Source: an uncultured Collinsella sp. (GTDB taxonomy: Bacteria; Actinomycetota; Coriobacteriia; Coriobacteriales; Coriobacteriaceae). From it: a DNA stretch of 64,000 nt. This document shows positions 1-64,000 of this stretch, piece by piece. Positions within the stretch are counted from its first letter, which is position 1; every line of letters starts with the position of its first letter. Both the position numbers and the translations under genes were made by a program. The stretch lies in assembly GCA_902495545.1 (NCBI GenBank), contig CABUXM010000002.1:1674-65673 (forward strand), written 5' to 3'. Below the pieces are notes generated by a model. The model made no database searches, was not told the origin of the DNA, and worked only from the letters and a program-made list of their open reading frames with translations.

Positions 1-792
1 TCGGGCAGCGCGTGGGGCGGCCTGTCGAGGAAGGCCCAGGCACCGCCGAAGTAGTCCTCGGCTCCCGTCGAGGTGACCGTGGGGAACTCCTCGTCGCCGT
101 CGAGGAAGAACTTCATCTCGCCCTCGCCCCACCAATAGCGCTCCAGGGCGCACAGGGCCATGTAGGTGCCGACGTAGTAGCCCTTACCGCGCACGCCGTC
201 GAGCACGGTGTAGTCGACGCCCCTGCGGGTGCTGCGCTCGCGGTTAAAACGGGCGTGGAAGTACATGGCGTCGTCCGGCACGTCGGTGAGCGCGTAGTTG
301 AACGTGTAGAAGATGTACTTAATGAACCCGGGGTGCTCGCTCGTAAGCGTGACCTTGGCGTGCTTCCTGAAAGGCATCTCGAAGTAGCAGTTCATGCCGC
401 CCGTCGGGTTCACGCAGATGGGCATCGAGTTGACGATGGCGCGCTCACCGAAGCCGTTGCAGAAGAAGTCGCCGACAGGGCACTCGACCGAGGGGGTCTC
501 CTCGTCGTCCCAGTAGAAGCGCAGCACGAGGTCGCGCATGACGAAGCTGCCGGCGGCGGTCTTGTCGGGGACGGTCATCCAGATGTGGCGGATGATGCCG
601 GGGCCCTCGATGTCCGCGAGCGTGATGGTCTCGCCGGACTCAAGGGGCACGCAGCACGAGCCCTTGCGGCCGACGCCGAGGTGGCTGGCCGACATGGCGG
701 CACGGCCCTTCTCGCCCGTGATGTTCTCGGGGGTGATGGCGCGGCTTTCCTCACCGCCGTGCATCCACACGTCCTTAAGGAACTCTCTCATC
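1..792 (-). CDS. DUF2961 / glycoside hydrolase family 172-like protein (C-terminus lies outside the window)
   Basis: My own translation of the minus strand from ATG 792 gives MREFLKDVWMHGGEESRAITPENITGEKG...IRHIWMT...YWDDEE...FFCNGFG...YYVGTYM...WWGEGEMKFFLDGD, which is typical of DUF2961. An AGGAGG RBS lies upstream. The ORF is open to the window edge, so it is missing from the ORF track. Confidence 0.8.
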
Positions 793-803
793 GTCGACCT
801 CCT

Positions 804-1202
804 CTATTCGTCGTCTTCGCACTCGGCGGAACTGGCACCGTTCACGTAGACGATCTGCTGGCGCGCCTCGTCGACGAGGGCGTCGAAGTCGAGTTTCTCG
901 TCGGGGCGCGCGAGCGCGACCGTCATGGCGAGCGGGAGGTTGACACCCGCGATCACGTGGATCCGGTCGGAGGCGAAGCGGGAGAAGCGCTGGTTCACGC
1001 TGCCGCCGAGCGCGTCGGTGAGGACGACGACCTCGTCAGTGCCCGAAAGAGCCGCCTCGACCGCCGCGTCGAGCCCCTCGCCGTTGTCGTTCACGTAGGC
1101 GCACACGGCGTTGACGGCGTCGCTCTTACCCGTAAGGAACTCGAGGGTGTCCTTGAAGCCCTGGGCGAGAAGGGAATGGCTCGCCACAACTATCTTTCTC
1201 AT
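804..1202 (-). CDS. PTS mannose/fructose/sorbose-family EIIA component
   Basis: 132 aa starting MRKIVVASHSLLAQG. Size and context match EIIA(Man), directly downstream of the IID, IIC and IIB genes. Confidence 0.8.
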   Translation of the reverse strand: MRKIVVASHSLLAQGFKDTLEFLTGKSDAVNAVCAYVNDNGEGLDAAVEAALSGTDEVVVLTDALGGSVNQRFSRFASDRIHVIAGVNLPLAMTVALARPDEKLDFDALVDEARQQIVYVNGASSAECEDDE

Positions 1203-1228
1203 TGATTCACCAATCTCTTGGGTCGAAG

Positions 1229-2059
1229 CTAGGCAAGGATGCCGGCGGCGGAGGCGACCATCGCGAGGACGATCACCACGAGGATGAGGGCCGTCATGCT
1301 CGCGTTCTTCTTGGTAAGAAGGTAATACGCGCTTCCCGTGATGGCGGCGGGGATCATGGCAGGCAGGATCTTGTCGAGCAGCGGCTGAATCTCCATCGAG
1401 ACGTCGCCGAAGCTGAAGCTAATCGGGCAGGTGACGCCGATGACCGAGGCGATGAGGCAGCCGACCACGGTGAGGCCGAGCACGGAGGCGGCGGCAGTGA
1501 GGTTGGGAAGCTTCTCGCTGAAGTCGGTGACGAGCTTCACGCCCTGCTTGTAGCCGAACTCGAGGGCGTGCATGCGGACCCAGAAGATGGCCAAGATGAG
1601 CGCGAACCAGATGCCGGCTCCCACGGGGTTGCCCTCGATGGCCATGTAGGCGGCGATGGAGCCCATGATGGTCGGGATCATGGTCATGAGCAGGGAGTCG
1701 CCGACGCCGGCGAGCGGTCCCATGGTGCCGATCTTCAGGTCTTGGACGGCGTCCGCCGCCGCGAGGCCGTCACGCTCCTCCATGGCCACGCAGGCGCCGA
1801 GGATGATGGCGGCGAGCCAAGGCTGGGTGTTGTAGTAGCGGAAGTGGTTGTTGAGCGCCTGCTTATAGTCCTCGTCGTTCGTGTAGATCTTCCTCAGGAT
1901 CGGCGAGAGGGCGTAGGCGACCGAGGCGCCCTGCTGGGTCTGGTAGTTGAAGGTGCACACGCTCATGAGCCAGCGCCAGTTCGCGTTGCGCAGGTCCTTC
2001 TTGGTGACCTTGTAACCGGAGGGCTTGCCCTCGGCGGCGGTGATGTTCTCGTTTTCCAT
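1229..2059 (-). CDS. PTS mannose-family IID component
   Basis: 276 aa polytopic membrane protein. The N-terminal ...NANWRWLMS...FNYQTQQG... motif is typical of ManZ/IID. Confidence 0.88.
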   Translation of the reverse strand: MENENITAAEGKPSGYKVTKKDLRNANWRWLMSVCTFNYQTQQGASVAYALSPILRKIYTNDEDYKQALNNHFRYYNTQPWLAAIILGACVAMEERDGLAAADAVQDLKIGTMGPLAGVGDSLLMTMIPTIMGSIAAYMAIEGNPVGAGIWFALILAIFWVRMHALEFGYKQGVKLVTDFSEKLPNLTAAASVLGLTVVGCLIASVIGVTCPISFSFGDVSMEIQPLLDKILPAMIPAAITGSAYYLLTKKNASMTALILVVIVLAMVASAAGILA

Positions 2060-2061
2060 GG

Positions 2062-2847
2062 TTACTCATCCTCTCCGATGAAGGCGTCTGCGGAAGCGTG
2101 GGCGGTGAGCTCGGCGTCCTTCTCGGCACGCTGATAGAACGCGATCGCGAGGGCAACGCCGACGATGGCGGCACCGATGATGGGCACGTTCAGGAAGGCC
2201 GAGAGGAAGAAACCAGCGAGCAGGTACTGGAAGTACTTGGCGGTTGGCATGTAGCGGAGCAGCATGGCGATACCGATGGCCGGGAGCATCTTGCCGGCGA
2301 GGGTGAGGCCGGAGAGGAACCACTGGGGCATGACCTCGAGGAGCCAGTTGACGGCGGGCTGGCCGAGCGTCACGGAGACAAAGACGGGCAGGGCGGCGCA
2401 CAGGCCGAAGAGCGCGGGGCAGACCCACAGGATGGCGTTCATCTGATTGAACTTACCCTCGTTGCAGAACTTCTGGGACTTCTCGACGACAAAGCCGTTG
2501 AGGATCTTGACGACGACGTCGAGCTGGATGCCGAGCATGCCGACCGGCAGGCCGATGGCGAGGCCCGTGTCGGAGCCCAGGGTCACGCCGTAGGCGGTGG
2601 CGATGATGGCCATCGTGCCGTAGTCGGGGATCGAAGAGCCGCCGAAGCCCGCGACGCCGAGCTGCATGAGCTGGATGGTGCCGCCGATGACGAGGCCGGT
2701 CTGCCAGTCGCCCATGACGACGCCGGTGATAAGGCCCCAGAAGACGGCATAGTTGACGAAGATCATCGGGATGCCGTAGTAGTCCACGTGCTTGATGAAG
2801 GCAAGCAGGGTCAAAAGGACGACCTGCAAGATAGTGAAGTTGACCAT
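2062..2847 (-). CDS. PTS mannose-family IIC component
   Basis: 261 aa hydrophobic protein. It sits 2 nt upstream of the IID gene. Composition is ManY/IIC-like. Confidence 0.85.
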   Translation of the reverse strand: MVNFTILQVVLLTLLAFIKHVDYYGIPMIFVNYAVFWGLITGVVMGDWQTGLVIGGTIQLMQLGVAGFGGSSIPDYGTMAIIATAYGVTLGSDTGLAIGLPVGMLGIQLDVVVKILNGFVVEKSQKFCNEGKFNQMNAILWVCPALFGLCAALPVFVSVTLGQPAVNWLLEVMPQWFLSGLTLAGKMLPAIGIAMLLRYMPTAKYFQYLLAGFFLSAFLNVPIIGAAIVGVALAIAFYQRAEKDAELTAHASADAFIGEDE

Positions 2848-2856
2848 GTTCCCTCC

Positions 2857-3330
2857 TTAGATGAGGTCGGCGACGGAGACGGGCTTGTCGGCGGGCACGA
2901 ACTGTGCCGTCACCTTGACGCCGCGGGCGATGAGCGCCTTGTAGCTTTGGACGTTCTCGGCGGAGGCATAGGCGCGCTGGGTGAGCTGGACGCCGCCCTC
3001 CTTGACAAGAGAGCCGCCGACGATCAGCGACGGGAGCTCGATGCCCGACTCGACCAGGTGAAGGATCGTCTCGGGCTCCTTGGCGATGACAAAGACCTTC
3101 TCGCGGTCGTACTTGCCTGCCGCGAAGTTCTTGAGCGCGGTCTCCTCGGAGATGATCGAGACGGCCATGCCCGCGGGGCGCGCCATCCTCATGGTGGACT
3201 TCAGGACCTCGTCGCCAGCGACCTTGTCGTCGATGACCATGACTCGGGTCGCGCCCGACACCGGGGCCCACTGCGTCACGATGATGCCGTGAAGCAGGCG
3301 ATTGTCGATTCGTGCCATAACAACACTCAT
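2857..3330 (-). CDS. PTS mannose-family IIB component
   Basis: MSVVMARIDNRLLHGIIVTQW is the canonical IIB(Man) N-terminus, including the phospho-His. The start was moved to ATG 3330, which follows an AGGAG RBS. Confidence 0.85.
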   Translation of the reverse strand: MSVVMARIDNRLLHGIIVTQWAPVSGATRVMVIDDKVAGDEVLKSTMRMARPAGMAVSIISEETALKNFAAGKYDREKVFVIAKEPETILHLVESGIELPSLIVGGSLVKEGGVQLTQRAYASAENVQSYKALIARGVKVTAQFVPADKPVSVADLI

Positions 3331-3453
3331 GTTTGCTCCTATCAAATGAAGTTTTACGTTCGGTACTGCCTCGGCGCTATCCGGATTCGCGCCGGGCAAG
3401 GGGTTATCGGATTATTGAGGACGCGCGGTCAGCTCGCGGCGGCGCGGGGAAGG

Positions 3454-6195
3454 TCACTCGTCGAACAGGAGGCTCGAGGAGCCGAGACGCTCCTCTCGCG
3501 CCGGGGCGGCGCTCACGCTGATGTAGTCGAAGACGTAGGCGATCTCGCTTACAGGAACCTCCACGCGATAGCGCGTCGAGATGCTCGAGAAACTCTGCCT
3601 GAAGGACTCGATGAAGTCGGCGTGCTCTTCCTCGAAGCGATCCTGGCCGACGTAGGTCTCGATGGGGTTGCGGGTGACGAGGCGCTCGACGAGGCAACAG
3701 AGGTGAACGTACAGCCCGATGATGGCGTTGCTGCCGATCTTCTCGCCCGTTCTGCGCTGAAGCTCGTGCACGGCGCTCTCGATCTCGTGGAACAGCCGCT
3801 CCGGGTCGAGGATGGTGATGGAGCGGATAACGTTCTGCAGCGTCATGTTCGAAAGCAGCTTCTCGTGAAAAGAAGCGAGCTCGGAGACGTCGAGCCACCT
3901 GCCGAACACGGCATCGACCTTCGAGGCGGACGCCGTCGACATAATGTCTTCGAGGGCGACGAAGGGAACGGAGGCAATCCCGGGGTCTCCCGTGCCGATG
4001 ACGGCGCAGACGCGGTGCTCGGAGAAAACGGCGTCGTTCGACCCGTTCGCGACGAGCTGCTTGAAGGGCCTCGTGAGCAGGCGCGCGCCTATGGTGCGCG
4101 GGAGGCTCTGCGAGACGAGCTGGCGTATCCTCTCCGCGGCGTCGACCCCGGACTCGGAGCAGAAGACGATGGCGTCCTCACGGTTGACGCGCTCGATCAC
4201 CTTGCAGTGCGTCACGCACGCGGCGGTCGCATCGCCAAGAACCTCGGCGATGGACTTGCCGCCGAGCAGCCCGACCCCGATCTCGAGCGCAAGACCGGTA
4301 GAGACGTTGTTCACCACGCCGATAGTGGAGTCGGTAACGTTCTCGAGGGCCTTATAGGCCTCCTCCAAGGAGCCCATGTCGACGAGGAACACGACCCCGG
4401 TGCAGTAGGAATGGCGGTCGACGAGGCGCTGGAGCGGACCGACGATGTCCTTCAGCTGCTGGTCGTAGGGCATGTCGACCGCCTCGTACACATGCATGCC
4501 GAGCATACGGTTCGCCGCGTCGGCGATGCTCGTCGCCGTTGAGTAGCCGTGGGACAAGATGACGCAGAGCGTTCGAAGGGCCTTCGCGTCGCGAGACTCC
4601 GATGCGACGCACAGCGTCAGAAGCGTCTTCGTGAAGTGATCGAGCGAGATTCCGAGTGCCCCTTCCATGTCTGCGGCGACCTGATCGGAGACGCTCGAGG
4701 CAAACGGCAATTCGGAGGTCACGGCACCGAGGAGATGGGAGATTTGCTCCGCACAGGCAGACTTTCGCTTAGCCAGGCCGATGCCCGGCCACAACTGCAG
4801 GCAAATCTCCTGGGCCAGCAGAAAAGCGACCTTCCTCGAAAGCTCGATGCCATAAGAAGAGCCTGCGTCGGCAAGGACCGCGCCCACGATGCGCTCGAAG
4901 GCGCGCGACCTCGAGGAGGTAACGCCGCGGCCGAAGATCAAGTGATCCTCAACGCCGCGCACAGCGGAGACAGCTTGCGAGACGAGCTCGGAGACAGAGA
5001 GCTCCCCGGCGCAGAATCGCTCATCGAGAGAGCACAGGGCATCGAGCGCCTGCTCGACCGGCCCTGTGCTCTCGGCGGCATCCAGGGACGCGTCGATCAG
5101 AACGCCATCGTCGGGCTGTTGATCGATCTGCGCGGAGGAGAGGAGCCCGCTGGGAAGAAGATACGGGCGAACGACGACGTAGTCGCCCTCGCGATTGAGG
5201 AACGCTTTGGCGCAGCAGTTCGTCACGCAGGCGCGCAAGCCGGCGATGTTATCGGAAAAGTCCGCGTTCACGAGGCAACGGTATGCGCCGCGGCTGATCT
5301 TCACATCAGAACCGATTCGGCACCCCTCGCTGCGCAGGAAGCTCAAGATGAGATCCTCGCGCTCCTCGGGGGTCCGCTCCTTGAGTGAGGGGACGCGGGC
5401 ACAGATGGGCATTTTGCTGTAGGCCGAGGAAACCTTCAGGTCATCGGCGGAAAGCGCCGTCGAAAGAACGAGGCGAGCGCGCGGCGCATCCTGGGAGGCA
5501 TCGAGCCCGAGGGCCGTCGCAAGGCAGTGCTCCATCGCAGAGGGAGAGAGTGCCTCGATGCCGTTGACAAAGACCACACCCCCGCGCGATTTCGCGATCG
5601 ACTCGTCAAGAAGCCCGTTGAACGAGGCGGCGTCCGGGACCCCGGCGCAGTCGATGCGCACATAGGAGGAGTCGCGGGACAGCAAGCCCTGGTTCTTGCC
5701 GTACTCGTACACAAGGCGAGAAAGGAAAGACTTACCGACACCCACGCCGCCGCTCAAGAGGATGGGCAGGCCAAACGGAGGGTACTGAACCGCAGCCTTG
5801 CACTGCTCGACAACGGAGCTGAGGCTCAGGTCGAAGCCCACGGCACGCGCGAAGTCGCGGTGATCGGCGATTCCCGTCGCCTGGATGAGGTCGGCGAGCG
5901 AGGCGTACTCGCTTGCAGAGAGCTTTACCTGAAAACGCTTCTGGAACGCGCGGCGATGAAAATAACGGACAGGCCTGCCCGCCACCTTAACCACAAGGCC
6001 GGCGCGAACAAGGTCGTTGACGTACTGGCTCGCCAGACTCCTGGAGATGATGAGTGTCTCGGCGATGTCGGAGGTGGACAGACGGGCAAGGTCGTCGAGC
6101 GAGACGGCAGAGGTGAGGGCCTCGAGATGCTCGAGAATCCTGTCCCTCATGTCGACGGGCTTCTTTGCCAAGCTGTCCTGTGCGGTCTTGTCCAT
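3454..6195 (-). CDS. LevR-like PTS-controlled transcriptional regulator (wHTH, degenerate AAA+ module, PRD and EIIA(Man)-like domains)
   Basis: 913 aa. It has a Walker A (GGVGVGKS) and an EIIA(Man)-like ILSHGYSTATS segment. It lies directly upstream of the Man-PTS operon. No GAFTGA motif is present, and Walker B reads FVNGIE. Confidence 0.75.
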   Translation of the reverse strand: MDKTAQDSLAKKPVDMRDRILEHLEALTSAVSLDDLARLSTSDIAETLIISRSLASQYVNDLVRAGLVVKVAGRPVRYFHRRAFQKRFQVKLSASEYASLADLIQATGIADHRDFARAVGFDLSLSSVVEQCKAAVQYPPFGLPILLSGGVGVGKSFLSRLVYEYGKNQGLLSRDSSYVRIDCAGVPDAASFNGLLDESIAKSRGGVVFVNGIEALSPSAMEHCLATALGLDASQDAPRARLVLSTALSADDLKVSSAYSKMPICARVPSLKERTPEEREDLILSFLRSEGCRIGSDVKISRGAYRCLVNADFSDNIAGLRACVTNCCAKAFLNREGDYVVVRPYLLPSGLLSSAQIDQQPDDGVLIDASLDAAESTGPVEQALDALCSLDERFCAGELSVSELVSQAVSAVRGVEDHLIFGRGVTSSRSRAFERIVGAVLADAGSSYGIELSRKVAFLLAQEICLQLWPGIGLAKRKSACAEQISHLLGAVTSELPFASSVSDQVAADMEGALGISLDHFTKTLLTLCVASESRDAKALRTLCVILSHGYSTATSIADAANRMLGMHVYEAVDMPYDQQLKDIVGPLQRLVDRHSYCTGVVFLVDMGSLEEAYKALENVTDSTIGVVNNVSTGLALEIGVGLLGGKSIAEVLGDATAACVTHCKVIERVNREDAIVFCSESGVDAAERIRQLVSQSLPRTIGARLLTRPFKQLVANGSNDAVFSEHRVCAVIGTGDPGIASVPFVALEDIMSTASASKVDAVFGRWLDVSELASFHEKLLSNMTLQNVIRSITILDPERLFHEIESAVHELQRRTGEKIGSNAIIGLYVHLCCLVERLVTRNPIETYVGQDRFEEEHADFIESFRQSFSSISTRYRVEVPVSEIAYVFDYISVSAAPAREERLGSSSLLFDE

Positions 6196-6921
6196 GACTT
6201 CTTACCTCCTTGTACAAGGAGTATAAGGGGAACACAGAGAACGGAAGGGGGCGCGTGGGGGAATCAACAGCCCCGAGGAGAAGTTCACCACTTGAGGGGC
6301 AGAAAACAACGGCCATTGAACATTCAGGGCCGACGCTCAACACTTCGGCTCGACACTTCGCTTTGGAAAGGGCCCTGCGCGATGGTGCAGCCCTCCATCT
6401 CGCAGCACAGGTCGCCGAAGGTCGCGAGGATGCGCTCCTTCTGTTCCGTGGGCGAGACGGCTCGGTGGGCAAGGTCCTCTCAAAAGGGGTCGTCCGACGC
6501 CGCAAGACCTCGATGACCGACTACCGCCTCGAGCAAGTGGCGGATTACCTCTGCACCATCGAACTTGCCTTGGTCAAGTGCGAGGCGAGGAGAACGGTGA
6601 GACGTACAACAAGTTCTTCGGAGGTATAGGCTCTTTCAAGAGGAACTGGCTCAAGCAAGCCCGCAGCAAGCGGATATAGGTGGTTCCGCAGTCTCGCAGG
6701 GAGCGGTCGTCTTTCCTCCGGCCAGGGCCCCAAGCGACACGCTTCGAGCAGCGATAGCGAAACGCAAGCAACGGCGTCGCGGGCGCCTCGTGCGCCATAG
6801 TGTCCATGTGGTCATCTCCTATCGTCTCAGCGTGGTAGCTGAAGATTCTAGGCGCTGGCCACACCCCTTTTCCGGGGCGCCAACACCAACATTTAGCACA
6901 CAAGGAGTTTGACGAGATGGC

Positions 6922-7506
6922 TCAGCGAGTATTGAATCTATCCGCCCATGCAGCCACGTCGAATAACTCCAGATTGGGGTAACTGACCGTTTCGCCCGTT
7001 TCTTTAAGACAGGCCTCCGCGGCGTTGCACAGCGAGCTCGCGAGCGACGCCGCATCAACGCGGAACGTCACGCTCTTAGTCGCACGCATCCCGCTCTTGG
7101 GCGACGGCCAGGAAGAGCAGAGGGCGTTGCACCCGTGGAGGACAAGCTCGAACTTGTAGTCGTAGTCGAAGCTCTCGTCTTTCTCGGGAGCATCGACCGA
7201 CACATCGTAGTCGCCTGAATGCAACAGGGAGCACCGGAGCTTCCAGCACATCTTCCCATTAAAGATTTGGCCTGGAATCGTTTCACCTTCGTTCGAGGGG
7301 TCTCCCGAAAACAGGAAGTCGTTTGCCGCCCAGTCATCAAACCACTTCACATACTGCCGCCCCGCCGCTCTCTTCCCGTTATGAAGGACGAGATTGGGGT
7401 AAAGAAGCTGCCCCATGGCGTCGGGAATGGTAAGGGAAGACATAAGGGCTGGGATAAGGCAGTCTTTCTCAACCGCATTTCTAATCGATTCGACGAGTAG
7501 CTTCAT
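6922..7506 (-). CDS. hypothetical protein (third gene of the island operon)
   Basis: 194 aa ORF, 28 nt downstream of the preceding ORF on the same strand. Codon usage is gene-like but less GC3-biased than the core genes. I recognise no family. Confidence 0.55.
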   Translation of the reverse strand: MKLLVESIRNAVEKDCLIPALMSSLTIPDAMGQLLYPNLVLHNGKRAAGRQYVKWFDDWAANDFLFSGDPSNEGETIPGQIFNGKMCWKLRCSLLHSGDYDVSVDAPEKDESFDYDYKFELVLHGCNALCSSWPSPKSGMRATKSVTFRVDAASLASSLCNAAEACLKETGETVSYPNLELFDVAAWADRFNTR

Positions 7507-7534
7507 TTCGATGCCTCAAAAAGTCTATGCGGTC

Positions 7535-8623
7535 TTATGCGAAGAAACGGCCGATCGGCCATGAGCCGAGCGTCGTTCGTGCCTCTTCGTCAAGTGACGC
7601 TCTGAGCGCAGAGGCCATGTCCGAGTCTCCGCGCAAGGCTGCTGCGCATGCTTTCGACAGCGCACTATCTGAATTCAGCTGGATTGCCATTAACTCAGAT
7701 TTCTCCTCGCTAGTAAGATCTCGCTTTCGAGCGGCAATTTGATATCGATTTATCAGGGTTGCCTCTCGATCCGCAAAAGCTTCCAGGGCGTCTACGGTCA
7801 TCTCGCAGCATTTCAGCAACTCTTCCTTACAGCACGCATCTTGATCGTAGGCTGATAGCATTTCAAGCATCTTGTCGTTGACGTAGGCAGAGCTAACTTC
7901 GGTGACTGGATACTGCTTCAACGTAGCGGCAAACACCTCGGCATCGATATTGGCAAGCCTCATATAGTCCTGCATCGTTTGGACGAACAGAGGCGCGACG
8001 ACTACGGGGGCATTCCCCTCGCCCCGGAAGAACACCGAGACCGTCAGGTCATCCAGTCGAAGCCCATCGACCATTCGGTACATATCTTCAGATACTTGGT
8101 AAAACACGAGCTTAATCGGATGGTTCCCCAGATTGATATATCCGAATCCGTTTTGCCGATCCTTGTAGTGGAGGGGTGCGTTCTCAACCAATCCCTTGTA
8201 AATTGTCTCGATGTTTCTTAAATCCTGAGTGGTCAACGCACTGATGTCGAGCTCTGGCTTGTAATGAAGAGCGTCGACAACCCGCTTGATAATCTCCAGC
8301 GACTGCAATCGACTCTCAAGGGCGTCGAGGTCGCCTCCGCTCAACTTGCACCCGCGAGCAAAGCCGCTTCCGTCTATGGAAAGCGTACCGGTTTGCATCA
8401 ATGCGCGCATGAGGGCCAACTCTTCCATGCGCTCGACAAGAGTTCCGGTCTCGCTGAGGGTGATTGTGTTGGTGGAGAGGCATATGTCGAAACCCCTGAA
8501 GAAAACGTGCTCGCCATTCTCATTTTCTCCGGCCATGACCACCGCATTTAGGGAAACATCACCAGAGCTGACGTCATGCCGAGACCCAATCGCGACGCCA
8601 ACTATGTTTTCAAGCTTATTCAA
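7535..8623 (-). CDS. hypothetical protein. Either a separate gene starting at TTG 8623 (a TTGA overlap with the upstream stop), or the C-terminal part of a frame-broken DUF4365 fusion.
   Basis: The frame is open from 8734 down to 7535. GGGAGAGAG lies upstream of TTG 8623. I recognise no domain. Confidence 0.5.
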   Translation of the reverse strand: MNKLENIVGVAIGSRHDVSSGDVSLNAVVMAGENENGEHVFFRGFDICLSTNTITLSETGTLVERMEELALMRALMQTGTLSIDGSGFARGCKLSGGDLDALESRLQSLEIIKRVVDALHYKPELDISALTTQDLRNIETIYKGLVENAPLHYKDRQNGFGYINLGNHPIKLVFYQVSEDMYRMVDGLRLDDLTVSVFFRGEGNAPVVVAPLFVQTMQDYMRLANIDAEVFAATLKQYPVTEVSSAYVNDKMLEMLSAYDQDACCKEELLKCCEMTVDALEAFADREATLINRYQIAARKRDLTSEEKSELMAIQLNSDSALSKACAAALRGDSDMASALRASLDEEARTTLGSWPIGRFFA

Positions 8624-9285
8624 GGGATACAGCTCTCTCCCCAGGGGCTCTTCCCGTAGATATACAGCCCGTTCCTGTATGGAGCCAAACTTGCGGGCGA
8701 CTCGCCCTCGAGCAGCTCGATTCCAAACTCGCACTCATCAAAGCAAAGGCCGGCGTCCTTAAATTCCTCGATTGTCTTGGGGGCGATGCCAGCGACTGCT
8801 CGCTGCTTTGCTCTGTCCTTGACCGCCCTTCTGACAAGCCGCGTCAATTCCGCCGCGTCTGTTGGAAGCCGGTCGAAACGCAAAGAGATGCGCTCTTGTT
8901 GCTCCGGAATATCGGCCAGAATCTTCTTTAGGTCATAGGGAAGCAAAAGTCTGTAGAAAACCTCCGCTGAACGAGCCTCGCTCCCACAGTAGACGTAAAA
9001 ATAGATGCAGCCTCCAGCAATGTTGAGATAGTGCTTGAGGTCTGAAACTCGAACTTGCCGCTTAGGTCGGTCCGATTTTCTTTTCGAAGTGGTCCCCTTG
9101 ACCTGAAGCGGCAACTGGCCTTCAACGGTCTCAATCGTGAAGGAAGAAGACGAGTAGACTTGCAGGTGCCCGTCGGTGCATTCGGTCTTGTCGTTCTCAT
9201 CTATATACGCATAGACGCAAGCGACATCGCCGAAAGCCTGCTTGACAGCATTGACCGCGTTCTGCTCGATTTTGCGATTGTCCAA
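8620..9285 (-). CDS. DUF4365-like (PD-(D/E)xK nuclease-fold) domain protein
   Basis: 221 aa with a TTG start after an AAGGAG RBS. The N-terminal pattern is E..AV..V...F....VYAYIDENDK.E.TDGHLQV...LPLQVKGTTSK, that is D...(Q/E)VK. This resembles DUF4365. Confidence 0.5.
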   Translation of the reverse strand: MDNRKIEQNAVNAVKQAFGDVACVYAYIDENDKTECTDGHLQVYSSSSFTIETVEGQLPLQVKGTTSKRKSDRPKRQVRVSDLKHYLNIAGGCIYFYVYCGSEARSAEVFYRLLLPYDLKKILADIPEQQERISLRFDRLPTDAAELTRLVRRAVKDRAKQRAVAGIAPKTIEEFKDAGLCFDECEFGIELLEGESPASLAPYRNGLYIYGKSPWGESCIP

Positions 9286-9374
9286 GCTTCTCCTTACTGT
9301 TTTAGATCGTCAGCAAACCGATGTCAGGCATGTTTCTCACTTGACCTAACTGCCTCGCGATGAATCGCATGGCC

Positions 9375-10640
9375 CTAGAGGAAAAAGTCCCTCGCGCTCA
9401 CGATGCGAATGCCGTCGATGTCCGTGTCGTAGGAACCCTGCCTCACGACCACGATCTTCTCGTGGTTGTCTCGTATCGACTTCAGAGGAGCGATCTCTCG
9501 CTCCCTGGTCTCGCTTGCGAACATCTCGTCAGTCACCTGCACGTAGAGTACGCGCCCGTCCTTCGTCGCGACGAAGTCGACCTCCTTGCCATAGAGCTTC
9601 CCCACATGCACGCTCCACCCCTCGTAGAGCAGCTGGAGATACACGGCGTTCTCGAACAGGCGCCCAGTATCCGTGACCCTATAGCCGGCCATCCAGGTCC
9701 TGAAGCCGGTGTCGACGATGTACTCCTTCGGGTTCGTCTTGAGGAGCGCCTTGCCGTGCAGGTCGTAACGCGTGGCGCGGTAGAACAGGAAGGCCTCCTC
9801 GAGCGCGCCCACGTACGAGAAAACGGTCTTGTTCGTGGTCTTCGACCCCGCAGAAGATAACGCACCGGCGATTCGGTTCGACGAGCACTCGTTGCCGATG
9901 TTGTCCGCCAGGAATTCGGCCACATGGCGCAGCAGAGAAGGGTCGGTCACCGCGCTTTTGCCCTTCCCGCGCTCGCGGTTGACGATATCGCGCACGGCGA
10001 TGGCCTCGTAGACTCCGGACATGTACGCCGAGTGCTGCGCCTGGGTCGTCGAGAGGGAGGCAATGGCTGGCATGCCCCCGTACTCAAGGTAACGAGTAAG
10101 CATGTCGTCGAAGAGAACAGGATTCCCTTCGGGAGTGAGAGCCACCGACCTTCCCGATACGAACTCAATTCCGCAGAAGTCAGCGAACTCGGAGAAAGAC
10201 AGGGGCAGCATCTTTACCTCTACGTAGCGCCCGGACAGATAGGTGGCCAGCTCGCTCGAGAGAAGATACGCGTTCGAGCCCGTGAGGTAGATGTCGCAAT
10301 CGAAGTCGACCCTCATTGCGTTGACCGCATCCTGCCAGCCATCGATTCTCTGGGGCTCGTCTATGAAAACGTAGGTGCGACCCTTGTCCGACAGGCACCC
10401 GCGAATGTGATCATAAAGTTGGTCCTCCGTCTTGATGCCCGTGCCCTTGCTTTCCAGGTTGACGCTCACAAAGCCGCGGCCAGCGACCCCTTCAGACTCG
10501 ACGGTCATCCTGATTAGGTCGAGGAGACTCGACTTGCCGCACCTGCGCACGCCCGTAATCACCTTGATGAGGTCGGTGTCACGGAAGAGCATCGCCTCCT
10601 CGAGGTACCTGTCGCGGTTCCTGAGTCTGCTGCATTTCAA
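9375..10640 (-). CDS. AAA-family ATPase with DUF4143-type C-terminal domain
   Basis: 421 aa. RDRYLEE...IKVITGVRRCGKSSLL is the P-loop and VFIDEPQ is Walker B. The probable start is TTG 10640, which follows an AGGAG RBS. Confidence 0.75.
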   Translation of the reverse strand: MKCSRLRNRDRYLEEAMLFRDTDLIKVITGVRRCGKSSLLDLIRMTVESEGVAGRGFVSVNLESKGTGIKTEDQLYDHIRGCLSDKGRTYVFIDEPQRIDGWQDAVNAMRVDFDCDIYLTGSNAYLLSSELATYLSGRYVEVKMLPLSFSEFADFCGIEFVSGRSVALTPEGNPVLFDDMLTRYLEYGGMPAIASLSTTQAQHSAYMSGVYEAIAVRDIVNRERGKGKSAVTDPSLLRHVAEFLADNIGNECSSNRIAGALSSAGSKTTNKTVFSYVGALEEAFLFYRATRYDLHGKALLKTNPKEYIVDTGFRTWMAGYRVTDTGRLFENAVYLQLLYEGWSVHVGKLYGKEVDFVATKDGRVLYVQVTDEMFASETREREIAPLKSIRDNHEKIVVVRQGSYDTDIDGIRIVSARDFFL

Positions 10641-10838
10641 GAGCTGCTCCTAAAACTCGAATCTGGTTACACTTTTAGGAGTATCATAACTCTGCGCCAC
10701 AAGATGAGCAAAGAGCGCACCTCGAGACGAATCGACTAAAGGGATTGCGCACCTGCCGGGAGGCAGGGCAGCTTGCTCGATCATCGCGGACTGCCAATTG
10801 CTAAACCCCAATAGCCGAAGCGCGCGGCGCTCGTTTCG

Positions 10839-11027
10839 CTACATCGACTTGATGGGATGGCGGATCACGGTCTTGAGCTTCTCTGGCGCGCACTTGCGCG
10901 GGTCGGAGAGGTAAATCTCGTGACAGAGGCGGGATTCGGAGAAGTCGGGCGCATATCCCCGTTCCGCCGCAAATGCACGCATGGCGCCTATGATCGTCAG
11001 CTCGTCATCGTAAGGCCAGTATAGCAA
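10839..11027 (-). pseudogene. C-terminal remnant of a GyrI-like / effector-binding domain protein
   Basis: 62 aa ending ...HEIYLSDPRKCAPEKLKTVIRHPI, the typical C-terminus of GyrI-like domains (normally about 150 aa). The N-terminal two-thirds are absent. Confidence 0.45.
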
Positions 11028-11093
11028 TGGGCGCGGATTCGTAAGAAGCCGCGCCCATTGGCAAACACTATAGCATAGAATCGAACGTCTGTT

Positions 11094-12692
11094 CTATTCC
11101 CACTCAATCGTCGCGGGCGGCTTGGACGTGATATCGTAGCACACGCGGTTGGCGCCGGGAACCTCGGCAACGATGCGGCCGGAGATGCGGGCCAATACGT
11201 CGTAGGGCAGCTTGGCCCAGTCGGCGGTCATGGCATCGCTGGACTCGACGGCACGCAGGATGATCGGGCGCTGATAGGTGCGCTCGTCGCCCATAACGCC
11301 AACGGACTTAATATCGGGCAGGACCGCGAAATACTGCCAGCAGCTGTGCTCGGAGTTGCGCTCGCCGGTCTGCTCAAACAGACGCTGGTTGTAGGCGTCG
11401 AGCTCCTCGCGCACGATGGCGTCGGCGTTCTTGAGGATCTCGAGCTTCTCCTTATCGACCGCACCGATGATGCGGATGGCAAGACCCGGGCCCGGGAAAG
11501 GCTGGCGGAACACGATATGACCCGGCAGGCCCAGCGCCAGACCAAGCGCGCGGACCTCGTCCTTAAAGAAGTGATCGAGCGGCTCGATGAGGTCGAAGTG
11601 CACGCCCTCGGGGAACGGGATCAGGTTGTGGTGGCTCTTGATGGTGGCCGTCTTGCCGCCCGTCTTGCGTGCGCCGGACTCGATGATGTCGGGGTAGATG
11701 GTGCCCTGAGCCAGGTACTTGACCGGCTTGCCATCGGTCTCGAGCTGCTGGGCCACGGCGAAGAACTCTTTCCAGAACTGCGTACCGATGATGCGGCGCT
11801 TCTGCTCGGGCTCGGTCACGCCGGCCAGAAGCTCGGCATAACGGTCCTCGGCGTGGACATGGATAAAGTCGACGTCAAACTGCTTGGTGAAGACCTCCTC
11901 CACCTGCTCGGGCTCGCCCTTGCGCAGCAGGCCGTGGTTGATGAACACGCAGGTCATCTGCTTGCCCACGGCACGAGCGCCCAGCGCAGCCACGACGGAG
12001 GAGTCGACGCCACCGGACAGGGCCAGAATCACGCGGTCGTCGCCGACCTTCTCGCGGAACTCGGCCGTCATGGTATCGACCAGGTTGTCCATGCTCCAGT
12101 TGGGCTCCAGGCCGCAGATCTCAAACAGGAAATTGCTCAGCAGCTGCTGACCGTACTCGGAGTGCTTGACCTCGGGGTGGAACTGCGTGGTAAAGATCTT
12201 GCGCTCGGGGCACTCCATGGCGGCAACCGGGCACACGTCGGTGCTGGCGGTAACGGTAAAGCCCTCGGGCACCTCGGAAACGGCGTCGCGGTGGCTCATC
12301 CACACGGTCTGCTCCATGGGCGTAGAGTTAAAGAGCTTGGCACCAGCCGTGCGCGTGATGGTGGCGCGGCCATACTCGCCCACCTCGGAGTGGCCGACCT
12401 TGCCGCCGAGCGTCACGGCCGTGATCTGATGGCCGTAGCAAAAGCCCAGGACGGGAAGACCCAGGTCAAAGATGGCAGGATCGATGGACGGAGCGTCCTC
12501 GGCATACACAGAAGCCGGGCCGCCGGAAAGGATGAGCGCAGAGGCGTTCATCTCGCGAATCTCGTCGGCCGAGATGTCGCAGGGGACAATCTCGGAATAC
12601 ACGTTGAGGTCGCGGACGCGACGGGCAATGAGCTGACCGTACTGCGCACCAAAGTCGAGTACGAGGACCTTTGCGGAAGCCTTTTGATCCAT
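11094..12692 (-). CDS. guaA: GMP synthase (glutamine-hydrolysing)
   Basis: MDQKASAKVLVLDFGAQYGQLIARRVR..., the LGFCYGHQ amidotransferase motif, the SGGVDSSV PP-loop, and a C-terminal ...ATIEWE. The start was set to ATG 12692, which follows a GAGGGGG RBS. Confidence 0.95.
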   Translation of the reverse strand: MDQKASAKVLVLDFGAQYGQLIARRVRDLNVYSEIVPCDISADEIREMNASALILSGGPASVYAEDAPSIDPAIFDLGLPVLGFCYGHQITAVTLGGKVGHSEVGEYGRATITRTAGAKLFNSTPMEQTVWMSHRDAVSEVPEGFTVTASTDVCPVAAMECPERKIFTTQFHPEVKHSEYGQQLLSNFLFEICGLEPNWSMDNLVDTMTAEFREKVGDDRVILALSGGVDSSVVAALGARAVGKQMTCVFINHGLLRKGEPEQVEEVFTKQFDVDFIHVHAEDRYAELLAGVTEPEQKRRIIGTQFWKEFFAVAQQLETDGKPVKYLAQGTIYPDIIESGARKTGGKTATIKSHHNLIPFPEGVHFDLIEPLDHFFKDEVRALGLALGLPGHIVFRQPFPGPGLAIRIIGAVDKEKLEILKNADAIVREELDAYNQRLFEQTGERNSEHSCWQYFAVLPDIKSVGVMGDERTYQRPIILRAVESSDAMTADWAKLPYDVLARISGRIVAEVPGANRVCYDITSKPPATIEWE

Positions 12693-12959
12693 GGTTCCCC
12701 CTCTTGTTGGCGGGGAGCCGGTGCCCACCCGCGCGAATAAACGAGAATAACTTTCATAGTGTACACGTTATATGGGGCTTCTCGTCCCTCGCAGCCATCA
12801 GCGCACGGCAAACGCACGACCTGGGTCCCTATTTGACGGCAATTGAAGTGTTACCAAACGTTACAGATGATGTAATACGTTTGAACATTGTACGCCCTGT
12901 GCCACAATACTGCCGAACGACTCCGCCTCTGCGGCGGCAAATACGATAGGAATACGAGC

Positions 12960-13973
12960 ATGAAGCGCATCCTTCTCATCGCCACGGGCGGCACCATCGC
13001 ATCGACCGAGGACGGCAACGGCCTCTCCCCCGCCCTGACCGGTGAGGAACTCGCCCAGAGCGTCCCCGAGATCTCGGGCCTCTGCGAGCTCGACGTGGTG
13101 CAGCCCATGAACATCGACAGCACCAATATGCGCCCCAGTGACTGGATGCGTATCCGCGACGTCATCGTCGAGGGTTATGCCGACCACGACGGTTTCGTGA
13201 TTCTGCACGGCACCGACACCATGAGCTACACCGCGGCAGCGCTTTCCTACCTGATTCAGGACAGCCCCAAGCCCATCGTGCTCACCGGCTCGCAAAAGCC
13301 CATGGGCAACCCCTTTACCGATGCTAAGCTCAACCTGTATCAGAGCCTGCTCTATGCGCTCGATGAGCATTCGCACGACGTCTCGATTGTGTTTGGCGGC
13401 GTCGCCATTGCCGGCACGCGTGCCCGCAAGCAGCGTACCATGAGCTTTAACGCGTTCATTAGCGTCAACTATCCGCCCATTGCCTACATCCGCAACGACC
13501 GCATTGTGCGCAACGGACTTCACGGCACGCATCAGGGCGAAAACCCGGTGCGTTTCTACGACAGCATCGACCCGCGCGTGTTTGTCCTTAAGCTAACGCC
13601 CGGCGTGAACCCGGGCATCCTCGACGCCCTTGCCGACAGCTACGATGCTGTAATCCTTGAGACCTTTGGCATTGGCGGTATTCCCGAGTTTGGCGAGTCG
13701 GGCGAGTCGTTCCAAGAGGCAATTTTCCGCTGGGTCGATTCGGGCCGCACCGTCGTTATGACCACGCAGGTCCCAGAAGAGGGCCTTGACCTGGGTGTTT
13801 ATGAGGTTGGCCGTGCTTACGCCGATCATCCGGGCATTCTGCGCGGCGACGACATGACCACCGAGACGCTCGTGGCCAAGACCATGTGGGCACTCGGCCA
13901 GTCACGCGATGCCGCCGAGATCCAGCGCCTGTTCTACAGCCAAGTCAACCACGACCGAATCCCGATGGCGTAA
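12960..13973 (+). CDS. ansA: type I L-asparaginase
   Basis: MKRILLIATGGTIAS...HGTDTMSYTAAALS...LTGSQKP are the signature motifs. The start was trimmed to ATG 12960. Confidence 0.9.
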   Translation: MKRILLIATGGTIASTEDGNGLSPALTGEELAQSVPEISGLCELDVVQPMNIDSTNMRPSDWMRIRDVIVEGYADHDGFVILHGTDTMSYTAAALSYLIQDSPKPIVLTGSQKPMGNPFTDAKLNLYQSLLYALDEHSHDVSIVFGGVAIAGTRARKQRTMSFNAFISVNYPPIAYIRNDRIVRNGLHGTHQGENPVRFYDSIDPRVFVLKLTPGVNPGILDALADSYDAVILETFGIGGIPEFGESGESFQEAIFRWVDSGRTVVMTTQVPEEGLDLGVYEVGRAYADHPGILRGDDMTTETLVAKTMWALGQSRDAAEIQRLFYSQVNHDRIPMA

Positions 13974-14294
13974 TCCCTAAGGCAGTTCCACTTATCGCAG
14001 CCTCAAACGACAGGTGGTCCCCCTCGGGCCGTGCAAAAAACGGAGTATTCTGCAATTTCTCCGCCAGAGGCATAGAATCGGCCAATTGTTAGACGAACTT
14101 TTAGGACGAAGGGGCCGTCTGGTAAATATTTATTCCTCATTTTTATTTAACGTGTGGATTAACTACTACCAAAAAGGCAAAACCAGCCGCTCAAGCTACC
14201 GTCTACAGCCGAACTGGTGCTGAATACTCGCGATTTTGCACATCGCAACCAGGGGGACCCGCCCAAAGAGCGTCAATTAGCAGCGAGGAACGCC

Positions 14295-14513
14295 CTATTC
14301 GATACCCTCGAGAAGTTCTGACACCGTCATGCCGAGTGCGGGCGCGATCTTAAATAGAACCTTGAGCGTGAAATTTGCCGTCCCATCTTCGATTCGGTCG
14401 AGGTAGGGTCGGCTGATTCCTGTCGCCACACAAAAATCAACCTTGGAGATACCAAGGTCCCTGCGTGTCTCTTCGACCCGCCTGCCAAGAATCTGTTTCG
14501 CACGTTCGTCCAT
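14295..14513 (-). CDS. XRE-family helix-turn-helix transcriptional regulator
   Basis: 72 aa. The segment LGISKVDFCVATGISRPYLDRIEDG is HTH_3-like. Confidence 0.75.
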   Translation of the reverse strand: MDERAKQILGRRVEETRRDLGISKVDFCVATGISRPYLDRIEDGTANFTLKVLFKIAPALGMTVSELLEGIE

Positions 14514-14542
14514 GCAGCCGAGTTTGAAATGGAGCCGAACAT

Positions 14543-14566
14543 AAACGTAAACTATAGTTTACGTTT
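14543..14566. promoter_or_regulatory. perfect 24-bp palindrome, candidate operator of the XRE regulator
   Basis: AAACGTAAACTATAGTTTACGTTT is fully self-complementary. It lies in the 76-nt divergent intergenic region, 30 nt from the XRE start codon. Confidence 0.6.
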
Positions 14567-14589
14567 TGCCGAATACACAGGAGTTTTCT

Positions 14590-14979
14590 ATGTCGGGTTC
14601 TTCGGTCCGCATGTACCGAGCCACGCTTCGCACAAACAGCGCACCGCCCAAGCTCGTCGTCGTTGAAGCAGAATGCCTTTCGCCCGATGAGCGCACAGCA
14701 TTTGCATTGCTATCAAGTCGCGTCGCCGCCGTTCTGATCCCTTGCCCGGCGCAAGGTGAACTTGCCATCCAATGCCAAACGCACAGCTGCCCGCTCAATC
14801 AGGCTGCCGTAATCGCAACCAGCCAACGCGGCCTGCCGCTCCTTCTAGAAGCCGGCATCGCACTCGCCCTTCGTGGCGCCGGATGCGAAAACGAGGCCGC
14901 CGCCGACATGGTCTTTAAACCACGATCGAGCGGCGGCCTCGCAGCAGCCATTGAATATGCGTGCAGGCTCGTTGCCTAA
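14590..14979 (+). CDS. hypothetical protein, divergent from the XRE gene
   Basis: ATG 14590 lies 7 nt after an AGGAG RBS. 129 aa, no recognisable family, atypical codon usage. Confidence 0.35.
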   Translation: MSGSSVRMYRATLRTNSAPPKLVVVEAECLSPDERTAFALLSSRVAAVLIPCPAQGELAIQCQTHSCPLNQAAVIATSQRGLPLLLEAGIALALRGAGCENEAAADMVFKPRSSGGLAAAIEYACRLVA

Positions 14980-14988
14980 AAGGACAAG

Positions 14989-15372
14989 CTAGAAACCAAA
15001 GCCAAAGCCCGTTCCGGTAATCGCCGAATACATAAAGTAGACGTTGATTACGTTGAGGAACACGCCCGTGATGCAGCCGTTACGCAGGTAGCGCTCGCAC
15101 GCAAGACGTGCCATCACAGCGGAGTCCTCGTTGTTCTTTGCCTGGCGTCCCGCCGTAAAGTACGTCGCCACGCCCAGCAGCAGGTTGAGCACCGGCAGTG
15201 CCAGCAACTCGTAGCTCTTGCCCCAGCGCGTCACCTCGCCGGCGGCATTAAACTTTGTTGCCACCTCGGGACCAATGTTGGGGATCACAAACGCCGCTAC
15301 CACCAGCGGAATCACCGTAAGCACGAGCAGCGCAATACCCATGTAGCCAGCTTTTTTGCCATATTTAAACAT
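14989..15372 (-). CDS. small membrane protein (DUF1648/SdpI-like)
   Basis: 127 aa with 3-4 hydrophobic helices. The ...IPNIGPEVATKFNAAGEVTRWGKS segment resembles the DUF1648 pattern. Confidence 0.55.
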   Translation of the reverse strand: MFKYGKKAGYMGIALLVLTVIPLVVAAFVIPNIGPEVATKFNAAGEVTRWGKSYELLALPVLNLLLGVATYFTAGRQAKNNEDSAVMARLACERYLRNGCITGVFLNVINVYFMYSAITGTGFGFGF

Positions 15373-15383
15373 ATGCGTCGTCC

Positions 15384-16460
15384 TTACACGTTAAAGCGGA
15401 AGTGCACGACGTCGCCATCGGCCATGACATAGTCCTTGCCCTCAATACGCAGCTTGCCGGCGGCCTTGGCGCCCTGCTCGCCGCCGAGCTCGATGTAGTC
15501 GTCGTAGCCAATGACCTCGGCCTTAATAAAGCCGCGCTCAAAGTCGGTGTGGATGACACCGGCGGCCTGCGGGGCGGTCGCGCCCTGACGAACCGTCCAG
15601 GCCTTGACCTCCATCTCGCCAGCCGTAAAGAACGACTGCAGACCGAGCAGCTTATAGGCTGCCTGCGCGAGCACATCCAGGCCGGGCTGCTCCAGGCCCA
15701 GGCTCTCCAGGTAGTCGGCAGCGTCCTCGGGATCGAGCTCGGAAAGCTCGGCCTCGATCTTGGCACAGATCGGCAGCGGCTTGACGCCATCGATGGGCGC
15801 CAGGTCCTCGTTGAGCATGTCCTCGTCCACGTTGGCCACATACAGGATGGGCTTCATGGTGAGCAGGAACAGGCCCTTGGCGGCGGCGCGCTCCTCGTCG
15901 GTCATCTCCATGGATGCGGCGCGCTTGCCCTCGTTGAGCCAGGCAAGCAGGCGCTTAGCGACCTCGAACTTGGGCATGAGCTCCTTGTCGCGCTTGGCCT
16001 CCTTCTCGAGCTTGGGCAGCTGTTTCTCGAGCGTTCCCATATCGGCCAGGATGAGCTCGGTCATGATGGTGTCGGCATCGCCGGCAGGATCGACGAACTC
16101 GCCCGTGCGGCCCACCTCACGCATGACGTTGGGGTCCTTAAAGTAACGCACGACCTCGCAGATGGCATCGGTCTCGCGGATGTTTGCCAAGAACTGGTTG
16201 CCCAGGCCCTCGCCCTCGTTGGCGCCCTTCACCAGGCCTGCGATGTCAACGAACTCGACCGTCGCCGGCACAATGCGGCCCGGGTTGACAATGTCGGCGA
16301 GCTTTTGCAGGCGGCTATCGGGCACGTCAACGATACCCACGTTGGGGTCGATCGTGGCAAACGGGTAGTTAGCGGCAAGGCCGGTCTTTTTGGTAAGCGC
16401 GGTGAACAGCGTCGACTTGCCCACGTTGGGCAGGCCCACGATACCGATGGAAAGGGACAC
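15384..16460 (-). CDS. ychF: redox-regulated ribosome-binding ATPase YchF
   Basis: (V)[22 protein letters not shown]...[10 protein letters not shown]...[13 protein letters not shown]. The GTG start at 16460 follows an AAGGAG RBS. The upstream part of the listed ORF is an artefactual extension. Confidence 0.93.
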
Positions 16461-16587
16461 GACAGCTCCTTTTGGTACAGGTACTTCAAACTGCATAAGT
16501 ATAGCGCCGCCGCAGCATCCGGGCGAATCCGGACACCGCGACGGCGCAAATGAAGCAGAGATGCGTGAGAGTTCGAGACAGCAGTCC

Positions 16588-17958
<1,371 letters not shown>

Positions 17959-18086
17959 TCAATCCATCCCCGTACGCGGCCTGCACGGTTTGGAATTGTT
18001 ACCTAGAAGTGGAGTTTTTTATCTCTAGAATCGGCCTTGCGGTGCATACCGGCTCTGCAAGGCCGATTGTTTCGATGGACGATGGT

Positions 18087-19679
18087 TTACAGAAGACTCT
18101 CGAACTTCTCGCGAACCTGCGGGACGGTAAGGCCGATGATGACCTGGATTGACTGACCTTGGACCACCAAGCCATGCGTACCGATCGCCTTGAAGGAAGC
18201 CTCGGGTGCAACGACGCTCTTGTCCTTGACGTTAACGCGCAGACGGGTAGCGCAGTTAGTTACATCGATGATGTTATCCGCGCCACCGAGCAGATCGAGG
18301 ATTTTCTCGGCAAGCACCAAGCGCTCATCATCTTTACTCTGGGCGACCGATTTGCCAGCAGCAGCACCGCCCTGCTTTTGCTTGTAGTCGGCCTTGGACT
18401 TGAGCTCGACCTCAACATCGTCATCCTCGCGACCGGGGGTCTTAAAGTCGAACTTGACGATCAGGAAACGGAAGACCACGACCCAAAGGGCGGTAAAGCA
18501 CAGACCGACAAGGATGGAGATGGCGTACTGCAGACCGTGTGCGGCCCAAAGGGGCAGCCAGTCCCACGAAAGCATCGAGATGATGCCGCCGTCGAAGATG
18601 CCCACGACGCCAAGGAGGTTTTGAGCCATGCAGCCGAGCGCTCCGAGCACGCAGTGGACGACGAACAGGCCGGGCGCGATGAACAGGAAGGTGAAGTCAA
18701 GCGGCTCGGTGATACCGCAAAGCATAGCGGTAAGGGTGACCGGGATCAGCAGAGCCTTGACGCGCTGCTTGCGCTCGGGTTTGGCGGTCATATAAAACGC
18801 AATGGCGACGCCAAGCGAGCCGAAGACCTTAGTCCAACCAGGGCAGGTATAGGCAGCCCAGGGTGCGGCATCCTTAAGAGCAATGCTCGGATCGGCAGCC
18901 AGTTGGGGCAGGATGTTGGCCCAAGCAGCAAAGATGCCGCCGTTGACCGCCGCGTTGTCGTAATAGAACGGCGTATAGATAAAGTGGTGCAGGCCTGTAG
19001 GGATCAGCACGCGCTCGAAGAAAGCAAAGACACCCACGCCAAACGTACCGGCGGAAAGGATGAATCCCTGGAAGGCAGAGATAGCAGCCTGAACATGCGG
19101 CCACACCAGGCAGGCGATAAGAGCGACCGGAATCATAACGAAGAAACCGATCATATAGATGAACACGGAACCCGAGAACACGCCCAGCCACTCAGGAAGT
19201 TCGGTGTCGAAGTACTTGTTGTGAAGCATCGTGGCGATACCTGAAATGATAAGCGCGCCCATGATGCCCATATCAAGCGTTTTGATGCTTGCGATAGTGG
19301 CAAGACCAGTACCGCTGCCCGCCTCGACAGAGTAGTCGACTCCAAAGACAGGGCCCCACTGCCCCAAGATTGTGCTTACAAAGTAGTTGAAGGTAAGGTA
19401 GATGGCCAAAGCCTCCATGCAGCAGCGAGCGTTCTGCTTGTTCGCGAGCGAGATTGGCAACGCTACGCAAAACAGCAACGGCATCTGGTTAAAGAGCGTC
19501 CAACCACCCTGGAGCAGCACATTCCAGCAATCAAACCAAAGATGGCCCGCAGTGGCCATCTCGCCAAAGATCGCCTCGGTGGTAAACAACGTACCCAGGC
19601 CGACGACGATTCCGGAAAATGCGAAAAGAATTGCAGGCGTGTACATGGCACCGCCGAAACGTTGTATCTTTTGCATCAT
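18087..19679 (-). CDS. PTS glucose/maltose/alpha-glucoside-family EIICB component
   Basis: MMQKIQRFGGAMYTPAILF..., about 10 TM segments, and a C-terminal IIB module (...NIIDVTNCATRLRVNVKD). The start was trimmed to ATG 19679. Confidence 0.88.
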   Translation of the reverse strand: MMQKIQRFGGAMYTPAILFAFSGIVVGLGTLFTTEAIFGEMATAGHLWFDCWNVLLQGGWTLFNQMPLLFCVALPISLANKQNARCCMEALAIYLTFNYFVSTILGQWGPVFGVDYSVEAGSGTGLATIASIKTLDMGIMGALIISGIATMLHNKYFDTELPEWLGVFSGSVFIYMIGFFVMIPVALIACLVWPHVQAAISAFQGFILSAGTFGVGVFAFFERVLIPTGLHHFIYTPFYYDNAAVNGGIFAAWANILPQLAADPSIALKDAAPWAAYTCPGWTKVFGSLGVAIAFYMTAKPERKQRVKALLIPVTLTAMLCGITEPLDFTFLFIAPGLFVVHCVLGALGCMAQNLLGVVGIFDGGIISMLSWDWLPLWAAHGLQYAISILVGLCFTALWVVVFRFLIVKFDFKTPGREDDDVEVELKSKADYKQKQGGAAAGKSVAQSKDDERLVLAEKILDLLGGADNIIDVTNCATRLRVNVKDKSVVAPEASFKAIGTHGLVVQGQSIQVIIGLTVPQVREKFESLL

Positions 19680-19825
19680 GACGGGGAATCCCCCTCTCTT
19701 CATTCGGAGCGACTGCGGTTTTGGCTTCACTCGAGACCGCAGACGCGCCGTTTGCGTGTACCTCGTGCAATAGGACGGGTGGGCCCGCTTCCCTGACTTC
19801 TTGCGCTTCTATTTTTATCATATCA

Positions 19826-19990
19826 CTTATCTAGACAAGTTAGCATAAATACTACGGTCGGTAAACGGTTGATTATTGGCCGTAAACGGTATATGTCCAG
19901 TATTTCGCCTGTTAAATCTGACATAGCTGATGACTGCATTATAAATTTCTTTTCTACTTGTCTAGATGTGCTTGTCTATATCTATAGACA
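19826..19990. promoter_or_regulatory. three HutC/GntR-type operator-like palindromes in the divergent promoter region
   Basis: The three sites are CTTATCTAGACAAG (19826-19839), CTTGTCTAGATGTG (19957-19970) and TGTCTATA-TC-TATAGACA (19973-19990). All sit in an A/T-rich region between the PTS/GH4 operon and the dehydrogenase/GntR operon. Confidence 0.55.
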
Positions 19991-20036
19991 TACCTATACT
20001 TCATTACAACATTCACCGCCACGTTAAGGAGTCACC

Positions 20037-21062
20037 ATGAAAAGCGCGGTCTTCTATGGAAAGCACGACCTCAGAGTCGAGGAATCGGCAAAGCCGGCCG
20101 TGGGCAGGCGCGACGTTCTGATCAACGTCAAAGCTTGCGGCGTCTGCGGTACCGACGTTCATATCTATGAAGGCGACAAGGGTGCAGCCGACGTTACCCC
20201 GCCCACGATCCTTGGTCATGAGTTTGCGGGCGTTGTCGAGGCCGTGGGCAGCGACGTCGCTGGCTTTAAACCGGGCGATCGCGTGTGCATCGACCCAAAC
20301 CATCCCTGCGGCTGCTGCGAACCCTGCCGCGACGGAATCAACCACTACTGCGAGCATATGACCGGTTACGGCACCACCGTTAACGGCGGCTTTGCCGAGT
20401 ACTGCTCCGTCGATATGCAGCAAGTCTACAAGTTGGGCGATCACACCAGCTTCGAGCAGGGCGCTATGACCGAGCCCGTCGCCTGCTGCCTGCACGGCAT
20501 CGATATGTGCAACATCAAGCCCGGCAGCACAGTTGTCGTTATCGGCGGTGGCATGATCGGCCTGCTCATGATGCAGCTTGCTAAAAACGCCGGCGCCACC
20601 AAGGTTGTCTTGCTCGAGCCCGTCGAGGGCAAGCGCGAGGTTGCGCTCAAACTCGGCGCCGACCTGGCAATTGATTCCATCCACGAGGACGTCCCGGCCC
20701 GCCTGAAGCAGGAGGGCGTCGGCAACGTCGACGTCGTTATCGAGTGTGTTGGCAAGCCCGTCACCATCGAGCAGGCCATTAGAATCGCCGGCCATAAGGC
20801 CACGGTTATGATGTTCGGACTTACCAAGCCCGATGAGACGATCACCGTCAAGCCCTTCGAGGTCTTCCAGAAGGAGCTTGTGCTCACCTCGTCCTACATC
20901 AACCCTTACACACAGCGTCGCGCGCTCGAACTCATCGACTCCGGCAGGCTCGACGTATCCTCGATGGTCGCAAAGGTAGCCTCCCTCGACGAACTCGGCG
21001 CTATCCTGTCAGACCCGGCCCTGCGTGCCATGGGCAAATATATAATCGACCCCAGCAAGTAA
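20037..21062 (+). CDS. zinc-dependent medium-chain dehydrogenase (sorbitol/threonine dehydrogenase-like)
   Basis: 341 aa. Motifs are CGVCGTDVH, GHEFAG, the structural-Zn motif C..CC..C, and the GGGMIG Rossmann motif. An AAGGAG RBS is present. Confidence 0.85.
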   Translation: MKSAVFYGKHDLRVEESAKPAVGRRDVLINVKACGVCGTDVHIYEGDKGAADVTPPTILGHEFAGVVEAVGSDVAGFKPGDRVCIDPNHPCGCCEPCRDGINHYCEHMTGYGTTVNGGFAEYCSVDMQQVYKLGDHTSFEQGAMTEPVACCLHGIDMCNIKPGSTVVVIGGGMIGLLMMQLAKNAGATKVVLLEPVEGKREVALKLGADLAIDSIHEDVPARLKQEGVGNVDVVIECVGKPVTIEQAIRIAGHKATVMMFGLTKPDETITVKPFEVFQKELVLTSSYINPYTQRRALELIDSGRLDVSSMVAKVASLDELGAILSDPALRAMGKYIIDPSK

Positions 21063-21127
21063 ATCGATTGACACCTGCGCGGGCGGCCCTCATCCGTCGT
21101 TCACGCGCGCAGCTCTAGGAGACCGTC

Positions 21128-21883
21128 ATGGCGCGAGCCATCTTCCAAACTATTTATGACAACGTGAAGCAGTCGATTGACGACGGCACATACGCCTATC
21201 AGAGTTATCTGCCTTCGGAGACTGAGCTCACGCAGCTGTTTGACTGTTCGCGCATGACGGTCCGTCGCGCCATCTCGATGCTTGCGGCAGATGGTTACGT
21301 GCTCCCCCAGCAAGGCAAAGGCATGCGCGTCATTCGCAACATCAGTGACGAGAAGAGTCGTGGCGGCGGCGGACTCGAGACCTTTAAGGAAATCGCGACC
21401 AGCCGGGGCTTTGAGCTCAAGACTGTCACCACCGTCTTTGAGCTCCTCGTCTGTAGCAAGGCACTCTCCAGGATTACCGGGTTTCCCGAAGGCTGCGAGC
21501 TTACGCGCGCCAAACGCATCCGTTATGCAGACGGACATGCCGTGTGCTCCGACGACTCCTATTACCTAAGCTCACAGGTACCGGGGCTGACACCCGAGAT
21601 TGTCAACGACTCGATCTATCGTTACCTCGAAGAAGACCTTGGCATTAAGATTGCCACGGGCAAACGCGATGTAACGATCGAGCATCCCACGCCCGAGGAT
21701 ACGCGCGTGCTCGATCTCGACGACTTTAACGCACTCGCCGTTATACGCGGGCAGACCTACAACGCCGACGGCATCCTTATGGAATACACCGAGACCAAAC
21801 AGGTCCCCGGGTTCTTTTTGCTCCATGAAACCGTGACGCGCAACGGTACCGGTCGAACCGGCCACCAAAGCAGCATGAACTAA
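21128..21883 (+). CDS. GntR-family (HutC subfamily, UTRA domain) transcriptional regulator
   Basis: 251 aa. The N-terminal YLPSETELTQLFDCSRMTVRRAISMLAADGYV is the GntR wHTH. Length is consistent with HutC/UTRA. Confidence 0.85.
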   Translation: MARAIFQTIYDNVKQSIDDGTYAYQSYLPSETELTQLFDCSRMTVRRAISMLAADGYVLPQQGKGMRVIRNISDEKSRGGGGLETFKEIATSRGFELKTVTTVFELLVCSKALSRITGFPEGCELTRAKRIRYADGHAVCSDDSYYLSSQVPGLTPEIVNDSIYRYLEEDLGIKIATGKRDVTIEHPTPEDTRVLDLDDFNALAVIRGQTYNADGILMEYTETKQVPGFFLLHETVTRNGTGRTGHQSSMN

Positions 21884-21892
21884 CCATCTATT

Positions 21893-21965
21893 AGTTGCGG
21901 TGGGATAGTTCCTAGAATGGCCAGCTTAAGGGCAAAACAGGAACTATTCCACCGCAACTTTTTTG
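21893..21965 (+). terminator. rho-independent terminator
   Basis: A near-perfect 21-bp stem (20 of 21 positions pair, one G/A mismatch), AGTTGCGGTGGGATAGTTCCT ... AGGAACTATTCCACCGCAACT, is followed by TTTTTT. It lies 10 nt after the GntR stop codon. Confidence 0.8.
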
Positions 21966-22014
21966 GCCGGCGGGGCAGTACCTGTCCCACCGGCCATCAT
22001 TTACGCTCTTTTAG

Positions 22015-23268
22015 CTAGTCCGCGAGCTTCTCCACCTGATCGAGCATCTTGTCGAGCTTGGCCTTTGCTTCGGCCTTGACCTTCTCAGCTTCTTCGTGAG
22101 CCTTCGCCTTCTGGGCGGCCTTTTCCTCGGCTTCGGGATCGACGACGACCAGATTGGACGCGTCGTGCTCAACAAGCTTGAGCGCATGCTCGGGACAAAC
22201 CTTGACACAGGCACCGCAACCCAAACAATACGTGGATTCCAGTGCAAAGCGACCGCTTCCCACCAGATCGCAGGCGAACGTGGGGCATACATTGACGCAC
22301 TCGCCGCACGACGTGCACTTGTCAAAATCGCACTCCGGCGTGCTCACCTGCATGTTCTGGGCAAGCTCGGGGTGGTTTTGCAATGTCGAGAGCACCAGCT
22401 GCCGCCCATGCGTGAGCGAACGGCGGCGCTTGGTCGTCGTGGTACCGCACATGGTGTTGAGCGTGCGCTCAAGCTGCGTGATCTGGTGACGGTGGGCCTT
22501 CAACTTCTGCGTCACCGAGGCCAGTGCCGCAGTCGCCGGATTGAGCTTGGTCACCGTCAGGCCCGTGGTGCGGGCGATCTTTTCCATGTACTCCTTGCGC
22601 TCGTACTCGCGGCGCTTATGGCATTTGAGGCTCTTGGGGTCGACCTCCAGGCCCATACCCGTGCCGGACCACTCCTCGGCCTTCGCAATCGCCTCGCCCA
22701 GAATGTCCTCACCGCCGGTGTTGCGGCATTTATCGCACACACCCAACGGCAGGTACACACTCACGTTGGGATAGTCGGCCAGTACCGAGAACCAGGTCTC
22801 TGCCGTAATATCGCCCACGCAGGCAACGACGACCTCGTTTTCACGCGGCATGCGTTTGAGGGCACGCGTGCAGGTGACGTAGGCGGTCTCGTGGCTCGTA
22901 GCAGCAGAGACGATATCGTCATACAGGTTTTTAGGCGCCAGGCGCGGCGAGATGATCGCCTCGGTCGGGCAGGCAGCGGCGCACAGACCGCACTTGCGGC
23001 AGGAGTCGAGGATCTCGATGGCGTCTTCCTCGACCTCAATAGCGTTGACCGGGCACACGTCCATGCACGCGGTGCAGCCGCTCTTTTCGTTTTTGCAGGT
23101 CAGGCACGGAATGGTGTTGCCGCGCGGACGCTCCTTGTAGTCGGCAGGATTCCACTGCGGCGCCGACGGATCGAGTGCATCGGTCACGCCGCCAAGCGGG
23201 TTTTTAAGAAAGTCGAAACCCTTGCTGATCTCGATAATGTCATCAAACAGATCGTGTTCCTGCGCCAT
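22015..23268 (-). CDS. 4Fe-4S dicluster (poly-ferredoxin) domain protein with a Lys/Ala/Glu-rich tail
   Basis: There are multiple CxxCxxCxxxCP motifs: CTACMDVCP, CRKCGLCAAACP, CTSCGECVNVCP and CLGCGACVKVCP. The start was set to ATG 23268, which follows a GGGAGGGG RBS. Confidence 0.8.
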   Translation of the reverse strand: MAQEHDLFDDIIEISKGFDFLKNPLGGVTDALDPSAPQWNPADYKERPRGNTIPCLTCKNEKSGCTACMDVCPVNAIEVEEDAIEILDSCRKCGLCAAACPTEAIISPRLAPKNLYDDIVSAATSHETAYVTCTRALKRMPRENEVVVACVGDITAETWFSVLADYPNVSVYLPLGVCDKCRNTGGEDILGEAIAKAEEWSGTGMGLEVDPKSLKCHKRREYERKEYMEKIARTTGLTVTKLNPATAALASVTQKLKAHRHQITQLERTLNTMCGTTTTKRRRSLTHGRQLVLSTLQNHPELAQNMQVSTPECDFDKCTSCGECVNVCPTFACDLVGSGRFALESTYCLGCGACVKVCPEHALKLVEHDASNLVVVDPEAEEKAAQKAKAHEEAEKVKAEAKAKLDKMLDQVEKLAD

Positions 23269-23419
23269 GCGCGGCCCCTCCCTGAGCAGTGCAAACAAGC
23301 AAGAGATAATGATACGCTATTGGCCCACGCCTCGGGCAAATTACACGCGGAGCATCTTTGCGGCAAATAGCCCATGGCCTATCGCCGCCTCGATTGCACA
23401 AGGTCGATCAAGCGCCAAG

Positions 23420-23926
23420 CTATGCCTCGCGCATGAGCTGCACGAGCTTTTGTTTGGTCACCTTGGCCTGCTCGTTGGCCATATTACGCTCGTTTCTAAA
23501 GACCGCATTTGCAACACCCTGCAGGTCGCCATCGGAAATCTCGCTGCACGGACCGTCCATCGAAGCCGCCGTGGGGCATACGCACAACGGCAACTCGGCA
23601 TAAAACGCAACGGCCTTGGCGATATCGAGCATCTTGCCGCCGCCAATACCCACCACCATGTCGCAATACTCAGCCTGGGCTTCCTTAGCCATTTCGACAA
23701 CGGCCTCTTCCGTACACGGACCGTTGTAAATCTTAAAGAACGGCTCGCTTAGATCTTCGTCCAGAAATCCATCGACGATCTGCCTGCACAGCCGATCCTC
23801 GGTGCCCTGGTCAAACAAGACATAGCCAGCGCAGCCCAACCATGACAAATACCTGCCCTGACGCGAAAGCTCGCCCGGCCCCTGAACATACCGGCCGGGA
23901 CCGCCATAAACCATGGGAAGCGCCAT
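23420..23926 (-). CDS. truncated glycerol-dehydrogenase-like protein (N-terminal NAD-binding half only; possible pseudogene)
   Basis: MALPMVYGGPGRYVQGPGEL...GIGGGKMLDIAKAVA...CPTAASMDGPCS parallels the first ~130 aa of the adjacent gldA. It then diverges and stops at about 168 aa. Confidence 0.55.
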   Translation of the reverse strand: MALPMVYGGPGRYVQGPGELSRQGRYLSWLGCAGYVLFDQGTEDRLCRQIVDGFLDEDLSEPFFKIYNGPCTEEAVVEMAKEAQAEYCDMVVGIGGGKMLDIAKAVAFYAELPLCVCPTAASMDGPCSEISDGDLQGVANAVFRNERNMANEQAKVTKQKLVQLMREA

Positions 23927-24039
23927 GCGAGAATCCGCCCTTTCATCAAACAACGATTGGTGCAAACTAACCTGACCCCTTTGCACCATAGCAAAAAGGG
24001 GCAAAGCCATCTGCTGGCTTTGCCCCTTCCTTAGCTTGA

Positions 24040-25140
24040 TTACTCATCCATGAGATAGTAGTGGCCCAGTGCGTCGGCACCCAGGATGGCGTTTGCGACC
24101 ATCTCGGGCGTCACCTCAAACGGCATGTTGCACATGGTGTCCTCGGGCGCGCACGCGGCCTCGGCAACAATCATGGCCTTCTCGCGCGTAACCTCGGCAA
24201 CGCCAAGTTCCTTCATCGTGACCGGCAGGCCCAGCTCAATGCAGAAGCCCAAGACTTCCTCGAGCTTCTCGGTCGGGGCATCCTCGAGTACCAGCTGGAC
24301 GATGGTGCCGAAGGCGACCTTCTCGCCGTGATACATGCTGTGGCACTCGGGCAGCATCGTCAGACCATTGTGGATGGCATGAGCAGCAGCAAGGCCCGAG
24401 CTCTCAAAGCCAATGCCGGAGAGCAGCGTGTTTGCCTCGATGATGTGCTCGACGGCAGGCGTGAGCGCGCCCTTCTCCAGCGCGACCTTGGCCTTGACGC
24501 CATCGGCCATAAGCGTCTCGTAGCAGAGCTTGGCGAGCGCCAGGCCGGCCATTCCGCCCTTACCGCCGGCGCAGGTGCCGCCGTCGGCATCGTGCGTCGC
24601 TTGGGCCTCAAAGTAGGTTGCGAGCGCATCGCCCATACCGGAAACCGTCAGGCGCACCGGGCTCGCCGCGATAACCGTCGTATCCATAAGGACGATATTG
24701 GGGTTTGCCTTAAGGAAGAGGTACTTGTCGAACTGGCCGTCGTCGGTGTAGAGCACCGAAAGTGCCGAGCACGGTGCATCGGTCGAAGCGATGGTGGGGC
24801 AAATGATAACCGGAGACTCCAGGTAATAGGCGACGGCCTTCGCGGTGTCGAGGATCTTGCCGCCACCGACGCCGACGATGATGTCGCAACCGTTGTCGCG
24901 CGCGAGCGCAACCAGACGATCGACCTCGCCCTTGGAGCACTCGCCGTTAAAGTCCTCAAACAGCAGCTCGGCCTTAGCCTCGGCAAAGCCGCCCTCGATC
25001 TTGGCACCGACGCGCTTCTTGCCCGAAGGCGTCACGATGACGAGGGCCTTAGCGCCGAGCGGCTCGACATAGGAGCCGAGCTTGGCGAGCTCGTCCGGAC
25101 CCTGGATGTACTTGCTGGGGCTATTGAAAATTGCAGCCAT
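24040..25140 (-). CDS. gldA: glycerol dehydrogenase
   Basis: 366 aa. Motifs are GVGGGKILDTAKAVA, CPTIASTDAPCS and ...AAHAIHNGLT...HGEKVAFG (metal ligands). Confidence 0.88.
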   Translation of the reverse strand: MAAIFNSPSKYIQGPDELAKLGSYVEPLGAKALVIVTPSGKKRVGAKIEGGFAEAKAELLFEDFNGECSKGEVDRLVALARDNGCDIIVGVGGGKILDTAKAVAYYLESPVIICPTIASTDAPCSALSVLYTDDGQFDKYLFLKANPNIVLMDTTVIAASPVRLTVSGMGDALATYFEAQATHDADGGTCAGGKGGMAGLALAKLCYETLMADGVKAKVALEKGALTPAVEHIIEANTLLSGIGFESSGLAAAHAIHNGLTMLPECHSMYHGEKVAFGTIVQLVLEDAPTEKLEEVLGFCIELGLPVTMKELGVAEVTREKAMIVAEAACAPEDTMCNMPFEVTPEMVANAILGADALGHYYLMDE

Positions 25141-25223
25141 AACTATCCCATTCTCTAAAAGAAAAAAGAAAGGGGCTCCGTACAGATACGTGCGGAGCCC
25201 CTCGTTACGATAACAAGAGTCGA

Positions 25224-26447
25224 TTAGAAATCGATGTCGGTGTCGTAGTAGCAGGCCTTGAGGATCTTCTCGAAGTCGGCAGCCTTGGTCTCACGCGGGT
25301 TCTCGGGCGTGCAGGCGTCCTGCTCGGCGTTCGCGGCGATCTCGGGCAGCTTGGCGAGGAACTCCTCCTCGGAGACCATCTGCGGGTTCTCGGCGTCGAC
25401 CTTCACGCCACCATTCGCGTAATCCTTGATGGACTGCGGAATGTTGAGCTGGTCGTTGAGGTCGCGAATCTTCTGGACGAGCGCAGCGATGAGCTCCTCG
25501 TTGGTCTCGCCGGGAAGGTGCAGGATCTCCTTGGCCACGTAAGCGTAACGCTCGGCAGCACGCGGGTCCTTGGAGTTCCACTGGATGACCTTGCCCAGGT
25601 ACATGGCGTTAGCAGCACCGTGGATGATGTGGCCGTTCTCAAAGGCAGCACCGGTCTTGTGAGCCATGGAGTGAACGATGCCGAGCAGGCCCGAGGAGAA
25701 GGCGATACCGGCGATGCACTGAGCCTCGTGCATGTGCTGACGGGCCTCATGGTCGCCAGCATAGGACTTGGGCAGCCACTCGACGATCTCGCGGATGCCG
25801 TGCAGAGCGTTGGCGTCGGTGAACATAGAGGCGCAGGTGGAAACGTAGGCCTCCATGCAGTGGGTCAGAGCATCCATGCCGGTGTGAGCGCACAGCTTGG
25901 CGGGCATGGTGTAGGTGAGCTCGGGGTCGACGATGGCGACATCAGGGGTGATGTTGAAGTCGGCCAGCGGGTACTTGATGCCCTTGGCGTAGTCGGTAAT
26001 GACGGAGAACGCGGTGACCTCGGTAGCGGTGCCGGAGGTAGAGGAGATGGCGCAGAAATGAGCCTTCTGACGCAGCTCGGGGAAGCTGAACGGCTGGATG
26101 ATGTTATCGAAGGACTCCTCGGGATACTCGTAGAAGACCCACATGGCCTTAGCGGCATCGATGGGCGAGCCGCCACCGATGGCGATAATCCAGTCGGGCT
26201 CGAACTCGCGCATGGCCTCGGCGCCCTTCATGACCGTCTCGATGGACGGGTCGGACTCGACGCCCTCGAACAGCTTGACCTCGAAACCGCCTTCCTTAAG
26301 GTCGTTCTCGACGTCCTGCAGGAACCCGCCGCGGCGCATAGAGCTGCCGCCAGAAACGATGATGGCCTTCTTACCCTTGAGGTTCTTCACCTCGTGGCGA
26401 GCGCCCTCACCAAAGTACAGATCGCGAGGATTGGTAAAACGTCCCAT
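25224..26447 (-). CDS. iron-containing alcohol dehydrogenase (1,3-propanediol dehydrogenase / lactaldehyde reductase-like)
   Basis: Motifs are MGRFTNPRDLYFGEGA..., GGGSPIDAAKAM and ...HSMAHKTGA...HG.ANA. The start was trimmed to ATG 26447, which follows a GGAGG RBS. Confidence 0.85.
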   Translation of the reverse strand: MGRFTNPRDLYFGEGARHEVKNLKGKKAIIVSGGSSMRRGGFLQDVENDLKEGGFEVKLFEGVESDPSIETVMKGAEAMREFEPDWIIAIGGGSPIDAAKAMWVFYEYPEESFDNIIQPFSFPELRQKAHFCAISSTSGTATEVTAFSVITDYAKGIKYPLADFNITPDVAIVDPELTYTMPAKLCAHTGMDALTHCMEAYVSTCASMFTDANALHGIREIVEWLPKSYAGDHEARQHMHEAQCIAGIAFSSGLLGIVHSMAHKTGAAFENGHIIHGAANAMYLGKVIQWNSKDPRAAERYAYVAKEILHLPGETNEELIAALVQKIRDLNDQLNIPQSIKDYANGGVKVDAENPQMVSEEEFLAKLPEIAANAEQDACTPENPRETKAADFEKILKACYYDTDIDF

Positions 26448-26947
26448 ACTGTGCCTCCTAAACAAGCCCCTCTTAGACTTGCGTATATAACGGAGCACCC
26501 AATTGGCTCCGTTAGGACCGGTTTGCGCGTTGCCGGCGATGACAATGCGCGATGTCTAAACGTCTCAACGCTCAGACAAACACTATTTTACCGTTCTGGT
26601 TGGTCAGTTATTCACCTAAAGCCAACAATGATGAAACGTTTTTTCTATCCCTGAAGACCCTTGTGCGGCATCCATACTCCCAAGCTGGGCAAACGTTTTA
26701 TCAAGGTTGACCACATATCCCGGGCAGGACTGTGCCCCTCCAAAATGCGCCCCGTTCGCCGCCAAAAATCGACCGTTTGCGGCACCGTGATACCACTCAG
26801 TCGTCCAAGGTGCCGACATTTGTGCGACATCCGTCTTCGTGGTGCAAAGGTGCACGTCCAAGTGCGGCACCCCCGGTGTGCCACATGCGGGTAAACTAGA
26901 GCCTTAAATAGAGAAATTTGAACCCTAACCGCAGCAAAGGAGGCCCC

Positions 26948-28024
26948 ATGGCATTCGATCCCATTCAAGAGGATTGCCATCGCCTCGTTCTTGAGGCCTT
27001 GCGCCGCGACAATATCCCGCTCACCGACGCTGCCGCCGTAGAGCGTCTGATGGAACAATTCACCCGCAACCCCGCACCACTCATCGTGCACGACCGTGAC
27101 CGCGCCGGGCACCTCATTGCCAAGGTGGTCGAAGCCGTCGACTACCGCATTCCCTTTATCCCTGACGATGCCCAGGCAGAGCAGGAAGAGGCAGCTGCCG
27201 AGAACATGCTCCGCGAGGCAGCCGCGCTCGACCCCACAAACTGGGATGCCCAGCGCATGCTGACGGCCCTCACCGCAGAATCCAACGAGGAATACGTACA
27301 GTACCTGGTGTCCAAGTGCGATGAAGTCGAGCATGACCTGGCGCTCAAGATCGCCTCGGCTCAGGACCCCTACGAGCGCGAGGCCGCAGGCGACCTTATG
27401 CGCCGCCCCTATCTGCGCTGGCTTGCCGCCTTGGCATCGCGCGCCCTCATTAGCGGCCGCTATCGCATGTCGCTCGAAGCCGCAAATCGCAGCTTGGACT
27501 TTGCGCCCAACGACCCCGCTGGTGTCCGCCGCACCGCGATGCTCGCCATGGCAAAGCTCGAATACCCCGCCGAGGAGCTCAAGCGCTTTCGCTCTGCCCA
27601 CTCCGTGCCGTACCTCGCGAATACCCCGCTGCGCCGCCGCCCCAAAGATGCGGAGCGCGACTTGGACCCGTGGACGCTCATCGCACTGATGAGCGCAGCC
27701 TGGCGCGAGCTGGACTACGAGGGCGCCGAGCACTACCTGCGTATCCTTGCACGCTCGTGTCCGCACGCGGCCGAGGCGCTCTACTTCCAAACCGAGTTTC
27801 CCGATGGCGTCTATGCCCGCGTCAACGTGGGTGCGGGCTCCACCGACGAGCTTGTCCTTGCGCTATCCGAGGCGACGCCGGTACTGCAGGAGGGCCTGGG
27901 CGCCCCCGACAACGCCAGCTTTGCCGCCTGGGTCGCCACCAACGATATCGTGCGTTCCCAAATCGATGAGCGCATACTGCGGGCGGCCGAGCAGGGTTTG
28001 CCGTTTAAGGGAGGAGACCTCTAA
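26948..28024 (+). CDS. hypothetical helical protein (paralog A of a tandem pair)
   Basis: ATG 26948 follows an AAAGGAGG RBS. 358 aa, no recognised family. The antisense 381-aa ORF here is a high-GC artefact. Confidence 0.6.
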   Translation: MAFDPIQEDCHRLVLEALRRDNIPLTDAAAVERLMEQFTRNPAPLIVHDRDRAGHLIAKVVEAVDYRIPFIPDDAQAEQEEAAAENMLREAAALDPTNWDAQRMLTALTAESNEEYVQYLVSKCDEVEHDLALKIASAQDPYEREAAGDLMRRPYLRWLAALASRALISGRYRMSLEAANRSLDFAPNDPAGVRRTAMLAMAKLEYPAEELKRFRSAHSVPYLANTPLRRRPKDAERDLDPWTLIALMSAAWRELDYEGAEHYLRILARSCPHAAEALYFQTEFPDGVYARVNVGAGSTDELVLALSEATPVLQEGLGAPDNASFAAWVATNDIVRSQIDERILRAAEQGLPFKGGDL

Positions 28025-29067
28025 TGGATCCGAGCGTCTACATCCCCGCCTACCTGGAGCGCGCCTACGTTGCGTCGCACCCCGAGCTCACCGATGCAGC
28101 ACGCGAGCTTGTCCATAACGACATTAGCGCGAATCCCCAAAAGTACGCGAAGTCCGAGCATGCCCAGGCGCTGCTGTCCTATGCCGGTGTTCATCGCCAC
28201 CTGCTCGACGAGCTCCATCGCATCGAGGACATGGGCAGCGACGAGGAATTCGAGCAGACGCGCAATCGTCTGTTCGACGACATGCGCGATGAGCTGCTCA
28301 AGATTGTCCGCGTCGATGCGTATGTCCTCGATGCCCAGCTGCTCGCCATCATCCTGGCTGACACGCCCGTTGACGCCTGCCTGGGCGACCTGATGAAGCT
28401 CGAGGCGACCACAACCGATTACCTGCAGCAAAGCGTGCCCGGGTTCGACATGGAAGCCCCGCACTACTGGGCCAATAAGGTTTTGACGGACGGTGTGACG
28501 GCGGCAGAGCTCACCGTGAGCGAGCCGGCTCTTATCGGGTGGCTTCACACACTCGAGGCCATCTCGCAGCTGTGCATGGCGAGCGCTCGCTACCGTGCTG
28601 CCGCCAACTACGCCCGCCGTGTTCTTAAGGCGGAAGGCTACCCCACCCGAGCCGCAGGCACCGTGTTGCTCGCCCTCGCTCGCCTGGAAGACCAGGACGG
28701 CTTTTTTGCCCTGGCCCACCAGCTCGAGGAAGAGATCGGGGCTGACGCGCTCGAGAACTCTCCTTGGTATCTGCTCGCCCGCACGATTCTGCTGTTCAAA
28801 ACAAATAAGATGCGCCCGGCGACGCGCGCGCTGCGTGAGTTCTCTAACCGTTGCGAGGGCGGCGCGTTCTTCTTGCTGAACCCCATGTACCAGACGCCGT
28901 ATCTTCCCTGCCGACCCGAGCCGCGCGACCCCTGGGACCTCTCGCACCAGGCGGTTTGGGAAGCCGACGGCATCATCTCGGACACCCCCGACTTTGCCCC
29001 CTGGGCCAACGCCTGCGAAGATGTGTCGCAGCTTGCCCAGGAATTTGCGCGCCGCTACGGCTTTTAG
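28024..29067 (+). CDS. hypothetical helical protein (paralog B of a tandem pair)
   Basis: Its start overlaps the upstream stop (TAATG). It aligns by eye with paralog A in three blocks: D..DAQ..L, WL...RYR...A.R.L...LA.A.LE, and PW.L.A. Confidence 0.6.
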   Translation: MDPSVYIPAYLERAYVASHPELTDAARELVHNDISANPQKYAKSEHAQALLSYAGVHRHLLDELHRIEDMGSDEEFEQTRNRLFDDMRDELLKIVRVDAYVLDAQLLAIILADTPVDACLGDLMKLEATTTDYLQQSVPGFDMEAPHYWANKVLTDGVTAAELTVSEPALIGWLHTLEAISQLCMASARYRAAANYARRVLKAEGYPTRAAGTVLLALARLEDQDGFFALAHQLEEEIGADALENSPWYLLARTILLFKTNKMRPATRALREFSNRCEGGAFFLLNPMYQTPYLPCRPEPRDPWDLSHQAVWEADGIISDTPDFAPWANACEDVSQLAQEFARRYGF

Positions 29068-29112
29068 CGACGCGATCGCCCCGACCATGTCATCTATGTT
29101 AGGAACGGCTTC

Positions 29113-31290
29113 ATGAACCTCCGCTCATCTCTCGCCTGCACCTCGAGCGATATCGCCCGCTGGGGACTGCGCTCTGTCCTCAAACGCCAGGGTGGCGTGC
29201 TTCCCGGCCGCATCGCCATGAAGATCGACCCCGAGCTGCTAAGCGACCTCGCGAGCCTGGTCGACCACAGTGTGGTGATCACCGGCACCAACGGCAAGAC
29301 CACCACATCCAACCTCATCGCCGACGCAGTTGCTGCCAGCGGTGCTACCGTGGTGTGCAACCGTGCCGGCAACAATATGGAGCCTGGTGTGGTGGGTGCC
29401 CTGCTCGAGGCCCGCGGCGGCCTTAAGCACACCAGCAGCGGCAAGCGCGTGGGCGTTTTTGAGTGCGACGAGCTCTACACCGTACGCGTTCTGCCCAAGC
29501 TCAAGCCGACGTACTTTGTGCTGCTCAACCTGTTCCGCGACCAGCTAGACCGCTACGGCGAGATCGACCATACCCAAGACGTCATCGCCCATGCGCTGGA
29601 GCTCTCTCCGGCAACGACGCTCATCTACAACGCAGACGACCCGCTGTGTGCCGCGATCGCCGCGCGCGTTCCCAATGCAAGCATCGCCTTTGGCATCGAC
29701 GGCGCCACCGACACCGAGTCCGACCGCATTAGCGACTCGCGTTTTTGCTCACAGTGCAACGCGCCGTTGGAGTACGACTATGTGCAGTACGGACAGCTTG
29801 GCGCATACCATTGCCCCTCGTGCGGCTGGATCCGCCCCGAGCTTGTCCGTCGCGTGACGGGCGTGGAGCTCGGCTGCGACGGCTACGGCTTTGACCTGAA
29901 CTTTGGACCCGATATCGACGCACCCGCAACGCACATCGCCACGCGCTACAACGGCCTGTACATGGTCTACAACGTAGCCGCAGCCTTCTTTGCGGCGCAC
30001 GAGCTGGGCGTGAACAGCGCACGCCTGCAGCCCACGCTCGACGCCTACGTGCCAGCAGGTGGTCGCATGGGCCGTTGGAACATCGCCGGCCGAACCGTCG
30101 AGGCAAACCTGGCCAAGAATCCCGTGGGTTTCGATCGCCAGATTCAGTCCATTAAAACGGCAGGCGGCAGGCTCTGCGCTTTCTTCCTCAACGACAACGA
30201 TGCCGACGGCCACGATGTATCGTGGATCTACGACGTCGACTTTGAGCGCATCGCCGACACAACGGGACTTGTCGCCTTTGCCGGCGGCACGCGCGCGCAC
30301 GACATGCAGGTGCGCCTCAAGTACGCCGGCATCGATGCCGCCATCATCTCGAATATCGAGCAGGCGATCGGCGCCGTTGTGGATGAAGCCGCCGGCGACA
30401 CTTTCTATGCCGTCGCCAACTACACGGCCTTTCCGCCGCTGGTCAAGGAGCTCGATGGGCTCAAAGACACCGATGCGGCTACGGTTGCCGCCCACGCCGC
30501 AACGTGCGCCGATGGCAGCGCCGTCCCCGTCGGCGTCGCGCCGGTCGAGCTCTCACGCCCACTGCGCATCGTCTACCTGTATCCCGATGCCCTCAACCTC
30601 TATGGCGACGGCGGCAATGTCATCGCCCTCGAGCGCCGCTGCGCCTGGCGCGGCATCCCCGTTCGCGTGGACGAAGTCCGCATGAGCGAGGTGCTCGATC
30701 TGCATGATGCCGATATCGTCATGATGGGCGGCGGCTCCGATCGCGACCAGCTGGCCGTGGCGCACGAGCTGCTCGCTCAAAAAGACAAGGTCGCGGCCTA
30801 TGTTGAGGACGGCGGCACACTGCTTGCCATCTGTGGCAGCTATCAGCTGCTCGGCCGTTCGTACTACATGGGCGACGATCGCATTGAGGGCCTGGGCGTC
30901 GTTGCCGCCGAGACCGTGCGCGGCTCCGACCGTCTGATCGGCAACGTCGCCGTCAAGACCGACCTGGCACCTGAGCCCTTTGTGGGATTCGAGAACCACG
31001 GCGGCCGCACCCTGCTCGATACAGAGGCCACGCCACTCGGAACGTCCGTCGTTGCGGGCACCGGCAACAACGGCGACGATGGCTTTGAGGGCATCATCTA
31101 CAAGGGCGTCATCGGCACGTACCTGCACGGACCAGCGCTACCCAAGAACCCCGAGCTCGCCGACTGGCTCATTACCCACGCCCTCGAGCGCCGCGGCGAT
31201 GCGCAGGCCACAGCCCTGCTGCCGCTCAAGCCCCTCGACGACACCTACGAGCACGCCGCCCACGACGCCGCCATGAAGCTCCTCCCCTAA
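29113..31290 (+). CDS. murT-gatD: fused lipid II isoglutaminyl synthase: MurT (Mur-ligase-like, Zn-ribbon, DUF1727) plus GatD (CobB/CobQ-type glutamine amidotransferase)
   Basis: 725 aa. N-terminal features are ...LPGRIAMKIDPELL, VITGTNGKTTT and the C..C...C..C ribbon (CSQCNAPLEY...YHCPSCGW). C-terminal features are ...LRIVYLYPDALNLYGDGGN, LAICGSYQLLG and YLHGPALPKNP. Confidence 0.85.
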   Translation: MNLRSSLACTSSDIARWGLRSVLKRQGGVLPGRIAMKIDPELLSDLASLVDHSVVITGTNGKTTTSNLIADAVAASGATVVCNRAGNNMEPGVVGALLEARGGLKHTSSGKRVGVFECDELYTVRVLPKLKPTYFVLLNLFRDQLDRYGEIDHTQDVIAHALELSPATTLIYNADDPLCAAIAARVPNASIAFGIDGATDTESDRISDSRFCSQCNAPLEYDYVQYGQLGAYHCPSCGWIRPELVRRVTGVELGCDGYGFDLNFGPDIDAPATHIATRYNGLYMVYNVAAAFFAAHELGVNSARLQPTLDAYVPAGGRMGRWNIAGRTVEANLAKNPVGFDRQIQSIKTAGGRLCAFFLNDNDADGHDVSWIYDVDFERIADTTGLVAFAGGTRAHDMQVRLKYAGIDAAIISNIEQAIGAVVDEAAGDTFYAVANYTAFPPLVKELDGLKDTDAATVAAHAATCADGSAVPVGVAPVELSRPLRIVYLYPDALNLYGDGGNVIALERRCAWRGIPVRVDEVRMSEVLDLHDADIVMMGGGSDRDQLAVAHELLAQKDKVAAYVEDGGTLLAICGSYQLLGRSYYMGDDRIEGLGVVAAETVRGSDRLIGNVAVKTDLAPEPFVGFENHGGRTLLDTEATPLGTSVVAGTGNNGDDGFEGIIYKGVIGTYLHGPALPKNPELADWLITHALERRGDAQATALLPLKPLDDTYEHAAHDAAMKLLP

Positions 31291-31389
31291 CGCCCCGCCA
31301 CCACAAAGGGACAGGCACCTTTGTGGTGGTTTTCCAGTTTGCCAACGATATACGCGCCGGCAAAAAAGTCTGCTATACTCTTTCCCGCT

Positions 31390-31466
31390 GTCCCCATCGT
31401 CTAGCGGCCAAGGACGCCACCCTTTCAAGGTGGATATCGCGGGTTCGAATCCCGCTGGGGGCACCA
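31390..31466 (+). tRNA. tRNA-Glu (anticodon UUC), CCA encoded
   Basis: The cloverleaf was folded by hand. The acceptor stem is GTCCCCA/TGGGGGC, the anticodon loop is CTTTCAA, and the T-arm is GCGGG-TTCGAAT-CCCGC. Discriminator A and CCA follow. Confidence 0.9.
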
Positions 31467-31478
31467 TTTAGATCGAGA

Positions 31479-31509
31479 AGCCCGTTACCAATTCGGTAGT
31501 GGGCTTTTT
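31479..31509 (+). terminator. rho-independent terminator after tRNA-Glu
   Basis: An 11-bp stem (two G-U pairs), AGCCCGTTACC-AATTC-GGTAGTGGGCT, is followed by TTTTT. A second copy lies at about 31667-31698. Confidence 0.65.
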
Positions 31510-31759
31510 GCTACCCATACGCCGGGATTCGAACCCGACAGGGCGCGGAGCTGAGGAAACGCGCAAGCGTTTTCCAGCGCAGCACGCAAGGAGCGGAGCG
31601 ACGCAGCGAAGGCGGGCGGCGCCAGCCGCACGCGGACATCCCACTGGGGGCACCACAGAATCTAAGAAGCTCGTTACCAATTCGGTAGCGGGCTTTTTGC
31701 TACCGATATGCCGGGGTTCGAACCCGACAGGGTGCGAACCCCGGCATCATCGCAAGGCC

Positions 31760-31980
31760 TGTGGGCAAAAAATAGCAAATATGAGTACTGTTACCAATTT
31801 AGTAACAGCGATTTCATGCCATCAGAAGACAATTTGGACGCCAAGCGTCCTACGGCGGAGGAAATGTAGGCGTTTATCAGCCAAGTACTTGGATATATGT
31901 TGCGTAATTCTGCGTCTTTTTCAAAAAGATAATGCTACAGGACTTGTGACAGTACTCATATTTGACGTTTTTTGCCCACA
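31760..31980. mobile_element. MITE-like element: about 220 bp, A/T-rich, non-coding, bounded by ~30-bp inverted repeats
   Basis: TGTGGGCAAAAAATAGCAAATATGAGTACTGT (31760-31791) matches the reverse complement of ACAGTACTCATATTTGACGTTTTTTGCCCACA (31949-31980) with 3 mismatches. Confidence 0.5.
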
Positions 31981-32037
31981 ACCCCTTATTGCGCGGGCGA
32001 ATCAGTTGCAAAACGGACTCCAAAGCGTCCCTCGCAA

Positions 32038-32076
32038 ACAAAAAGCCGGGGCCCGCGCGATGCGGACCCCGGCTTT
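32038..32076 (-). terminator. rho-independent terminator of glnN
   Basis: On the minus strand, AAGCCGGGGTCCGC-loop-GCGGGCCCCGGCTT is followed by TTTTTG. It lies about 25 nt after the stop codon. Confidence 0.7.
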
Positions 32077-32103
32077 CAACCGTGACGGTATGCTGTCCCA
32101 GTC

Positions 32104-34191
32104 CTACACGTAGAACAGGATGTCGTCGTAGGTCGGGACCGGCCAGTAGTCGGCTGCCACGATCTCCTCCATGGCATCCACGGCGGCGCGCAGCGTATCC
32201 ATAGCGGGAACGACCTCGTGTGCATACACATTGGCCTGCTCCTGGCCATCGAGGGCCTCGGCCTTCTGATGCACGGCGTCGAGCGCCTTGATGGAGTCGT
32301 TGATGGCGGTGATGCCGTTGCAGAGCTTGTTGAGCGTGTTCTGCTCGCACTGCATGGCAGCATCGGCGCCGGCAGCGCGGATTGCCTCCAGGCCCTTAGC
32401 GACCTTGGTGGCATAGGCGGTGATGACCGGGCGATAGGTACGACGCGCCTCGCGAACCATCGTGGTGGCCTCGATGTTCATGAGCTTGTTGTACTTCTCG
32501 AGCTTGCAGTCGTAGCGGCACTGAGCCTCGGCCTTGGTCAGGACGCCCGTCTCCTCAAAGAGCGCAATGGCCTTATCGGAAACAAAGGCGGGCAGGGCGT
32601 CGGCCGTGGTCTTGTTGTTGGCAAGGCCGCGCTTCTTGGCCTCGACGGGCCACTCATCGGAGTAGCCGTCACCGGAGAAGAGGATGCGCTGGTGGTCGGT
32701 CAGGACCTTCTTGCAGTACTCGAGCGCGGCGTCCTGGAAATCATCCTCGGGCGTACCCTCAAGGGCATCGGCGAAGGACTTGAGCGACTTGGCCACGGCG
32801 GCATCGAGCACCAGGTTGGAGTCGGAGACGTTCTGCTCGGAGCCGCAGGCACGGAACTCGAACTTGTTGCCGGTGAAGGCAAACGGGGAGGTGCGGTTGC
32901 GGTCGGTGTTGTCCTGCATCAGCTTGGGCAGGGTATCGGCGCCCAGGTCGAGCACGCCGCGCGTGGCATGGACGGAAGCCTTGCCATCGATGATCTTCTC
33001 GACGACCTCGGTAAGCTGGTCGCCCAGGAAGATGGACATAATCGCCGGAGGAGCCTCATTGGCGCCCAGACGATGATCATTGCCGGCCGAGGCAACGGAG
33101 GCACGCAGGAGCTCCTGATAGTTATCGACGGCCTCGATCACCGCGGTGAGGAAGACGATGAACTGCAGGTTGTCGAGCGGGGTGTCGCCCGGATCGAGCA
33201 GATTCTCGGACTCGGTGCCAAGCGACCAGTTATTGTGCTTGCCCGAACCGTTGATGCCCTCGAAGGGCTTCTCGTGCAGCAGGCAGACCAAGTCGTGGCG
33301 GGAGGCGATGAGCTTCATCTTCTCCATCATGACCAGATTCTGGTCGATGGCCTCGTTGACCTCGCCATAGACCGGTGCGAGCTCATGCTGGCAGGGAGCA
33401 ACCTCGTTGTGCTTGGTCTTGGCAGGAATGCCAAGCGCCCACAGTTCATCGTCCAGATCCTTCATATAGGCCGAGACGGTGGGGCGGATAGCGCCAAAGT
33501 AGTGCTCCTCGAGCTCCTGGCCCTTGCAGGGAGCAGCACCAAAGAGGGTGCGGCCGGTGATGACCAGGTCCTTGCGCTTGCGGTAAGCGTCCTTCTTGAT
33601 CAGGAAGTACTCCTGTTCATCGCCCACGGAAGGAACGACCTTCTTGGGGGTCTTGCCAAACAGCGCCAGAACGCGCTTGGACTCACGCGAGAGCGCGGTC
33701 ATGGAGCGCAGCAGCGGGGTCTTCTTGTCCAGGGCCTCGCCCGTGTAGGAGCAGAAAGCCGTGGGGATGCACAGGACATCGTCCTTGATAAAAGCGGGGC
33801 TGGTGGGATCCCAAGCGGTGTAGCCACGGGCCTCGAAGGTGGCACGCAGACCGCCGTTGGGGAAGCTGGAGGCATCGGGCTCGCCCTGGATGAGGTTCTT
33901 GCCCGTAAACTTGGTAATGGCGGTGCCGTCGTGGTTGGGCTCGAGGAAGCTGTCGTGCTTCTCGGAAGTAATGCCCGAAAGCGGCTGGAACCAGTGCGCG
34001 TAGTGCGTCGCGCCCTTGGAGATGGCCCAGACCTTCATGGCGTGGGCAACGGCGTTGGCCACATCCAGGTCGAGCGGCTCACCGTCCTCGAGGGTTGCAG
34101 CAAGGCGCTTCCAAATGTCCTTGGGGAGGTAGTCCTTCATGACTTCCTCAGAGAACACCATGGTCCCGAAGCGGTCAGTAAGATCGGCCAT
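32104..34191 (-). CDS. glnN: type III glutamine synthetase
   Basis: About 695 aa. [30 protein letters not shown]...HYAHWFQP... is a typical GSIII N-terminus and length. The start was trimmed to ATG 34191, which follows an AAGGGAG RBS. Confidence 0.88.
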
Positions 34192-34614
34192 ACGGAACTC
34201 CCTTCGTATCGGCACCGCGTGAGATGCGGTGTTGATTACTAACGAACGAGTCATAGATTAGGCTCGTCGTGTTTCCGCAACATTACCGTTATGTTGCTGT
34301 CGCGAAACCAATCAATGAGGTTACCCTATCGAGGCGGCGTTGCCACCCTCAACAGCCAATCAACTGCATAAATTGCAGACCTCTCCCCATAGTTTAAGGG
34401 TAGTCAATTTGGGATGGGGCTCTATTAACTGGTATTTCGCATCAGATACCATTCAATATAGCCCTTTCCTACATTGACCGCTCTGCTATAGGCAATGCCG
34501 ATAGCAAGGCATCTTTGATTGGTATCCCTAAATCGCGAGTAAAACTCCACCGCGGCACAGTGGTGCTGTAGAATCCTTACAACACATCGCACTAAATATC
34601 TAAAGGAGCACGAT

Positions 34615-35487
34615 ATGCGCGTCGACGAGGTTTTTAAGCAGGCAGCATCCCAGGGCATCACGCCCGTTTCGTTTGAGATGTTCCCGCCCAAGGGCGAGCT
34701 TACCCTCGACACGGCTCGCAAGGTAGCAGGCAACCTGTGCAAGCTTTCGCCGAGCTTTGTCTCGGTCACTTGTTCCGCTGGCGGCTCGGGTAACGGTGCC
34801 ACCACCGCCCCCATCGCGCATATGATTTCGAGCGAATTCGATACACCCTCGGTGGCACACCTTACCTGCGTGGGCCGCACGCATGCCGATATCGCCGCCA
34901 AGATCGACGAGTATCGCACAGCCGGCGTTGAAAACATCCTGGCCCTGCGCGGCGACCTGCCCGCTGGCGCGACCGAGGACGACAAGCCCGCCTCCGACTA
35001 CGCCTACGCCCGTGACCTCATCCCCGAGCTCGTCGACGCCGGCTTTTGCGTGGGCGCCGCAGCCTACCCCGAGGGCCACATTGCCTGCGAGGATCTCAAC
35101 CTCTCGGTCGAGCACCTCAAGCAAAAGCAAGACGCCGGCGCGAGCTTCTTTGTGACACAGCTCTTCTTTGATAACGAGTGCTTCTATCGCTTCCGCGAGC
35201 TTGCCGACAAGGCCGGCATCACCGTGCCTATTACCGCGGGCATCATGCCGTTTATGGGCAAGTCGCAGATCAGCCGCATGGTCTTTATGTGCGGCGCGTC
35301 GCTGCCCTCCCCCGTCATCAAGATTCTCGCCAAGTACGAGAACGACCCCGAGAGCCTGCAGGCAGCCGGTGTAGATTATGCCGCCCGCCAGCTTTGCGAC
35401 CTCAAGGAGCACGGCACCGACGGTCTGCACCTGTACACTATGAACCGTCCTGCAATCGCCGCGACCATTATGGAGCGTCTGGGGTAA
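34615..35487 (+). CDS. metF: methylenetetrahydrofolate reductase
   Basis: 290 aa. Motifs are FEMFPPK, ...HLTC.G..., ENILALRGD, AAYPEGH and FFVTQLFFD. An AAAGGAG RBS is present. Confidence 0.9.
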   Translation: MRVDEVFKQAASQGITPVSFEMFPPKGELTLDTARKVAGNLCKLSPSFVSVTCSAGGSGNGATTAPIAHMISSEFDTPSVAHLTCVGRTHADIAAKIDEYRTAGVENILALRGDLPAGATEDDKPASDYAYARDLIPELVDAGFCVGAAAYPEGHIACEDLNLSVEHLKQKQDAGASFFVTQLFFDNECFYRFRELADKAGITVPITAGIMPFMGKSQISRMVFMCGASLPSPVIKILAKYENDPESLQAAGVDYAARQLCDLKEHGTDGLHLYTMNRPAIAATIMERLG

Positions 35488-36275
35488 TGGAAAAACCGCA
35501 CGTCGATACAACCGTTGTTGAAGTGCCGGCCGACCTTGCGTCGCCGGCGCTTTACCGTATCGACGCTGCCCACCACCCTCGTGTCGACCGTGCCGAGATG
35601 CTGCGGTATCTGGGTTACGGCGGCCAGCAGATTGAGCCCGAGCTGTCCCGACGAATTGAGCTTGTAGTCGAACGCCTAGAGCTGGATATCGAGCCCCGTG
35701 GCGTGCGCCGCGTATTTGCCATCGATGCCACGGGCGTCGATGAACAGGGCGAGCCCTGCATTCGCTTGGTCGGCACCAACGTTGAACTGCGCGGTCGCGA
35801 TATCTATCGCCACCTTAAGGACGCCCGCCTTGCCGCACTCATGGCATGCACCCTCGGCATGGACGCCGAGCGTCGCCTGCGCACCACGGGAGCCCAGCAA
35901 CCCCTAGAGGGAGCCGTGCTCGATGCCGCATGCTCCGCCTACGTGGAGGCCGCCGTCGAGCAGATGGACCAGCAAGTCAAGGCTGCGGCCGCCGCACACG
36001 GGCTCGCCGGCAACTGGCGCTTCAGTCCCGGCTATGGCGACTGCCCGCTCTCTGCCCAGCGCTCGATCGTGGATGCACTCAACGCCACGCGCCTCATTGG
36101 ACTTACCGTCACCCCCACCAGCCTGCTCATGCCCACCAAGAGCGTGACCGCGGTGATCGGTCTGTTTGACGGCGAAGTCCACGACGCCCAGAGCCGCCCC
36201 ACCTGCAATATCTGCCGCATGCGCGAGCACTGCCGCTTCCGCGCCGCCCACACCACCTGCTATTCCAGCCATTAG
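35487..36275 (+). CDS. stand-alone methionine synthase reactivation (AdoMet-binding) domain-like protein
   Basis: 262 aa with a TAATG overlap with metF. The ...RFSPGYGDCPL...Q..I...L......G...T.S.LM.P.KSVTAVIG pattern resembles the Met_synt_B12 activation domain. The call is supported by metH lacking this domain. Confidence 0.6.
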   Translation: MEKPHVDTTVVEVPADLASPALYRIDAAHHPRVDRAEMLRYLGYGGQQIEPELSRRIELVVERLELDIEPRGVRRVFAIDATGVDEQGEPCIRLVGTNVELRGRDIYRHLKDARLAALMACTLGMDAERRLRTTGAQQPLEGAVLDAACSAYVEAAVEQMDQQVKAAAAAHGLAGNWRFSPGYGDCPLSAQRSIVDALNATRLIGLTVTPTSLLMPTKSVTAVIGLFDGEVHDAQSRPTCNICRMREHCRFRAAHTTCYSSH

Positions 36276-36284
36276 GAGCCCCCG

Positions 36285-38843
36285 ATGTTTACTCCGCTTA
36301 TCACTCATGATCTGGACGGTGCCGCGCTGGCGGCACCCGTTGATGCCGCACGCCGTAATGGCGCCACGTACAAGACGCGCACGATCGACGACCTTCGCAT
36401 TAAGGACGATCGCCTGCGTGCGGCCATCGAGGGCACGGGACACCTGCTGTTCGACGGCGGCATGGGCACCATGTTGCAGGCGGCCGGCATGAAGGCCGGC
36501 GCCCTGCCCGAGCTGCTCAACTTTGAGGAGCCACAGGTCATTACCGATATCCAGCGCCAGTACGTCGAGGCTGGCTGCGACGTAATCACCGCCAACACCT
36601 TTGGCGCCAACGCCCACAAGCTCGACGGCGCCGCCACCGTGGCAGATGTCTTTGCCGCCGCCGTCGCCTGCGCCCGCGCGGCCGGCGCCCACTACGTCGC
36701 CGGCGATATCGGCCCCATCGGCGCGCTGCTTCGCCCCTTGGGTACCCTCAGCTTCGACGAGGCCTATGACCTCTTTGCCGAGGAAGTGCGCGCCGGCGTC
36801 GCCGCGGGTGTGGACCTCTTTATTATCGAGACTATGACCGACCTGGCCGAGATCAAGGCGGCCGTCCTCGCCTGCCGCGAGAACTCCGACCTGCCCGTCT
36901 TTGCCACCATGACCTTTGAGGAAGACGGTCGCACCTTCCTGGGCACGAGTCCCGAGGTTGCCGCCATCACGCTCGATGCCATCGGCGCCGATGTCCTGGG
37001 CATCAACTGCAGCCAGGGCCCGGCCGAGCTCCGGGGACTCGCTGCACGCATGCTCACCGTTACCGACAAGCCCATCATGGTGCAGGCCAACGCAGGACTG
37101 CCCCGCGTGGACGACGACGGCAACACCGTCTTTGATATCCAGGCGCCCGAGTACGCCGCGGCCGTCGCCGGCATGATCAAGGATGGCGTGAGCGTCGTGG
37201 GCGGTTGCTGCGGCACCACGCCCGTGCACATGGCGGCCTTGCGCACGCTTATCGACAACCACACGCCCAGTCCGCGCCATCGCAAGCCCAGCATGTCGGT
37301 CACGAGCGCCCAGACGGTCGTGGACCTTCCCTGCGATGGCCACAAGATCGCCGTCATCGGCGAGCGCATCAATCCCACCGGCAAAAAGCGCCTGCAGCAG
37401 GCCCTGCGCGACGGCGATCTGGACTACGTCGTAAGTCAGGGCATCAGCCAGCAAGAACAGGGCGCCGATATCCTGGACGTTAACGTGGGCCTGCCCGAGA
37501 TCGACGAGGTCAAGATTATCCAGCAGGCCACCGAGCAGCTCCAGGGCTCCACGCTCCTGCCGCTGCAGATCGACTCCACCGATCCCGCCGCTGTCGAGGC
37601 CGCCGTACGCCGCTACGCCGGCAAGCCCATCATCAACTCGGTCAACGGCAAGCAGCAGATCATGGATGAGATCTTTCCGCTGGTCGCCCACTATGGAACC
37701 AACGTCGTCGGCCTCACGCTCGACGAAGGCGGCATCCCCGATACCGCCGAGGCTCGCTTCGCCATCGCCGAGCGCATCGTGGCCGAGGCCGCCCGCTACG
37801 GCATCGGCCCGGACCGCATCCTCATCGACTGCCTGGTCATGACCGCCTCGACCAACCAGCGCCAGGCTGAGCAGATCCTGCGCGCCATGTCTATGTGCAA
37901 GGAGCGCCTGGGCGTCAAATGCGCACTCGGCGTGTCGAACATCAGCTTTGGCCTGCCCGCGCGGCCGCTGCTGGGCTCGGTCTTTTTGGCCGCCGCCTTT
38001 GGTGCAGGTCTGGACGCCCCCATCATGAACCCGGGTTCCAAGCGCTTTATGGATACCGTCTACAGCTATCGCGTGCTGAGCGTTGAGGACGAGGGCTCGA
38101 CCGGATACATCGAGCGCTACGCTGGCTGGACCGATCCGTATAAGATCGCCGCGAACCCGGCAGCGGCCCAGACCGCATCGACCGACGCCGCGCCCGCTGC
38201 TGACACCGCCGGCACCGACGGCAACGACGACCCCATCCGCCACATGGTCGTCTCGGGCCGCAAGGGCGAAATTGCGGCCGAGACCGAGCGCCTGCTGGCC
38301 GACCACGACGCTATGGAACTCATCAACAATCACTTTATCCCCGCCCTCGACGAGGTCGGAGTCCTCTTTGACCAGGGCAAGTTCTTCTTGCCGCAGCTCA
38401 TGGCCTCGGCCGAGGCCGCGCGCGTGGGCTTCGATACCATCAAACGCCTGATGCCCGCCGGCGAGATTGCCGACAAGGGTAAGATCTGCGTGGCCACCGT
38501 CAAGGGCGACATCCACGATATTGGCAAGAACATCGTCAAAATGCTGCTCGACAACTACGGCTACACCGTCTTTGACCTTGGCCGCGACGTCGATCCACAG
38601 GAGGTACTCAAGACCGTCAAGGAGCGTGACATCAAGCTCGTCGGCCTCTCGGCGCTTATGACTACCACCGTCGTGGCCATGGAAGAGACCATCAAGCTGC
38701 TTCATGCCGAGGTGCCGGGCGTCAAGATCATCGTAGGCGGCGCCGTACTCACCCCCGAATACGCCAAGCAGATCGGCGCGGACTACTACGCCAAGGACGC
38801 CGCCGAGAGCGCTCGTATCGCCGAAGAGGTCTTTGGGCAGTAA
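36285..38843 (+). CDS. metH: cobalamin-dependent methionine synthase lacking the C-terminal activation domain
   Basis: 852 aa. It has the Hcy-binding module (LLFDGGMGTMLQ, GGCCGTTP), the pterin-binding module (INPTGKKRLQQAL, SNISFGLP) and the B12 module (GDIHDIGKN). It ends right after the B12 domain. Confidence 0.9.
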   Translation: MFTPLITHDLDGAALAAPVDAARRNGATYKTRTIDDLRIKDDRLRAAIEGTGHLLFDGGMGTMLQAAGMKAGALPELLNFEEPQVITDIQRQYVEAGCDVITANTFGANAHKLDGAATVADVFAAAVACARAAGAHYVAGDIGPIGALLRPLGTLSFDEAYDLFAEEVRAGVAAGVDLFIIETMTDLAEIKAAVLACRENSDLPVFATMTFEEDGRTFLGTSPEVAAITLDAIGADVLGINCSQGPAELRGLAARMLTVTDKPIMVQANAGLPRVDDDGNTVFDIQAPEYAAAVAGMIKDGVSVVGGCCGTTPVHMAALRTLIDNHTPSPRHRKPSMSVTSAQTVVDLPCDGHKIAVIGERINPTGKKRLQQALRDGDLDYVVSQGISQQEQGADILDVNVGLPEIDEVKIIQQATEQLQGSTLLPLQIDSTDPAAVEAAVRRYAGKPIINSVNGKQQIMDEIFPLVAHYGTNVVGLTLDEGGIPDTAEARFAIAERIVAEAARYGIGPDRILIDCLVMTASTNQRQAEQILRAMSMCKERLGVKCALGVSNISFGLPARPLLGSVFLAAAFGAGLDAPIMNPGSKRFMDTVYSYRVLSVEDEGSTGYIERYAGWTDPYKIAANPAAAQTASTDAAPAADTAGTDGNDDPIRHMVVSGRKGEIAAETERLLADHDAMELINNHFIPALDEVGVLFDQGKFFLPQLMASAEAARVGFDTIKRLMPAGEIADKGKICVATVKGDIHDIGKNIVKMLLDNYGYTVFDLGRDVDPQEVLKTVKERDIKLVGLSALMTTTVVAMEETIKLLHAEVPGVKIIVGGAVLTPEYAKQIGADYYAKDAAESARIAEEVFGQ

Positions 38844-38951
38844 CACAACGGAAACAACCAAGCACCAAAACGTGCCGCACGCGCCACTTGGCACGTGCGG
38901 CACGTTAGAATAGAAAAGACTATGCTCGTTTTGGCAGATAGGAGCGCAAGG

Positions 38952-40316
38952 ATGGCGATCACGCCCGCAGAAATCGCGGAAACCCGCGGCATGGTTGAGG
39001 AGCAGAACCTCGACATCAGGACCATCACCATGGGTGTTTCGCTCATGGGTTGCGGTGACGAGAACCTCGACCGCATGTGCACGAAGATCTACGACCACGT
39101 GACGCACACGGCTGAGCATCTGGTCGAGACCGCCGAGAACCTCGAGCGCGAGTACGGTATCCCCATCGTCAACAAGCGCGTCTCCGTCACCCCGGTGGCG
39201 CAGATCGCCGCGTGCTGCAAGGATGAGGACCTCACCCCCATCGCGCATGCCCTCGACCGCGCGGCAGAGACGCTCGGCATCGATTACCTGGGTGGCTTCT
39301 CCGCACTCGTCCAGAAGGGCATCGGCGACGCCGATCGCCGCGTCATCCAGTCCATCCCCCAGGCGCTCGCTACCACGAGCCGAGTCTGCTCCAGTGTCAA
39401 CGTCGCTAGCCTGCGCGCCGGCATCAACATGGACGCCGTGCTTATGGCCGCCCAGACCATCATCGATGCCGCTAAACTCACGGCCGACCAGGATTCCGTC
39501 GGCGCTTCCAAGTTTGTCTGCTTTGCCAACATGGTCGAGGACTCCCCGTTTATGGCGGGCGCCGTCCACGGCGGTGGCGAGGCCGACGCCGTCATCAACG
39601 TGGGTGTCTCGGGCCCCGGCGTTATGGCCGCAGCCCTGGAGACGCTGCCCGATTCCGCATCGATGATGGAGGTCGCCGAGAAGATTAAGCAGACCGCCTT
39701 TAAGATCACCCGTGCCGGTGAGCTCATGAGCCGCGAGGCCGCCCATCGCTTGGGTGTCGAGAAGGGCATCGTCGACCTGTCGCTGGCGCCTACGCCTGCC
39801 ATCGGCGACTCCGTTGCCCGCATCCTCGAGATCATCGGCGTGGGCACCTGTGGTGGCCCGGGCACGACCTGCGCGCTCGCCATGCTCAACGATGCCGTCA
39901 AGAAGGGCGGCGTCATGGCCAGCTCCAGCGTGGGCGGTCTCTCCGGCGCCTTTATCCCCGTATCCGAGGACGCCGGCATGATCGCCGCCGTCGAGGCCGG
40001 TGCACTTTCGCTCGAGAAGCTCGAGGCCATGACCTGCGTGTGCTCCGTTGGCCTGGACATGATCGCCATCCCCGGCGACACCCCGGTCGAGACCATCGCC
40101 GGCATCATCGCCGACGAGATGGCTATCGGCGTCATCAATAACAAGACCACGGCCGTCCGCGTGATTCCCGCCATCGGCAAGGGCGTGGGCGACTGCGTCG
40201 AGTACGGCGGCCTGTTCGGCCGTGCGCCCATCATGCCGGTGAACCCCAACGCCGGCACCGTGCTTGCCCACCGTGGTGGACGCTTCCCGGCACCGCTGAA
40301 CTCGCTCAAGAACTAG
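38952..40316 (+). CDS. UPF0210 / DUF711 family protein
   Basis: [31 protein letters not shown]... and a length of about 454 aa fit UPF0210. ATG 38952 follows an AGGAG RBS. Confidence 0.75.
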
Positions 40317-40334
40317 CCCAGGGATACGAGGCGA

Positions 40335-40468
40335 GGAACCCCGGGAAGGGCAAATATATAAGGTCGCCTGCTCGGACAGTCCTGACTCGCACGGAGAGCA
40401 CATTAAGTGCTCTCCGGCTCGTGCGGAACTCGCGATCGACCTTATATATTTGCCCTTCCCGGGGTTCC
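40335..40468 (+). repeat. structured repeat element, copy A (32-bp perfect inverted arms, conserved core, central 10-bp hairpin with ATTAA loop)
   Basis: The arms are GGAACCCCGGGAAGGGCAAATATATAAGGTCG (40335-40366) and its exact reverse complement (40437-40468). Core motifs are ACAGTCCTG (40376-40384), the hairpin at 40392-40416, and CGTGCGGAACTC (40420-40431). Confidence 0.8.
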
Positions 40469-40634
40469 CGCACATCTCAACCTTGGCTGAGTTCTGTCCC
40501 ATGTTGCAGTTGCTTCGCTCCTGCACCACATGGTTGATACGGCGGTTTGGCGTTGGATCGGTTCTTTCTGATATATGCTGGTTGCGGCTCTTCTTTTGGG
40601 AGGAGTCGCTTTTTTGTTGTGAGGGGGATGGCCC

Positions 40635-41522
40635 GTGGCTGATGATTTGATTCGCTCTGAGCTTCTTTCTGCTGATTGGAATGGCGAATGGATGCGCCTG
40701 CAGGCTGGTCGGCGGCGGGCTGATGATTCTTTTGAGTGGGATAAGCGGGCTCGGCATTTTCGGCCGCTTGAGACTGCTCCGTATGCCCGGGATTTTATAA
40801 AGCTGTTGGCGTTAAAGCCTGGCGAGTCGGTGCTTGATATGGGGTGTGGGGCTGGGTCGATTGCCATTCCGCTTGCTCAGGCTGGGCATCCTGTGATTGC
40901 TGCTGACTTTTCCCCTGCTATGTTGGGCACGCTTGATGCTGGCATTGAGTACTATGGACTCGAGGATCGCATTACACCGCTTGAACTTGCTTGGGATGAT
41001 GACTGGGATTTGGTTGGACCGGTCGCGAAAGCGGTAGATGTTGCCTTTGCCAGTCGTTCTGTCACCACGACCAACCTAAAAGGCGCGCTTGCCAAGCTTG
41101 ATCGAACGGCTCGTCGGCGTTGTGCTGTCACGATGGTCGCCAACTCCAGCCCGCGCTATGACCTGCACCTGATGAACGCCATCGGTGCCTCGGTTACCTG
41201 CAGTAATGGCTTTGTGTATGCCTTTAATATCCTCATTCAGATGGGGGCGCTGCCGCAGGTTACATACTTCGAATCGCCCCGTCGCGATACTTTCGATAGC
41301 CTTGAGGCGGGCGTGGCGGACTTCTCCCGCATGCTCGAGCACGGTAACGAGGATAAGATCGACCGTCTGCGCGACTACGTCGCTCAGCATATGATTGAGA
41401 ATCCCCGTGCTGGCGAGCCGGGGTCCAAAGGAGTGCCGCAGGGACGCTATATGCTCGACCATATCCGCAAGGTCCGTTGGGCGTTTATTGCATGGGAGCC
41501 GGTCTCTTCGAGCCGTCCATAG
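40635..41522 (+). CDS. class I SAM-dependent methyltransferase
   Basis: VLDMGCGAGSIAIPLAQAGHPVIAADFSPAML is motif I plus the acidic loop. The probable start is GTG 40635. Confidence 0.75.
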   Translation: MADDLIRSELLSADWNGEWMRLQAGRRRADDSFEWDKRARHFRPLETAPYARDFIKLLALKPGESVLDMGCGAGSIAIPLAQAGHPVIAADFSPAMLGTLDAGIEYYGLEDRITPLELAWDDDWDLVGPVAKAVDVAFASRSVTTTNLKGALAKLDRTARRRCAVTMVANSSPRYDLHLMNAIGASVTCSNGFVYAFNILIQMGALPQVTYFESPRRDTFDSLEAGVADFSRMLEHGNEDKIDRLRDYVAQHMIENPRAGEPGSKGVPQGRYMLDHIRKVRWAFIAWEPVSSSRP

Positions 41523-41704
41523 ACCGCTTTCGGCCGTCGTACACGTCCGCCTGTAACCCGCGCCGTTCTCCCGCTCGGCATCCGCATTCTTTTTGAACTG
41601 GGCAAACACGCCCCACACCGCGCCGTTCCTGCGCTATCGTGGGACAGCTCACGTAGATTAAGGCCCCATCGCGGGGCGCCCCATAACATAGAAAGCGAGA
41701 ACCC

Positions 41705-42004
41705 ATGGCACTGACAGGAGCCCAGGTCAAGCAGCTTCGCAGCATGGCCCATCACCTCAACCCCGCCATCATCATCGGCAAGTCCGACATCAACGAGGGC
41801 ACCGTCGAGCAGACGGTCGCCTACCTGGAGAAGCACGAGCTCGTTAAGTGCTCCGTACTCGATGGTTCCAGCCTTTCTGCCCGCGAGGCCGCCGAAGATC
41901 TCGCCGATCGCTGCCACGCCGAGGTCGTCCAGGTCATCGGCCGCAAGTTCTCGCTGTATCGCGAGTCCTCGCGCAAGGACATCGAGAAGATTAAGCTCGT
42001 CTAA
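41705..42004 (+). CDS. yhbY: YhbY-like CRM-domain RNA-binding protein (ribosome assembly)
   Basis: 99 aa. L.GAQ.K.LRS.AHHL.P...IGK..I.EG...Q....L..HEL.K is the typical YhbY pattern. Confidence 0.8.
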   Translation: MALTGAQVKQLRSMAHHLNPAIIIGKSDINEGTVEQTVAYLEKHELVKCSVLDGSSLSAREAAEDLADRCHAEVVQVIGRKFSLYRESSRKDIEKIKLV

Positions 42005-42073
42005 GAGCCGACGATCCGGCGAGCCAACATACATCAAGCTTGCGAGCGTCCGAGCAATTCGGGCGCTCATTTT

Positions 42074-45073
42074 TTATCGCTCGACGAGCACGCGGTTAAG
42101 CCTGCCCTCTACCAAGCGCTCGTACAGACGCCGCGTCTCGGGCTCGGGCACGCCATTGACCTGCTCCCTCAGGTGATGCATATGTCCACTGTACAGCTCG
42201 ACGATATCGCGTCGTCGCCCCGCCGCACCGTAGACGCGCATAGCGCAACGCACCATGTCCTCGCGCGTTGTCTCTTGCCGCAGCCCCGACTCCACCAGCC
42301 ATACCGCCGACTGTAGGTCGTTTTCTTCTAGGGCGGCATTCGCGCCCCGAATCATGCAGTCGATATACTTCGATTCCATAATGCGCCGCATACGCAAAAA
42401 GTAAGTGGGATTACAGCCATTGGGAACATACAACGGGCCGGCGTAGAGCTGCTCGATCTTAAGGCACAGCTCGACCAGATGGGGCCCGCGCGCACCCGTG
42501 CGATTTCCCAAAACTTCGCGGCTTATCTGATCAAACAACCGCACGTCAGTCTTGACGTAATCGCGGTTGAGTCCAATGCATTCATTTTGGATGAGCACAC
42601 ACGACTTGCCATCCGGCGTCGGTCCCAAAGCCGACCGCAAGCGCGATATCGTCGAGTACAGGTTGTTGCGGGCGCTATTGAACTCGGCATGGGGCCACAG
42701 CTCCATGGCCAGCGTCTCACGATCGACGAGCGCATCCATGCCCAGCGCAAGCCGCTCGGCAAGCGTCGCCGCCTTCTTGCGGCGCCACATTTTGTCCGTG
42801 ATGGGAAACCCGTCGCGCTCGGCGCGAAACGCACCGAACATGCGAATCTCGATATGGTCGATGGTATCAACGGCTTCAACCTCGCCGGCCTGAAATAAGC
42901 GCTCACCCTCCCCTTCCAAATCGTCGCGCAGCGAGTACCGCGACAGTTCGCGCACGGGAAGCTTCTTGCGTATCCTGGCCGCCGGCTCGCCCAGACAATG
43001 CATGGCAAGGCGCGCAAAGAGCCGATACGATGGCTCTAGAATCTCCGCACGATTCATGGACATCCAGGCCGCAAGATCGCTATCGCGGCCCGCGGAGGCC
43101 AAATGCAGCGCCACCATCCAAGCCTCGGCACCACCGACCTGCGTCCGACTCAAATCGAGCAGTTCTGCCTCTTCGCGCACCGATACCATCGATGTATTGC
43201 GTAAGTACGCCGCGCGCTCTAGCAGCAGTGCGTTGTCGCGTATGTATCCAATCGATTCCTCGGCAAGCCTAAGCACCTGCACCGCACGGAATTTGGCATT
43301 GACCGGACGCCCCTCAACCAACGACTGCCAGCCTTCTAGTATCAAGCCAAACAACTGGACTTGATTGTCACGCACGCGCACGGCAAAACGGTCGAGCTCA
43401 TTGAATGCCTGCTCGTCGGTCACCGGCATGCCGGCAAACAGACGCCGCGCCGATAACACCATGCGCACCCAGATGGCGAGCGCTCGGATTCCACGCGCTT
43501 CGAGTGCCTCGAGCGTCAGGGCCATCTCGTCGTCACGCTCGTCAGTCCCTGCATACGACCCATCAAATAGCTCCGTCAACATGCGGTCCGCGCGCACAAA
43601 CGTCCCCGCGATATCGAGTTCACAATCGTAGGCCTTATCCGTTTTGAGCCCCGCGAGGATCTCACCACCCTTCGCCCGCTCGGTCAGCCCATGCTTTATC
43701 TCGACATGTGCGGACAGCATGTCGAGTGCGACACAAGACGCTTCACTTTCCAACGCTGTATGGCTTGCCGGAAGCCCCAGACTACCATCTCCATAACAGG
43801 CGGCCGTAAACGCGTGCGCCACCTTCCACGACACGGGATCGAGCTCGCAAATCGCTTGCTCGCCCGCACGCTCGATAATTGAGGCCATGTACCGCGCGAG
43901 CTTTGTATTGGAGACGCTCACCGCCGCCAGATAGATGCCGAGCGCCTCGTCAGGCGTCGGCTCCGATGCCTGGCCATCTGCCTCGGTCTTTCCCAGCGCC
44001 GCGCGGCAGACATCCCCTCCATGCCCCGTCAGGGCCAGATCGACCCCATACTGCCCGGCAAGCTCCAACACCGCACTGCGGTCCAAAAACGCATCGGCGA
44101 TGTCCATCGCGGTATCGCAGCGCCCCGCTTTAATCAATATACGCGCCGCCCGCACAACGAGTTCGGGGCGAATTTCGGCGACCAACTTGCGCAATCGCAG
44201 GCGTGCGTTGTCCTCGGTACCCAAGCAGGTAAAGCTCCGGTCTGCCGGATCAACGCCAAAAATGGGATAATCACGGACAAGATAGGACTGGTCAATCGCC
44301 GAAAGCCTAACGCCGCAAGCCTCGAGCTCCGAAATATTGCCCTCACCCATTAAGACCATCAAGCACGCCACGCTAAACAGGGCATTGTTCTCGAGCGACG
44401 CCAGGTCGACAAGTGCCGCACCGTAGATATTGACGATCTCGTTTTCGAGCATCTGGGCAACGTCTCCCTGCCCGTATAGTCCCGACTGCATAGCCGAGAC
44501 GAGCTCGGGCACGCCCTGCGTAAGCTGATAAAAGTCGAGCGATGTGCTGATCGAAAACGCCGATGCCCACGCCGAATACTCATAGGCATGCACCTTGAGC
44601 ATCTGCGCGTTGACTTTAATCGAATCGCCCAGTCCATGAATCAGCTGGCGATTCGAAGGACGGCAGCTCATAAAGACCCCAACCCCCATAGCACGCAGGC
44701 TTCGGATTCGGTCAATCAACTCCTCGGTCTCGCTCTGGCTGAGGTTAGGCACGTTATCGATTGCAATCAGGGAGTGCGGCTTGTCCTTAAGCTCTTCGGT
44801 AACGACCTCGAGCTGCATAAACACCTCGCGCCCAATGGCGCGGTCTGCCTCGATGATCCGCACGGGACCTCGCGTCGGATCGCTTTTAACCTCTTGGGTA
44901 TACTGCAGCAGCACCGAGGTTTTCCCAAAGCCATCAGGCGCGTAGAGGACTACGATGCCGGCCTTTCGGCCCTTGGCGATAAGTTCGTTCATCAAGCGAT
45001 CGCGCCGCACCATATAGCTACTGCCCAGCGGCATAAGCTCGAGGTCGTCCGTATTGCCCAAATCGTTAACCAT
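42074..45073 (-). CDS. large STAND/MalT-like ATPase regulator with C-terminal OmpR-type winged helix plus BTAD (SARP) module
   Basis: 999 aa. The N-terminal P-loop is VVLYAPDGFGKTSVLL. The C-terminal ...IEIRMFGAFRAERDGFPI...WRRKKAATLAERLAL...SRLRSALGP is followed by a BTAD-like helical repeat ending ...LYERLV. Confidence 0.7.
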   Translation of the reverse strand: MVNDLGNTDDLELMPLGSSYMVRRDRLMNELIAKGRKAGIVVLYAPDGFGKTSVLLQYTQEVKSDPTRGPVRIIEADRAIGREVFMQLEVVTEELKDKPHSLIAIDNVPNLSQSETEELIDRIRSLRAMGVGVFMSCRPSNRQLIHGLGDSIKVNAQMLKVHAYEYSAWASAFSISTSLDFYQLTQGVPELVSAMQSGLYGQGDVAQMLENEIVNIYGAALVDLASLENNALFSVACLMVLMGEGNISELEACGVRLSAIDQSYLVRDYPIFGVDPADRSFTCLGTEDNARLRLRKLVAEIRPELVVRAARILIKAGRCDTAMDIADAFLDRSAVLELAGQYGVDLALTGHGGDVCRAALGKTEADGQASEPTPDEALGIYLAAVSVSNTKLARYMASIIERAGEQAICELDPVSWKVAHAFTAACYGDGSLGLPASHTALESEASCVALDMLSAHVEIKHGLTERAKGGEILAGLKTDKAYDCELDIAGTFVRADRMLTELFDGSYAGTDERDDEMALTLEALEARGIRALAIWVRMVLSARRLFAGMPVTDEQAFNELDRFAVRVRDNQVQLFGLILEGWQSLVEGRPVNAKFRAVQVLRLAEESIGYIRDNALLLERAAYLRNTSMVSVREEAELLDLSRTQVGGAEAWMVALHLASAGRDSDLAAWMSMNRAEILEPSYRLFARLAMHCLGEPAARIRKKLPVRELSRYSLRDDLEGEGERLFQAGEVEAVDTIDHIEIRMFGAFRAERDGFPITDKMWRRKKAATLAERLALGMDALVDRETLAMELWPHAEFNSARNNLYSTISRLRSALGPTPDGKSCVLIQNECIGLNRDYVKTDVRLFDQISREVLGNRTGARGPHLVELCLKIEQLYAGPLYVPNGCNPTYFLRMRRIMESKYIDCMIRGANAALEENDLQSAVWLVESGLRQETTREDMVRCAMRVYGAAGRRRDIVELYSGHMHHLREQVNGVPEPETRRLYERLVEGRLNRVLVER

Positions 45074-45455
45074 GCCCGCTCCTCAACTCGACCACATGGA
45101 CACCGTAACGCTAGACCATATGTATCGCTAGATGAATAGAGCGATGCTACGGTTTAGGATGTTTGTTGGTACGCAAATGGCAAGTTTTTGTTCAGCGTGG
45201 TCCGATTGAAACTTATCCCCCAACCAATCAGTCTTTGCGCAGGTCAATGCGCTTGCCAGCTTGTCCCATCCTTTGGCAGTGTACCTCAAATGAACGCTGT
45301 TCAATTATGTTGCGCAACTCACCTAGCGCCAGCTACCGTCTGCGACCTTTTCATAGCATTTATGCATAGTATCTGTTATGGAATGAATCATGCTGCACCA
45401 GACGCACCCGCCAAGTTCGCGGCAAGGTTTTCGTCAAGCACACGGCGTGCACTCA

Positions 45456-45486
45456 GCAAAAAGGCCCCCGCAAAGCGGAGGCCTTC
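45456..45486 (-). terminator. rho-independent terminator of nagB
   Basis: On the minus strand, AAGGCCTCCGC-TTTG-GCGGGGGCCTT is followed by TTTTG. Confidence 0.7.
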
Positions 45487-45517
45487 GGCAAAGCTATGTC
45501 GAGGTGATAGGCTTTCG

Positions 45518-46246
45518 CTACTCGCAGAGCGAAAGGGCGGCCTCGTCGGCAACGACAACGCAGTTGGTGTGCAGCTGCAGGATCGAGGCAGGGCACTCGG
45601 GGGTAACCGGGCCAAAGCACATGTCATGCACGGCCTGGGCCTTGGCCTCGCCATTGGCGACAACCAGGATCATGCGGGCATACATGATGGTCTGAGTGCC
45701 CATGGTGTAGGCCTGACGGGGCACGTCGTCGATGCTGTCGAACAGGCGGCTGTTGGCCTGAATAGTGCTCTCGGTAAGGTCGACACAGTGCGTACCCTTG
45801 GAGAAGTGGTCATCGGGCTCGTTGAAGCCGATGTGACCGTTGTTACCGATGCCGAGCAGCTGCAGATCGGGATAACCGGCGGCAGCGACGATCTCGTCGT
45901 ACTCAGAGCAGGCAGCGGCAGCGTCGGGATTGGAGCCATCGGGCACATGCGTGTTGTTCAGGTCGATGTTAATGTGATCGAAGAAGTTCTCACGCATAAA
46001 GTAGTGGTAGCTCTGGGGATCGTCGTGCGAAAGGCCGCGATACTCATCGAGGTTGTAGGTGCTGACCTCGGCAAAGTCGACGTCACCCTTCTTGTACCAA
46101 GCGGCGAGCTGCTTGTAGGCGCCAATCGGGGTGGAGCCGGTGGCAAGACCCAGCACGCAATCGGGCTTGAGGATAACCTGAGCCGAGATGATATTGGCGG
46201 CCTTGCGGCTCATATCCTCGTAGCCTTTAGCTTTAATGATCTTCAT
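45518..46246 (-). CDS. nagB: glucosamine-6-phosphate deaminase
   Basis: Motifs are MKIIKAKGYEDMSRKAANII...LGLATGSTP...YNLDEY...LLGIGNNGHIGFNEP. The start was trimmed to ATG 46246. Confidence 0.92.
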   Translation of the reverse strand: MKIIKAKGYEDMSRKAANIISAQVILKPDCVLGLATGSTPIGAYKQLAAWYKKGDVDFAEVSTYNLDEYRGLSHDDPQSYHYFMRENFFDHINIDLNNTHVPDGSNPDAAAACSEYDEIVAAAGYPDLQLLGIGNNGHIGFNEPDDHFSKGTHCVDLTESTIQANSRLFDSIDDVPRQAYTMGTQTIMYARMILVVANGEAKAQAVHDMCFGPVTPECPASILQLHTNCVVVADEAALSLCE

Positions 46247-46518
46247 TACGCGTCCTTTCTCGTACAAGAGAGGCAAGGCTCCCCTTACAAGCACTTGCCC
46301 GCGGCCCGCGTCGGCCGCAACCAACGTGTGCGGCCACCAGGGCGAGGTCGCGTAATGTATGTGTCTCGTGTCTACCCGCGTCGAGGCCCCTGCCCGTCCA
46401 CGGTGACCCAAAGCCGTTTAGCTTCGGACAAATCCCATCTTGCCACGGAGGGCGCCCTCTTTCAAGGGCGCCCTCCGTAAACGTGTTTGAATTGTAGGCT
46501 AAAGGCCAAGCGGAGCGA

Positions 46519-47016
46519 CTAGCGCTCGCGAGCGACGATGAGCTGGCCCATCTCCTCGACATGCTCGCCAACGGAGCCTTTGATGCTCGAGAACTCAACG
46601 GAGTTGCACACCAAAATGGGAACCGTCACATCGTAGCCCTCGGCAGCAATTGCCTCGCGATCGAACTCGATGAGCACATCGCCCTTATGGACGATGTCAC
46701 CCACTTGCGCATGTACGGTAAAGTGCTTGCCCTCGAGCTGAACAGTGTCCAAACCAACGTGGATGAGCACGTCCAAGCCATCGACCGTGTTGAGCGCAAC
46801 GGCGTGTCCCGTGGGAAAAATGGCCTCGACCTTGGCGTCTGCCGGCGCAATCACACGCGTGCCCGTAGGCTGAATGGCAACGCCCTGGCCCAAAAGGCCA
46901 GTGGCAAACGTCTGATCGTTTACCTCGGAGAGCGGAATGACGTCGCCCGAGATGGGAGCATCCAGCGTAAGGACTCGACCACGCATACCAAAAGACCTTA
47001 GGACTTTAGTGAACAT
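46519..47016 (-). CDS. crr: PTS glucose-family EIIA component
   Basis: Motifs are ...DQTFA.G.LGQG.AI.P......AP.D......FPTGHA.......G...LIHVGLDTV.L.G..F. The two conserved His are present. ATG 47016 follows a GAGGGGGAG RBS. Confidence 0.88.
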   Translation of the reverse strand: MFTKVLRSFGMRGRVLTLDAPISGDVIPLSEVNDQTFATGLLGQGVAIQPTGTRVIAPADAKVEAIFPTGHAVALNTVDGLDVLIHVGLDTVQLEGKHFTVHAQVGDIVHKGDVLIEFDREAIAAEGYDVTVPILVCNSVEFSSIKGSVGEHVEEMGQLIVARER

Positions 47017-47087
47017 GCTCCCCCTCGGACATACCAAACAATCAAAATAACCGTATCAGTTTACCACTTGGCATCCGTTTTTGGCCA

Positions 47088-48425
47088 TTAGGGAAGTTCG
47101 CGCTTGACAACCTCGACGATATCGTCAACAACGCGCTGGGTCAGCTCGTGCGTCTCCGCCTCGGCCATAACGCGAACCAGAGGCTCAGTACCGCTCGGGC
47201 GCACCAAGATGCGGCCGCGACCGTTGAGCTCCTTCTCGGCGGCAGCGACGGCGTCCCAAATGGGCTGGCAATCGTCCAGGCCGGCCTTGTTGTCCGAATG
47301 CACGTTGACGAGCACCTGCGGGTATTTCTTCATGATGCCGGCAAGATCGGTAAGGGTGCGGCCAGTGCGCTTGAGCACGGCCAGAAGCTGCAGAGCCGTC
47401 ACCAGACCGTCGCCGGTGGTGTTGTGCTCCAGGAAGATGATATGGCCGGACTGCTCGCCACCGATGACGGCACCGTCCTCGAGCATACGCTCAAGAACAT
47501 AGCGGTCGCCCACGGCAGTCTGCACCATCTCAAAGCCCTGCTCCTTCATGGCGATGGAGAAGCCCAGGTTGCACATAACGGTCGAGACGATCTCGGAGTT
47601 GGCGAGCTTGCCGCGAGCGGCCAGGTCGGAGCCGCAGATGGCCAGGATGTAGTCGCCATCGATCTCGTTGCCCTCGCTGTCCACGAACAGAACGCGATCG
47701 GCGTCGCCATCGTGGGCCAGACCGATATCGGCGTGGGTGCGCAGCACGAGCTCGCGCAGAGGCTCAAGATGAGTGGAGCCGCACTCGACGTTAATGTCGG
47801 TGCCGCAGTAATCCGTGTTGATGGCGTGGACCGTGGCACCCAGGCGCTGGAGCGCGGCAGGCGTGGTCTGGCACGAAGCGCCGTGGCCGCAGTCGACGGC
47901 AACAACCAGGCCATCGAGCTTAAGGCCGTCGAGCGTGCTGATGGCATGATCGACATAGGCCTTGCGGGCGTCCTTCATCTTGATGATGTGACCCACACCG
48001 GCGCCGGTCGGCAGCGTATCGGCAGCCATGGCCTCCTCGGACATGACCCAGGCGCTGATCTCTTCCTCGACAGCATCGGGAAGCTTCATGCCCTTGCGGC
48101 TAAAGAACTTGATGCCGTTAAACTCCGGCGGATTGTGCGAAGCGGAGATGACGATGCCGCCGTCGAGCTCATTTTGGACGGTGAGCAGCGCCACGGCCGG
48201 CGTAGGGATAACGCCGCAGCAATGCGGGCGGCCGCCCTCGGCCATAATGCCAGCGGTCAGAGCACTCTCGAGCATGGTGCCCGAAAGACGCGTATCGCGA
48301 CCGATGCAGATGTCCGGGCCAAGAAACTTGGTCGCCGCGCGGCCCAGGCGAAATGCGAGGTCGCACGAGAGGTCGGCGTTGGCGACGCCACGGACGCCAT
48401 CGGTACCGAAGATGTTCTGGGGCAT
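47088..48425 (-). CDS. glmM: phosphoglucosamine mutase
   Basis: Motifs are MPQNIFGTDGVRGVAN..., ISASHNP (phospho-Ser loop) and HDGDADR. The start was trimmed to ATG 48425. Confidence 0.93.
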   Translation of the reverse strand: MPQNIFGTDGVRGVANADLSCDLAFRLGRAATKFLGPDICIGRDTRLSGTMLESALTAGIMAEGGRPHCCGVIPTPAVALLTVQNELDGGIVISASHNPPEFNGIKFFSRKGMKLPDAVEEEISAWVMSEEAMAADTLPTGAGVGHIIKMKDARKAYVDHAISTLDGLKLDGLVVAVDCGHGASCQTTPAALQRLGATVHAINTDYCGTDINVECGSTHLEPLRELVLRTHADIGLAHDGDADRVLFVDSEGNEIDGDYILAICGSDLAARGKLANSEIVSTVMCNLGFSIAMKEQGFEMVQTAVGDRYVLERMLEDGAVIGGEQSGHIIFLEHNTTGDGLVTALQLLAVLKRTGRTLTDLAGIMKKYPQVLVNVHSDNKAGLDDCQPIWDAVAAAEKELNGRGRILVRPSGTEPLVRVMAEAETHELTQRVVDDIVEVVKRELP

Positions 48426-48470
48426 AGGATCGCTCCTTCCCAAGTGGGCAAAACAAAGCCGCCCACCCTA

Positions 48471-48516
48471 GTCGAAAAGAAAAGCGGGACCCACCGAGCA
48501 TTCGGTAGGCCCCGCT
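48471..48516 (-). terminator. terminator after rplM-rpsI
   Basis: On the minus strand, a ~15-bp stem (AGCGGGGCCTACCGA...TCGGTGGGTCCCGCT, two G-U pairs) is followed by TTTTCTTTT. Confidence 0.6.
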
Positions 48517-48547
48517 TGTACATTGTATCTCGTAAGGAGATAAAACC

Positions 48548-48943
<396 letters not shown>

Positions 48944-48945
48944 CT

Positions 48946-49389
48946 TTAAGCCTCCAGCTCAATCTTCGTGGGGTTCTGGGCAGCGTGCGGATGCTCGGCA
49001 CCAGCGTAGACCTTAAGCTTGGTCATCTGGGCACGGCCGAGGGTGGTCTTGGGCAGCATGCCGCGAACGGCGCGCTCGATGACCTTCTCCGGGTGCTTCT
49101 CCATAGCCTGGCGGAAGCTCTCAGCCTTGAGGCCGCCGTTGTAGCCGCTGTGGCGATAATAGGTCTTCGTGTCGGCCTTGTTACCGGTAAGCTGGACCTT
49201 ATCGGCGTTGATGACGACAACGAAGTCGCCGCAGTCGCTGTTGGGCGTGAACTGGGGCTTGTTCTTACCGCGCAGGATCATTGCGATCTGGGTGGCAAGA
49301 CGGCCCAGGACAGCACCATCGGCGTCGACGAGAACCCAGTTGCGCTGGACCTCGCCCTGCTTGGCGTAGTGAGTCGATTTCGAAATCAC
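48946..49389 (-). CDS. rplM: 50S ribosomal protein L13
   Basis: 147 aa. ...W.LVDA.G..LGRLA..IA..LRGK.KP.FTP..D.GD.VVVINA... GTG start after a GGAGGAG RBS. Confidence 0.97.
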
Positions 49390-49546
49390 TTAGACTCCTC
49401 CATGTACAGTACGTGTTGTTACAGAGATTCACGGGGCTCTGCAAGTAACCCGTCCATATTACCCCGCTCGCCGTCCGAGTCAACAGGTATTTTGGCTCCG
49501 ACCAGAGTTTCTGCACATGTCATCCATGGGTCATGACGTCGCGACA

Positions 49547-50425
49547 CTAGCGCTCGACAAATGCCTCGATATCACTCAGTAGGCGCTTTGCCTCCTGGCG
49601 GCCCTGAATATACAGGTCGAGGAGCTTTGCCGGATCGTGCTCAACGTGACCGACCTCGACCGGCTTTTGTGGCGCAACGACCAGCGCGCGGCCCTCGCGC
49701 TCATACTTCCACAGATGCATGCGCTGGATGTTATAGTGGTCGTGGCGCGTCTCGATAGCCTCGAGCAGATAGGGGTAGTCGGCATAGCGAGCGCGTGCGG
49801 CTGGCATAAACTCGTAGGGCTTTTTCTCGTACGAGCGGTCCTGCGTGACAATGACAACCGCGCGATCGAAGCCCGCCTCCTCCAGCACGTGCTCGATAGG
49901 GACCGAATCGGCTACGCCGCCGTCGACGTATTTGTGCCCATCGATCTCGACCGGCGGCGTCACCAGCGGCAGCGACGTCGATGCGCGCACGGCGTCGAGG
50001 TCAAGTACGGCGCTTTTGACCGGCAGGTACGTGGCAGTTCCAAAGAGCATGTCCGTCGCGACGGCGTACATCTCGATGGGGCTCGCGTCGAACGTCTCGT
50101 TGTCAAAGGGATCCAGGCGGTCCTGGACATCGTTGAAAATAAAGTCGTAACCCACAATAGAGCCCGTGGACGCAAACGATGCGGCGCCCATGAAGCGGCT
50201 GTCGTTGCAGAAAGCCAGGTTGATGCGGTTGGCACGGCCGATCTGGTGCGACTTGTAGTTCACGCCGTTGAGGGCACCGGCCGATACACCGTAGACAGCC
50301 GGAATCTCGACGCCAGCCTCCATGAGAACGTCGAGCACGCCCGCGGTAAACTGCCCGCGGAAGCTGCCGCCCTCCAAAACGAGCGCGACCTTGCCGGCGT
50401 TCTTTGCCTTATCTTCTGCAGTCAT
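49547..50425 (-). CDS. patatin-like phospholipase family protein
   Basis: 292 aa. It has LVLEGGSFRG (oxyanion Gly-rich loop), GVSAGA (GxSxG) and a later DGG motif. Confidence 0.8.
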   Translation of the reverse strand: MTAEDKAKNAGKVALVLEGGSFRGQFTAGVLDVLMEAGVEIPAVYGVSAGALNGVNYKSHQIGRANRINLAFCNDSRFMGAASFASTGSIVGYDFIFNDVQDRLDPFDNETFDASPIEMYAVATDMLFGTATYLPVKSAVLDLDAVRASTSLPLVTPPVEIDGHKYVDGGVADSVPIEHVLEEAGFDRAVVIVTQDRSYEKKPYEFMPAARARYADYPYLLEAIETRHDHYNIQRMHLWKYEREGRALVVAPQKPVEVGHVEHDPAKLLDLYIQGRQEAKRLLSDIEAFVER

Positions 50426-50512
50426 ATTGACCTCCTGCGATTGCGTTTTGGCTTTCTTCTACCCAGTTTTGGAATGGAGGGCGCATAGGTTTTGGAGTTG
50501 AGAATATGGAGC

Positions 50513-50660
50513 GGAAAGCGTGTCCCAGTTTGAGGCGGGATTCCGGGATGAACTTTCCGCTTGGACCGCCGTTGGGAAAGCGTGTCCCGTTCTGAGCGAG
50601 GATTCCGGGATGGATTATCCGCCTGGGCCGCCGTTAGGAAAGCGCGTCCCACCCTACGTT
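50513..50660. repeat. 62-bp tandem repeat, about 2.3 copies
   Basis: Units start with GGAAAGCG at 50513, 50575 and 50637. Units 1 and 2 are roughly 80% identical by eye. Confidence 0.75.
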
Positions 50661-50935
50661 GCCGTAGCGTTTGCTTAACGCCCGCGCCCTGCACAGAGTT
50701 CGATTCTCCGCGGGTTTGGGGTTCCGTTGATGCGGCGCATGGCCGGCTGAGATTCGATAACATCGCATCCATATTGGGCTGATAGTTTGCGCGGAGAATC
50801 CGCGTATTTGCTTCGCAAATCCGCGCCGGCTTCGGCCGGCTGCCGCCGCCCTCGCCCGCGGGCTACAAACGCTTCGCGTTTGCTTAACGCCCGCGCCCTG
50901 CATAGAGTTCGATTCTCCGCGGTATCCATATGTAA

Positions 50936-50970
50936 TAAAAAGGCAGGTAGAGACACTTCTCTACCTGCCT
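50936..50970 (-). terminator. rho-independent terminator of ssrA
   Basis: A 12-bp perfect stem, AGGCAGGTAGAG/CTCTACCTGCCT, is followed on the minus strand by TTTTT. It lies 9 nt after the tmRNA CCA end. Confidence 0.8.
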
Positions 50971-50978
50971 GTTACGTA

Positions 50979-51342
50979 TGGTGGAGGCGCGGAGAATCGA
51001 ACTCCGGTCCACGAAAGCCCCCTGATTGGCATCTCCAAGCTCAGTCGCTGGTTTTTTCTCGGACGCTTTGCGCGCAGCGACACGCTCGCGGCGTCCTAAC
51101 CGGTTCGGTCTTAGCCTGCGCCATACCGATTACGTGCGCAGGAGCATTCCCCTAAAATGACGTCGCGCCGGTGTCGGGGAAATCACCGGGTTGACGTGCC
51201 GCTATAAACTAAGCAGCGAGAGCCATAGGCTCAAAAGAAGAGTTGTTGTCAATTCAATTTGACGGTACCCCTGTTTAACGAGGCGAGGAGACCTCGGCTT
51301 GCTTCCTCTCTCAGAGCTATCGTGTCGAAACCAGTCGCCCCC
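50979..51342 (-). ncRNA. ssrA: tmRNA (transfer-messenger RNA), about 364 nt
   Basis: The 5' end GGGGGCGACTGGTTTCGACA... pairs with the 3' end ...GGAGTTCGATTCTCCGCGCCTCCACCA, including the G3:U70 alanine identity pair. The tag reading frame at 51209-51250 encodes DNNSSFEPMALAA followed by a stop. Confidence 0.93.
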
Positions 51343-51581
51343 GAATGTCGGGAAAGTCTGGATGGCATTGGGCCTGCAAACACCCGATAACCGTCGACTT
51401 TTCAAGGAACATACGGGGCGAGCCCCGCTTGTGGAGTGTAATCTTACCACGTTCTGAAAGCGGACAGCTGTTCTATGCACGAGCTGTGAAGACCCCAATG
51501 TGCGCCGCACTTCGCACTTTTGTTACCGATCGCGTCACGTATATTTTCGCCAAGCAAAATTGACCCGTCGAAAGAATCGTT

Positions 51582-52019
51582 ATGGATACCAAGCAGCAAC
51601 TCGTCAATGCCCTCGCAGGCCTGGGCTCAACCATTACCGAAGCTATGGATGTCATCGAGGGCTTTGTCCCCTGCGGACATCCCGCCCTCGTGGTCACGGG
51701 TGCCCTCAACGCGCTCACCGACGGCGCCGATGAGGCCACACTCGCCGAGCACGTTGAAACCGTCCGCGGCTTCATCGACCACGTAAGCGAAAACCGCGGC
51801 GTCACCGCACATCACGACATCGAGCTTGGTGAGCTCACGGGTGCAAAGGCCGAACTCTTTGCCGAAATCAGCGCTATAGCCAACCTCACCAAAACCGCTG
51901 GCGTCAAGAACACCCAGGTCAACGAATGGCTCTACCGCAGCCTCGCTGCCCTCAATAAATCCGATGCCACAGCAGTAGACAAACTCGCCGAAGCCGCCGC
52001 CATAAAAACGCAGCTTTAA
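51582..52019 (+). CDS. hypothetical protein
   Basis: 145 aa Ala/Leu-rich ORF with gene-like codon usage. No family recognised. Confidence 0.45.
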   Translation: MDTKQQLVNALAGLGSTITEAMDVIEGFVPCGHPALVVTGALNALTDGADEATLAEHVETVRGFIDHVSENRGVTAHHDIELGELTGAKAELFAEISAIANLTKTAGVKNTQVNEWLYRSLAALNKSDATAVDKLAEAAAIKTQL

Positions 52020-52249
52020 GACTTAGTTCTCATTTCGAGCCATAATTGAAGAGCAAGCCAGATACAGCACACAGTCACATGAGAGATTTGAGAGATCCAG
52101 CTTGCTCTTCGACTAAAAATGATATCTGTCCAGGCTAATTAACGCTTTGCTTTTCGCACAATCCAACGTACCAGCCTAAATCCGAGCACGATAAGCGCAA
52201 TTAGTATCGCAAGTAAGACGATTTCGGGACCGCGCACAAAACCACCGCC

Positions 52250-52765
52250 CTAGTATGCATAGGTGTGCAGAGTCGTTCCCTGCATTTCCGCGCCCAAGAA
52301 CACATTTCCAGTATACAAGCCTGGTATAGACACATTCACGCGCTGTAGCGCTCGTGTACTATTCCAGGTAAAGGAATCAGATGCCGTTCCCAGGGGAACA
52401 GAATAATTCGAACCCCAAGCACTCGTTATCTTATGATTGCCGATTTTAATGTAGAACTCCTGAAATATCACCGAGTTATAGTAAACCCTCCATGTGCCAG
52501 AGGCGTTTTGATAATAAGAATCCCACGCGTTACACGGCTCAATAGTCGGAATATATTCAATTCCAATTTTGCCTTCAGTTCCATCCGGCAAAATAACGGT
52601 ATATTCCTGACTCGCACGATCTTTCAGTTGAAATGAAACACTCACTGGATATTCGCTATTGTCATTAGTCAGGAAATCATCCGCAAACCCTATTGAGGGC
52701 GTAAACAGCGATAGGGCAGCCACTAACAGTAGTAATGCAACAGGTAAAGATAGGCGCTTGTTCAT
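52250..52765 (-). CDS. secreted hypothetical protein in an A/T-rich segment
   Basis: 171 aa. The signal peptide is MNKRLSLPVALLLLVAALSLFTPSIGFA. The mature part is beta-rich and Tyr/Asn/Ser-rich. GC content is clearly lower than the flanks. Confidence 0.65.
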   Translation of the reverse strand: MNKRLSLPVALLLLVAALSLFTPSIGFADDFLTNDNSEYPVSVSFQLKDRASQEYTVILPDGTEGKIGIEYIPTIEPCNAWDSYYQNASGTWRVYYNSVIFQEFYIKIGNHKITSAWGSNYSVPLGTASDSFTWNSTRALQRVNVSIPGLYTGNVFLGAEMQGTTLHTYAY

Positions 52766-53206
52766 AATGCTCGCTCCTAAAATAAATTCAGCTCCATCAA
52801 CTAAGCATATCTAAGACGCTTATTGCCAAATATGGTTCCGAATCTTGATAGCATCATGAACCCCCACATTTTTCTTTTAGGGTATCGCTTTATGTACCCG
52901 TACGCAAGCACTTTAACTTTGTTATTTGGGAGCCAGCCGGCGAAAGGACAGAAGTAAACTGTCTCTGGAAATTGCCGAGATAAACGCTTTGGTTAGAAGC
53001 ACTTGGCCCCATCAATCCATCGAAGGCTCTCACAACAAAGCACATCTCCGAAACAGACTTCCGGCCATTTGACCCAAAATCTCGAGTCGACAGGACTGGG
53101 AAGGCATCTAGAGGGGGCGGCGTATTTAAAGAATAAGGCGGTCCATAGCAAAACAGCGTGCACCCCTTGGGTGTCGGAGCTCCAGGGGCGCACATATAGA
53201 TTTACG

Positions 53207-53722
53207 TTAGCGGGACAACCGCCCACCACGTTCGGCCAAAGCAAGAATCGGCATCATCTGGCGCGGGGTCTTTGCTGCAAGATCGGCATGTTCGAGCAGT
53301 TTGCGATCGTTGGTCACCAAGTAATCGACCTGCGCGCGCTTACACGCGGCGAGCACCAAGTTGTCCTCGTAATCGCGATGGAGCGCTAAGTATTTGTCGG
53401 CCAGCCAAAGGTCCGACGCATCTGCACCCACGGCCGTGGCGTTTTCGGTCATGTTCCGAACAAACGCCAACGCCGCATCGCCAATTGCACGGGCAGATGC
53501 CTCGTCGAGCGCTCCCCCACTGGCAAGAACGTTACGCTTGAGTTCGTGTTGGACAACGTACAGAACGTCCTTGGCGATATGCACCGGAAAGAACAGCAAT
53601 GCCCCCGTCTCCGTCGCCTGTCCAATAAACGCACGCGCGGCAAGCGACTCGGCATGGTCGACGCAAAACGAATCAACCCATACGTTGGCATCCACCATTA
53701 TTTTGAGGAGAGCCCCGCTCAC
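53207..53722 (-). CDS. PIN-domain (VapC-like) toxin
   Basis: (V)SGALLKIMVDANVWVD...EDNLVLAAC...DYLVTNDRKLL shows PIN acidic residues. The GTG start overlaps the upstream stop (GTGA). Confidence 0.7.
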   Translation of the reverse strand: MSGALLKIMVDANVWVDSFCVDHAESLAARAFIGQATETGALLFFPVHIAKDVLYVVQHELKRNVLASGGALDEASARAIGDAALAFVRNMTENATAVGADASDLWLADKYLALHRDYEDNLVLAACKRAQVDYLVTNDRKLLEHADLAAKTPRQMMPILALAERGGRLSR

Positions 53723-54054
53723 GGGATCATCCCCTTTTGGCGATAGCGCTCATCCATGGCTTCGGAATAGATTGTGTCCCAATCGCGATCGTCGGATACG
53801 GGCGACGTAGCGATGCCCAGGTCCGCGTAAAGCTGATCCGCCGCCGCCCATGATGCGGCGAACGGAGTATCGGGCGCGACGGTCTGCCGCCGGTCGTCGA
53901 CGGCCGCAAGCACTTCCTCGCACTGCCCGCCACCCTGCGCGACCTTGGCCACCACCTTTTTGATGAGCTCGGGCAGCGAGGTGCCCGAAAGCTGCAGCAC
54001 CTCCTCGGCGCGGTTCTTGACCTGGCGATCTACGCGAACGTTCACCTGCGCCAT
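53719..54054 (-). CDS. RelB/DinJ-like ribbon-helix-helix antitoxin
   Basis: MAQVNVRVDRQVKNRAEEVLQLSGTSLPELIKKVV is an RHH-type N-terminus. The start could instead be GTG 54072 or GTG 54114. Confidence 0.6.
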   Translation of the reverse strand: MAQVNVRVDRQVKNRAEEVLQLSGTSLPELIKKVVAKVAQGGGQCEEVLAAVDDRRQTVAPDTPFAASWAAADQLYADLGIATSPVSDDRDWDTIYSEAMDERYRQKGMIP

Positions 54055-54144
54055 GCCGCTAACAGCACCCACGTTGATCCCGCTCCCTTCAATTGCTAGC
54101 TCCGCTAGCACCACTATATAGAGAAGCTAGCACATGGTCAAACG

Positions 54145-54191
54145 CAAAAGGCCTGCGCCCGGACGACACCGATGCCGTCTGGGCGCAGGCC
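54145..54191 (-). terminator. rho-independent terminator of the P-type ATPase gene
   Basis: On the minus strand, GGCCTGCGCCC...GGGCGCAGGCC (11-bp outer stem plus an inner GACG/CGTC stem) is followed by TTTTGCGTTT. Confidence 0.7.
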
Positions 54192-54215
54192 AGATAACGT
54201 GGGCGAACACGTCTG

Positions 54216-56291
54216 CTAACGCAGGTACGCCTTCGCGTTGCCCAGGCTGTAGGCAATCGTCGAGCCATTGTGCAGCAGCGACGACGCCTGCGGGGTAATC
54301 GCGCCGGTAATGCCCAGCGCCAGGAGCGCCGAGTTGGTGAGCATCACCTTAGAGTAGGAGCTCGTCAGACGATCAATGAGGCCCTGGCTCATGCGGCGCA
54401 GACGCACAATCGCGGCCAGATCCGTGTCGGTCAGGATGATATCGGCGACCTCCTTGGCGATGTCGCTTCCGCCACCCATTGCCAGCCCCACGTCGGCCAA
54501 ACCGAGCGCCGGCGAATCGTTGACGCCGTCGCCCACCATGGCAACATGGCGCCCCTCGCCCTTAATGCGCTCCACATAGGCGTACTTGTCCTCGGGCAGC
54601 AGCTCGGCCTTAAACTCGTCGACACCCGCCTCGCGCGCGATGCGCTCGGCCGTGCGCTCGGAATCGCCCGTGAGCATAACGACATGCTTGACGCCCAGCG
54701 CATGCAGGTCGGCAATGGCCTCGCGCACGCCGGGTTTGAGCGGGTCCTCGATGCCGAGTACGCCCACGACCGTGCCGTCGACCGCCAGATACAGCGGCGA
54801 CAGGCCCTGCATCTGGAGCTCGATTTGCTCCTTAATGTCGGACTCGAGCTGCGCGCTCTCGTCCTCAAATACAAAGTGCGCGGAACCGATGATGGCGCGG
54901 CGCCCCTCGATGGACGACGCGATGCCGTGCGCCACGATGTACTCGACGGCGGCATGGCGCTCGCGGTGCTCGAGCCCGCGCTCGCGGGCAGCGTTGACCA
55001 CGGCGCGCGCCACCGGATGCGGGAAATGCTCCTCCAGGCAAGCGGAAAGGCGCAGGACCTCATCCTCGCTCCAGCCATCGGTGGTGAGTACGCAGGCAAG
55101 ACGCGGCTGCGCCTCGGTGAGCGTGCCGGTCTTATCAAAGACAATGGTGTCGGCCTTGGCAAACGACTCAAAGTACTTCGCGCCCTTGACCATGACGCCC
55201 ATCTTGGCAGCATCGCTCATAGCGGTCATGACGGCAACGGAACCCGTGAGCTTGAGTGCGCACGAGTAGTCGACCATCAGTGCTGCCGAGGTCTTGATGA
55301 GGCTGCGGGTAGTAAGCGCAACTAGGCCCGCGAGCAGGAAGTTCCACGGGACGATCTTGTTGGCAAGGTCCTCCATATGCGACTGGCCCTCGGACTTGAG
55401 CGAGTCGGCCGTCTGCACGAGCGAGACGATTGAGCGCAGTTTGGTTTGCGCCGTATTGGCGCGCACGCGCACCAAGATGCCGCCGTCTTCCACGACGGTA
55501 CCGGCGAACACGTCGTCGCCCACGCTGCGCTCGACGGCCAGCGGCTCGCCGGTCAGGGTCGCCTGGTTGACCATAGCGCTCCCCTGCTCGACAACACCGT
55601 CGATGCAGATGGACATGCCGGTGCGCACGGCGACCAGATCGCCGGGCTCAAGCTCGGTCGCGGCAACGCTTACCTCGGTGTCGCCGACAACCTTTTGCGC
55701 CTTGTCGGGCACATCGAGCAGCGAGTTGATGAGCTCGTTTTCACTCATGGCGCGGGTGTAGTCCTCGAGCAGCTCGCCCACGTTGAGCAGGAACATCGTC
55801 TGGCCCGCGGTGTCGACATCACGCTTGACGAACGAAATGCCGATGGCCGAAGCGTCGAGCACGGGAACGGTCAGGCGCGGCTGCGCGAGCTCACGGAGGG
55901 CGGCGCGCAAAAAGGTCATGTAACCGGCCACGACAAACACCGCACGCAGGGGCGTGGGCAAAAACCAGCGACGTGCGTAGTGGGCGCCGACAAGTGTGGC
56001 AAGATCCATGACGAGCTTGTGCTTGCGCGGCTCGAGTTGTATCACGTAGCCCGTCTTTGCGTCGGCAATGGCCTGAGCGTCGAGCGCACCGACGGCGGCC
56101 AGCACGGCATCGCGTCGCGGCTCGTCGTACTCCAGCGCCATCTGGCCAATGCGGCCATACACGCGCACCTTGCGCACGCCGTCGATGTCGCCACCAAGCT
56201 TAAGAAGCGCATCGAGATCGCTCTCTGGCACAGGACCCGCCAACTGGAGGCGGGTCCTGCCGGGGATCTCGCTGATAATCGAGAATCTCAT
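54216..56291 (-). CDS. P1B-type (heavy-metal-like) P-type ATPase with an atypical transmembrane metal motif
   Basis: 691 aa with TGEP, DKTGTLT and GDGVNDSPAL. The position of the canonical CPC motif reads YSCA. The N-terminal ferredoxin-like domain has no CxxC. Confidence 0.85.
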   Translation of the reverse strand: MRFSIISEIPGRTRLQLAGPVPESDLDALLKLGGDIDGVRKVRVYGRIGQMALEYDEPRRDAVLAAVGALDAQAIADAKTGYVIQLEPRKHKLVMDLATLVGAHYARRWFLPTPLRAVFVVAGYMTFLRAALRELAQPRLTVPVLDASAIGISFVKRDVDTAGQTMFLLNVGELLEDYTRAMSENELINSLLDVPDKAQKVVGDTEVSVAATELEPGDLVAVRTGMSICIDGVVEQGSAMVNQATLTGEPLAVERSVGDDVFAGTVVEDGGILVRVRANTAQTKLRSIVSLVQTADSLKSEGQSHMEDLANKIVPWNFLLAGLVALTTRSLIKTSAALMVDYSCALKLTGSVAVMTAMSDAAKMGVMVKGAKYFESFAKADTIVFDKTGTLTEAQPRLACVLTTDGWSEDEVLRLSACLEEHFPHPVARAVVNAARERGLEHRERHAAVEYIVAHGIASSIEGRRAIIGSAHFVFEDESAQLESDIKEQIELQMQGLSPLYLAVDGTVVGVLGIEDPLKPGVREAIADLHALGVKHVVMLTGDSERTAERIAREAGVDEFKAELLPEDKYAYVERIKGEGRHVAMVGDGVNDSPALGLADVGLAMGGGSDIAKEVADIILTDTDLAAIVRLRRMSQGLIDRLTSSYSKVMLTNSALLALGITGAITPQASSLLHNGSTIAYSLGNAKAYLR

Positions 56292-56309
56292 AGTTTGTGC
56301 CTGGAAGCG

Positions 56310-56555
56310 CTACTCAGCTGCGTTGTCCGCGGCGGCCTCGCTCTGGGTGATGTAAGCAGCCTCGGCAACCATGTCGTCGACATTAGCCTTGGCCTGCTCG
56401 ACCATGTCCTGGTAGCCGTTCTTGATGCGCATACCGCACGCAATACCCTGCACGCAGGCATTCTTGACCGGAGCGCTGGTAAGCAGCTTGATGCCGGCCG
56501 TGCCAAGCAGAAAACCGCCACCAACAAGCAGGGTGTTAAACGTCGACTTCTTCAT
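56310..56555 (-). CDS. small membrane protein co-transcribed with the ATPase
   Basis: MKKSTFNTLLVGGGFLLGTAGIKLL..., 81 aa. ATG 56555 follows an AAAGGGAG RBS. It lies 18 nt upstream of the ATPase gene. Confidence 0.6.
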   Translation of the reverse strand: MKKSTFNTLLVGGGFLLGTAGIKLLTSAPVKNACVQGIACGMRIKNGYQDMVEQAKANVDDMVAEAAYITQSEAAADNAAE

Positions 56556-56750
56556 GTTGCTTCTCCCTTTTGCCGCATGGGGCGCGGCATGGTGCCTTAG
56601 CACCCGAGTTCATCAGTTAGCTCGAGCACGCTTTTGAAATACCTTAATTCTATCTAACTATCTAGGTCAGCCATGGCTAACCTTTTGAAAATTAACGATG
56701 CGGAGTAACCGATTGTAAATGTGACAAAGGGACTGTTCCTTTGCCCCTTC

Positions 56751-58508
56751 TTACAGCTGCCAGGCAGCCGCTTCCTTTTGCAGCGCAACCATGCGGGCGA
56801 ATTCTCCACCTGCCGCCTTGAGCTGCGCCGGAGTGCCCTGCTCGGCAACCACACCATCCTTGAGTACAACGATCTTATCGGCATTTTCTACCGTGCGCAT
56901 ACGGTGGGCGATCACGATAACTGTCTTTCCTGCGAGCAGGCGGGAGAGCGCCTGCTGCACCACGGTCTCGTTCTCCACATCCAAACTCGCCGTCGCCTCG
57001 TCCAGCAACACAATCGGCGCATCTTTGAGCAGCGCGCGGGCGATGGAGATGCGCTGGCGCTCGCCGCCGGACAGCTTGGAGCCGTTCTCGCCGATCATGG
57101 TGTCATAGCCCTGCGGCATGCGGCTCACAAACTCGTCGCAGTTGGCGGCACGCGCGGCAGCAAGCACTTCCTCATCGGTGGCATCGCGACGACCAAGACG
57201 GATGTTTCCCATCACCGTGTCGTCAAAGAGCAGCACGTCTTGGAACACAATGGCGTAGTCGCGCAGCAGCACCTCGGGGTCCACGCTCGCAACATCCACG
57301 CCACCCACGGTGACCGTGCCTTCGGTGGCGTCCCAAAAGCGCGCGGCCAGGCGGCTCACCGTAGACTTACCGGAACCCGAAGGACCGACCAGCGCCGTAA
57401 CTTCGCCTTCCTTGGCGGTAAAGCTCACATCGGTAAGAACTTTCTCGCCGGCGCGGCCGTCCTCGCCCGCACCATAGCCAAATGCCACGTGATCGAACAC
57501 CACATCGTGGCCCACGGGCTCAAATTTCTCGCTGCCCCGCGCCACAGGCTCTTCCATGATGGAACGCATGCGCTTGGCAGACGACTCGGCGACAAACAGC
57601 TCCGACACGAGCATAAGGGCCTGATCAAACGGCGCGTAGATACGGCTCACCATAAGCAGGAAGGCAAACATCACCAAAAAGTCGACCTGCCCGGAGGCGA
57701 CCATCGTGGCGCCCGTGACCAGCGTGGTGGCAATGCCCAGACGCAGAATGGAAAAGGCGGAGTTGACCAGAAGCCCGTTGACGAGCTCGCCCTTGGTGGT
57801 CTCGCGCTCCTCGACATCGATCACGGCGTTGAGCCCCTCAAGATAATGGGCCTCCTGGTTGGTGGCGCGGATTTCGCGCACGCAGTCGAGCGTCTCCTGG
57901 ATCGCCTCGGTGACCTTGACCTTCTCGGCGCGCACGCGGTCGAACACCGGGGTCATGGGGCCGCGTGTTAGATACAGCACGGCAAAGGCCACGGGAATGC
58001 TCCAAAACGCCGCGATCGCCAGCTGCCAGCAAAAGAACAGCGACGACACGAACACGATGGCACTTGCGATGATGGCGCCCCAGAGTTCTCCCAGCACATG
58101 GCTGTAGGCATGCTCCATAGTCTGAACGTCACCCATGATGGTCTCGGTTAAATCGGCCAGATCACGACGGCCGAAAAACGACAGCGGCAGTTTGCGCAAG
58201 CGCTCGGCGATCTCCATACGCTGCTTGCCGCACTCCTCGTAAAAGATGCAGTAGGTGTAGTAATACTGTTGCCAGTTAGAGGCAAAGAGCAACACGAAAA
58301 AGACCAGGAGGCCGCCCACGATCGGCAGGGCATCCGGCAGGTCAGCCCCGCTGGCGAGATGCTCGACAAAGCCGGCCATAACCAGGAATAAAAAGCCCAT
58401 GCCGGCCATGGTAATAAGATTGGTGAGCGCGGTCCAGAAGACACCGCGTTTTACGCCGGCGATGCCTTTATCGGATAGGAAATACTTCTTTTGGAATGAG
58501 GCGAACAT
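56751..58508 (-). CDS. ABC transporter, fused permease/ATP-binding subunit (exporter type)
   Basis: 585 aa. A six-TM N-terminal half is followed by GPSGSGKST, LSGGERQR and LLDEATASLD. Confidence 0.9.
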   Translation of the reverse strand: MFASFQKKYFLSDKGIAGVKRGVFWTALTNLITMAGMGFLFLVMAGFVEHLASGADLPDALPIVGGLLVFFVLLFASNWQQYYYTYCIFYEECGKQRMEIAERLRKLPLSFFGRRDLADLTETIMGDVQTMEHAYSHVLGELWGAIIASAIVFVSSLFFCWQLAIAAFWSIPVAFAVLYLTRGPMTPVFDRVRAEKVKVTEAIQETLDCVREIRATNQEAHYLEGLNAVIDVEERETTKGELVNGLLVNSAFSILRLGIATTLVTGATMVASGQVDFLVMFAFLLMVSRIYAPFDQALMLVSELFVAESSAKRMRSIMEEPVARGSEKFEPVGHDVVFDHVAFGYGAGEDGRAGEKVLTDVSFTAKEGEVTALVGPSGSGKSTVSRLAARFWDATEGTVTVGGVDVASVDPEVLLRDYAIVFQDVLLFDDTVMGNIRLGRRDATDEEVLAAARAANCDEFVSRMPQGYDTMIGENGSKLSGGERQRISIARALLKDAPIVLLDEATASLDVENETVVQQALSRLLAGKTVIVIAHRMRTVENADKIVVLKDGVVAEQGTPAQLKAAGGEFARMVALQKEAAAWQL

Positions 58509-60335
58509 TTAGGCCTCGCCTCCTTTCGCGACGGCGGCATCCGCGGTCGTAGCAGTGATTTTCCAGCTCGCGGCCTGTTCGTATTCGGCCCACATCTTGG
58601 CATATAGACCCTCTTGGGACAGCAGTTCGGCATGGGTGCCCGACTCCTGCACGCTGCCCTGGTTGAGCACCACGATTTGGTCTGCGCCCACTACAGTCGA
58701 GAGTCGGTGCGCAATCATAATGACCGTGCGACCCGTCGCCAGCTTGCTAAAGGCGCGCTGGATGAGCGCCTCGTTCTCGGGGTCGGCAAACGCCGTGGCC
58801 TCATCGAGCACCACGATAGGCGCGTCTTTAAGGATCGCGCGGGCGAGTGCCACGCGCTGGACCTCGCCACCCGAAAGATATGCTCCGCCGGCGCCGAGCA
58901 TGGTGTTGATGCCCTGTGGGAGCTTGGCCACAATGTCGTCGCACTGAGCTGCGGAGAGGGCCGCACGTACTTCGTCATCAGTGGCCGTAGGCTTGGAGGC
59001 GCGCACGTTATCGGCAAGTGTTTGCCGGAACAGCTGGTTGGTCTGGAACACGAAGGCGACCTGGTCCATAAGCTCGTTCGGATCCATATCGCGAACGTCC
59101 ACACCGCCTACGAGCACTCGACCCGAGGAAACATCCCAAAAACGCGGGATCAGGCTTGCGCAGGTTGACTTACCGCCGCCCGAAGGACCCACCAGGGCGA
59201 GGGTACTACCAGCGGAAACGCTAAAACTCACATGGTTGACGGCAGGCGCCTCGGCGCCTTCGTAGGTAAAGCTCACATCCTCAAATCGCACGTCGTTGCC
59301 GGCAGGGTGCTTGGGTTGGGCGGGCACGGAGAGCTGCTTGGAATCCATAACACTTCGGATGCGAGCCAGCGAATCGGCACTCATCTGAGAGGCCTCGCCC
59401 ACAAACATGAGCTTGGTCATGGCCGTCGGTACCACGGCCGAAAATATCGCGTAAAACGTGAAGTTTGCCATAAAATGCGCGAAGTCCGTCTCGCCCGGTG
59501 CCAACAGCAACGCCACGGGCAATAGGAATGCCACAAGACCATTGAGCGCGGTAAGGTTGAGTACCTGCGGACCTCGACAGAACGTGCCCGAATAGTTTTG
59601 CGCCATGTCGGCGTATTCGGCGATCGCGTCGTGGAACGCCTTAAAGGAATAGACCGTCTGCTGAAACACCTTGACCACGGGAATGCCGCGTACGTATTCG
59701 GTACCGGTCTTGTTCATCTTGACCAGCGCTCCCATGTAGGCCTTCATAAACTCGGCGCCTTTGCCGCCCATCATGGTGGCCATGGCGCCAAACGAAACGA
59801 CGACCGAGATAAGGCATGCCGCGCCCAAGCGCCAATCGAGGGCGAAAAGCAACACGAGCAGGCCCACGACCATGGCGGCGGCGCCTGCGATATCGGGCAG
59901 CATGTGCGCGAGCAAAGTCTCGGTGGAGGCGGCGCATCCGTCTACAACACGACGCAGCTCACCGGTGGCGTGCGTGTCAAAGTAGCCAAGCGGCAGCTTA
60001 AGCAGGTGCTCGCTCGTAGTCTTGCGGATATTGGACGCGCAGCGAAACGCAGACAGGTGCGTGCACATGAGCCCCACGAAATAAACTACGATGCTTGCCA
60101 GGGCAAAACCCACTGCCCACCAGCCATACATCGCGATATCGGTGGCTTCGCTCCAGTTAGGTGCCACGGCGATCAGATCGCGCGCGACAAGCCAAATGCA
60201 CACGTACGGGCCAAAGCTCAGCAGCTGCGAGAGCGCCGAGAGCGCCATGCCCAAATACGTTAGGAATTTGCGGTCACCGGCATATGCAAGCAGCTCGCCG
60301 ATGCCTCCACCTTCCCTTTTTGATCCCTTTGCCAT
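58509..60335 (-). CDS. ABC transporter, fused permease/ATP-binding subunit (exporter type), heterodimer partner
   Basis: 608 aa with GPSGGGKST, LSGGEVQR and VLDEATAFAD. Its stop abuts the start of the next ABC gene. Confidence 0.9.
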   Translation of the reverse strand: MAKGSKREGGGIGELLAYAGDRKFLTYLGMALSALSQLLSFGPYVCIWLVARDLIAVAPNWSEATDIAMYGWWAVGFALASIVVYFVGLMCTHLSAFRCASNIRKTTSEHLLKLPLGYFDTHATGELRRVVDGCAASTETLLAHMLPDIAGAAAMVVGLLVLLFALDWRLGAACLISVVVSFGAMATMMGGKGAEFMKAYMGALVKMNKTGTEYVRGIPVVKVFQQTVYSFKAFHDAIAEYADMAQNYSGTFCRGPQVLNLTALNGLVAFLLPVALLLAPGETDFAHFMANFTFYAIFSAVVPTAMTKLMFVGEASQMSADSLARIRSVMDSKQLSVPAQPKHPAGNDVRFEDVSFTYEGAEAPAVNHVSFSVSAGSTLALVGPSGGGKSTCASLIPRFWDVSSGRVLVGGVDVRDMDPNELMDQVAFVFQTNQLFRQTLADNVRASKPTATDDEVRAALSAAQCDDIVAKLPQGINTMLGAGGAYLSGGEVQRVALARAILKDAPIVVLDEATAFADPENEALIQRAFSKLATGRTVIMIAHRLSTVVGADQIVVLNQGSVQESGTHAELLSQEGLYAKMWAEYEQAASWKITATTADAAVAKGGEA

Positions 60336-60449
60336 GAGATTCCTTTCTAACGGCTTGAGAGTTAACCGTATTCAACTTATCATTGATGTGTTAGCCACGG
60401 CTCACAATCGAGCCAGGCGTGGACGTTTCTGCAAAGGAAAGGGACGCTT

Positions 60450-61454
60450 TTGCAAATACGGCGGGCAGCGACCGACATAACCGAGCTCTACGCACCGCAA
60501 TTTGAGCAGTTTGGCCTGGAGCTTACCGGCAAGGGCGCCGTCTTTACCGGCGAGGTGGCAAACGACCGGGCGCACGGCCGCGCATGGATCATGCCTCTCT
60601 CCCCTGCCTGCATCGTCATGGAGCATTTCATCACCCCGACGCGCGATATGTACCTGGCCGAATACACACCCGAGCCATACGCCTGCGTGAGCGAAGTCAG
60701 CGCGCCCACACTTACATGCATGCCCGAGGCTGGCATAACGCCCGCGAACCTCAAACCATTGCATGGACCGTGGCCAAACAATGCCGTTTGCAGCTTTATC
60801 CAAGATAGCTGTGGCGAGGAATTAAGCCCGCTGTTTGCGGGGGAGCTCTATCACTCGCGCTCGGTGCTCTTTTTGCCTGGATATTTTGACGAACTGGAGC
60901 ACCGCTATCCCACCGAGTTCGCGGGAACCTTTGAGGCGTTTGCCGAGCCATGGCACGAGGAGGCGACGTCTGCCATCTGCCACACGCTGCGCCGGATTAA
61001 CGAGGACCGCGCCCGCACCGTAGGCGGACGCGTCTATATGCAGGGCATCGTGGAGACCATGGTCGCGGAGCTCGCCTGTTCGCGCGCGGCCCACAAGCAG
61101 GCGCGGCAGGCGGCAGACACACGCGTCAGCATAACCATTGCCGAAGAAGCAACGGCAATGATTGAGCGCGCGCTCGACAAAGGCAGACGTGTGGGTATCA
61201 ACGAGGTGGCCGAGAGGCTCTACACAAGCCGCTCCAAACTATGCGCCACCTTTAAGGCCCAAACTGGCGAGCCCTTGGGCGCCTACATTCGCAGACGCCG
61301 TATGGAGCGAGCACAGGACCTTTTGGCAGATAGCGCGCTCACGATAGCGCAGGTGGCAGAACGTCTAGGCTACCCTCAGCAGGCCGCCTTCGCCCAAGCC
61401 TTCAAACAATACACCGGCATGACACCCACGGCTTGGCGAAGCAAGTATCGCTAA
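60450..61454 (+). CDS. AraC-family transcriptional regulator
   Basis: The C-terminal ...INEVAERLYTSRSKLCATFKAQTGEPLGAYIRRRRMERAQDLLADSALTIAQVAERLGYPQQAAFAQAFKQYTGMTPTAWR is a double HTH. The start codon is uncertain (TTG 60450 or a downstream ATG). Confidence 0.8.
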   Translation: MQIRRAATDITELYAPQFEQFGLELTGKGAVFTGEVANDRAHGRAWIMPLSPACIVMEHFITPTRDMYLAEYTPEPYACVSEVSAPTLTCMPEAGITPANLKPLHGPWPNNAVCSFIQDSCGEELSPLFAGELYHSRSVLFLPGYFDELEHRYPTEFAGTFEAFAEPWHEEATSAICHTLRRINEDRARTVGGRVYMQGIVETMVAELACSRAAHKQARQAADTRVSITIAEEATAMIERALDKGRRVGINEVAERLYTSRSKLCATFKAQTGEPLGAYIRRRRMERAQDLLADSALTIAQVAERLGYPQQAAFAQAFKQYTGMTPTAWRSKYR

Positions 61455-61518
61455 GGCCCAAGCTCCCTGGCCGTAACGGAGCGATTAATTAGCCGCCGCC
61501 CGTCAGCTCACCCAGGAT

Positions 61519-62883
61519 CTAAACGTCAAGATGCGCACAATCAAGCGCCTTTTTGATAAGAGGGACAGATCGATCAGCCAAATACAACGGAATGTTGAGC
61601 ACCCCGTCGTCGAGCTTTAGGTTCTTAAGCGAGTAGCGGACCCTCAATGGAGTCGTCTCCGCATGCTTGTCGGCATAGTACTTAAGGCTCTTGGAATAAA
61701 CGACCTCTCCCGATTTGACCTCGACGGGAACGATTTCGTTTCCGACTTGAATCAAAAAATCGACTTCGTGCTTCGGCTTCTCGTTTGTCCAATAACGCGG
61801 AGCAGCATCTAACTGTGAAAGTAATGCCTGAAGCACATAGTTCTCGGCGAACGAACCTTTGAACTCCGAAAATAGCGCATCCGAGATGGCAAAAGCGGAC
61901 GCATCCAGCCTTGCCATGCGGCGCAGCAAGCCGACATCAAGACAGTAGACTTTAAATGCCTTGAGGTCATCGTACGCAGAGAGCGGCACACCACCGGCAG
62001 CATTAAGGCGAACCGCCGTGATGAGCCCAGCATCGGCAAGCCATTCCAGAGCATCCTCGTATTCTCGAGCACGAGCCCCCTCGCGCACCGCACCCCAAAC
62101 GAACTTTTTGTTCTCGCGCGCCAACTGAGCTGGAATCGAGTTCCATATTTGCGAAAGCTTGGCGAACTGCGCACGGCCACCATGCTTGGCAAAATCGCGC
62201 TCGTAGGAATCCAAGAGATCAGACAACACCTTATCGACCTGAACGATATCGCCCGTCTCCACCCACCGGCCAAGAGCCTCTGGCATGCCGCCGCATGCAA
62301 AATAACGACGAAGATGCTCGACGAGACGGACATGGAAGAAATCGGGCACTGTCTCGATCTGATCCAGGCCGCCAAGGTATTCGTCGTAGTTTGCAGCGCC
62401 CTCGGCTTTCAGAAACTCGGAAAAGCTCATGGGGCGCATCTCCATGAACTCGACCTTTCCCACCGGAAAAGCGCTGGTCTCACGGGACAAGCGAACGCCC
62501 AACAAAGACCCTGCACATGCGACGTGATACTCGGGGGCCTCGTCACAGAAGTATTTAAGGGCGCCGACTGCAGAAGGACAATCCTGGATCTCATCAATAA
62601 TAAGCAGCGTCTCGCCGGGATCGATAGGCTGTCCAAGTGCCAGGGAAAGATTTGAGATGATCCGTCGAGGATCGCGCGTACCCTCGAAAAACTGAGCGTA
62701 CTCGCTCTGTACCCCAGGTGACGGCTCCTCGAGCGTCAGATACACGAAATTGATGTACGAGGTTCGGCCGAACTCCTTAAGCGCCCACGTCTTTCCAACC
62801 TGGCGCGCCCCCTTAAGGATAAGCGGCTTACGATATTCTGACGCTTTCCAAGCGTTAAGCTTGGCAATGATATCTCGCTGCAT
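61519..62883 (-). CDS. AAA-family ATPase with DUF4143-type C-terminal domain (second copy of this architecture)
   Basis: 454 aa. KPLILKGARQVGKTW is the P-loop and LLIIDEIQ is Walker B. The C-terminal ...HEVDFLI...VPVEVKSG is a PD-(D/E)xK-like motif. Confidence 0.75.
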   Translation of the reverse strand: MQRDIIAKLNAWKASEYRKPLILKGARQVGKTWALKEFGRTSYINFVYLTLEEPSPGVQSEYAQFFEGTRDPRRIISNLSLALGQPIDPGETLLIIDEIQDCPSAVGALKYFCDEAPEYHVACAGSLLGVRLSRETSAFPVGKVEFMEMRPMSFSEFLKAEGAANYDEYLGGLDQIETVPDFFHVRLVEHLRRYFACGGMPEALGRWVETGDIVQVDKVLSDLLDSYERDFAKHGGRAQFAKLSQIWNSIPAQLARENKKFVWGAVREGARAREYEDALEWLADAGLITAVRLNAAGGVPLSAYDDLKAFKVYCLDVGLLRRMARLDASAFAISDALFSEFKGSFAENYVLQALLSQLDAAPRYWTNEKPKHEVDFLIQVGNEIVPVEVKSGEVVYSKSLKYYADKHAETTPLRVRYSLKNLKLDDGVLNIPLYLADRSVPLIKKALDCAHLDV

Positions 62884-63089
62884 GGCCGAACCTCCCGCAA
62901 AGAAACTTCCGTAAACGTGATATTTCCCACATTTTACCCTAGGTAAAACGTGACATTTATCACATTTACGGAAGTTTTAAGCTCATTTCGCCACACTTTC
63001 ATCACATTCAAAAGGTGGAGGTGCCAGTGGCGCCTCCGTCACCATCTTTCCTATCAGCCCGCCTGACCCGAACGGCCGAGTCGTCACAG

Positions 63090-63230
63090 AACCCGGGAGC
63101 CCCGGCAGGGCGGGTGCTTGCTCAAAATGAGTTCCGCACGCAAAGAAGGCCACTTAATGTGGCCTTCGTCTTGCGCAGGACTGTTCGAAATTTTGAGGAA
63201 GCACCCGCCCTGCCGGGGCTCCCGGGTTCC
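63090..63230 (-). repeat. structured repeat element, copy B (31-bp perfect inverted arms, same conserved core as copy A, opposite orientation)
   Basis: The arms are GAACCCGGGAGCCCCGGCAGGGCGGGTGCTT (63090-63120) and its exact reverse complement (63200-63230). The core, read as reverse complement, has ACAGTCCTG (63177-63185), the hairpin at 63146-63168 with an ATTAA loop, and CGTGCGGAACTC (63130-63141). Confidence 0.8.
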
Positions 63231-63233
63231 CGT

Positions 63234-64000
63234 TTACGAGAGCGACGTTCTCAGCAACTCGTTGAAGAGCTTCGGGTTGCCCTTGCCGCGGCTCGCCTTC
63301 ATGCACTGGCCCACCAAAAAGCCGATGACCTTCTGGTTGCCGTCACGATACTGCTGCGCCTGATCGGCACAGTTAGCCAGCACCTCGTCCACGATCGGCT
63401 GCAGCGCGCCGGCATCGCTCACCTGACGCATGCCGCGCTCGTCGACGATCTTGTTGGGATCGTCGCCGGTCTGGGCCATCGCCTCAAAGACCTCGTGCGC
63501 CTGGTTGGAGCTGATGGCATCGGTCGCCAGCAGCTTGGCGAGTGCCGCCACCTGAGCCGGCGCGATGCCGGACTCGGCGAGCGACACGCCTGCGCCCTTA
63601 AGGTAGGCGATCATCTCGTTGACCAGCAGGTTTGCGACCGTCTGGGCCTCCTTGCCGGCCATACCGGCAGCGGCGGCCTCAAAGAAGTCGGCAAACTCAG
63701 GGTCGCCGGCAATCTGCTCGGCGTCGGCCGCCTTAATGCCAAAGTCGGCCTCAAAGCGGGCGCGCTTGGCATCGGGCAGCTCGGGGATCTCGCCACGGCA
63801 GCGGTCGATGAACTCGTCATCCAGATCGAACGGCGCCAGGTCGGGATCGGGGAACAGGCGATAGTCGTCGGCCGTCTCCTTCACACGCATGACCACAGTG
63901 CGCTTGCGGCTGGGCTCCCAGTGGCGGGTCTCCTGATAGATGATACCGCCCTCCTCGAGCACCTCGGCCTGGCGGCAAATCTCGTAGGCAAGGCCGTCAT
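63234..64000 (-). CDS. gatB: Asp/Glu-tRNA amidotransferase subunit B (C-terminal part; N-terminus outside the window)
   Basis: ...ETRHWEPSRKRTVVMRVKETADDYRLFPDPDL... is followed by a GatB/YqeY C-terminal domain ...GFLVGQCMKASRGKGNPKLFNELL. Confidence 0.9.
   Translation of the reverse strand, partial: DGLAYEICRQAEVLEEGGIIYQETRHWEPSRKRTVVMRVKETADDYRLFPDPDLAPFDLDDEFIDRCRGEIPELPDAKRARFEADFGIKAADAEQIAGDPEFADFFEAAAAGMAGKEAQTVANLLVNEMIAYLKGAGVSLAESGIAPAQVAALAKLLATDAISSNQAHEVFEAMAQTGDDPNKIVDERGMRQVSDAGALQPIVDEVLANCADQAQQYRDGNQKVIGFLVGQCMKASRGKGNPKLFNELLRTSLS

Follow-up and report, generated by a model that had tools for sequence, protein, structure and literature searches.

The 4.9-kb interval between levR and guaA in the 64,000-nucleotide stretch of DNA analyzed here (the window), from an uncultured Collinsella sp., is an islet of accessory, variable DNA in a human-gut genome, put together from pieces of different origins. 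It contains a single gene for a 582-aa protein, here called BIG, that is split in this copy by a 2-nt insertion and appears as two open reading frames (ORFs). BIG combines an N-terminal PD-(D/E)xK nuclease domain of the DREN/DUF4365 type with a C-terminal region that defines a separate, uniform, large, and unnamed family. Because this family adjoins known anti-phage genes in many bacteria, it is a reasonable candidate for a new defense system, plausibly one of single-gene nucleases; the copy found here is dead, provided that the frameshift is genuine.

Composition and borders of the islet

All ORFs listed in the original prediction are present on the minus strand at the predicted positions (Table 1), and the description of the segment as accessory and variable is supported. 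The whole interval had also been described as A/T-richer than the flanking core genes. This holds only for BIG and the adjacent 194-aa gene (ORF C), with GC of 0.52-0.56 and GC3 of 0.61-0.69 compared with GC3 of 0.82-0.84 for levR and guaA; the ATPase gene, with GC3 of 0.815, equals the core genes. The foreign composition is confined to BIG and ORF C.

Both ends of the islet carry gene fragments. On the guaA side, the GyrI-like ORF covers positions 102-155 of the 155-position profile, that is, only the C-terminal third of the domain. Since only these final 54 positions are matched, the ORF is a remnant, as had been proposed; it is kept at 86-95% identity across Collinsella loci. The adjacent hairpin is likely the guaA terminator and marks the border of the islet with the core genome. 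On the levR side, frame-broken coding debris had been noted at about 6300-6900, and part of this range indeed contains the C-terminal remnant of a DUF3800 gene. The gene is intact in a related locus (L001), where its 224-aa product matches DUF3800 (E = 4.9e-7) and it adjoins the same gene pair; DNA identity to this locus is 92% and reaches window position 6456. With the DUF3800 remnant, the imported block ends on its downstream side. Both fragments are probably scars left by earlier rearrangements.

Table 1. Features of the levR-guaA interval (window coordinates)
Feature	Coordinates	Strand	Remarks
Hairpin (inverted repeat I4)	11025..11060	.	16-nt arms, 94% complementary, 4-nt loop; just after guaA; likely guaA terminator
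GyrI-like gene remnant	10839..11027	-	Truncated, 62 codons; Pfam PF06445, E 2.6e-4
ATPase, AAA_14 + DUF4143	9375..10640	-	Intact, 421 aa; 89 nt upstream of BIG
BIG	7535..9285	-	Frameshift-disrupted copy of a 582-aa gene; two ORFs map to one intact protein, P0001
BIG, N-terminal fragment	8620..9285	-	221 codons, nuclease domain; predicted as a DUF4365-like protein
Frameshift site	8633..8640	-	+AG in a short GA repeat; GGAGAGAG vs GGAGAG in relatives
BIG, C-terminal fragment	7535..8632	-	~365 codons, frame differs from that of the N-terminal part; predicted as a ~360-aa protein at 7535-8623
BIG domain layout			Residues 1 to ~165, PD-(D/E)xK nuclease; ~170-430, beta-rich middle; ~431-582, C-terminal helical domain
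ORF C	6922..7506	-	Intact 194-aa gene; 28 nt downstream of BIG; own GAGG ribosome-binding site
DUF3800 gene remnant	6456..6680	+	Frame-broken, C-terminal; tblastn with the L001 224-aa protein gives two frames

BIG is one gene, frameshifted in this copy

The original prediction contained an operon of three ORFs, the first two of which are the pieces of BIG. Both map with 99% identity to the intact protein P0001, whose tblastn alignment changes frame after ...SPWGE. Likewise, the 584-position profile PHROG 9827 is split, with positions 3-162 in one ORF and 254-576 in the other. By pattern count, 78 of 78 related loci have GGAGAG at the place of the window sequence GGAGAGAG, and the inserted AG produces a stop at 8620-8622. 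Thus, two genes, of which one carries a frameshift, make up the supposed three-gene operon.

If the sequence is correct, this copy of BIG is dead. Alternatively, the strain may carry an intact, functional BIG and the frameshift may be a sequencing or assembly error, which we regard as possible but doubtful. Such an error would agree with the gain of two nucleotides within a short GA repeat, found in one of 79 sequences, that of the window, and with the near identity of the window and P0001 elsewhere, where the two tblastn segments contain just 2 and 6 residue differences and no second lesion is seen. However, indels in dinucleotide repeats are not the commonest short-read assembly error. Moreover, premature stops, at seven or more positions, occur in BIG in 8 of 71 complete Collinsella-type loci; as independent disruptions at other positions are common in related genomes, real inactivation is plausible.

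The two neighbors of BIG have premature stops in 1/69 and 1/71 loci, so that inactivation is roughly eightfold more frequent in BIG, as would fit a gene that is costly or self-toxic. The dN/dS ratio of BIG is 0.25, which shows purifying selection.

Domain structure and size of the BIG family

The N-terminal ORF, proposed to be DUF4365-like, matches DUF4365 (PF14280) weakly: its 23.7 bits (E = 5.6e-5) and the 21.1 bits of the intact P0001 both fall slightly short of the gathering threshold of 24.3 bits. Among 55 diverse relatives of BIG (20-39% identity), 30 match DUF4365 at E <= 0.01 (best 4.2e-8), D38, G39, Q61, and K63 are invariant, and D32 is more than 90% conserved. The DUF4365 signature is DxGxD...QxK, and its residues are required for the toxicity of EAT16 (PMC11297309); BIG fits the D...QxK pattern with a slightly different spacing of the acidic pair (D-x5-DG). 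In a Foldseek comparison of the AF2 model of BIG (pLDDT 89.5) with the PDB, DREN-APAZ chains from SPARDA take the first five places (E 3e-4 to 4e-3, with probabilities as high as 1.0); DREN nuclease activity is documented in SPARDA (bioRxiv 10.1101/2025.04.08.647717). The DREN-only alignment has 140 columns and an rmsd of 4.2 A; alignments of 435-547 columns have better E-values, but their TM-scores are just 0.2-0.28. Since these global scores are low, only the nuclease domain is demonstrably similar. At the sequence level, no match to an APAZ domain (N-L1-L2-like) was found, and a middle region resembling APAZ is at most a possibility.

The ~410 residues that follow the nuclease domain have no match in Pfam, NCBIfam, PADLOC v2, or PDB sequences, and the C-terminal fragment in the window likewise gave nothing beyond noise in Pfam, NCBIfam, and PADLOC. 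The helical C-terminal domain carries an invariant N-x2-Q-x3-R motif. With a profile of the C-terminal part alone, the family comprises at least 2,317 clusters (50% identity) at E <= 1e-3 and 1,035 at E <= 1e-30. Almost all of the best 150 cluster matches are 575-620 aa long and are matched at approximately residues 170-590. Text searches on DUF4365 and DREN yielded no name for the family, and none of the 55 diverse members has a model in PADLOC v2.0.0, a 2023 release that a naming of the family may postdate. This supports the earlier statement that no named system has such a composition.

ORF C and the ATPase as neighbors of BIG

ORF C (dN/dS 0.10-0.13) has MCxxLRCSLLHSG and ELxxHxCN, the invariant motifs of the uncharacterized family to which it belongs. 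It matches PHROG 18591 (E = 8.5e-12) and has no match in Pfam, NCBIfam, or PADLOC. Its AF2 model (pLDDT 75.6) has an alpha/beta structure that matches two uncharacterized phage proteins in BFVD and no PDB fold at E < 0.5. A HEPN-type Rx4-6H motif (R91-x4-H96 within LRCSLLH), weak evidence by itself, is invariant in 14 homologs; the assignment as a HEPN RNase is not supported, as the model is not all-alpha and neither a HEPN profile nor a PDB fold matched. In a profile search, ORF C accompanies BIG only where BIG identity is at least 83%: copies of BIG at 57%, 37%, 31%, and 21-25% identity have no ORF C alongside, and homologs of ORF C elsewhere sit after unrelated genes. Co-occurrence and synteny are thus not conserved across the family, which argues against an obligate two-gene system of BIG and ORF C, be it toxin-antitoxin or sensor-effector. 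The 194-aa gene, predicted to belong to the operon, would instead be an accessory specific to this lineage or a small module of its own.

The ATPase has both of its predicted domains, AAA_14 (1.2e-28) and DUF4143 (7.8e-17), and matches the PDC-S01 model PDLC04787 (E = 2.8e-138; residues 6-421 against profile positions 10-407 of 412). It adjoins BIG only in Collinsella-type loci and is missing from all contexts outside the 96-100% identity Collinsella group; a second paralog lies elsewhere in the window. A conserved partnership with BIG does not extend beyond Collinsella, and the ATPase would be an independent PADLOC candidate rather than a part of the BIG system.

Genomic neighborhoods of BIG

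BIG is mostly solitary. Known or candidate defense genes lie near it in 12 of 16 independent contexts, and 4 contexts are plain housekeeping neighborhoods with no defense genes. Defense neighbors of BIG relatives include GmrSD, Shedu, Gabija-like, Hhe, and PifA genes; in three clades GmrSD/Orf5/HEC-06 is located immediately upstream of BIG. Individual neighborhoods contain Abi_2; OLD-TOPRIM and UvrD; Shedu, T5orf172, and SNIPE; Hhe/PDC-S37 and an N6_N4 methyltransferase; PDC-M37 and AbiEi; or a STAND NTPase, PifA, and DUF2326. A PLD-helicase, a reverse transcriptase with a PRTase, and a methyltransferase also occur near BIG relatives. On mobile elements, the neighbors are a SEFIR protein in Clostridium phage D-1873, Shedu and a methyltransferase on a C. 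glutamicum plasmid, and a PDDEXK nuclease on a Rathayibacter plasmid. A methyltransferase adjoins BIG in 3 of 16 contexts and not in the window; with no consistent cognate methyltransferase, classical restriction-modification is not supported.

The original reading of the segment as a defense island therefore stands in part. BIG relatives do occur in defense islands across phyla, and the ATPase matches a PADLOC defense candidate. The three-gene operon and the roles of the 194-aa gene and the ATPase as conserved partners did not hold, and BIG itself is inactivated here if the sequence is correct.

Proposed function

We consider it fairly probable that intact BIG is a stand-alone, single-polypeptide anti-invader nuclease. 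The ~410-residue remainder, consisting of the beta-rich middle and the helical C-terminal domain, would sense an infection cue, and the N-terminal PD-(D/E)xK domain would serve as the DNA-cutting effector. By analogy with SPARDA, whose DREN domain on its own is an inactive monomer and gains activity only in tetrameric form, sensing could trigger self-association; the nuclease domains would thereby meet and DNA cleavage would begin. This would end in abortive infection or in the destruction of DNA from the invader.

A different scenario, which we judge unlikely, is a restriction-type enzyme whose C-terminal region recognizes a feature of foreign DNA, such as modified bases in a type IV-like manner, and whose N-terminal domain cuts with neither self-assembly nor cell death. 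A nuclease joined to a separate sensor domain is the typical layout of modification-dependent endonucleases (PMC12191111), most BIG contexts lack a cognate methyltransferase, and GmrSD-type type IV enzymes repeatedly adjoin BIG. However, the 55 members contain no known reader domain of DNA modifications (SRA, EVE, YTH, winged helix, or iEndoIII), the excess of BIG losses over those of its neighbors suggests self-toxicity, and in the only setting where DREN has been studied, it acts as a nuclease that lacks specificity and is gated by assembly (bioRxiv 10.1101/2025.04.08.647717).

It is improbable that BIG has no defense role and instead serves a mobile element (in addiction, inter-element competition, or recombination) or DNA repair, its defense neighbors reflecting shared integration hot spots. 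The copies on plasmids and in a phage, the HTH_17 excisionase-like genes, IS fragments, and relaxases near BIG, and the four contexts with no defense genes fit such a role. On the other hand, bona fide defense genes are directly adjacent in most contexts, the solitary BIG has no conserved integrase, relaxase, or replication partner across contexts, and a constant architecture combined with rapid divergence among the 55 members is typical of immune genes.

Least probable, to the point of being very doubtful, is a defense operon of a DUF4365 protein, a ~360-aa protein, and the 194-aa protein working with the ATPase as one system: the genes are co-directional and closely spaced, the block from the GyrI remnant through the ATPase and BIG to ORF C is kept with identical spacing in ~70 Collinsella species genomes, and a C-terminal ATPase remnant lies upstream of BIG also in a second genomic context (L001-L006), but the first two genes are one, split by a frameshift found only in the window, ORF C is missing beside BIG relatives at 57% identity or less, and the ATPase has a host-like GC3 besides its restricted distribution and second paralog, so that the model is largely refuted by comparative sequence data.

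Comparison with known systems

The ATPase of the islet matches PDC-S01 (AAA_14 + DUF4143, COG1373-like) end to end, with both domains. PDC-S01 is itself a candidate, and here the ATPase is a neighbor of BIG, not a demonstrable partner. We know of no published mechanism or phenotype for PDC-S01.

For a single-polypeptide BIG, the closest parallels in general design are Shedu SduA, modification-dependent type IV enzymes, and END nucleases. In these, as proposed for BIG, sensing region and nuclease effector are separate parts of one chain, and stand-alone genes are dispersed in defense islands and mobile elements, as they are for BIG. The nuclease family and the order of domains are different: DUF4263 lies at the C-terminus in Shedu, PLD is joined to an inactive EndoIII in END nucleases, and DUF262 to an HNH-like domain in GmrSD. 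No model of these systems matches BIG. Divona, an integron cassette system, and EAT16, an eCIS toxin, resemble BIG in that an N-terminal nuclease module of the DUF4365 type serves as the toxic or defensive effector. Both lack the ~410-residue C-terminal region of BIG: in Divona, DUF4365 and an Mrr-like nuclease are fused to a crr6 domain, whereas EAT16 is an injected toxin with another C-terminal part.

DREN-APAZ of SPARDA (PDB 9qcc, 9qbp, 9qbq, 9jsz, 9jt2, and 9vx6) provides the best and almost the sole significant structural matches to BIG. SPARDA includes an adjacent short Argonaute (MID-PIWI) that forms a heterodimer with the effector, whereas none accompanies BIG in 16 contexts: no Piwi or Argonaute family occurs among the called neighbors, which in the window are the ATPase, ORF C, levR, and guaA. 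BIG is also ~170 residues longer, its helical C-terminal domain is absent from DREN-APAZ, and it has no sequence similarity to DREN-APAZ outside the nuclease domain and none to PDB sequences over its whole length. In both, a single polypeptide carries an N-terminal DUF4365/DREN PD-(D/E)xK domain and, after it, a non-catalytic region, and the catalytic signature of acidic residues and QxK is conserved. Plausibly, both are gated nucleases directed against invaders.

The gene set of the islet

The segment between levR and guaA, hereafter the islet, had been described as carrying a co-directional operon of three ORFs. ORF calling and Pfam agree with the inventory of ORFs and domains given there, including the terminal fragment of a GyrI-like gene (see the table of features), and Pfam has no match for the 194-codon ORF or for the ORF at 7535-8734. 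A search of four islet proteins against NCBIfam likewise returned no match for any of them. The operon itself really consists of two genes, one of them frameshifted. The 584-position profile PHROG 9827 aligns by its positions 3-162 with the 221-aa ORF and by positions 254-576 with the next ORF. A search with both parts joined yields 57 protein clusters, nearly all of 582-587 aa, one of which is 99% identical and represents 1,774 sequences.

When the representative of this last cluster, the intact 582-aa protein P0001, is compared with the window by tblastn, the frame switches after ...YGKSPWGE. At this site (8633-8640) the window has GGAGAGAG, versus GGAGAG in all 78 related loci containing the site; thus, an inserted AG truncates the protein after its nuclease domain. 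The reconstructed gene, at 7535-9285, is called BIG here. Its copy in the window is apparently dead, and, barring a sequencing error, the insertion is a further knock-out of BIG. Phase variation at the GA tract was rejected, because the tract has just 3-4 units and is of in-frame length in 78 of 79 sequences.

Features of the islet, its flanks and other parts of the window
Feature	Position	Strand	Remarks
levR	3454-6195		PRD and EIIA-man domains (Pfam)
DUF3800 gene remnant	~6456-6680	+	C-terminal, frame-broken; from comparison with locus L001; sole part surviving in the window
ORF C, 194 codons	6922-7506	-	
ORF of up to 399 codons	7535-8734	-	overlaps the 221-codon ORF in another frame
221-codon ORF	8620-9285	-	DUF4365 below threshold (5.6e-5; 23.7 bits vs cut-off 24.3 bits; Pfam)
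ATPase, 421 codons	9375-10640	-	AAA_14 1.2e-28, DUF4143 7.8e-17 (Pfam)
62-codon ORF	10839-11027	-	GyrI-like, profile positions 102-155 of 155 only (Pfam)
Hairpin, 16-nt arms	11025-11060		directly after guaA
guaA	11094-12728		
tRNA-Glu(ttc)	31390-31466	+	ordinary, unrelated to the islet
1,002-aa ORF	42077-45082	-	C-terminal BTAD domain; GC3 slightly lowered (0.70); resembles a large SARP/AfsR-type regulator
tmRNA gene	50979-51342	-	tag peptide ARQPGDFPDTGATSF; ordinary, unrelated to the islet
ATPase paralog, 485 aa	61522-62976	-	AAA_14 and DUF4143; PDC-S01 model PDLC04786, E 9.6e-165

The BIG protein and its family

The AlphaFold2 model of BIG, built on 24 homologs, is confident (pLDDT 89.5). 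It predicts three parts: residues 1 to ~165 fold as an alpha/beta domain, ~170-430 are beta-rich and interrupted by helical inserts, and the C-terminal ~431-582 form a domain of nine helices. The nuclease fold expected in the original prediction was recovered by Foldseek for the N-terminal part: chains of DREN-APAZ, the effector subunit of the short prokaryotic Argonaute system SPARDA, fill the top five places in PDB and 13 of the 15 best (entries 9qcc, 9vx6, 9qbp, 9qbq, 9jsz, and 9jt2; E-values 3e-4 to 4e-2, probability up to 1.0). One of these alignments, of 140 columns, spans the nuclease domain only (rmsd 4.2 A). As the global TM-scores are just 0.2-0.28, the nuclease domain alone is demonstrably common to the two proteins. 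PDB sequence searches with BIG, both as a single sequence and as a profile, found nothing.

Among 55 relatives of 20-39% identity, residues D38, G39, Q61, and K63 never vary and D32 is conserved in more than 90%; 30 of the 55 match DUF4365 at E <= 0.01. EAT16, a DUF4365 toxin, requires the Pfam signature of this family, D..D...QxK, to be toxic (PMC11297309). The conserved PD-(D/E)xK (DREN) domain of BIG is probably active. For residues 170-582, neither the Pfam, NCBIfam, and PADLOC models nor the PDB sequences gave a match; this part of the protein is conserved too and has invariant positions of its own (N445, D480, N512, Q515, R519, and P576). PADLOC, applied to the split ORFs and 55 family members, reported an additional DUF1016/PDC-S02 domain in one member, and AbiGii at E-values of 1.6e-4 to 6.6e-3; the latter matches are at noise level and were dismissed.

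An exhaustive profile search with the C-terminal 410 residues alone retrieved 2,317 clusters at 50% identity (E <= 1e-3), 1,035 of them with E <= 1e-30. Of the 150 best clusters, nearly all are 575-620 aa long, with the profile matching at about residues 170-590; the combination of nuclease and C-terminal region is therefore a fixed architecture. The family extends over Actinomycetota, Bacillota, Candidatus Xenobia, plasmids, and phages, and its members are named in RefSeq "DUF4365 domain-containing protein" or "hypothetical protein".

Neighbors of BIG in the islet

The original prediction combined these genes in one system, and their co-occurrence proved to be narrow. By profile search, ORF C is found solely beside BIG copies of at least 83% identity. 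A BIG copy of 57% identity stands alone, those of 37% and 31% are followed by other small genes, and a local HMM search of six-frame ORFs detected no divergent ORF C beside distant BIG copies. ORF C has 51 relatives, the lowest identity being 38%, with invariant motifs MCxxLRCSLLHSG and ELxxHxCN, and its dN/dS of 0.10-0.13 indicates purifying selection. One homolog follows an RE_endonuc fragment beside a type I restriction-modification system. ORF C is no obligate partner of BIG. Its structure model (pLDDT 75.6) found no PDB match, and its only BFVD matches are two uncharacterized phage proteins. Assignment to HEPN RNases was rejected, as the Rx4H motif is present without support from fold or profile.

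Another homolog of ORF C, with 61% identity, is the last gene of a tight cluster at L109:1404-3284, also seen at loci L110 and L111. The stop codon of each gene there (384, 76, and 186 aa) overlaps the start of the next. Neither the 384- nor the 76-aa gene has a Pfam or PADLOC match, and both are unrelated to BIG (hhalign probability 0.4% for the former). Such clusters may represent another uncharacterized module using an ORF C-like small protein.

The ATPase is an end-to-end match to the PADLOC defense candidate PDC-S01 (E 2.8e-138). Its linkage to BIG is confined to Collinsella; in the L001-type context a C-terminal remnant of it is still present upstream of BIG. Its codon composition is host-like, and we treat it as an independent neighbor. 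The paralog elsewhere in the window is 27% identical to it and looks foreign in composition (GC 0.53, GC3 0.59).

Composition and edges of the islet

The islet had been described as A/T-richer and less GC3-biased than its flanks. This holds for BIG and ORF C and fails for the ATPase: GC is 0.51-0.55 over ~7250-9500 vs 0.62-0.65 in the flanks, and GC3 is 0.61-0.64 in the two BIG fragments and 0.69 in ORF C, vs 0.815 in the ATPase, 0.82 in levR, and 0.84 in guaA. Compositionally foreign DNA occupies only ~2.4 kb of the 4.8-kb islet.

The frame-broken debris noticed near 6300-6900 can be assigned. DNA at 6456-6950 is 92% identical to the region of L001, a related locus, downstream of the BIG and ORF C pair, which encodes the end of ORF C and the C-terminal part of a DUF3800 protein of 224 aa. 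The locus in the window is a decayed islet with a broken central gene. No convincing direct repeats or att-like sites bound it, no tRNA gene is nearby, and promoter and terminator scans of 6100-11200 gave results no better than shuffled sequence. In L001, a second context within Collinsella, the pair is bracketed by two inverted DUF3800-like genes, at 6051-6620 (+) and 9683-10357 (-), with near-identical N-termini (…IFVDESGDRGGKARYYLL…). Recombination between them may have moved the pair; just one of them is left in the window, as a remnant.

Distribution and decay in Collinsella

A scan of species-representative genomes gave 80 loci. About 70 of them, from C. aerofaciens and related Collinsella, carry the GyrI remnant, ATPase, BIG, and ORF C with identical spacing and 96-100% protein identity, and in many of them guaA and levR (98-100% identity) bracket the block, which places the window in Collinsella. 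The interval between guaA and the block is variable, with further cargo inserted in some genomes. Two loci with differing cargo are L022:3608-8060 and L036:3641-7744; one version of the cargo comprises a tyrosine integrase, a VapE-like protein, and an HTH regulator, the other an ABC-F ATPase, an MFS transporter, and a 257-aa unknown protein. The guaA-proximal site is an integration hot spot.

The dN/dS of BIG is 0.25 (between lineages of 99% and 96% identity). Premature stops interrupt it in 8 of 71 complete Collinsella-type loci (L062, L070, L077, L078, L079, L080, L085, and L089), at no fewer than seven different positions, vs 1 of 69 for ORF C and 1 of 71 for the ATPase. BIG is thus knocked out about eight times as often as its neighbors, some cases perhaps being metagenome-assembly errors. 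Inactivation that recurs and is specific to BIG hints that the gene carries a fitness cost, and maintenance by selection together with frequent knock-out is expected where a gene is useful yet costly or toxic to its own cell. The presence of the block in ~70 species-level genomes and the roughly eightfold inactivation suggest that, in a genus common in the human gut, BIG is an actively exchanged immunity gene with a cost.

Genomic contexts of diverged BIG copies

Across 16 contexts with mutually diverged BIG copies, BIG is mostly a solitary gene.

Genes near mutually diverged BIG copies
Context	Locus or replicon	Neighbors
1	Collinsella block	PDC-S01 ATPase
2	L007	DUF262/GmrSD_N gene directly upstream; Abi_2 close by
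3	L100	full GmrSD/Orf5 (E 7.6e-168) directly upstream; ResIII helicase
4	L009	FRG and GmrSD_N upstream; OLD-TOPRIM and UvrD downstream
5	L106	giant STAND NTPase; PifA-like KAP NTPase; CTD12/MC/DUF2326
6	L104	PDC-M37A/B; AbiEi_4; helicase; IS110
7	L014	Shedu; T5orf172; SNIPE
8	L016	PLD-helicase; RT and PRTase; methyltransferase
9	Clostridium phage D-1873	SEFIR protein
10	Clostridium drakei	Hhe/PDC-S37 giant helicase-nuclease
11	Schaedlerella	N6_N4 methyltransferase
12	C. glutamicum plasmid (BIG homolog WP_040968245.1)	large methyltransferase; Shedu
13	Rathayibacter plasmid	PDDEXK nuclease; relaxase
14-16	L099, L093/L095, L096	housekeeping genes only

Twelve contexts are of defense type, with the Rathayibacter case rated doubtful. 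On this comparative evidence the original reading of the segment as a defense island stands for its central gene, and not as a multi-gene system.

A DUF262/GmrSD_N-type gene lies upstream of BIG in three clades, with 31-86% identity to the BIG of the window (L007:7134-7976, L009:6208-7350, and L100:4742-6829). It abuts BIG in L007, where it consists of the N-terminal domain only, and in L100; in L009 they are separated by ~650 nt and a transposase fragment. The adjacency could reflect clustering within islands or a functional link with BIG as the nuclease supplier.

Possible mechanism and relation to known systems

We rate BIG as a candidate sensor-coupled nuclease defense protein, new relative to catalogs up to 2023. 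The C-terminal region would sense a cue of infection, and activation might proceed by self-association bringing the DREN domains together, by analogy with SPARDA. BIG would then cut DNA, leading to abortive infection or clearance of the invader. In SPARDA, the tetramer degrades DNA non-specifically by means of DREN, a DUF4365 PD-(D/E)xK nuclease; on its own, this domain is an inactive monomer (bioRxiv 10.1101/2025.04.08.647717).

The main rival is that BIG, like type IV enzymes, recognizes marked foreign DNA directly; none of 55 family members revealed a known reader domain. A narrower reading, which we regard as unlikely, is that BIG is an Argonaute-independent relative of the SPARDA effector, with an APAZ-like middle region after DREN and the C-terminal helical domain replacing Argonaute as the invader sensor, so that sensing would induce a filament or tetramer of nuclease domains. 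If so, the family of >2,300 clusters would be a stand-alone branch of Argonaute-associated effectors, bearing on the assembly of short-pAgo systems.

The sensor-coupled nuclease is easily tested, as BIG is a single gene. To our knowledge, the DREN nuclease has been studied so far only as the Argonaute-guided SPARDA effector. If BIG is a defense protein, DREN is also used with a different, protein-intrinsic sensor, and a widespread family (at least 2,300 clusters at 50% identity) joins the anti-phage repertoire. At present it is a large candidate family, one of many such candidates.

That no named system has this composition, as originally noted, agrees with PADLOC v2.0.0 and NCBIfam (catalogs to 2023), which have no model covering BIG; text searches of the literature on DUF4365, on DREN against phages, and on DUF4143 in defense gave no description of its architecture. 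END nucleases (PMC12191111), a family combining PLD and iEndoIII, are unrelated to BIG. Divona and EAT16 have solely the DUF4365 module in common with it. The SPARDA effector is the closest in working mode, yet BIG falls outside SPARDA: its possession of an APAZ domain is unproven, and in all 16 contexts it occurs without an adjoining Argonaute gene.

Follow-up and report, generated by a model that had tools for sequence, protein, structure and literature searches.

Intergenic hairpin repeats with locus-specific arms and a conserved asymmetric core: an apparently undescribed family in Collinsella

The window analysed here, a stretch of 64,000 nucleotides of Collinsella DNA, contains two long palindromic elements between genes. 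One of them (copy A) lies on the plus strand behind a gene of the DUF711/UPF0210 family, and the other (copy B) lies on the minus strand behind gatB. A first-pass annotation had already described two intergenic elements that share one architecture and one orientation relative to the gene upstream. Our analysis supports both statements, with the identity of the two upstream genes confirmed by Pfam. The features of the two loci, in window coordinates, are as follows.

38895..40316, plus strand: gene of the DUF711/UPF0210 family preceding copy A, with its stop codon at 40314-40316 (Pfam PF05167, E = 8.9e-182)
40335..40468, plus strand: copy A, whole element, 134 bp (inverted-repeat scan; covariance model R1, 114.3 bits)
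40335..40366, plus strand: copy A left arm, 32 nt, G-rich, 100% complementary to 40437-40468
40367..40375, plus strand: copy A asymmetric internal loop, 5' strand CCTGCTCGG (read from the sequence)
40376..40431, plus strand: copy A conserved core, 56 nt, ACAGTCCTG ... CGTGCGGAACTC (pattern search)
40392..40416, plus strand: copy A apical hairpin, stems 40392-40401 and 40407-40416, ATTAA loop 40402-40406
40432-40436, plus strand: copy A internal loop, partner strand GCGAT (read from the sequence)
40437..40468, plus strand: copy A right arm, 32 nt, C-rich (inverted-repeat scan)
40584..40619, plus strand: terminator-like hairpin and T-run, 116 nt 3' of copy A (consensus scan, pattern match only)
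63010..63037, minus strand: probable terminator of gatB, some 50 nt 3' of copy B; reads GGAGGCGCCACTGGCACCTCC, then ACCTTTT (orthologue comparison)
63089..63229, minus strand: copy B, whole element, 141 bp (inverted-repeat scan; model R1, 108.3 bits)
63129..63184, minus strand: copy B conserved core, 56 nt
63145..63167, minus strand: copy B apical hairpin, GAAGGCCAC, ATTAA loop and GTGGCCTTC as read on the minus strand
63234..63998, minus strand: gatB (3' part), preceding copy B, with its stop codon at 63234-63236 (Pfam: GatB_Yqey, E = 4.5e-45; GatB_N)

The 32-nt arms of copy A pair perfectly, and its left-arm tip, GGAACCCCGGG, is similar to the tips of other copies. In copy B the arms (63089-63128 and 63190-63229) extend over 40 nt and are 98% complementary, with a single mismatch and the first 31 bp perfect. 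Between the arms, both elements carry the 56-nt core pattern ACAGTCCTG-N35-CGTGCGGAACTC, which matches twice in the window and in none of 100 shuffles, in agreement with the conserved core and ATTAA-loop hairpin reported at first. The apical stem below this loop reads CGGAGAGCAC/GTGCTCTCCG in copy A and GAAGGCCAC/GTGGCCTTC in copy B. Both elements are predicted to fold into extremely stable structures, at -99.6 kcal/mol for copy A (z = -12.4) and -116.3 kcal/mol for copy B (z = -15.4). Scanning the 64-kb window with covariance model R1 returned copies A and B only; the initial description of a two-copy family thus applies within the window, and the family at large amounts to tens of copies per genome. 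The best non-family match of the model in the window, at about 20 bits, is a hairpin at 21893-21959 (arms of 21 nt, 95% complementary; loop of 25 nt), located directly after a gene that ends at 21883.

Copy A begins 18 nt and copy B 4 nt after the respective stop codon, each in the sense orientation to its own upstream gene. Sequence inspection and a terminator scan found no T-run abutting either copy, so the earlier remark that neither is followed by a U-tract holds for the adjacent sequence. It does not hold further downstream, where each copy is followed by a terminator-like hairpin with a T-run, and both window copies consequently lie between a stop codon and such a hairpin. Orthologues of copy B are present in L001, L062 and L075, and at the gatB terminator site a clear canonical hairpin with a T-tract was seen in three copy B orthologues. 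At the site in the window itself, 4 of 8 positions are T, slightly under the scan threshold. The hairpin of this probable terminator (63017-63037, minus strand, GGAGGCGCCACTGGCACCTCC) is identical at 20 of 21 positions to the apical hairpin of the core type with an ACTG loop (L033, L056), a likeness that could reflect coincidence or an exchange between the two.

Other structured features of the window include an AT-rich palindrome at 62903-62977, with 36-nt arms (83% complementary) around a 3-nt centre, which is located between the probable gatB terminator and an AAA_14/DUF4143 gene (61522-62883, minus strand). It may serve as an operator and shows partial conservation in L075. A pair of inverted 48-nt arms (31760-31807 and 31933-31980; 79% complementary, 125 nt apart) lies just 3' of a tRNA (31390-31463) and of an 18-bp hairpin (31708-31747). 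A tmRNA gene at 50979-51342 (minus strand, 152.5 bits) bears no relation to the hairpin repeats.

Searches beyond the window revealed a large family. When species-representative genomes were scanned for the exact pattern, at least 120 further loci came to light. Among the matches listed, nearly all came from Collinsella or other Coriobacteriaceae and two from Eggerthellaceae. A profile search with nhmmer in 940 kb of sequence recovered 147 copies, which correspond to about 32 distinct genomic sites, and element length across the family ranges from 100 to 165 bp. In a C. aerofaciens replicon, seven copies occur in a 250-kb stretch, or about 28 per Mb; by extrapolation, the load of this species would be roughly 60-70 copies per genome. 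That replicon (L203-L207) is listed as "plasmid 6" of C. aerofaciens TSDC17.2-1.1 (NZ_OY725717.1, 899,693 bp), and its his, tsaD, eno, topA and thrBC genes identify it as a piece of the chromosome. Two contigs labelled Methanobrevibacter smithii (L025 and L079) also bear Collinsella-type elements, and the bin from which they come is probably contaminated. In an Eggerthellaceae metagenome assembly, L059 carries a tandem duplicate at 7261-7522, with a period of 124 nt, 2.1 copies and 97% match.

The site behind the DUF711 gene illustrates the variability of the family. A relative with 91% protein identity has a divergent member there (L136, 3880-3981; 41 bits), which reads GCAGTCCTC ... TGCGGAACTC and has a different apical stem, so the family must be broader than the exact scan motif. 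In relatives that have no element after DUF711, the stop codon is often directly followed by a canonical terminator.

We found no description of this family in the literature on the core motifs or on repeats of Collinsella and Coriobacteriia. Across the whole window, only the tmRNA and one tRNA reach the Rfam 15 gathering score. At E <= 10, apart from noise, copies A and B matched only a plant miRNA precursor, a match of the generic long-hairpin type (58.5 bits, where the gathering score is 150), in keeping with the first impression that this is not a known RNA family. The parts of the candidate-RNA catalogue of Fremin and Bhatt (PMC8040213) that we could consult list no Collinsella entry near DUF711 or GatB, and some overlap with that catalogue is possible. 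The hairpin family is real and widespread, and it appears to be undescribed. Collinsella is an abundant genus of the human gut for which we found no described repeat or small-RNA repertoire; the family tags dozens of gene 3' ends per genome, and it also disrupts metagenome assemblies, with many contigs breaking off inside an element.

A structural alignment of 32 copies, mostly from different loci, resolves three helices: the long outer arms, an invariant short helix and the apical hairpin. The short helix pairs AGU-CUG with CGG-ACU and includes a fixed C·A mismatch and a U·G pair. Between it and the arms lies an asymmetric internal loop, CYTGCTC(T/GG)AC opposite CGCGA(T), which is kept across loci. 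The 5' arm is rich in G (41% G versus 23% C) and the 3' arm in C, and the arms end in tips with the weakly conserved consensus GGWWyCCCGG. They are 98% complementary overall, with 68 mismatches among 3457 arm pairs; 67 of 113 distinct elements have perfect arms, with a median arm length of 32 bp and a maximum of 49 bp in that set.

Covariation supports this structure. Standard pairs occupy 93.4% of the alignment cells, compared with 69.9% after shuffling, and the covariation score is 0.605 against 0.179 in shuffled alignments, with none of 500 shuffles reaching the observed value. The signal is lost when the partner columns are slid. In the apical stem, five of seven pairs covary family-wide and all cells are paired. 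The compensatory changes first noted between the central stems of copies A and B are therefore a general property of the family.

Conservation along the element forms a mosaic. Between unrelated loci, identity falls from 0.87 in the core to 0.54 in the inner arm (10 nt), 0.40 in the mid arm and 0.37 in the tip, compared with 0.25 in the flanks, so the similarity of the outer tips noted earlier is real and weak. One 56-nt core sequence is found unchanged at six loci that bear unrelated arms, and the seven C. aerofaciens copies all have different arms and few core types. No two loci shared arms, either among the loci compared or among those seven copies, and no conserved motifs were found in the flanks beyond the arms. 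Additional flank likeness between L069 and L097 reflects a local duplication. Orthologues show the same division, with a divergence of 0.17-0.19 in the arms and 0.21 in the non-coding flanks as compared to 0.08 in the core.

Several loci record exchange between copies. In L022 and L005 the apical stems are hybrids whose halves derive from different core types. At L028 (547-654) a chimera with non-complementary arms lies beside a deletion, while in relatives this site, which follows tsaD, holds two convergent elements (L054, 7030-7462); element copies appear to act as recombination substrates there. When we compared orthologous pairs for changes of mid arm and of core type, the two were concordant in 115 + 61 cases and discordant in 33 + 2, and at several orthologous sites the outer tip is kept around a different interior. 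The core patterns fit gene conversion limited to the part that is still homologous, combined with recombination between alleles of different strains. At the copy A locus, L158 differs from L123 by a symmetrical replacement of the mid arm between otherwise identical flanks. This is loosely accounted for by gene conversion; no donor of the alternative mid arm was found among the sequences compared.

The presence of an element at a given site differs between species. The sole clean presence/absence case, L097 versus L069, concerns a block of 215 bp with a GGCA repeat at its flanks, and it fits either an insertion or a deletion. Once in place, elements keep their orientation: it was the same in 648 of 649 orthologous comparisons, the exception being the other element of a pair.

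We next consider the level at which the arms are kept paired. If stems were selected as RNA, G·U-type mismatches should exceed A·C-type mismatches on the transcribed strand. The arms contain 17 G·T-type and 25 A·C-type mismatches overall, and 10 and 14, respectively, in sense copies after a stop codon. Given this lack of a G·U excess, we infer that homogenisation of the DNA, and not selection on the RNA, keeps the two arms matched. Template switching and arm-to-arm gene conversion are processes supported by established work on quasi-palindrome mutagenesis. At L084 (4823-4910) the left half of the core is the exact complement of the right half, which produces a 24-bp perfect apical palindrome; this core is the footprint of a templated quasi-palindrome correction. 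The covariation behind the first impression that the structure itself is selected stands, but by itself it is no proof of RNA-level selection, and the mismatches show no G·U bias. Perfect covariation over long stems is here better explained by DNA palindrome homogenisation, which calls for caution in covariation-based RNA discovery. The core behaves differently. Palindrome correction tends towards perfect palindromes, yet the core asymmetries persist in every copy, which argues that the core is under a strand-specific constraint.

The elements are positioned non-randomly with respect to genes. Seventeen of the 32 sites begin 8-49 nt after a same-strand stop codon, whereas about a third of the sites are not beside one. 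At four or five sites the element follows an opposite-strand stop codon at a distance of 44-94 nt, and two or three sites are between divergent genes. At all 14 sites called convergent by a crude gene caller, the element is nearer to the co-oriented gene (one-sided p ~6e-5 if placement were random); annotation of the downstream gene shows that one of these sites, the copy A locus (L085), is in fact tandem, and the same pattern is seen there. The preference for sense orientation just after stop codons thus extends from the two window copies to the family. Some copies are internal to operons, with the following start codon 13-79 nt away (L026, L041 and thrC-thrB), and the thrC-thrB copy is antisense. 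The upstream genes are varied housekeeping genes among which we found no functional theme. An orientation set by replication was rejected, since copies A and B are opposite to each other within one replichore of uniform GC skew.

The best explanation, which we hold with moderate confidence, is that copies A and B are palindromic intergenic repeats of the REP/ERIC/Correia kind, transcribed with the upstream gene, with arms homogenised within each copy and cores homogenised between copies. Judged from position, an element would be transcribed together with the gene before it and, either in the 3' UTR or between two cistrons, would fold into a highly stable hairpin. At an mRNA 3' end, such a hairpin may serve as a barrier to exonucleases or as an RNase III-type processing site. 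Its position and the analogy with ERIC and Correia elements suggest an RNA role of this kind, and a 3'-UTR element for processing or stability seems the most plausible function. The family probably influences mRNA 3'-end processing of many housekeeping genes.

At the DNA level, arm complementarity would be maintained by correction within the palindrome, through template switching or gene conversion between the arms. Gene conversion between copies would keep the cores alike; it would be restricted to the one part in which copies are still homologous, and this restriction would yield identical cores on unrelated arms. The lasting asymmetry of the core suggests that something strand-specific reads it, most likely a protein. 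A hairpin-only RNA role does not account for the conservation and asymmetry of the core, and an account at the DNA level alone leaves unexplained why copies are oriented with the gene next to them. The sequence composition of the arms could explain the orientation bias. In a sense copy the C-rich arm would be transcribed last and could pair at once, whereas in an antisense copy it would be exposed first and might load Rho.

The family can be compared with several known systems. ERIC/IRU elements of Enterobacteria are imperfect palindromes of about 127 bp. They resemble the Collinsella elements in size, in long palindromic shape and in their location in 3' UTRs and between cistrons, as well as in having tens of copies per genome, stable orthologous sites and no obvious transposase. 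In Yersinia, ERIC orientation is reported to influence the stability of the upstream mRNA. In size and position the Collinsella elements likewise fit the pattern of an imperfect intergenic palindrome of about 100-150 bp within a putative transcription unit. However, ERIC copies share their sequence over the whole length, while the Collinsella family has no whole-element consensus and shares only an apical core with the inner arms (about 90 nt) between locus-specific outer arms; the two groups also belong to different taxa and have no sequence similarity. Correia/NEMIS elements of Neisseria are similar in length (100-150 bp), and their inverted arms form a long mRNA hairpin. These hairpins are cut by RNase III, and we borrow this model for the possible role of the Collinsella hairpin RNA. 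Correia elements are further characterised by terminal repeats of 26 bp that are conserved, by duplication of a TA target, and by promoter and IHF sites, none of which was found in the Collinsella family.

REP/BIME sequences and REPIN-RAYT systems are also extragenic palindromes at gene 3' ends that are inherited vertically, persist and function as hairpins, and REP has a known role in the protection of mRNA 3' ends. REP units differ in being 20-40 nt long with a GTAG-type head, conserved in sequence within a genome and accompanied by a RAYT gene that is usually REP-flanked, whereas the Collinsella arms are locus-specific and have no common head motif. With attC sites the family shares structural recognition, in that paired arms of free sequence are combined with fixed asymmetries, and a strand-specific orientation. 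The layout is the reverse, though, with conserved boxes at the outer ends and a variable centre in attC as opposed to a conserved apex here. Sites of the attC type also stand in cassette arrays next to an IntI integrase, while the Collinsella copies are single, follow housekeeping genes and are conserved at the apex rather than in outer R/L boxes. Intrinsic terminators resemble the elements as GC-rich hairpins shortly after a stop codon, but the Collinsella stems are 3-5 times longer, no T-tract abuts them and separate terminator-like sites lie downstream.

Against this background, several other readings of the family have to be weighed. It is possible, although unlikely, that the elements are a dedicated cis-acting structured RNA, a regulatory family rather than a generic repeat, in which the core would be a protein- or RNA-binding module in 3' UTRs and the stem would be kept by RNA-level selection. 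The strong and asymmetric conservation of the core, the very strong covariation, the sense placement near the stop codon at all 14 sites called convergent, the location 5' of terminator-like hairpins and the 5' arm that stays G-rich would all suit such an RNA. It is harder to reconcile with the lack of a G·U over A·C excess in arm mismatches, which includes the sense copies, with stems of 30-55 perfect base pairs that are unlike known regulatory RNAs, with the absence of a common function among upstream genes, and with copies that are antisense or in divergent regions; the same cores on unrelated arms also indicate exchange between copies rather than selection site by site. The pairing is symmetrical on both strands, as expected for DNA, and this has its place in the idea that the family is mobile, or is a recombination site, and works as a hairpin of single-stranded DNA read by an HUH/Y1 enzyme (as in REPIN/RAYT or IS200/IS605) or by an integrase-type enzyme (as for attC). 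Such a hairpin would explain why the arms are conserved in structure and not in sequence, and why target-site duplications are missing. The strand-specific asymmetries of the core (bulges and the C·A mismatch) are reminiscent of extrahelical bases in attC, and presence varies between species. We nevertheless regard this idea as improbable, because tblastn and phmmer searches with E. coli RayT found no RAYT homologue (best E = 2.1) in 1.63 Mb of Collinsella-type sequence, which is less than one full genome of any strain and covers the surroundings of 120 copies to about 4 kb on either side, and because neither cassette arrays nor an integrase context was observed, orientation tracks the neighbouring gene and not the replichore, and the lack of arm sharing between loci gives no sign of recent copying.

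The remaining two readings, both put forward in the first-pass annotation, fare worse. A classical cut-and-paste MITE, with arms that are terminal inverted repeats bound at conserved tips by the transposase of a parent insertion sequence, is largely refuted and in our view very unlikely. Size, shape and copy number would be fitting, as would the weakly conserved tips and the contigs that break at the element, but in 28 loci the best direct repeats of the flanks measured only 0-3 nt, distributed just as when the pairings were shuffled, loci are only 37-54% identical in their arms, and all seven copies of one genome have different arms. Nor did any partial core in the collected loci lie beside a large open reading frame, the partial core matches there being copies cut off at contig ends. 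That the element ends transcription of the upstream gene as a terminator, by its hairpin alone or with a protein factor, is the reading we find hardest to credit, in spite of the extremely stable hairpin directly after stop codons. Ordinary Collinsella terminators are short stems with T-tracts, terminator-like sites lie 3' of both window copies, some copies are situated between genes of one operon (as at thrC-thrB), and the conserved core would be left unexplained; a self-sufficient terminator in particular does not fit.

A more speculative and unlikely proposal takes the apical core to be a self-propagating cassette. A strand-specific protein would recognise the asymmetric hairpin, the core would spread by conversion among pre-existing palindromic docking hairpins, and the palindromes would repair their own arms. 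If true, the core would be mobile or homing DNA, or a domesticated 3'-UTR module derived from it, outside the MITE, REPIN and attC classes. The REP/ERIC/Correia-like repeat described above remains our preferred reading of copies A and B.

Other origins were considered and rejected. Insertion into pre-existing terminator hairpins found no backing in 940 kb of sequence, where no empty hairpin with element-type arms was present and the ordinary terminators had A/T tracts and 9-16-bp stems. An inverton was rejected by the fixed orientation among orthologues. A phage origin was set aside with two matches to viral contigs only and none in a phage collection, and a plasmid origin with a sole "plasmid" match that is the piece of chromosome mentioned above. 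Judged from sequence and alignments, the elements do not encode a small protein either: a reverse-strand ATG at the loop reads into arms of variable indel content, and the apical stem covaries as a helix and not as codons.

In the course of this work we also observed two other recurrent palindromes in Collinsella. One reads TGTGACAAAGGGAC/GTCCCTTTGTCACA, and the other consists of ATTGGGGACAGACTTAAATG, 12 nt and then the complement of ATTGGGGACAGACTTAAATG. Loci of these two palindromes include L075 (1334-1383 and 7659-7685), L086 (7390-7420) and L105 (1721-1755), as well as L048, L068, L087 and L102.
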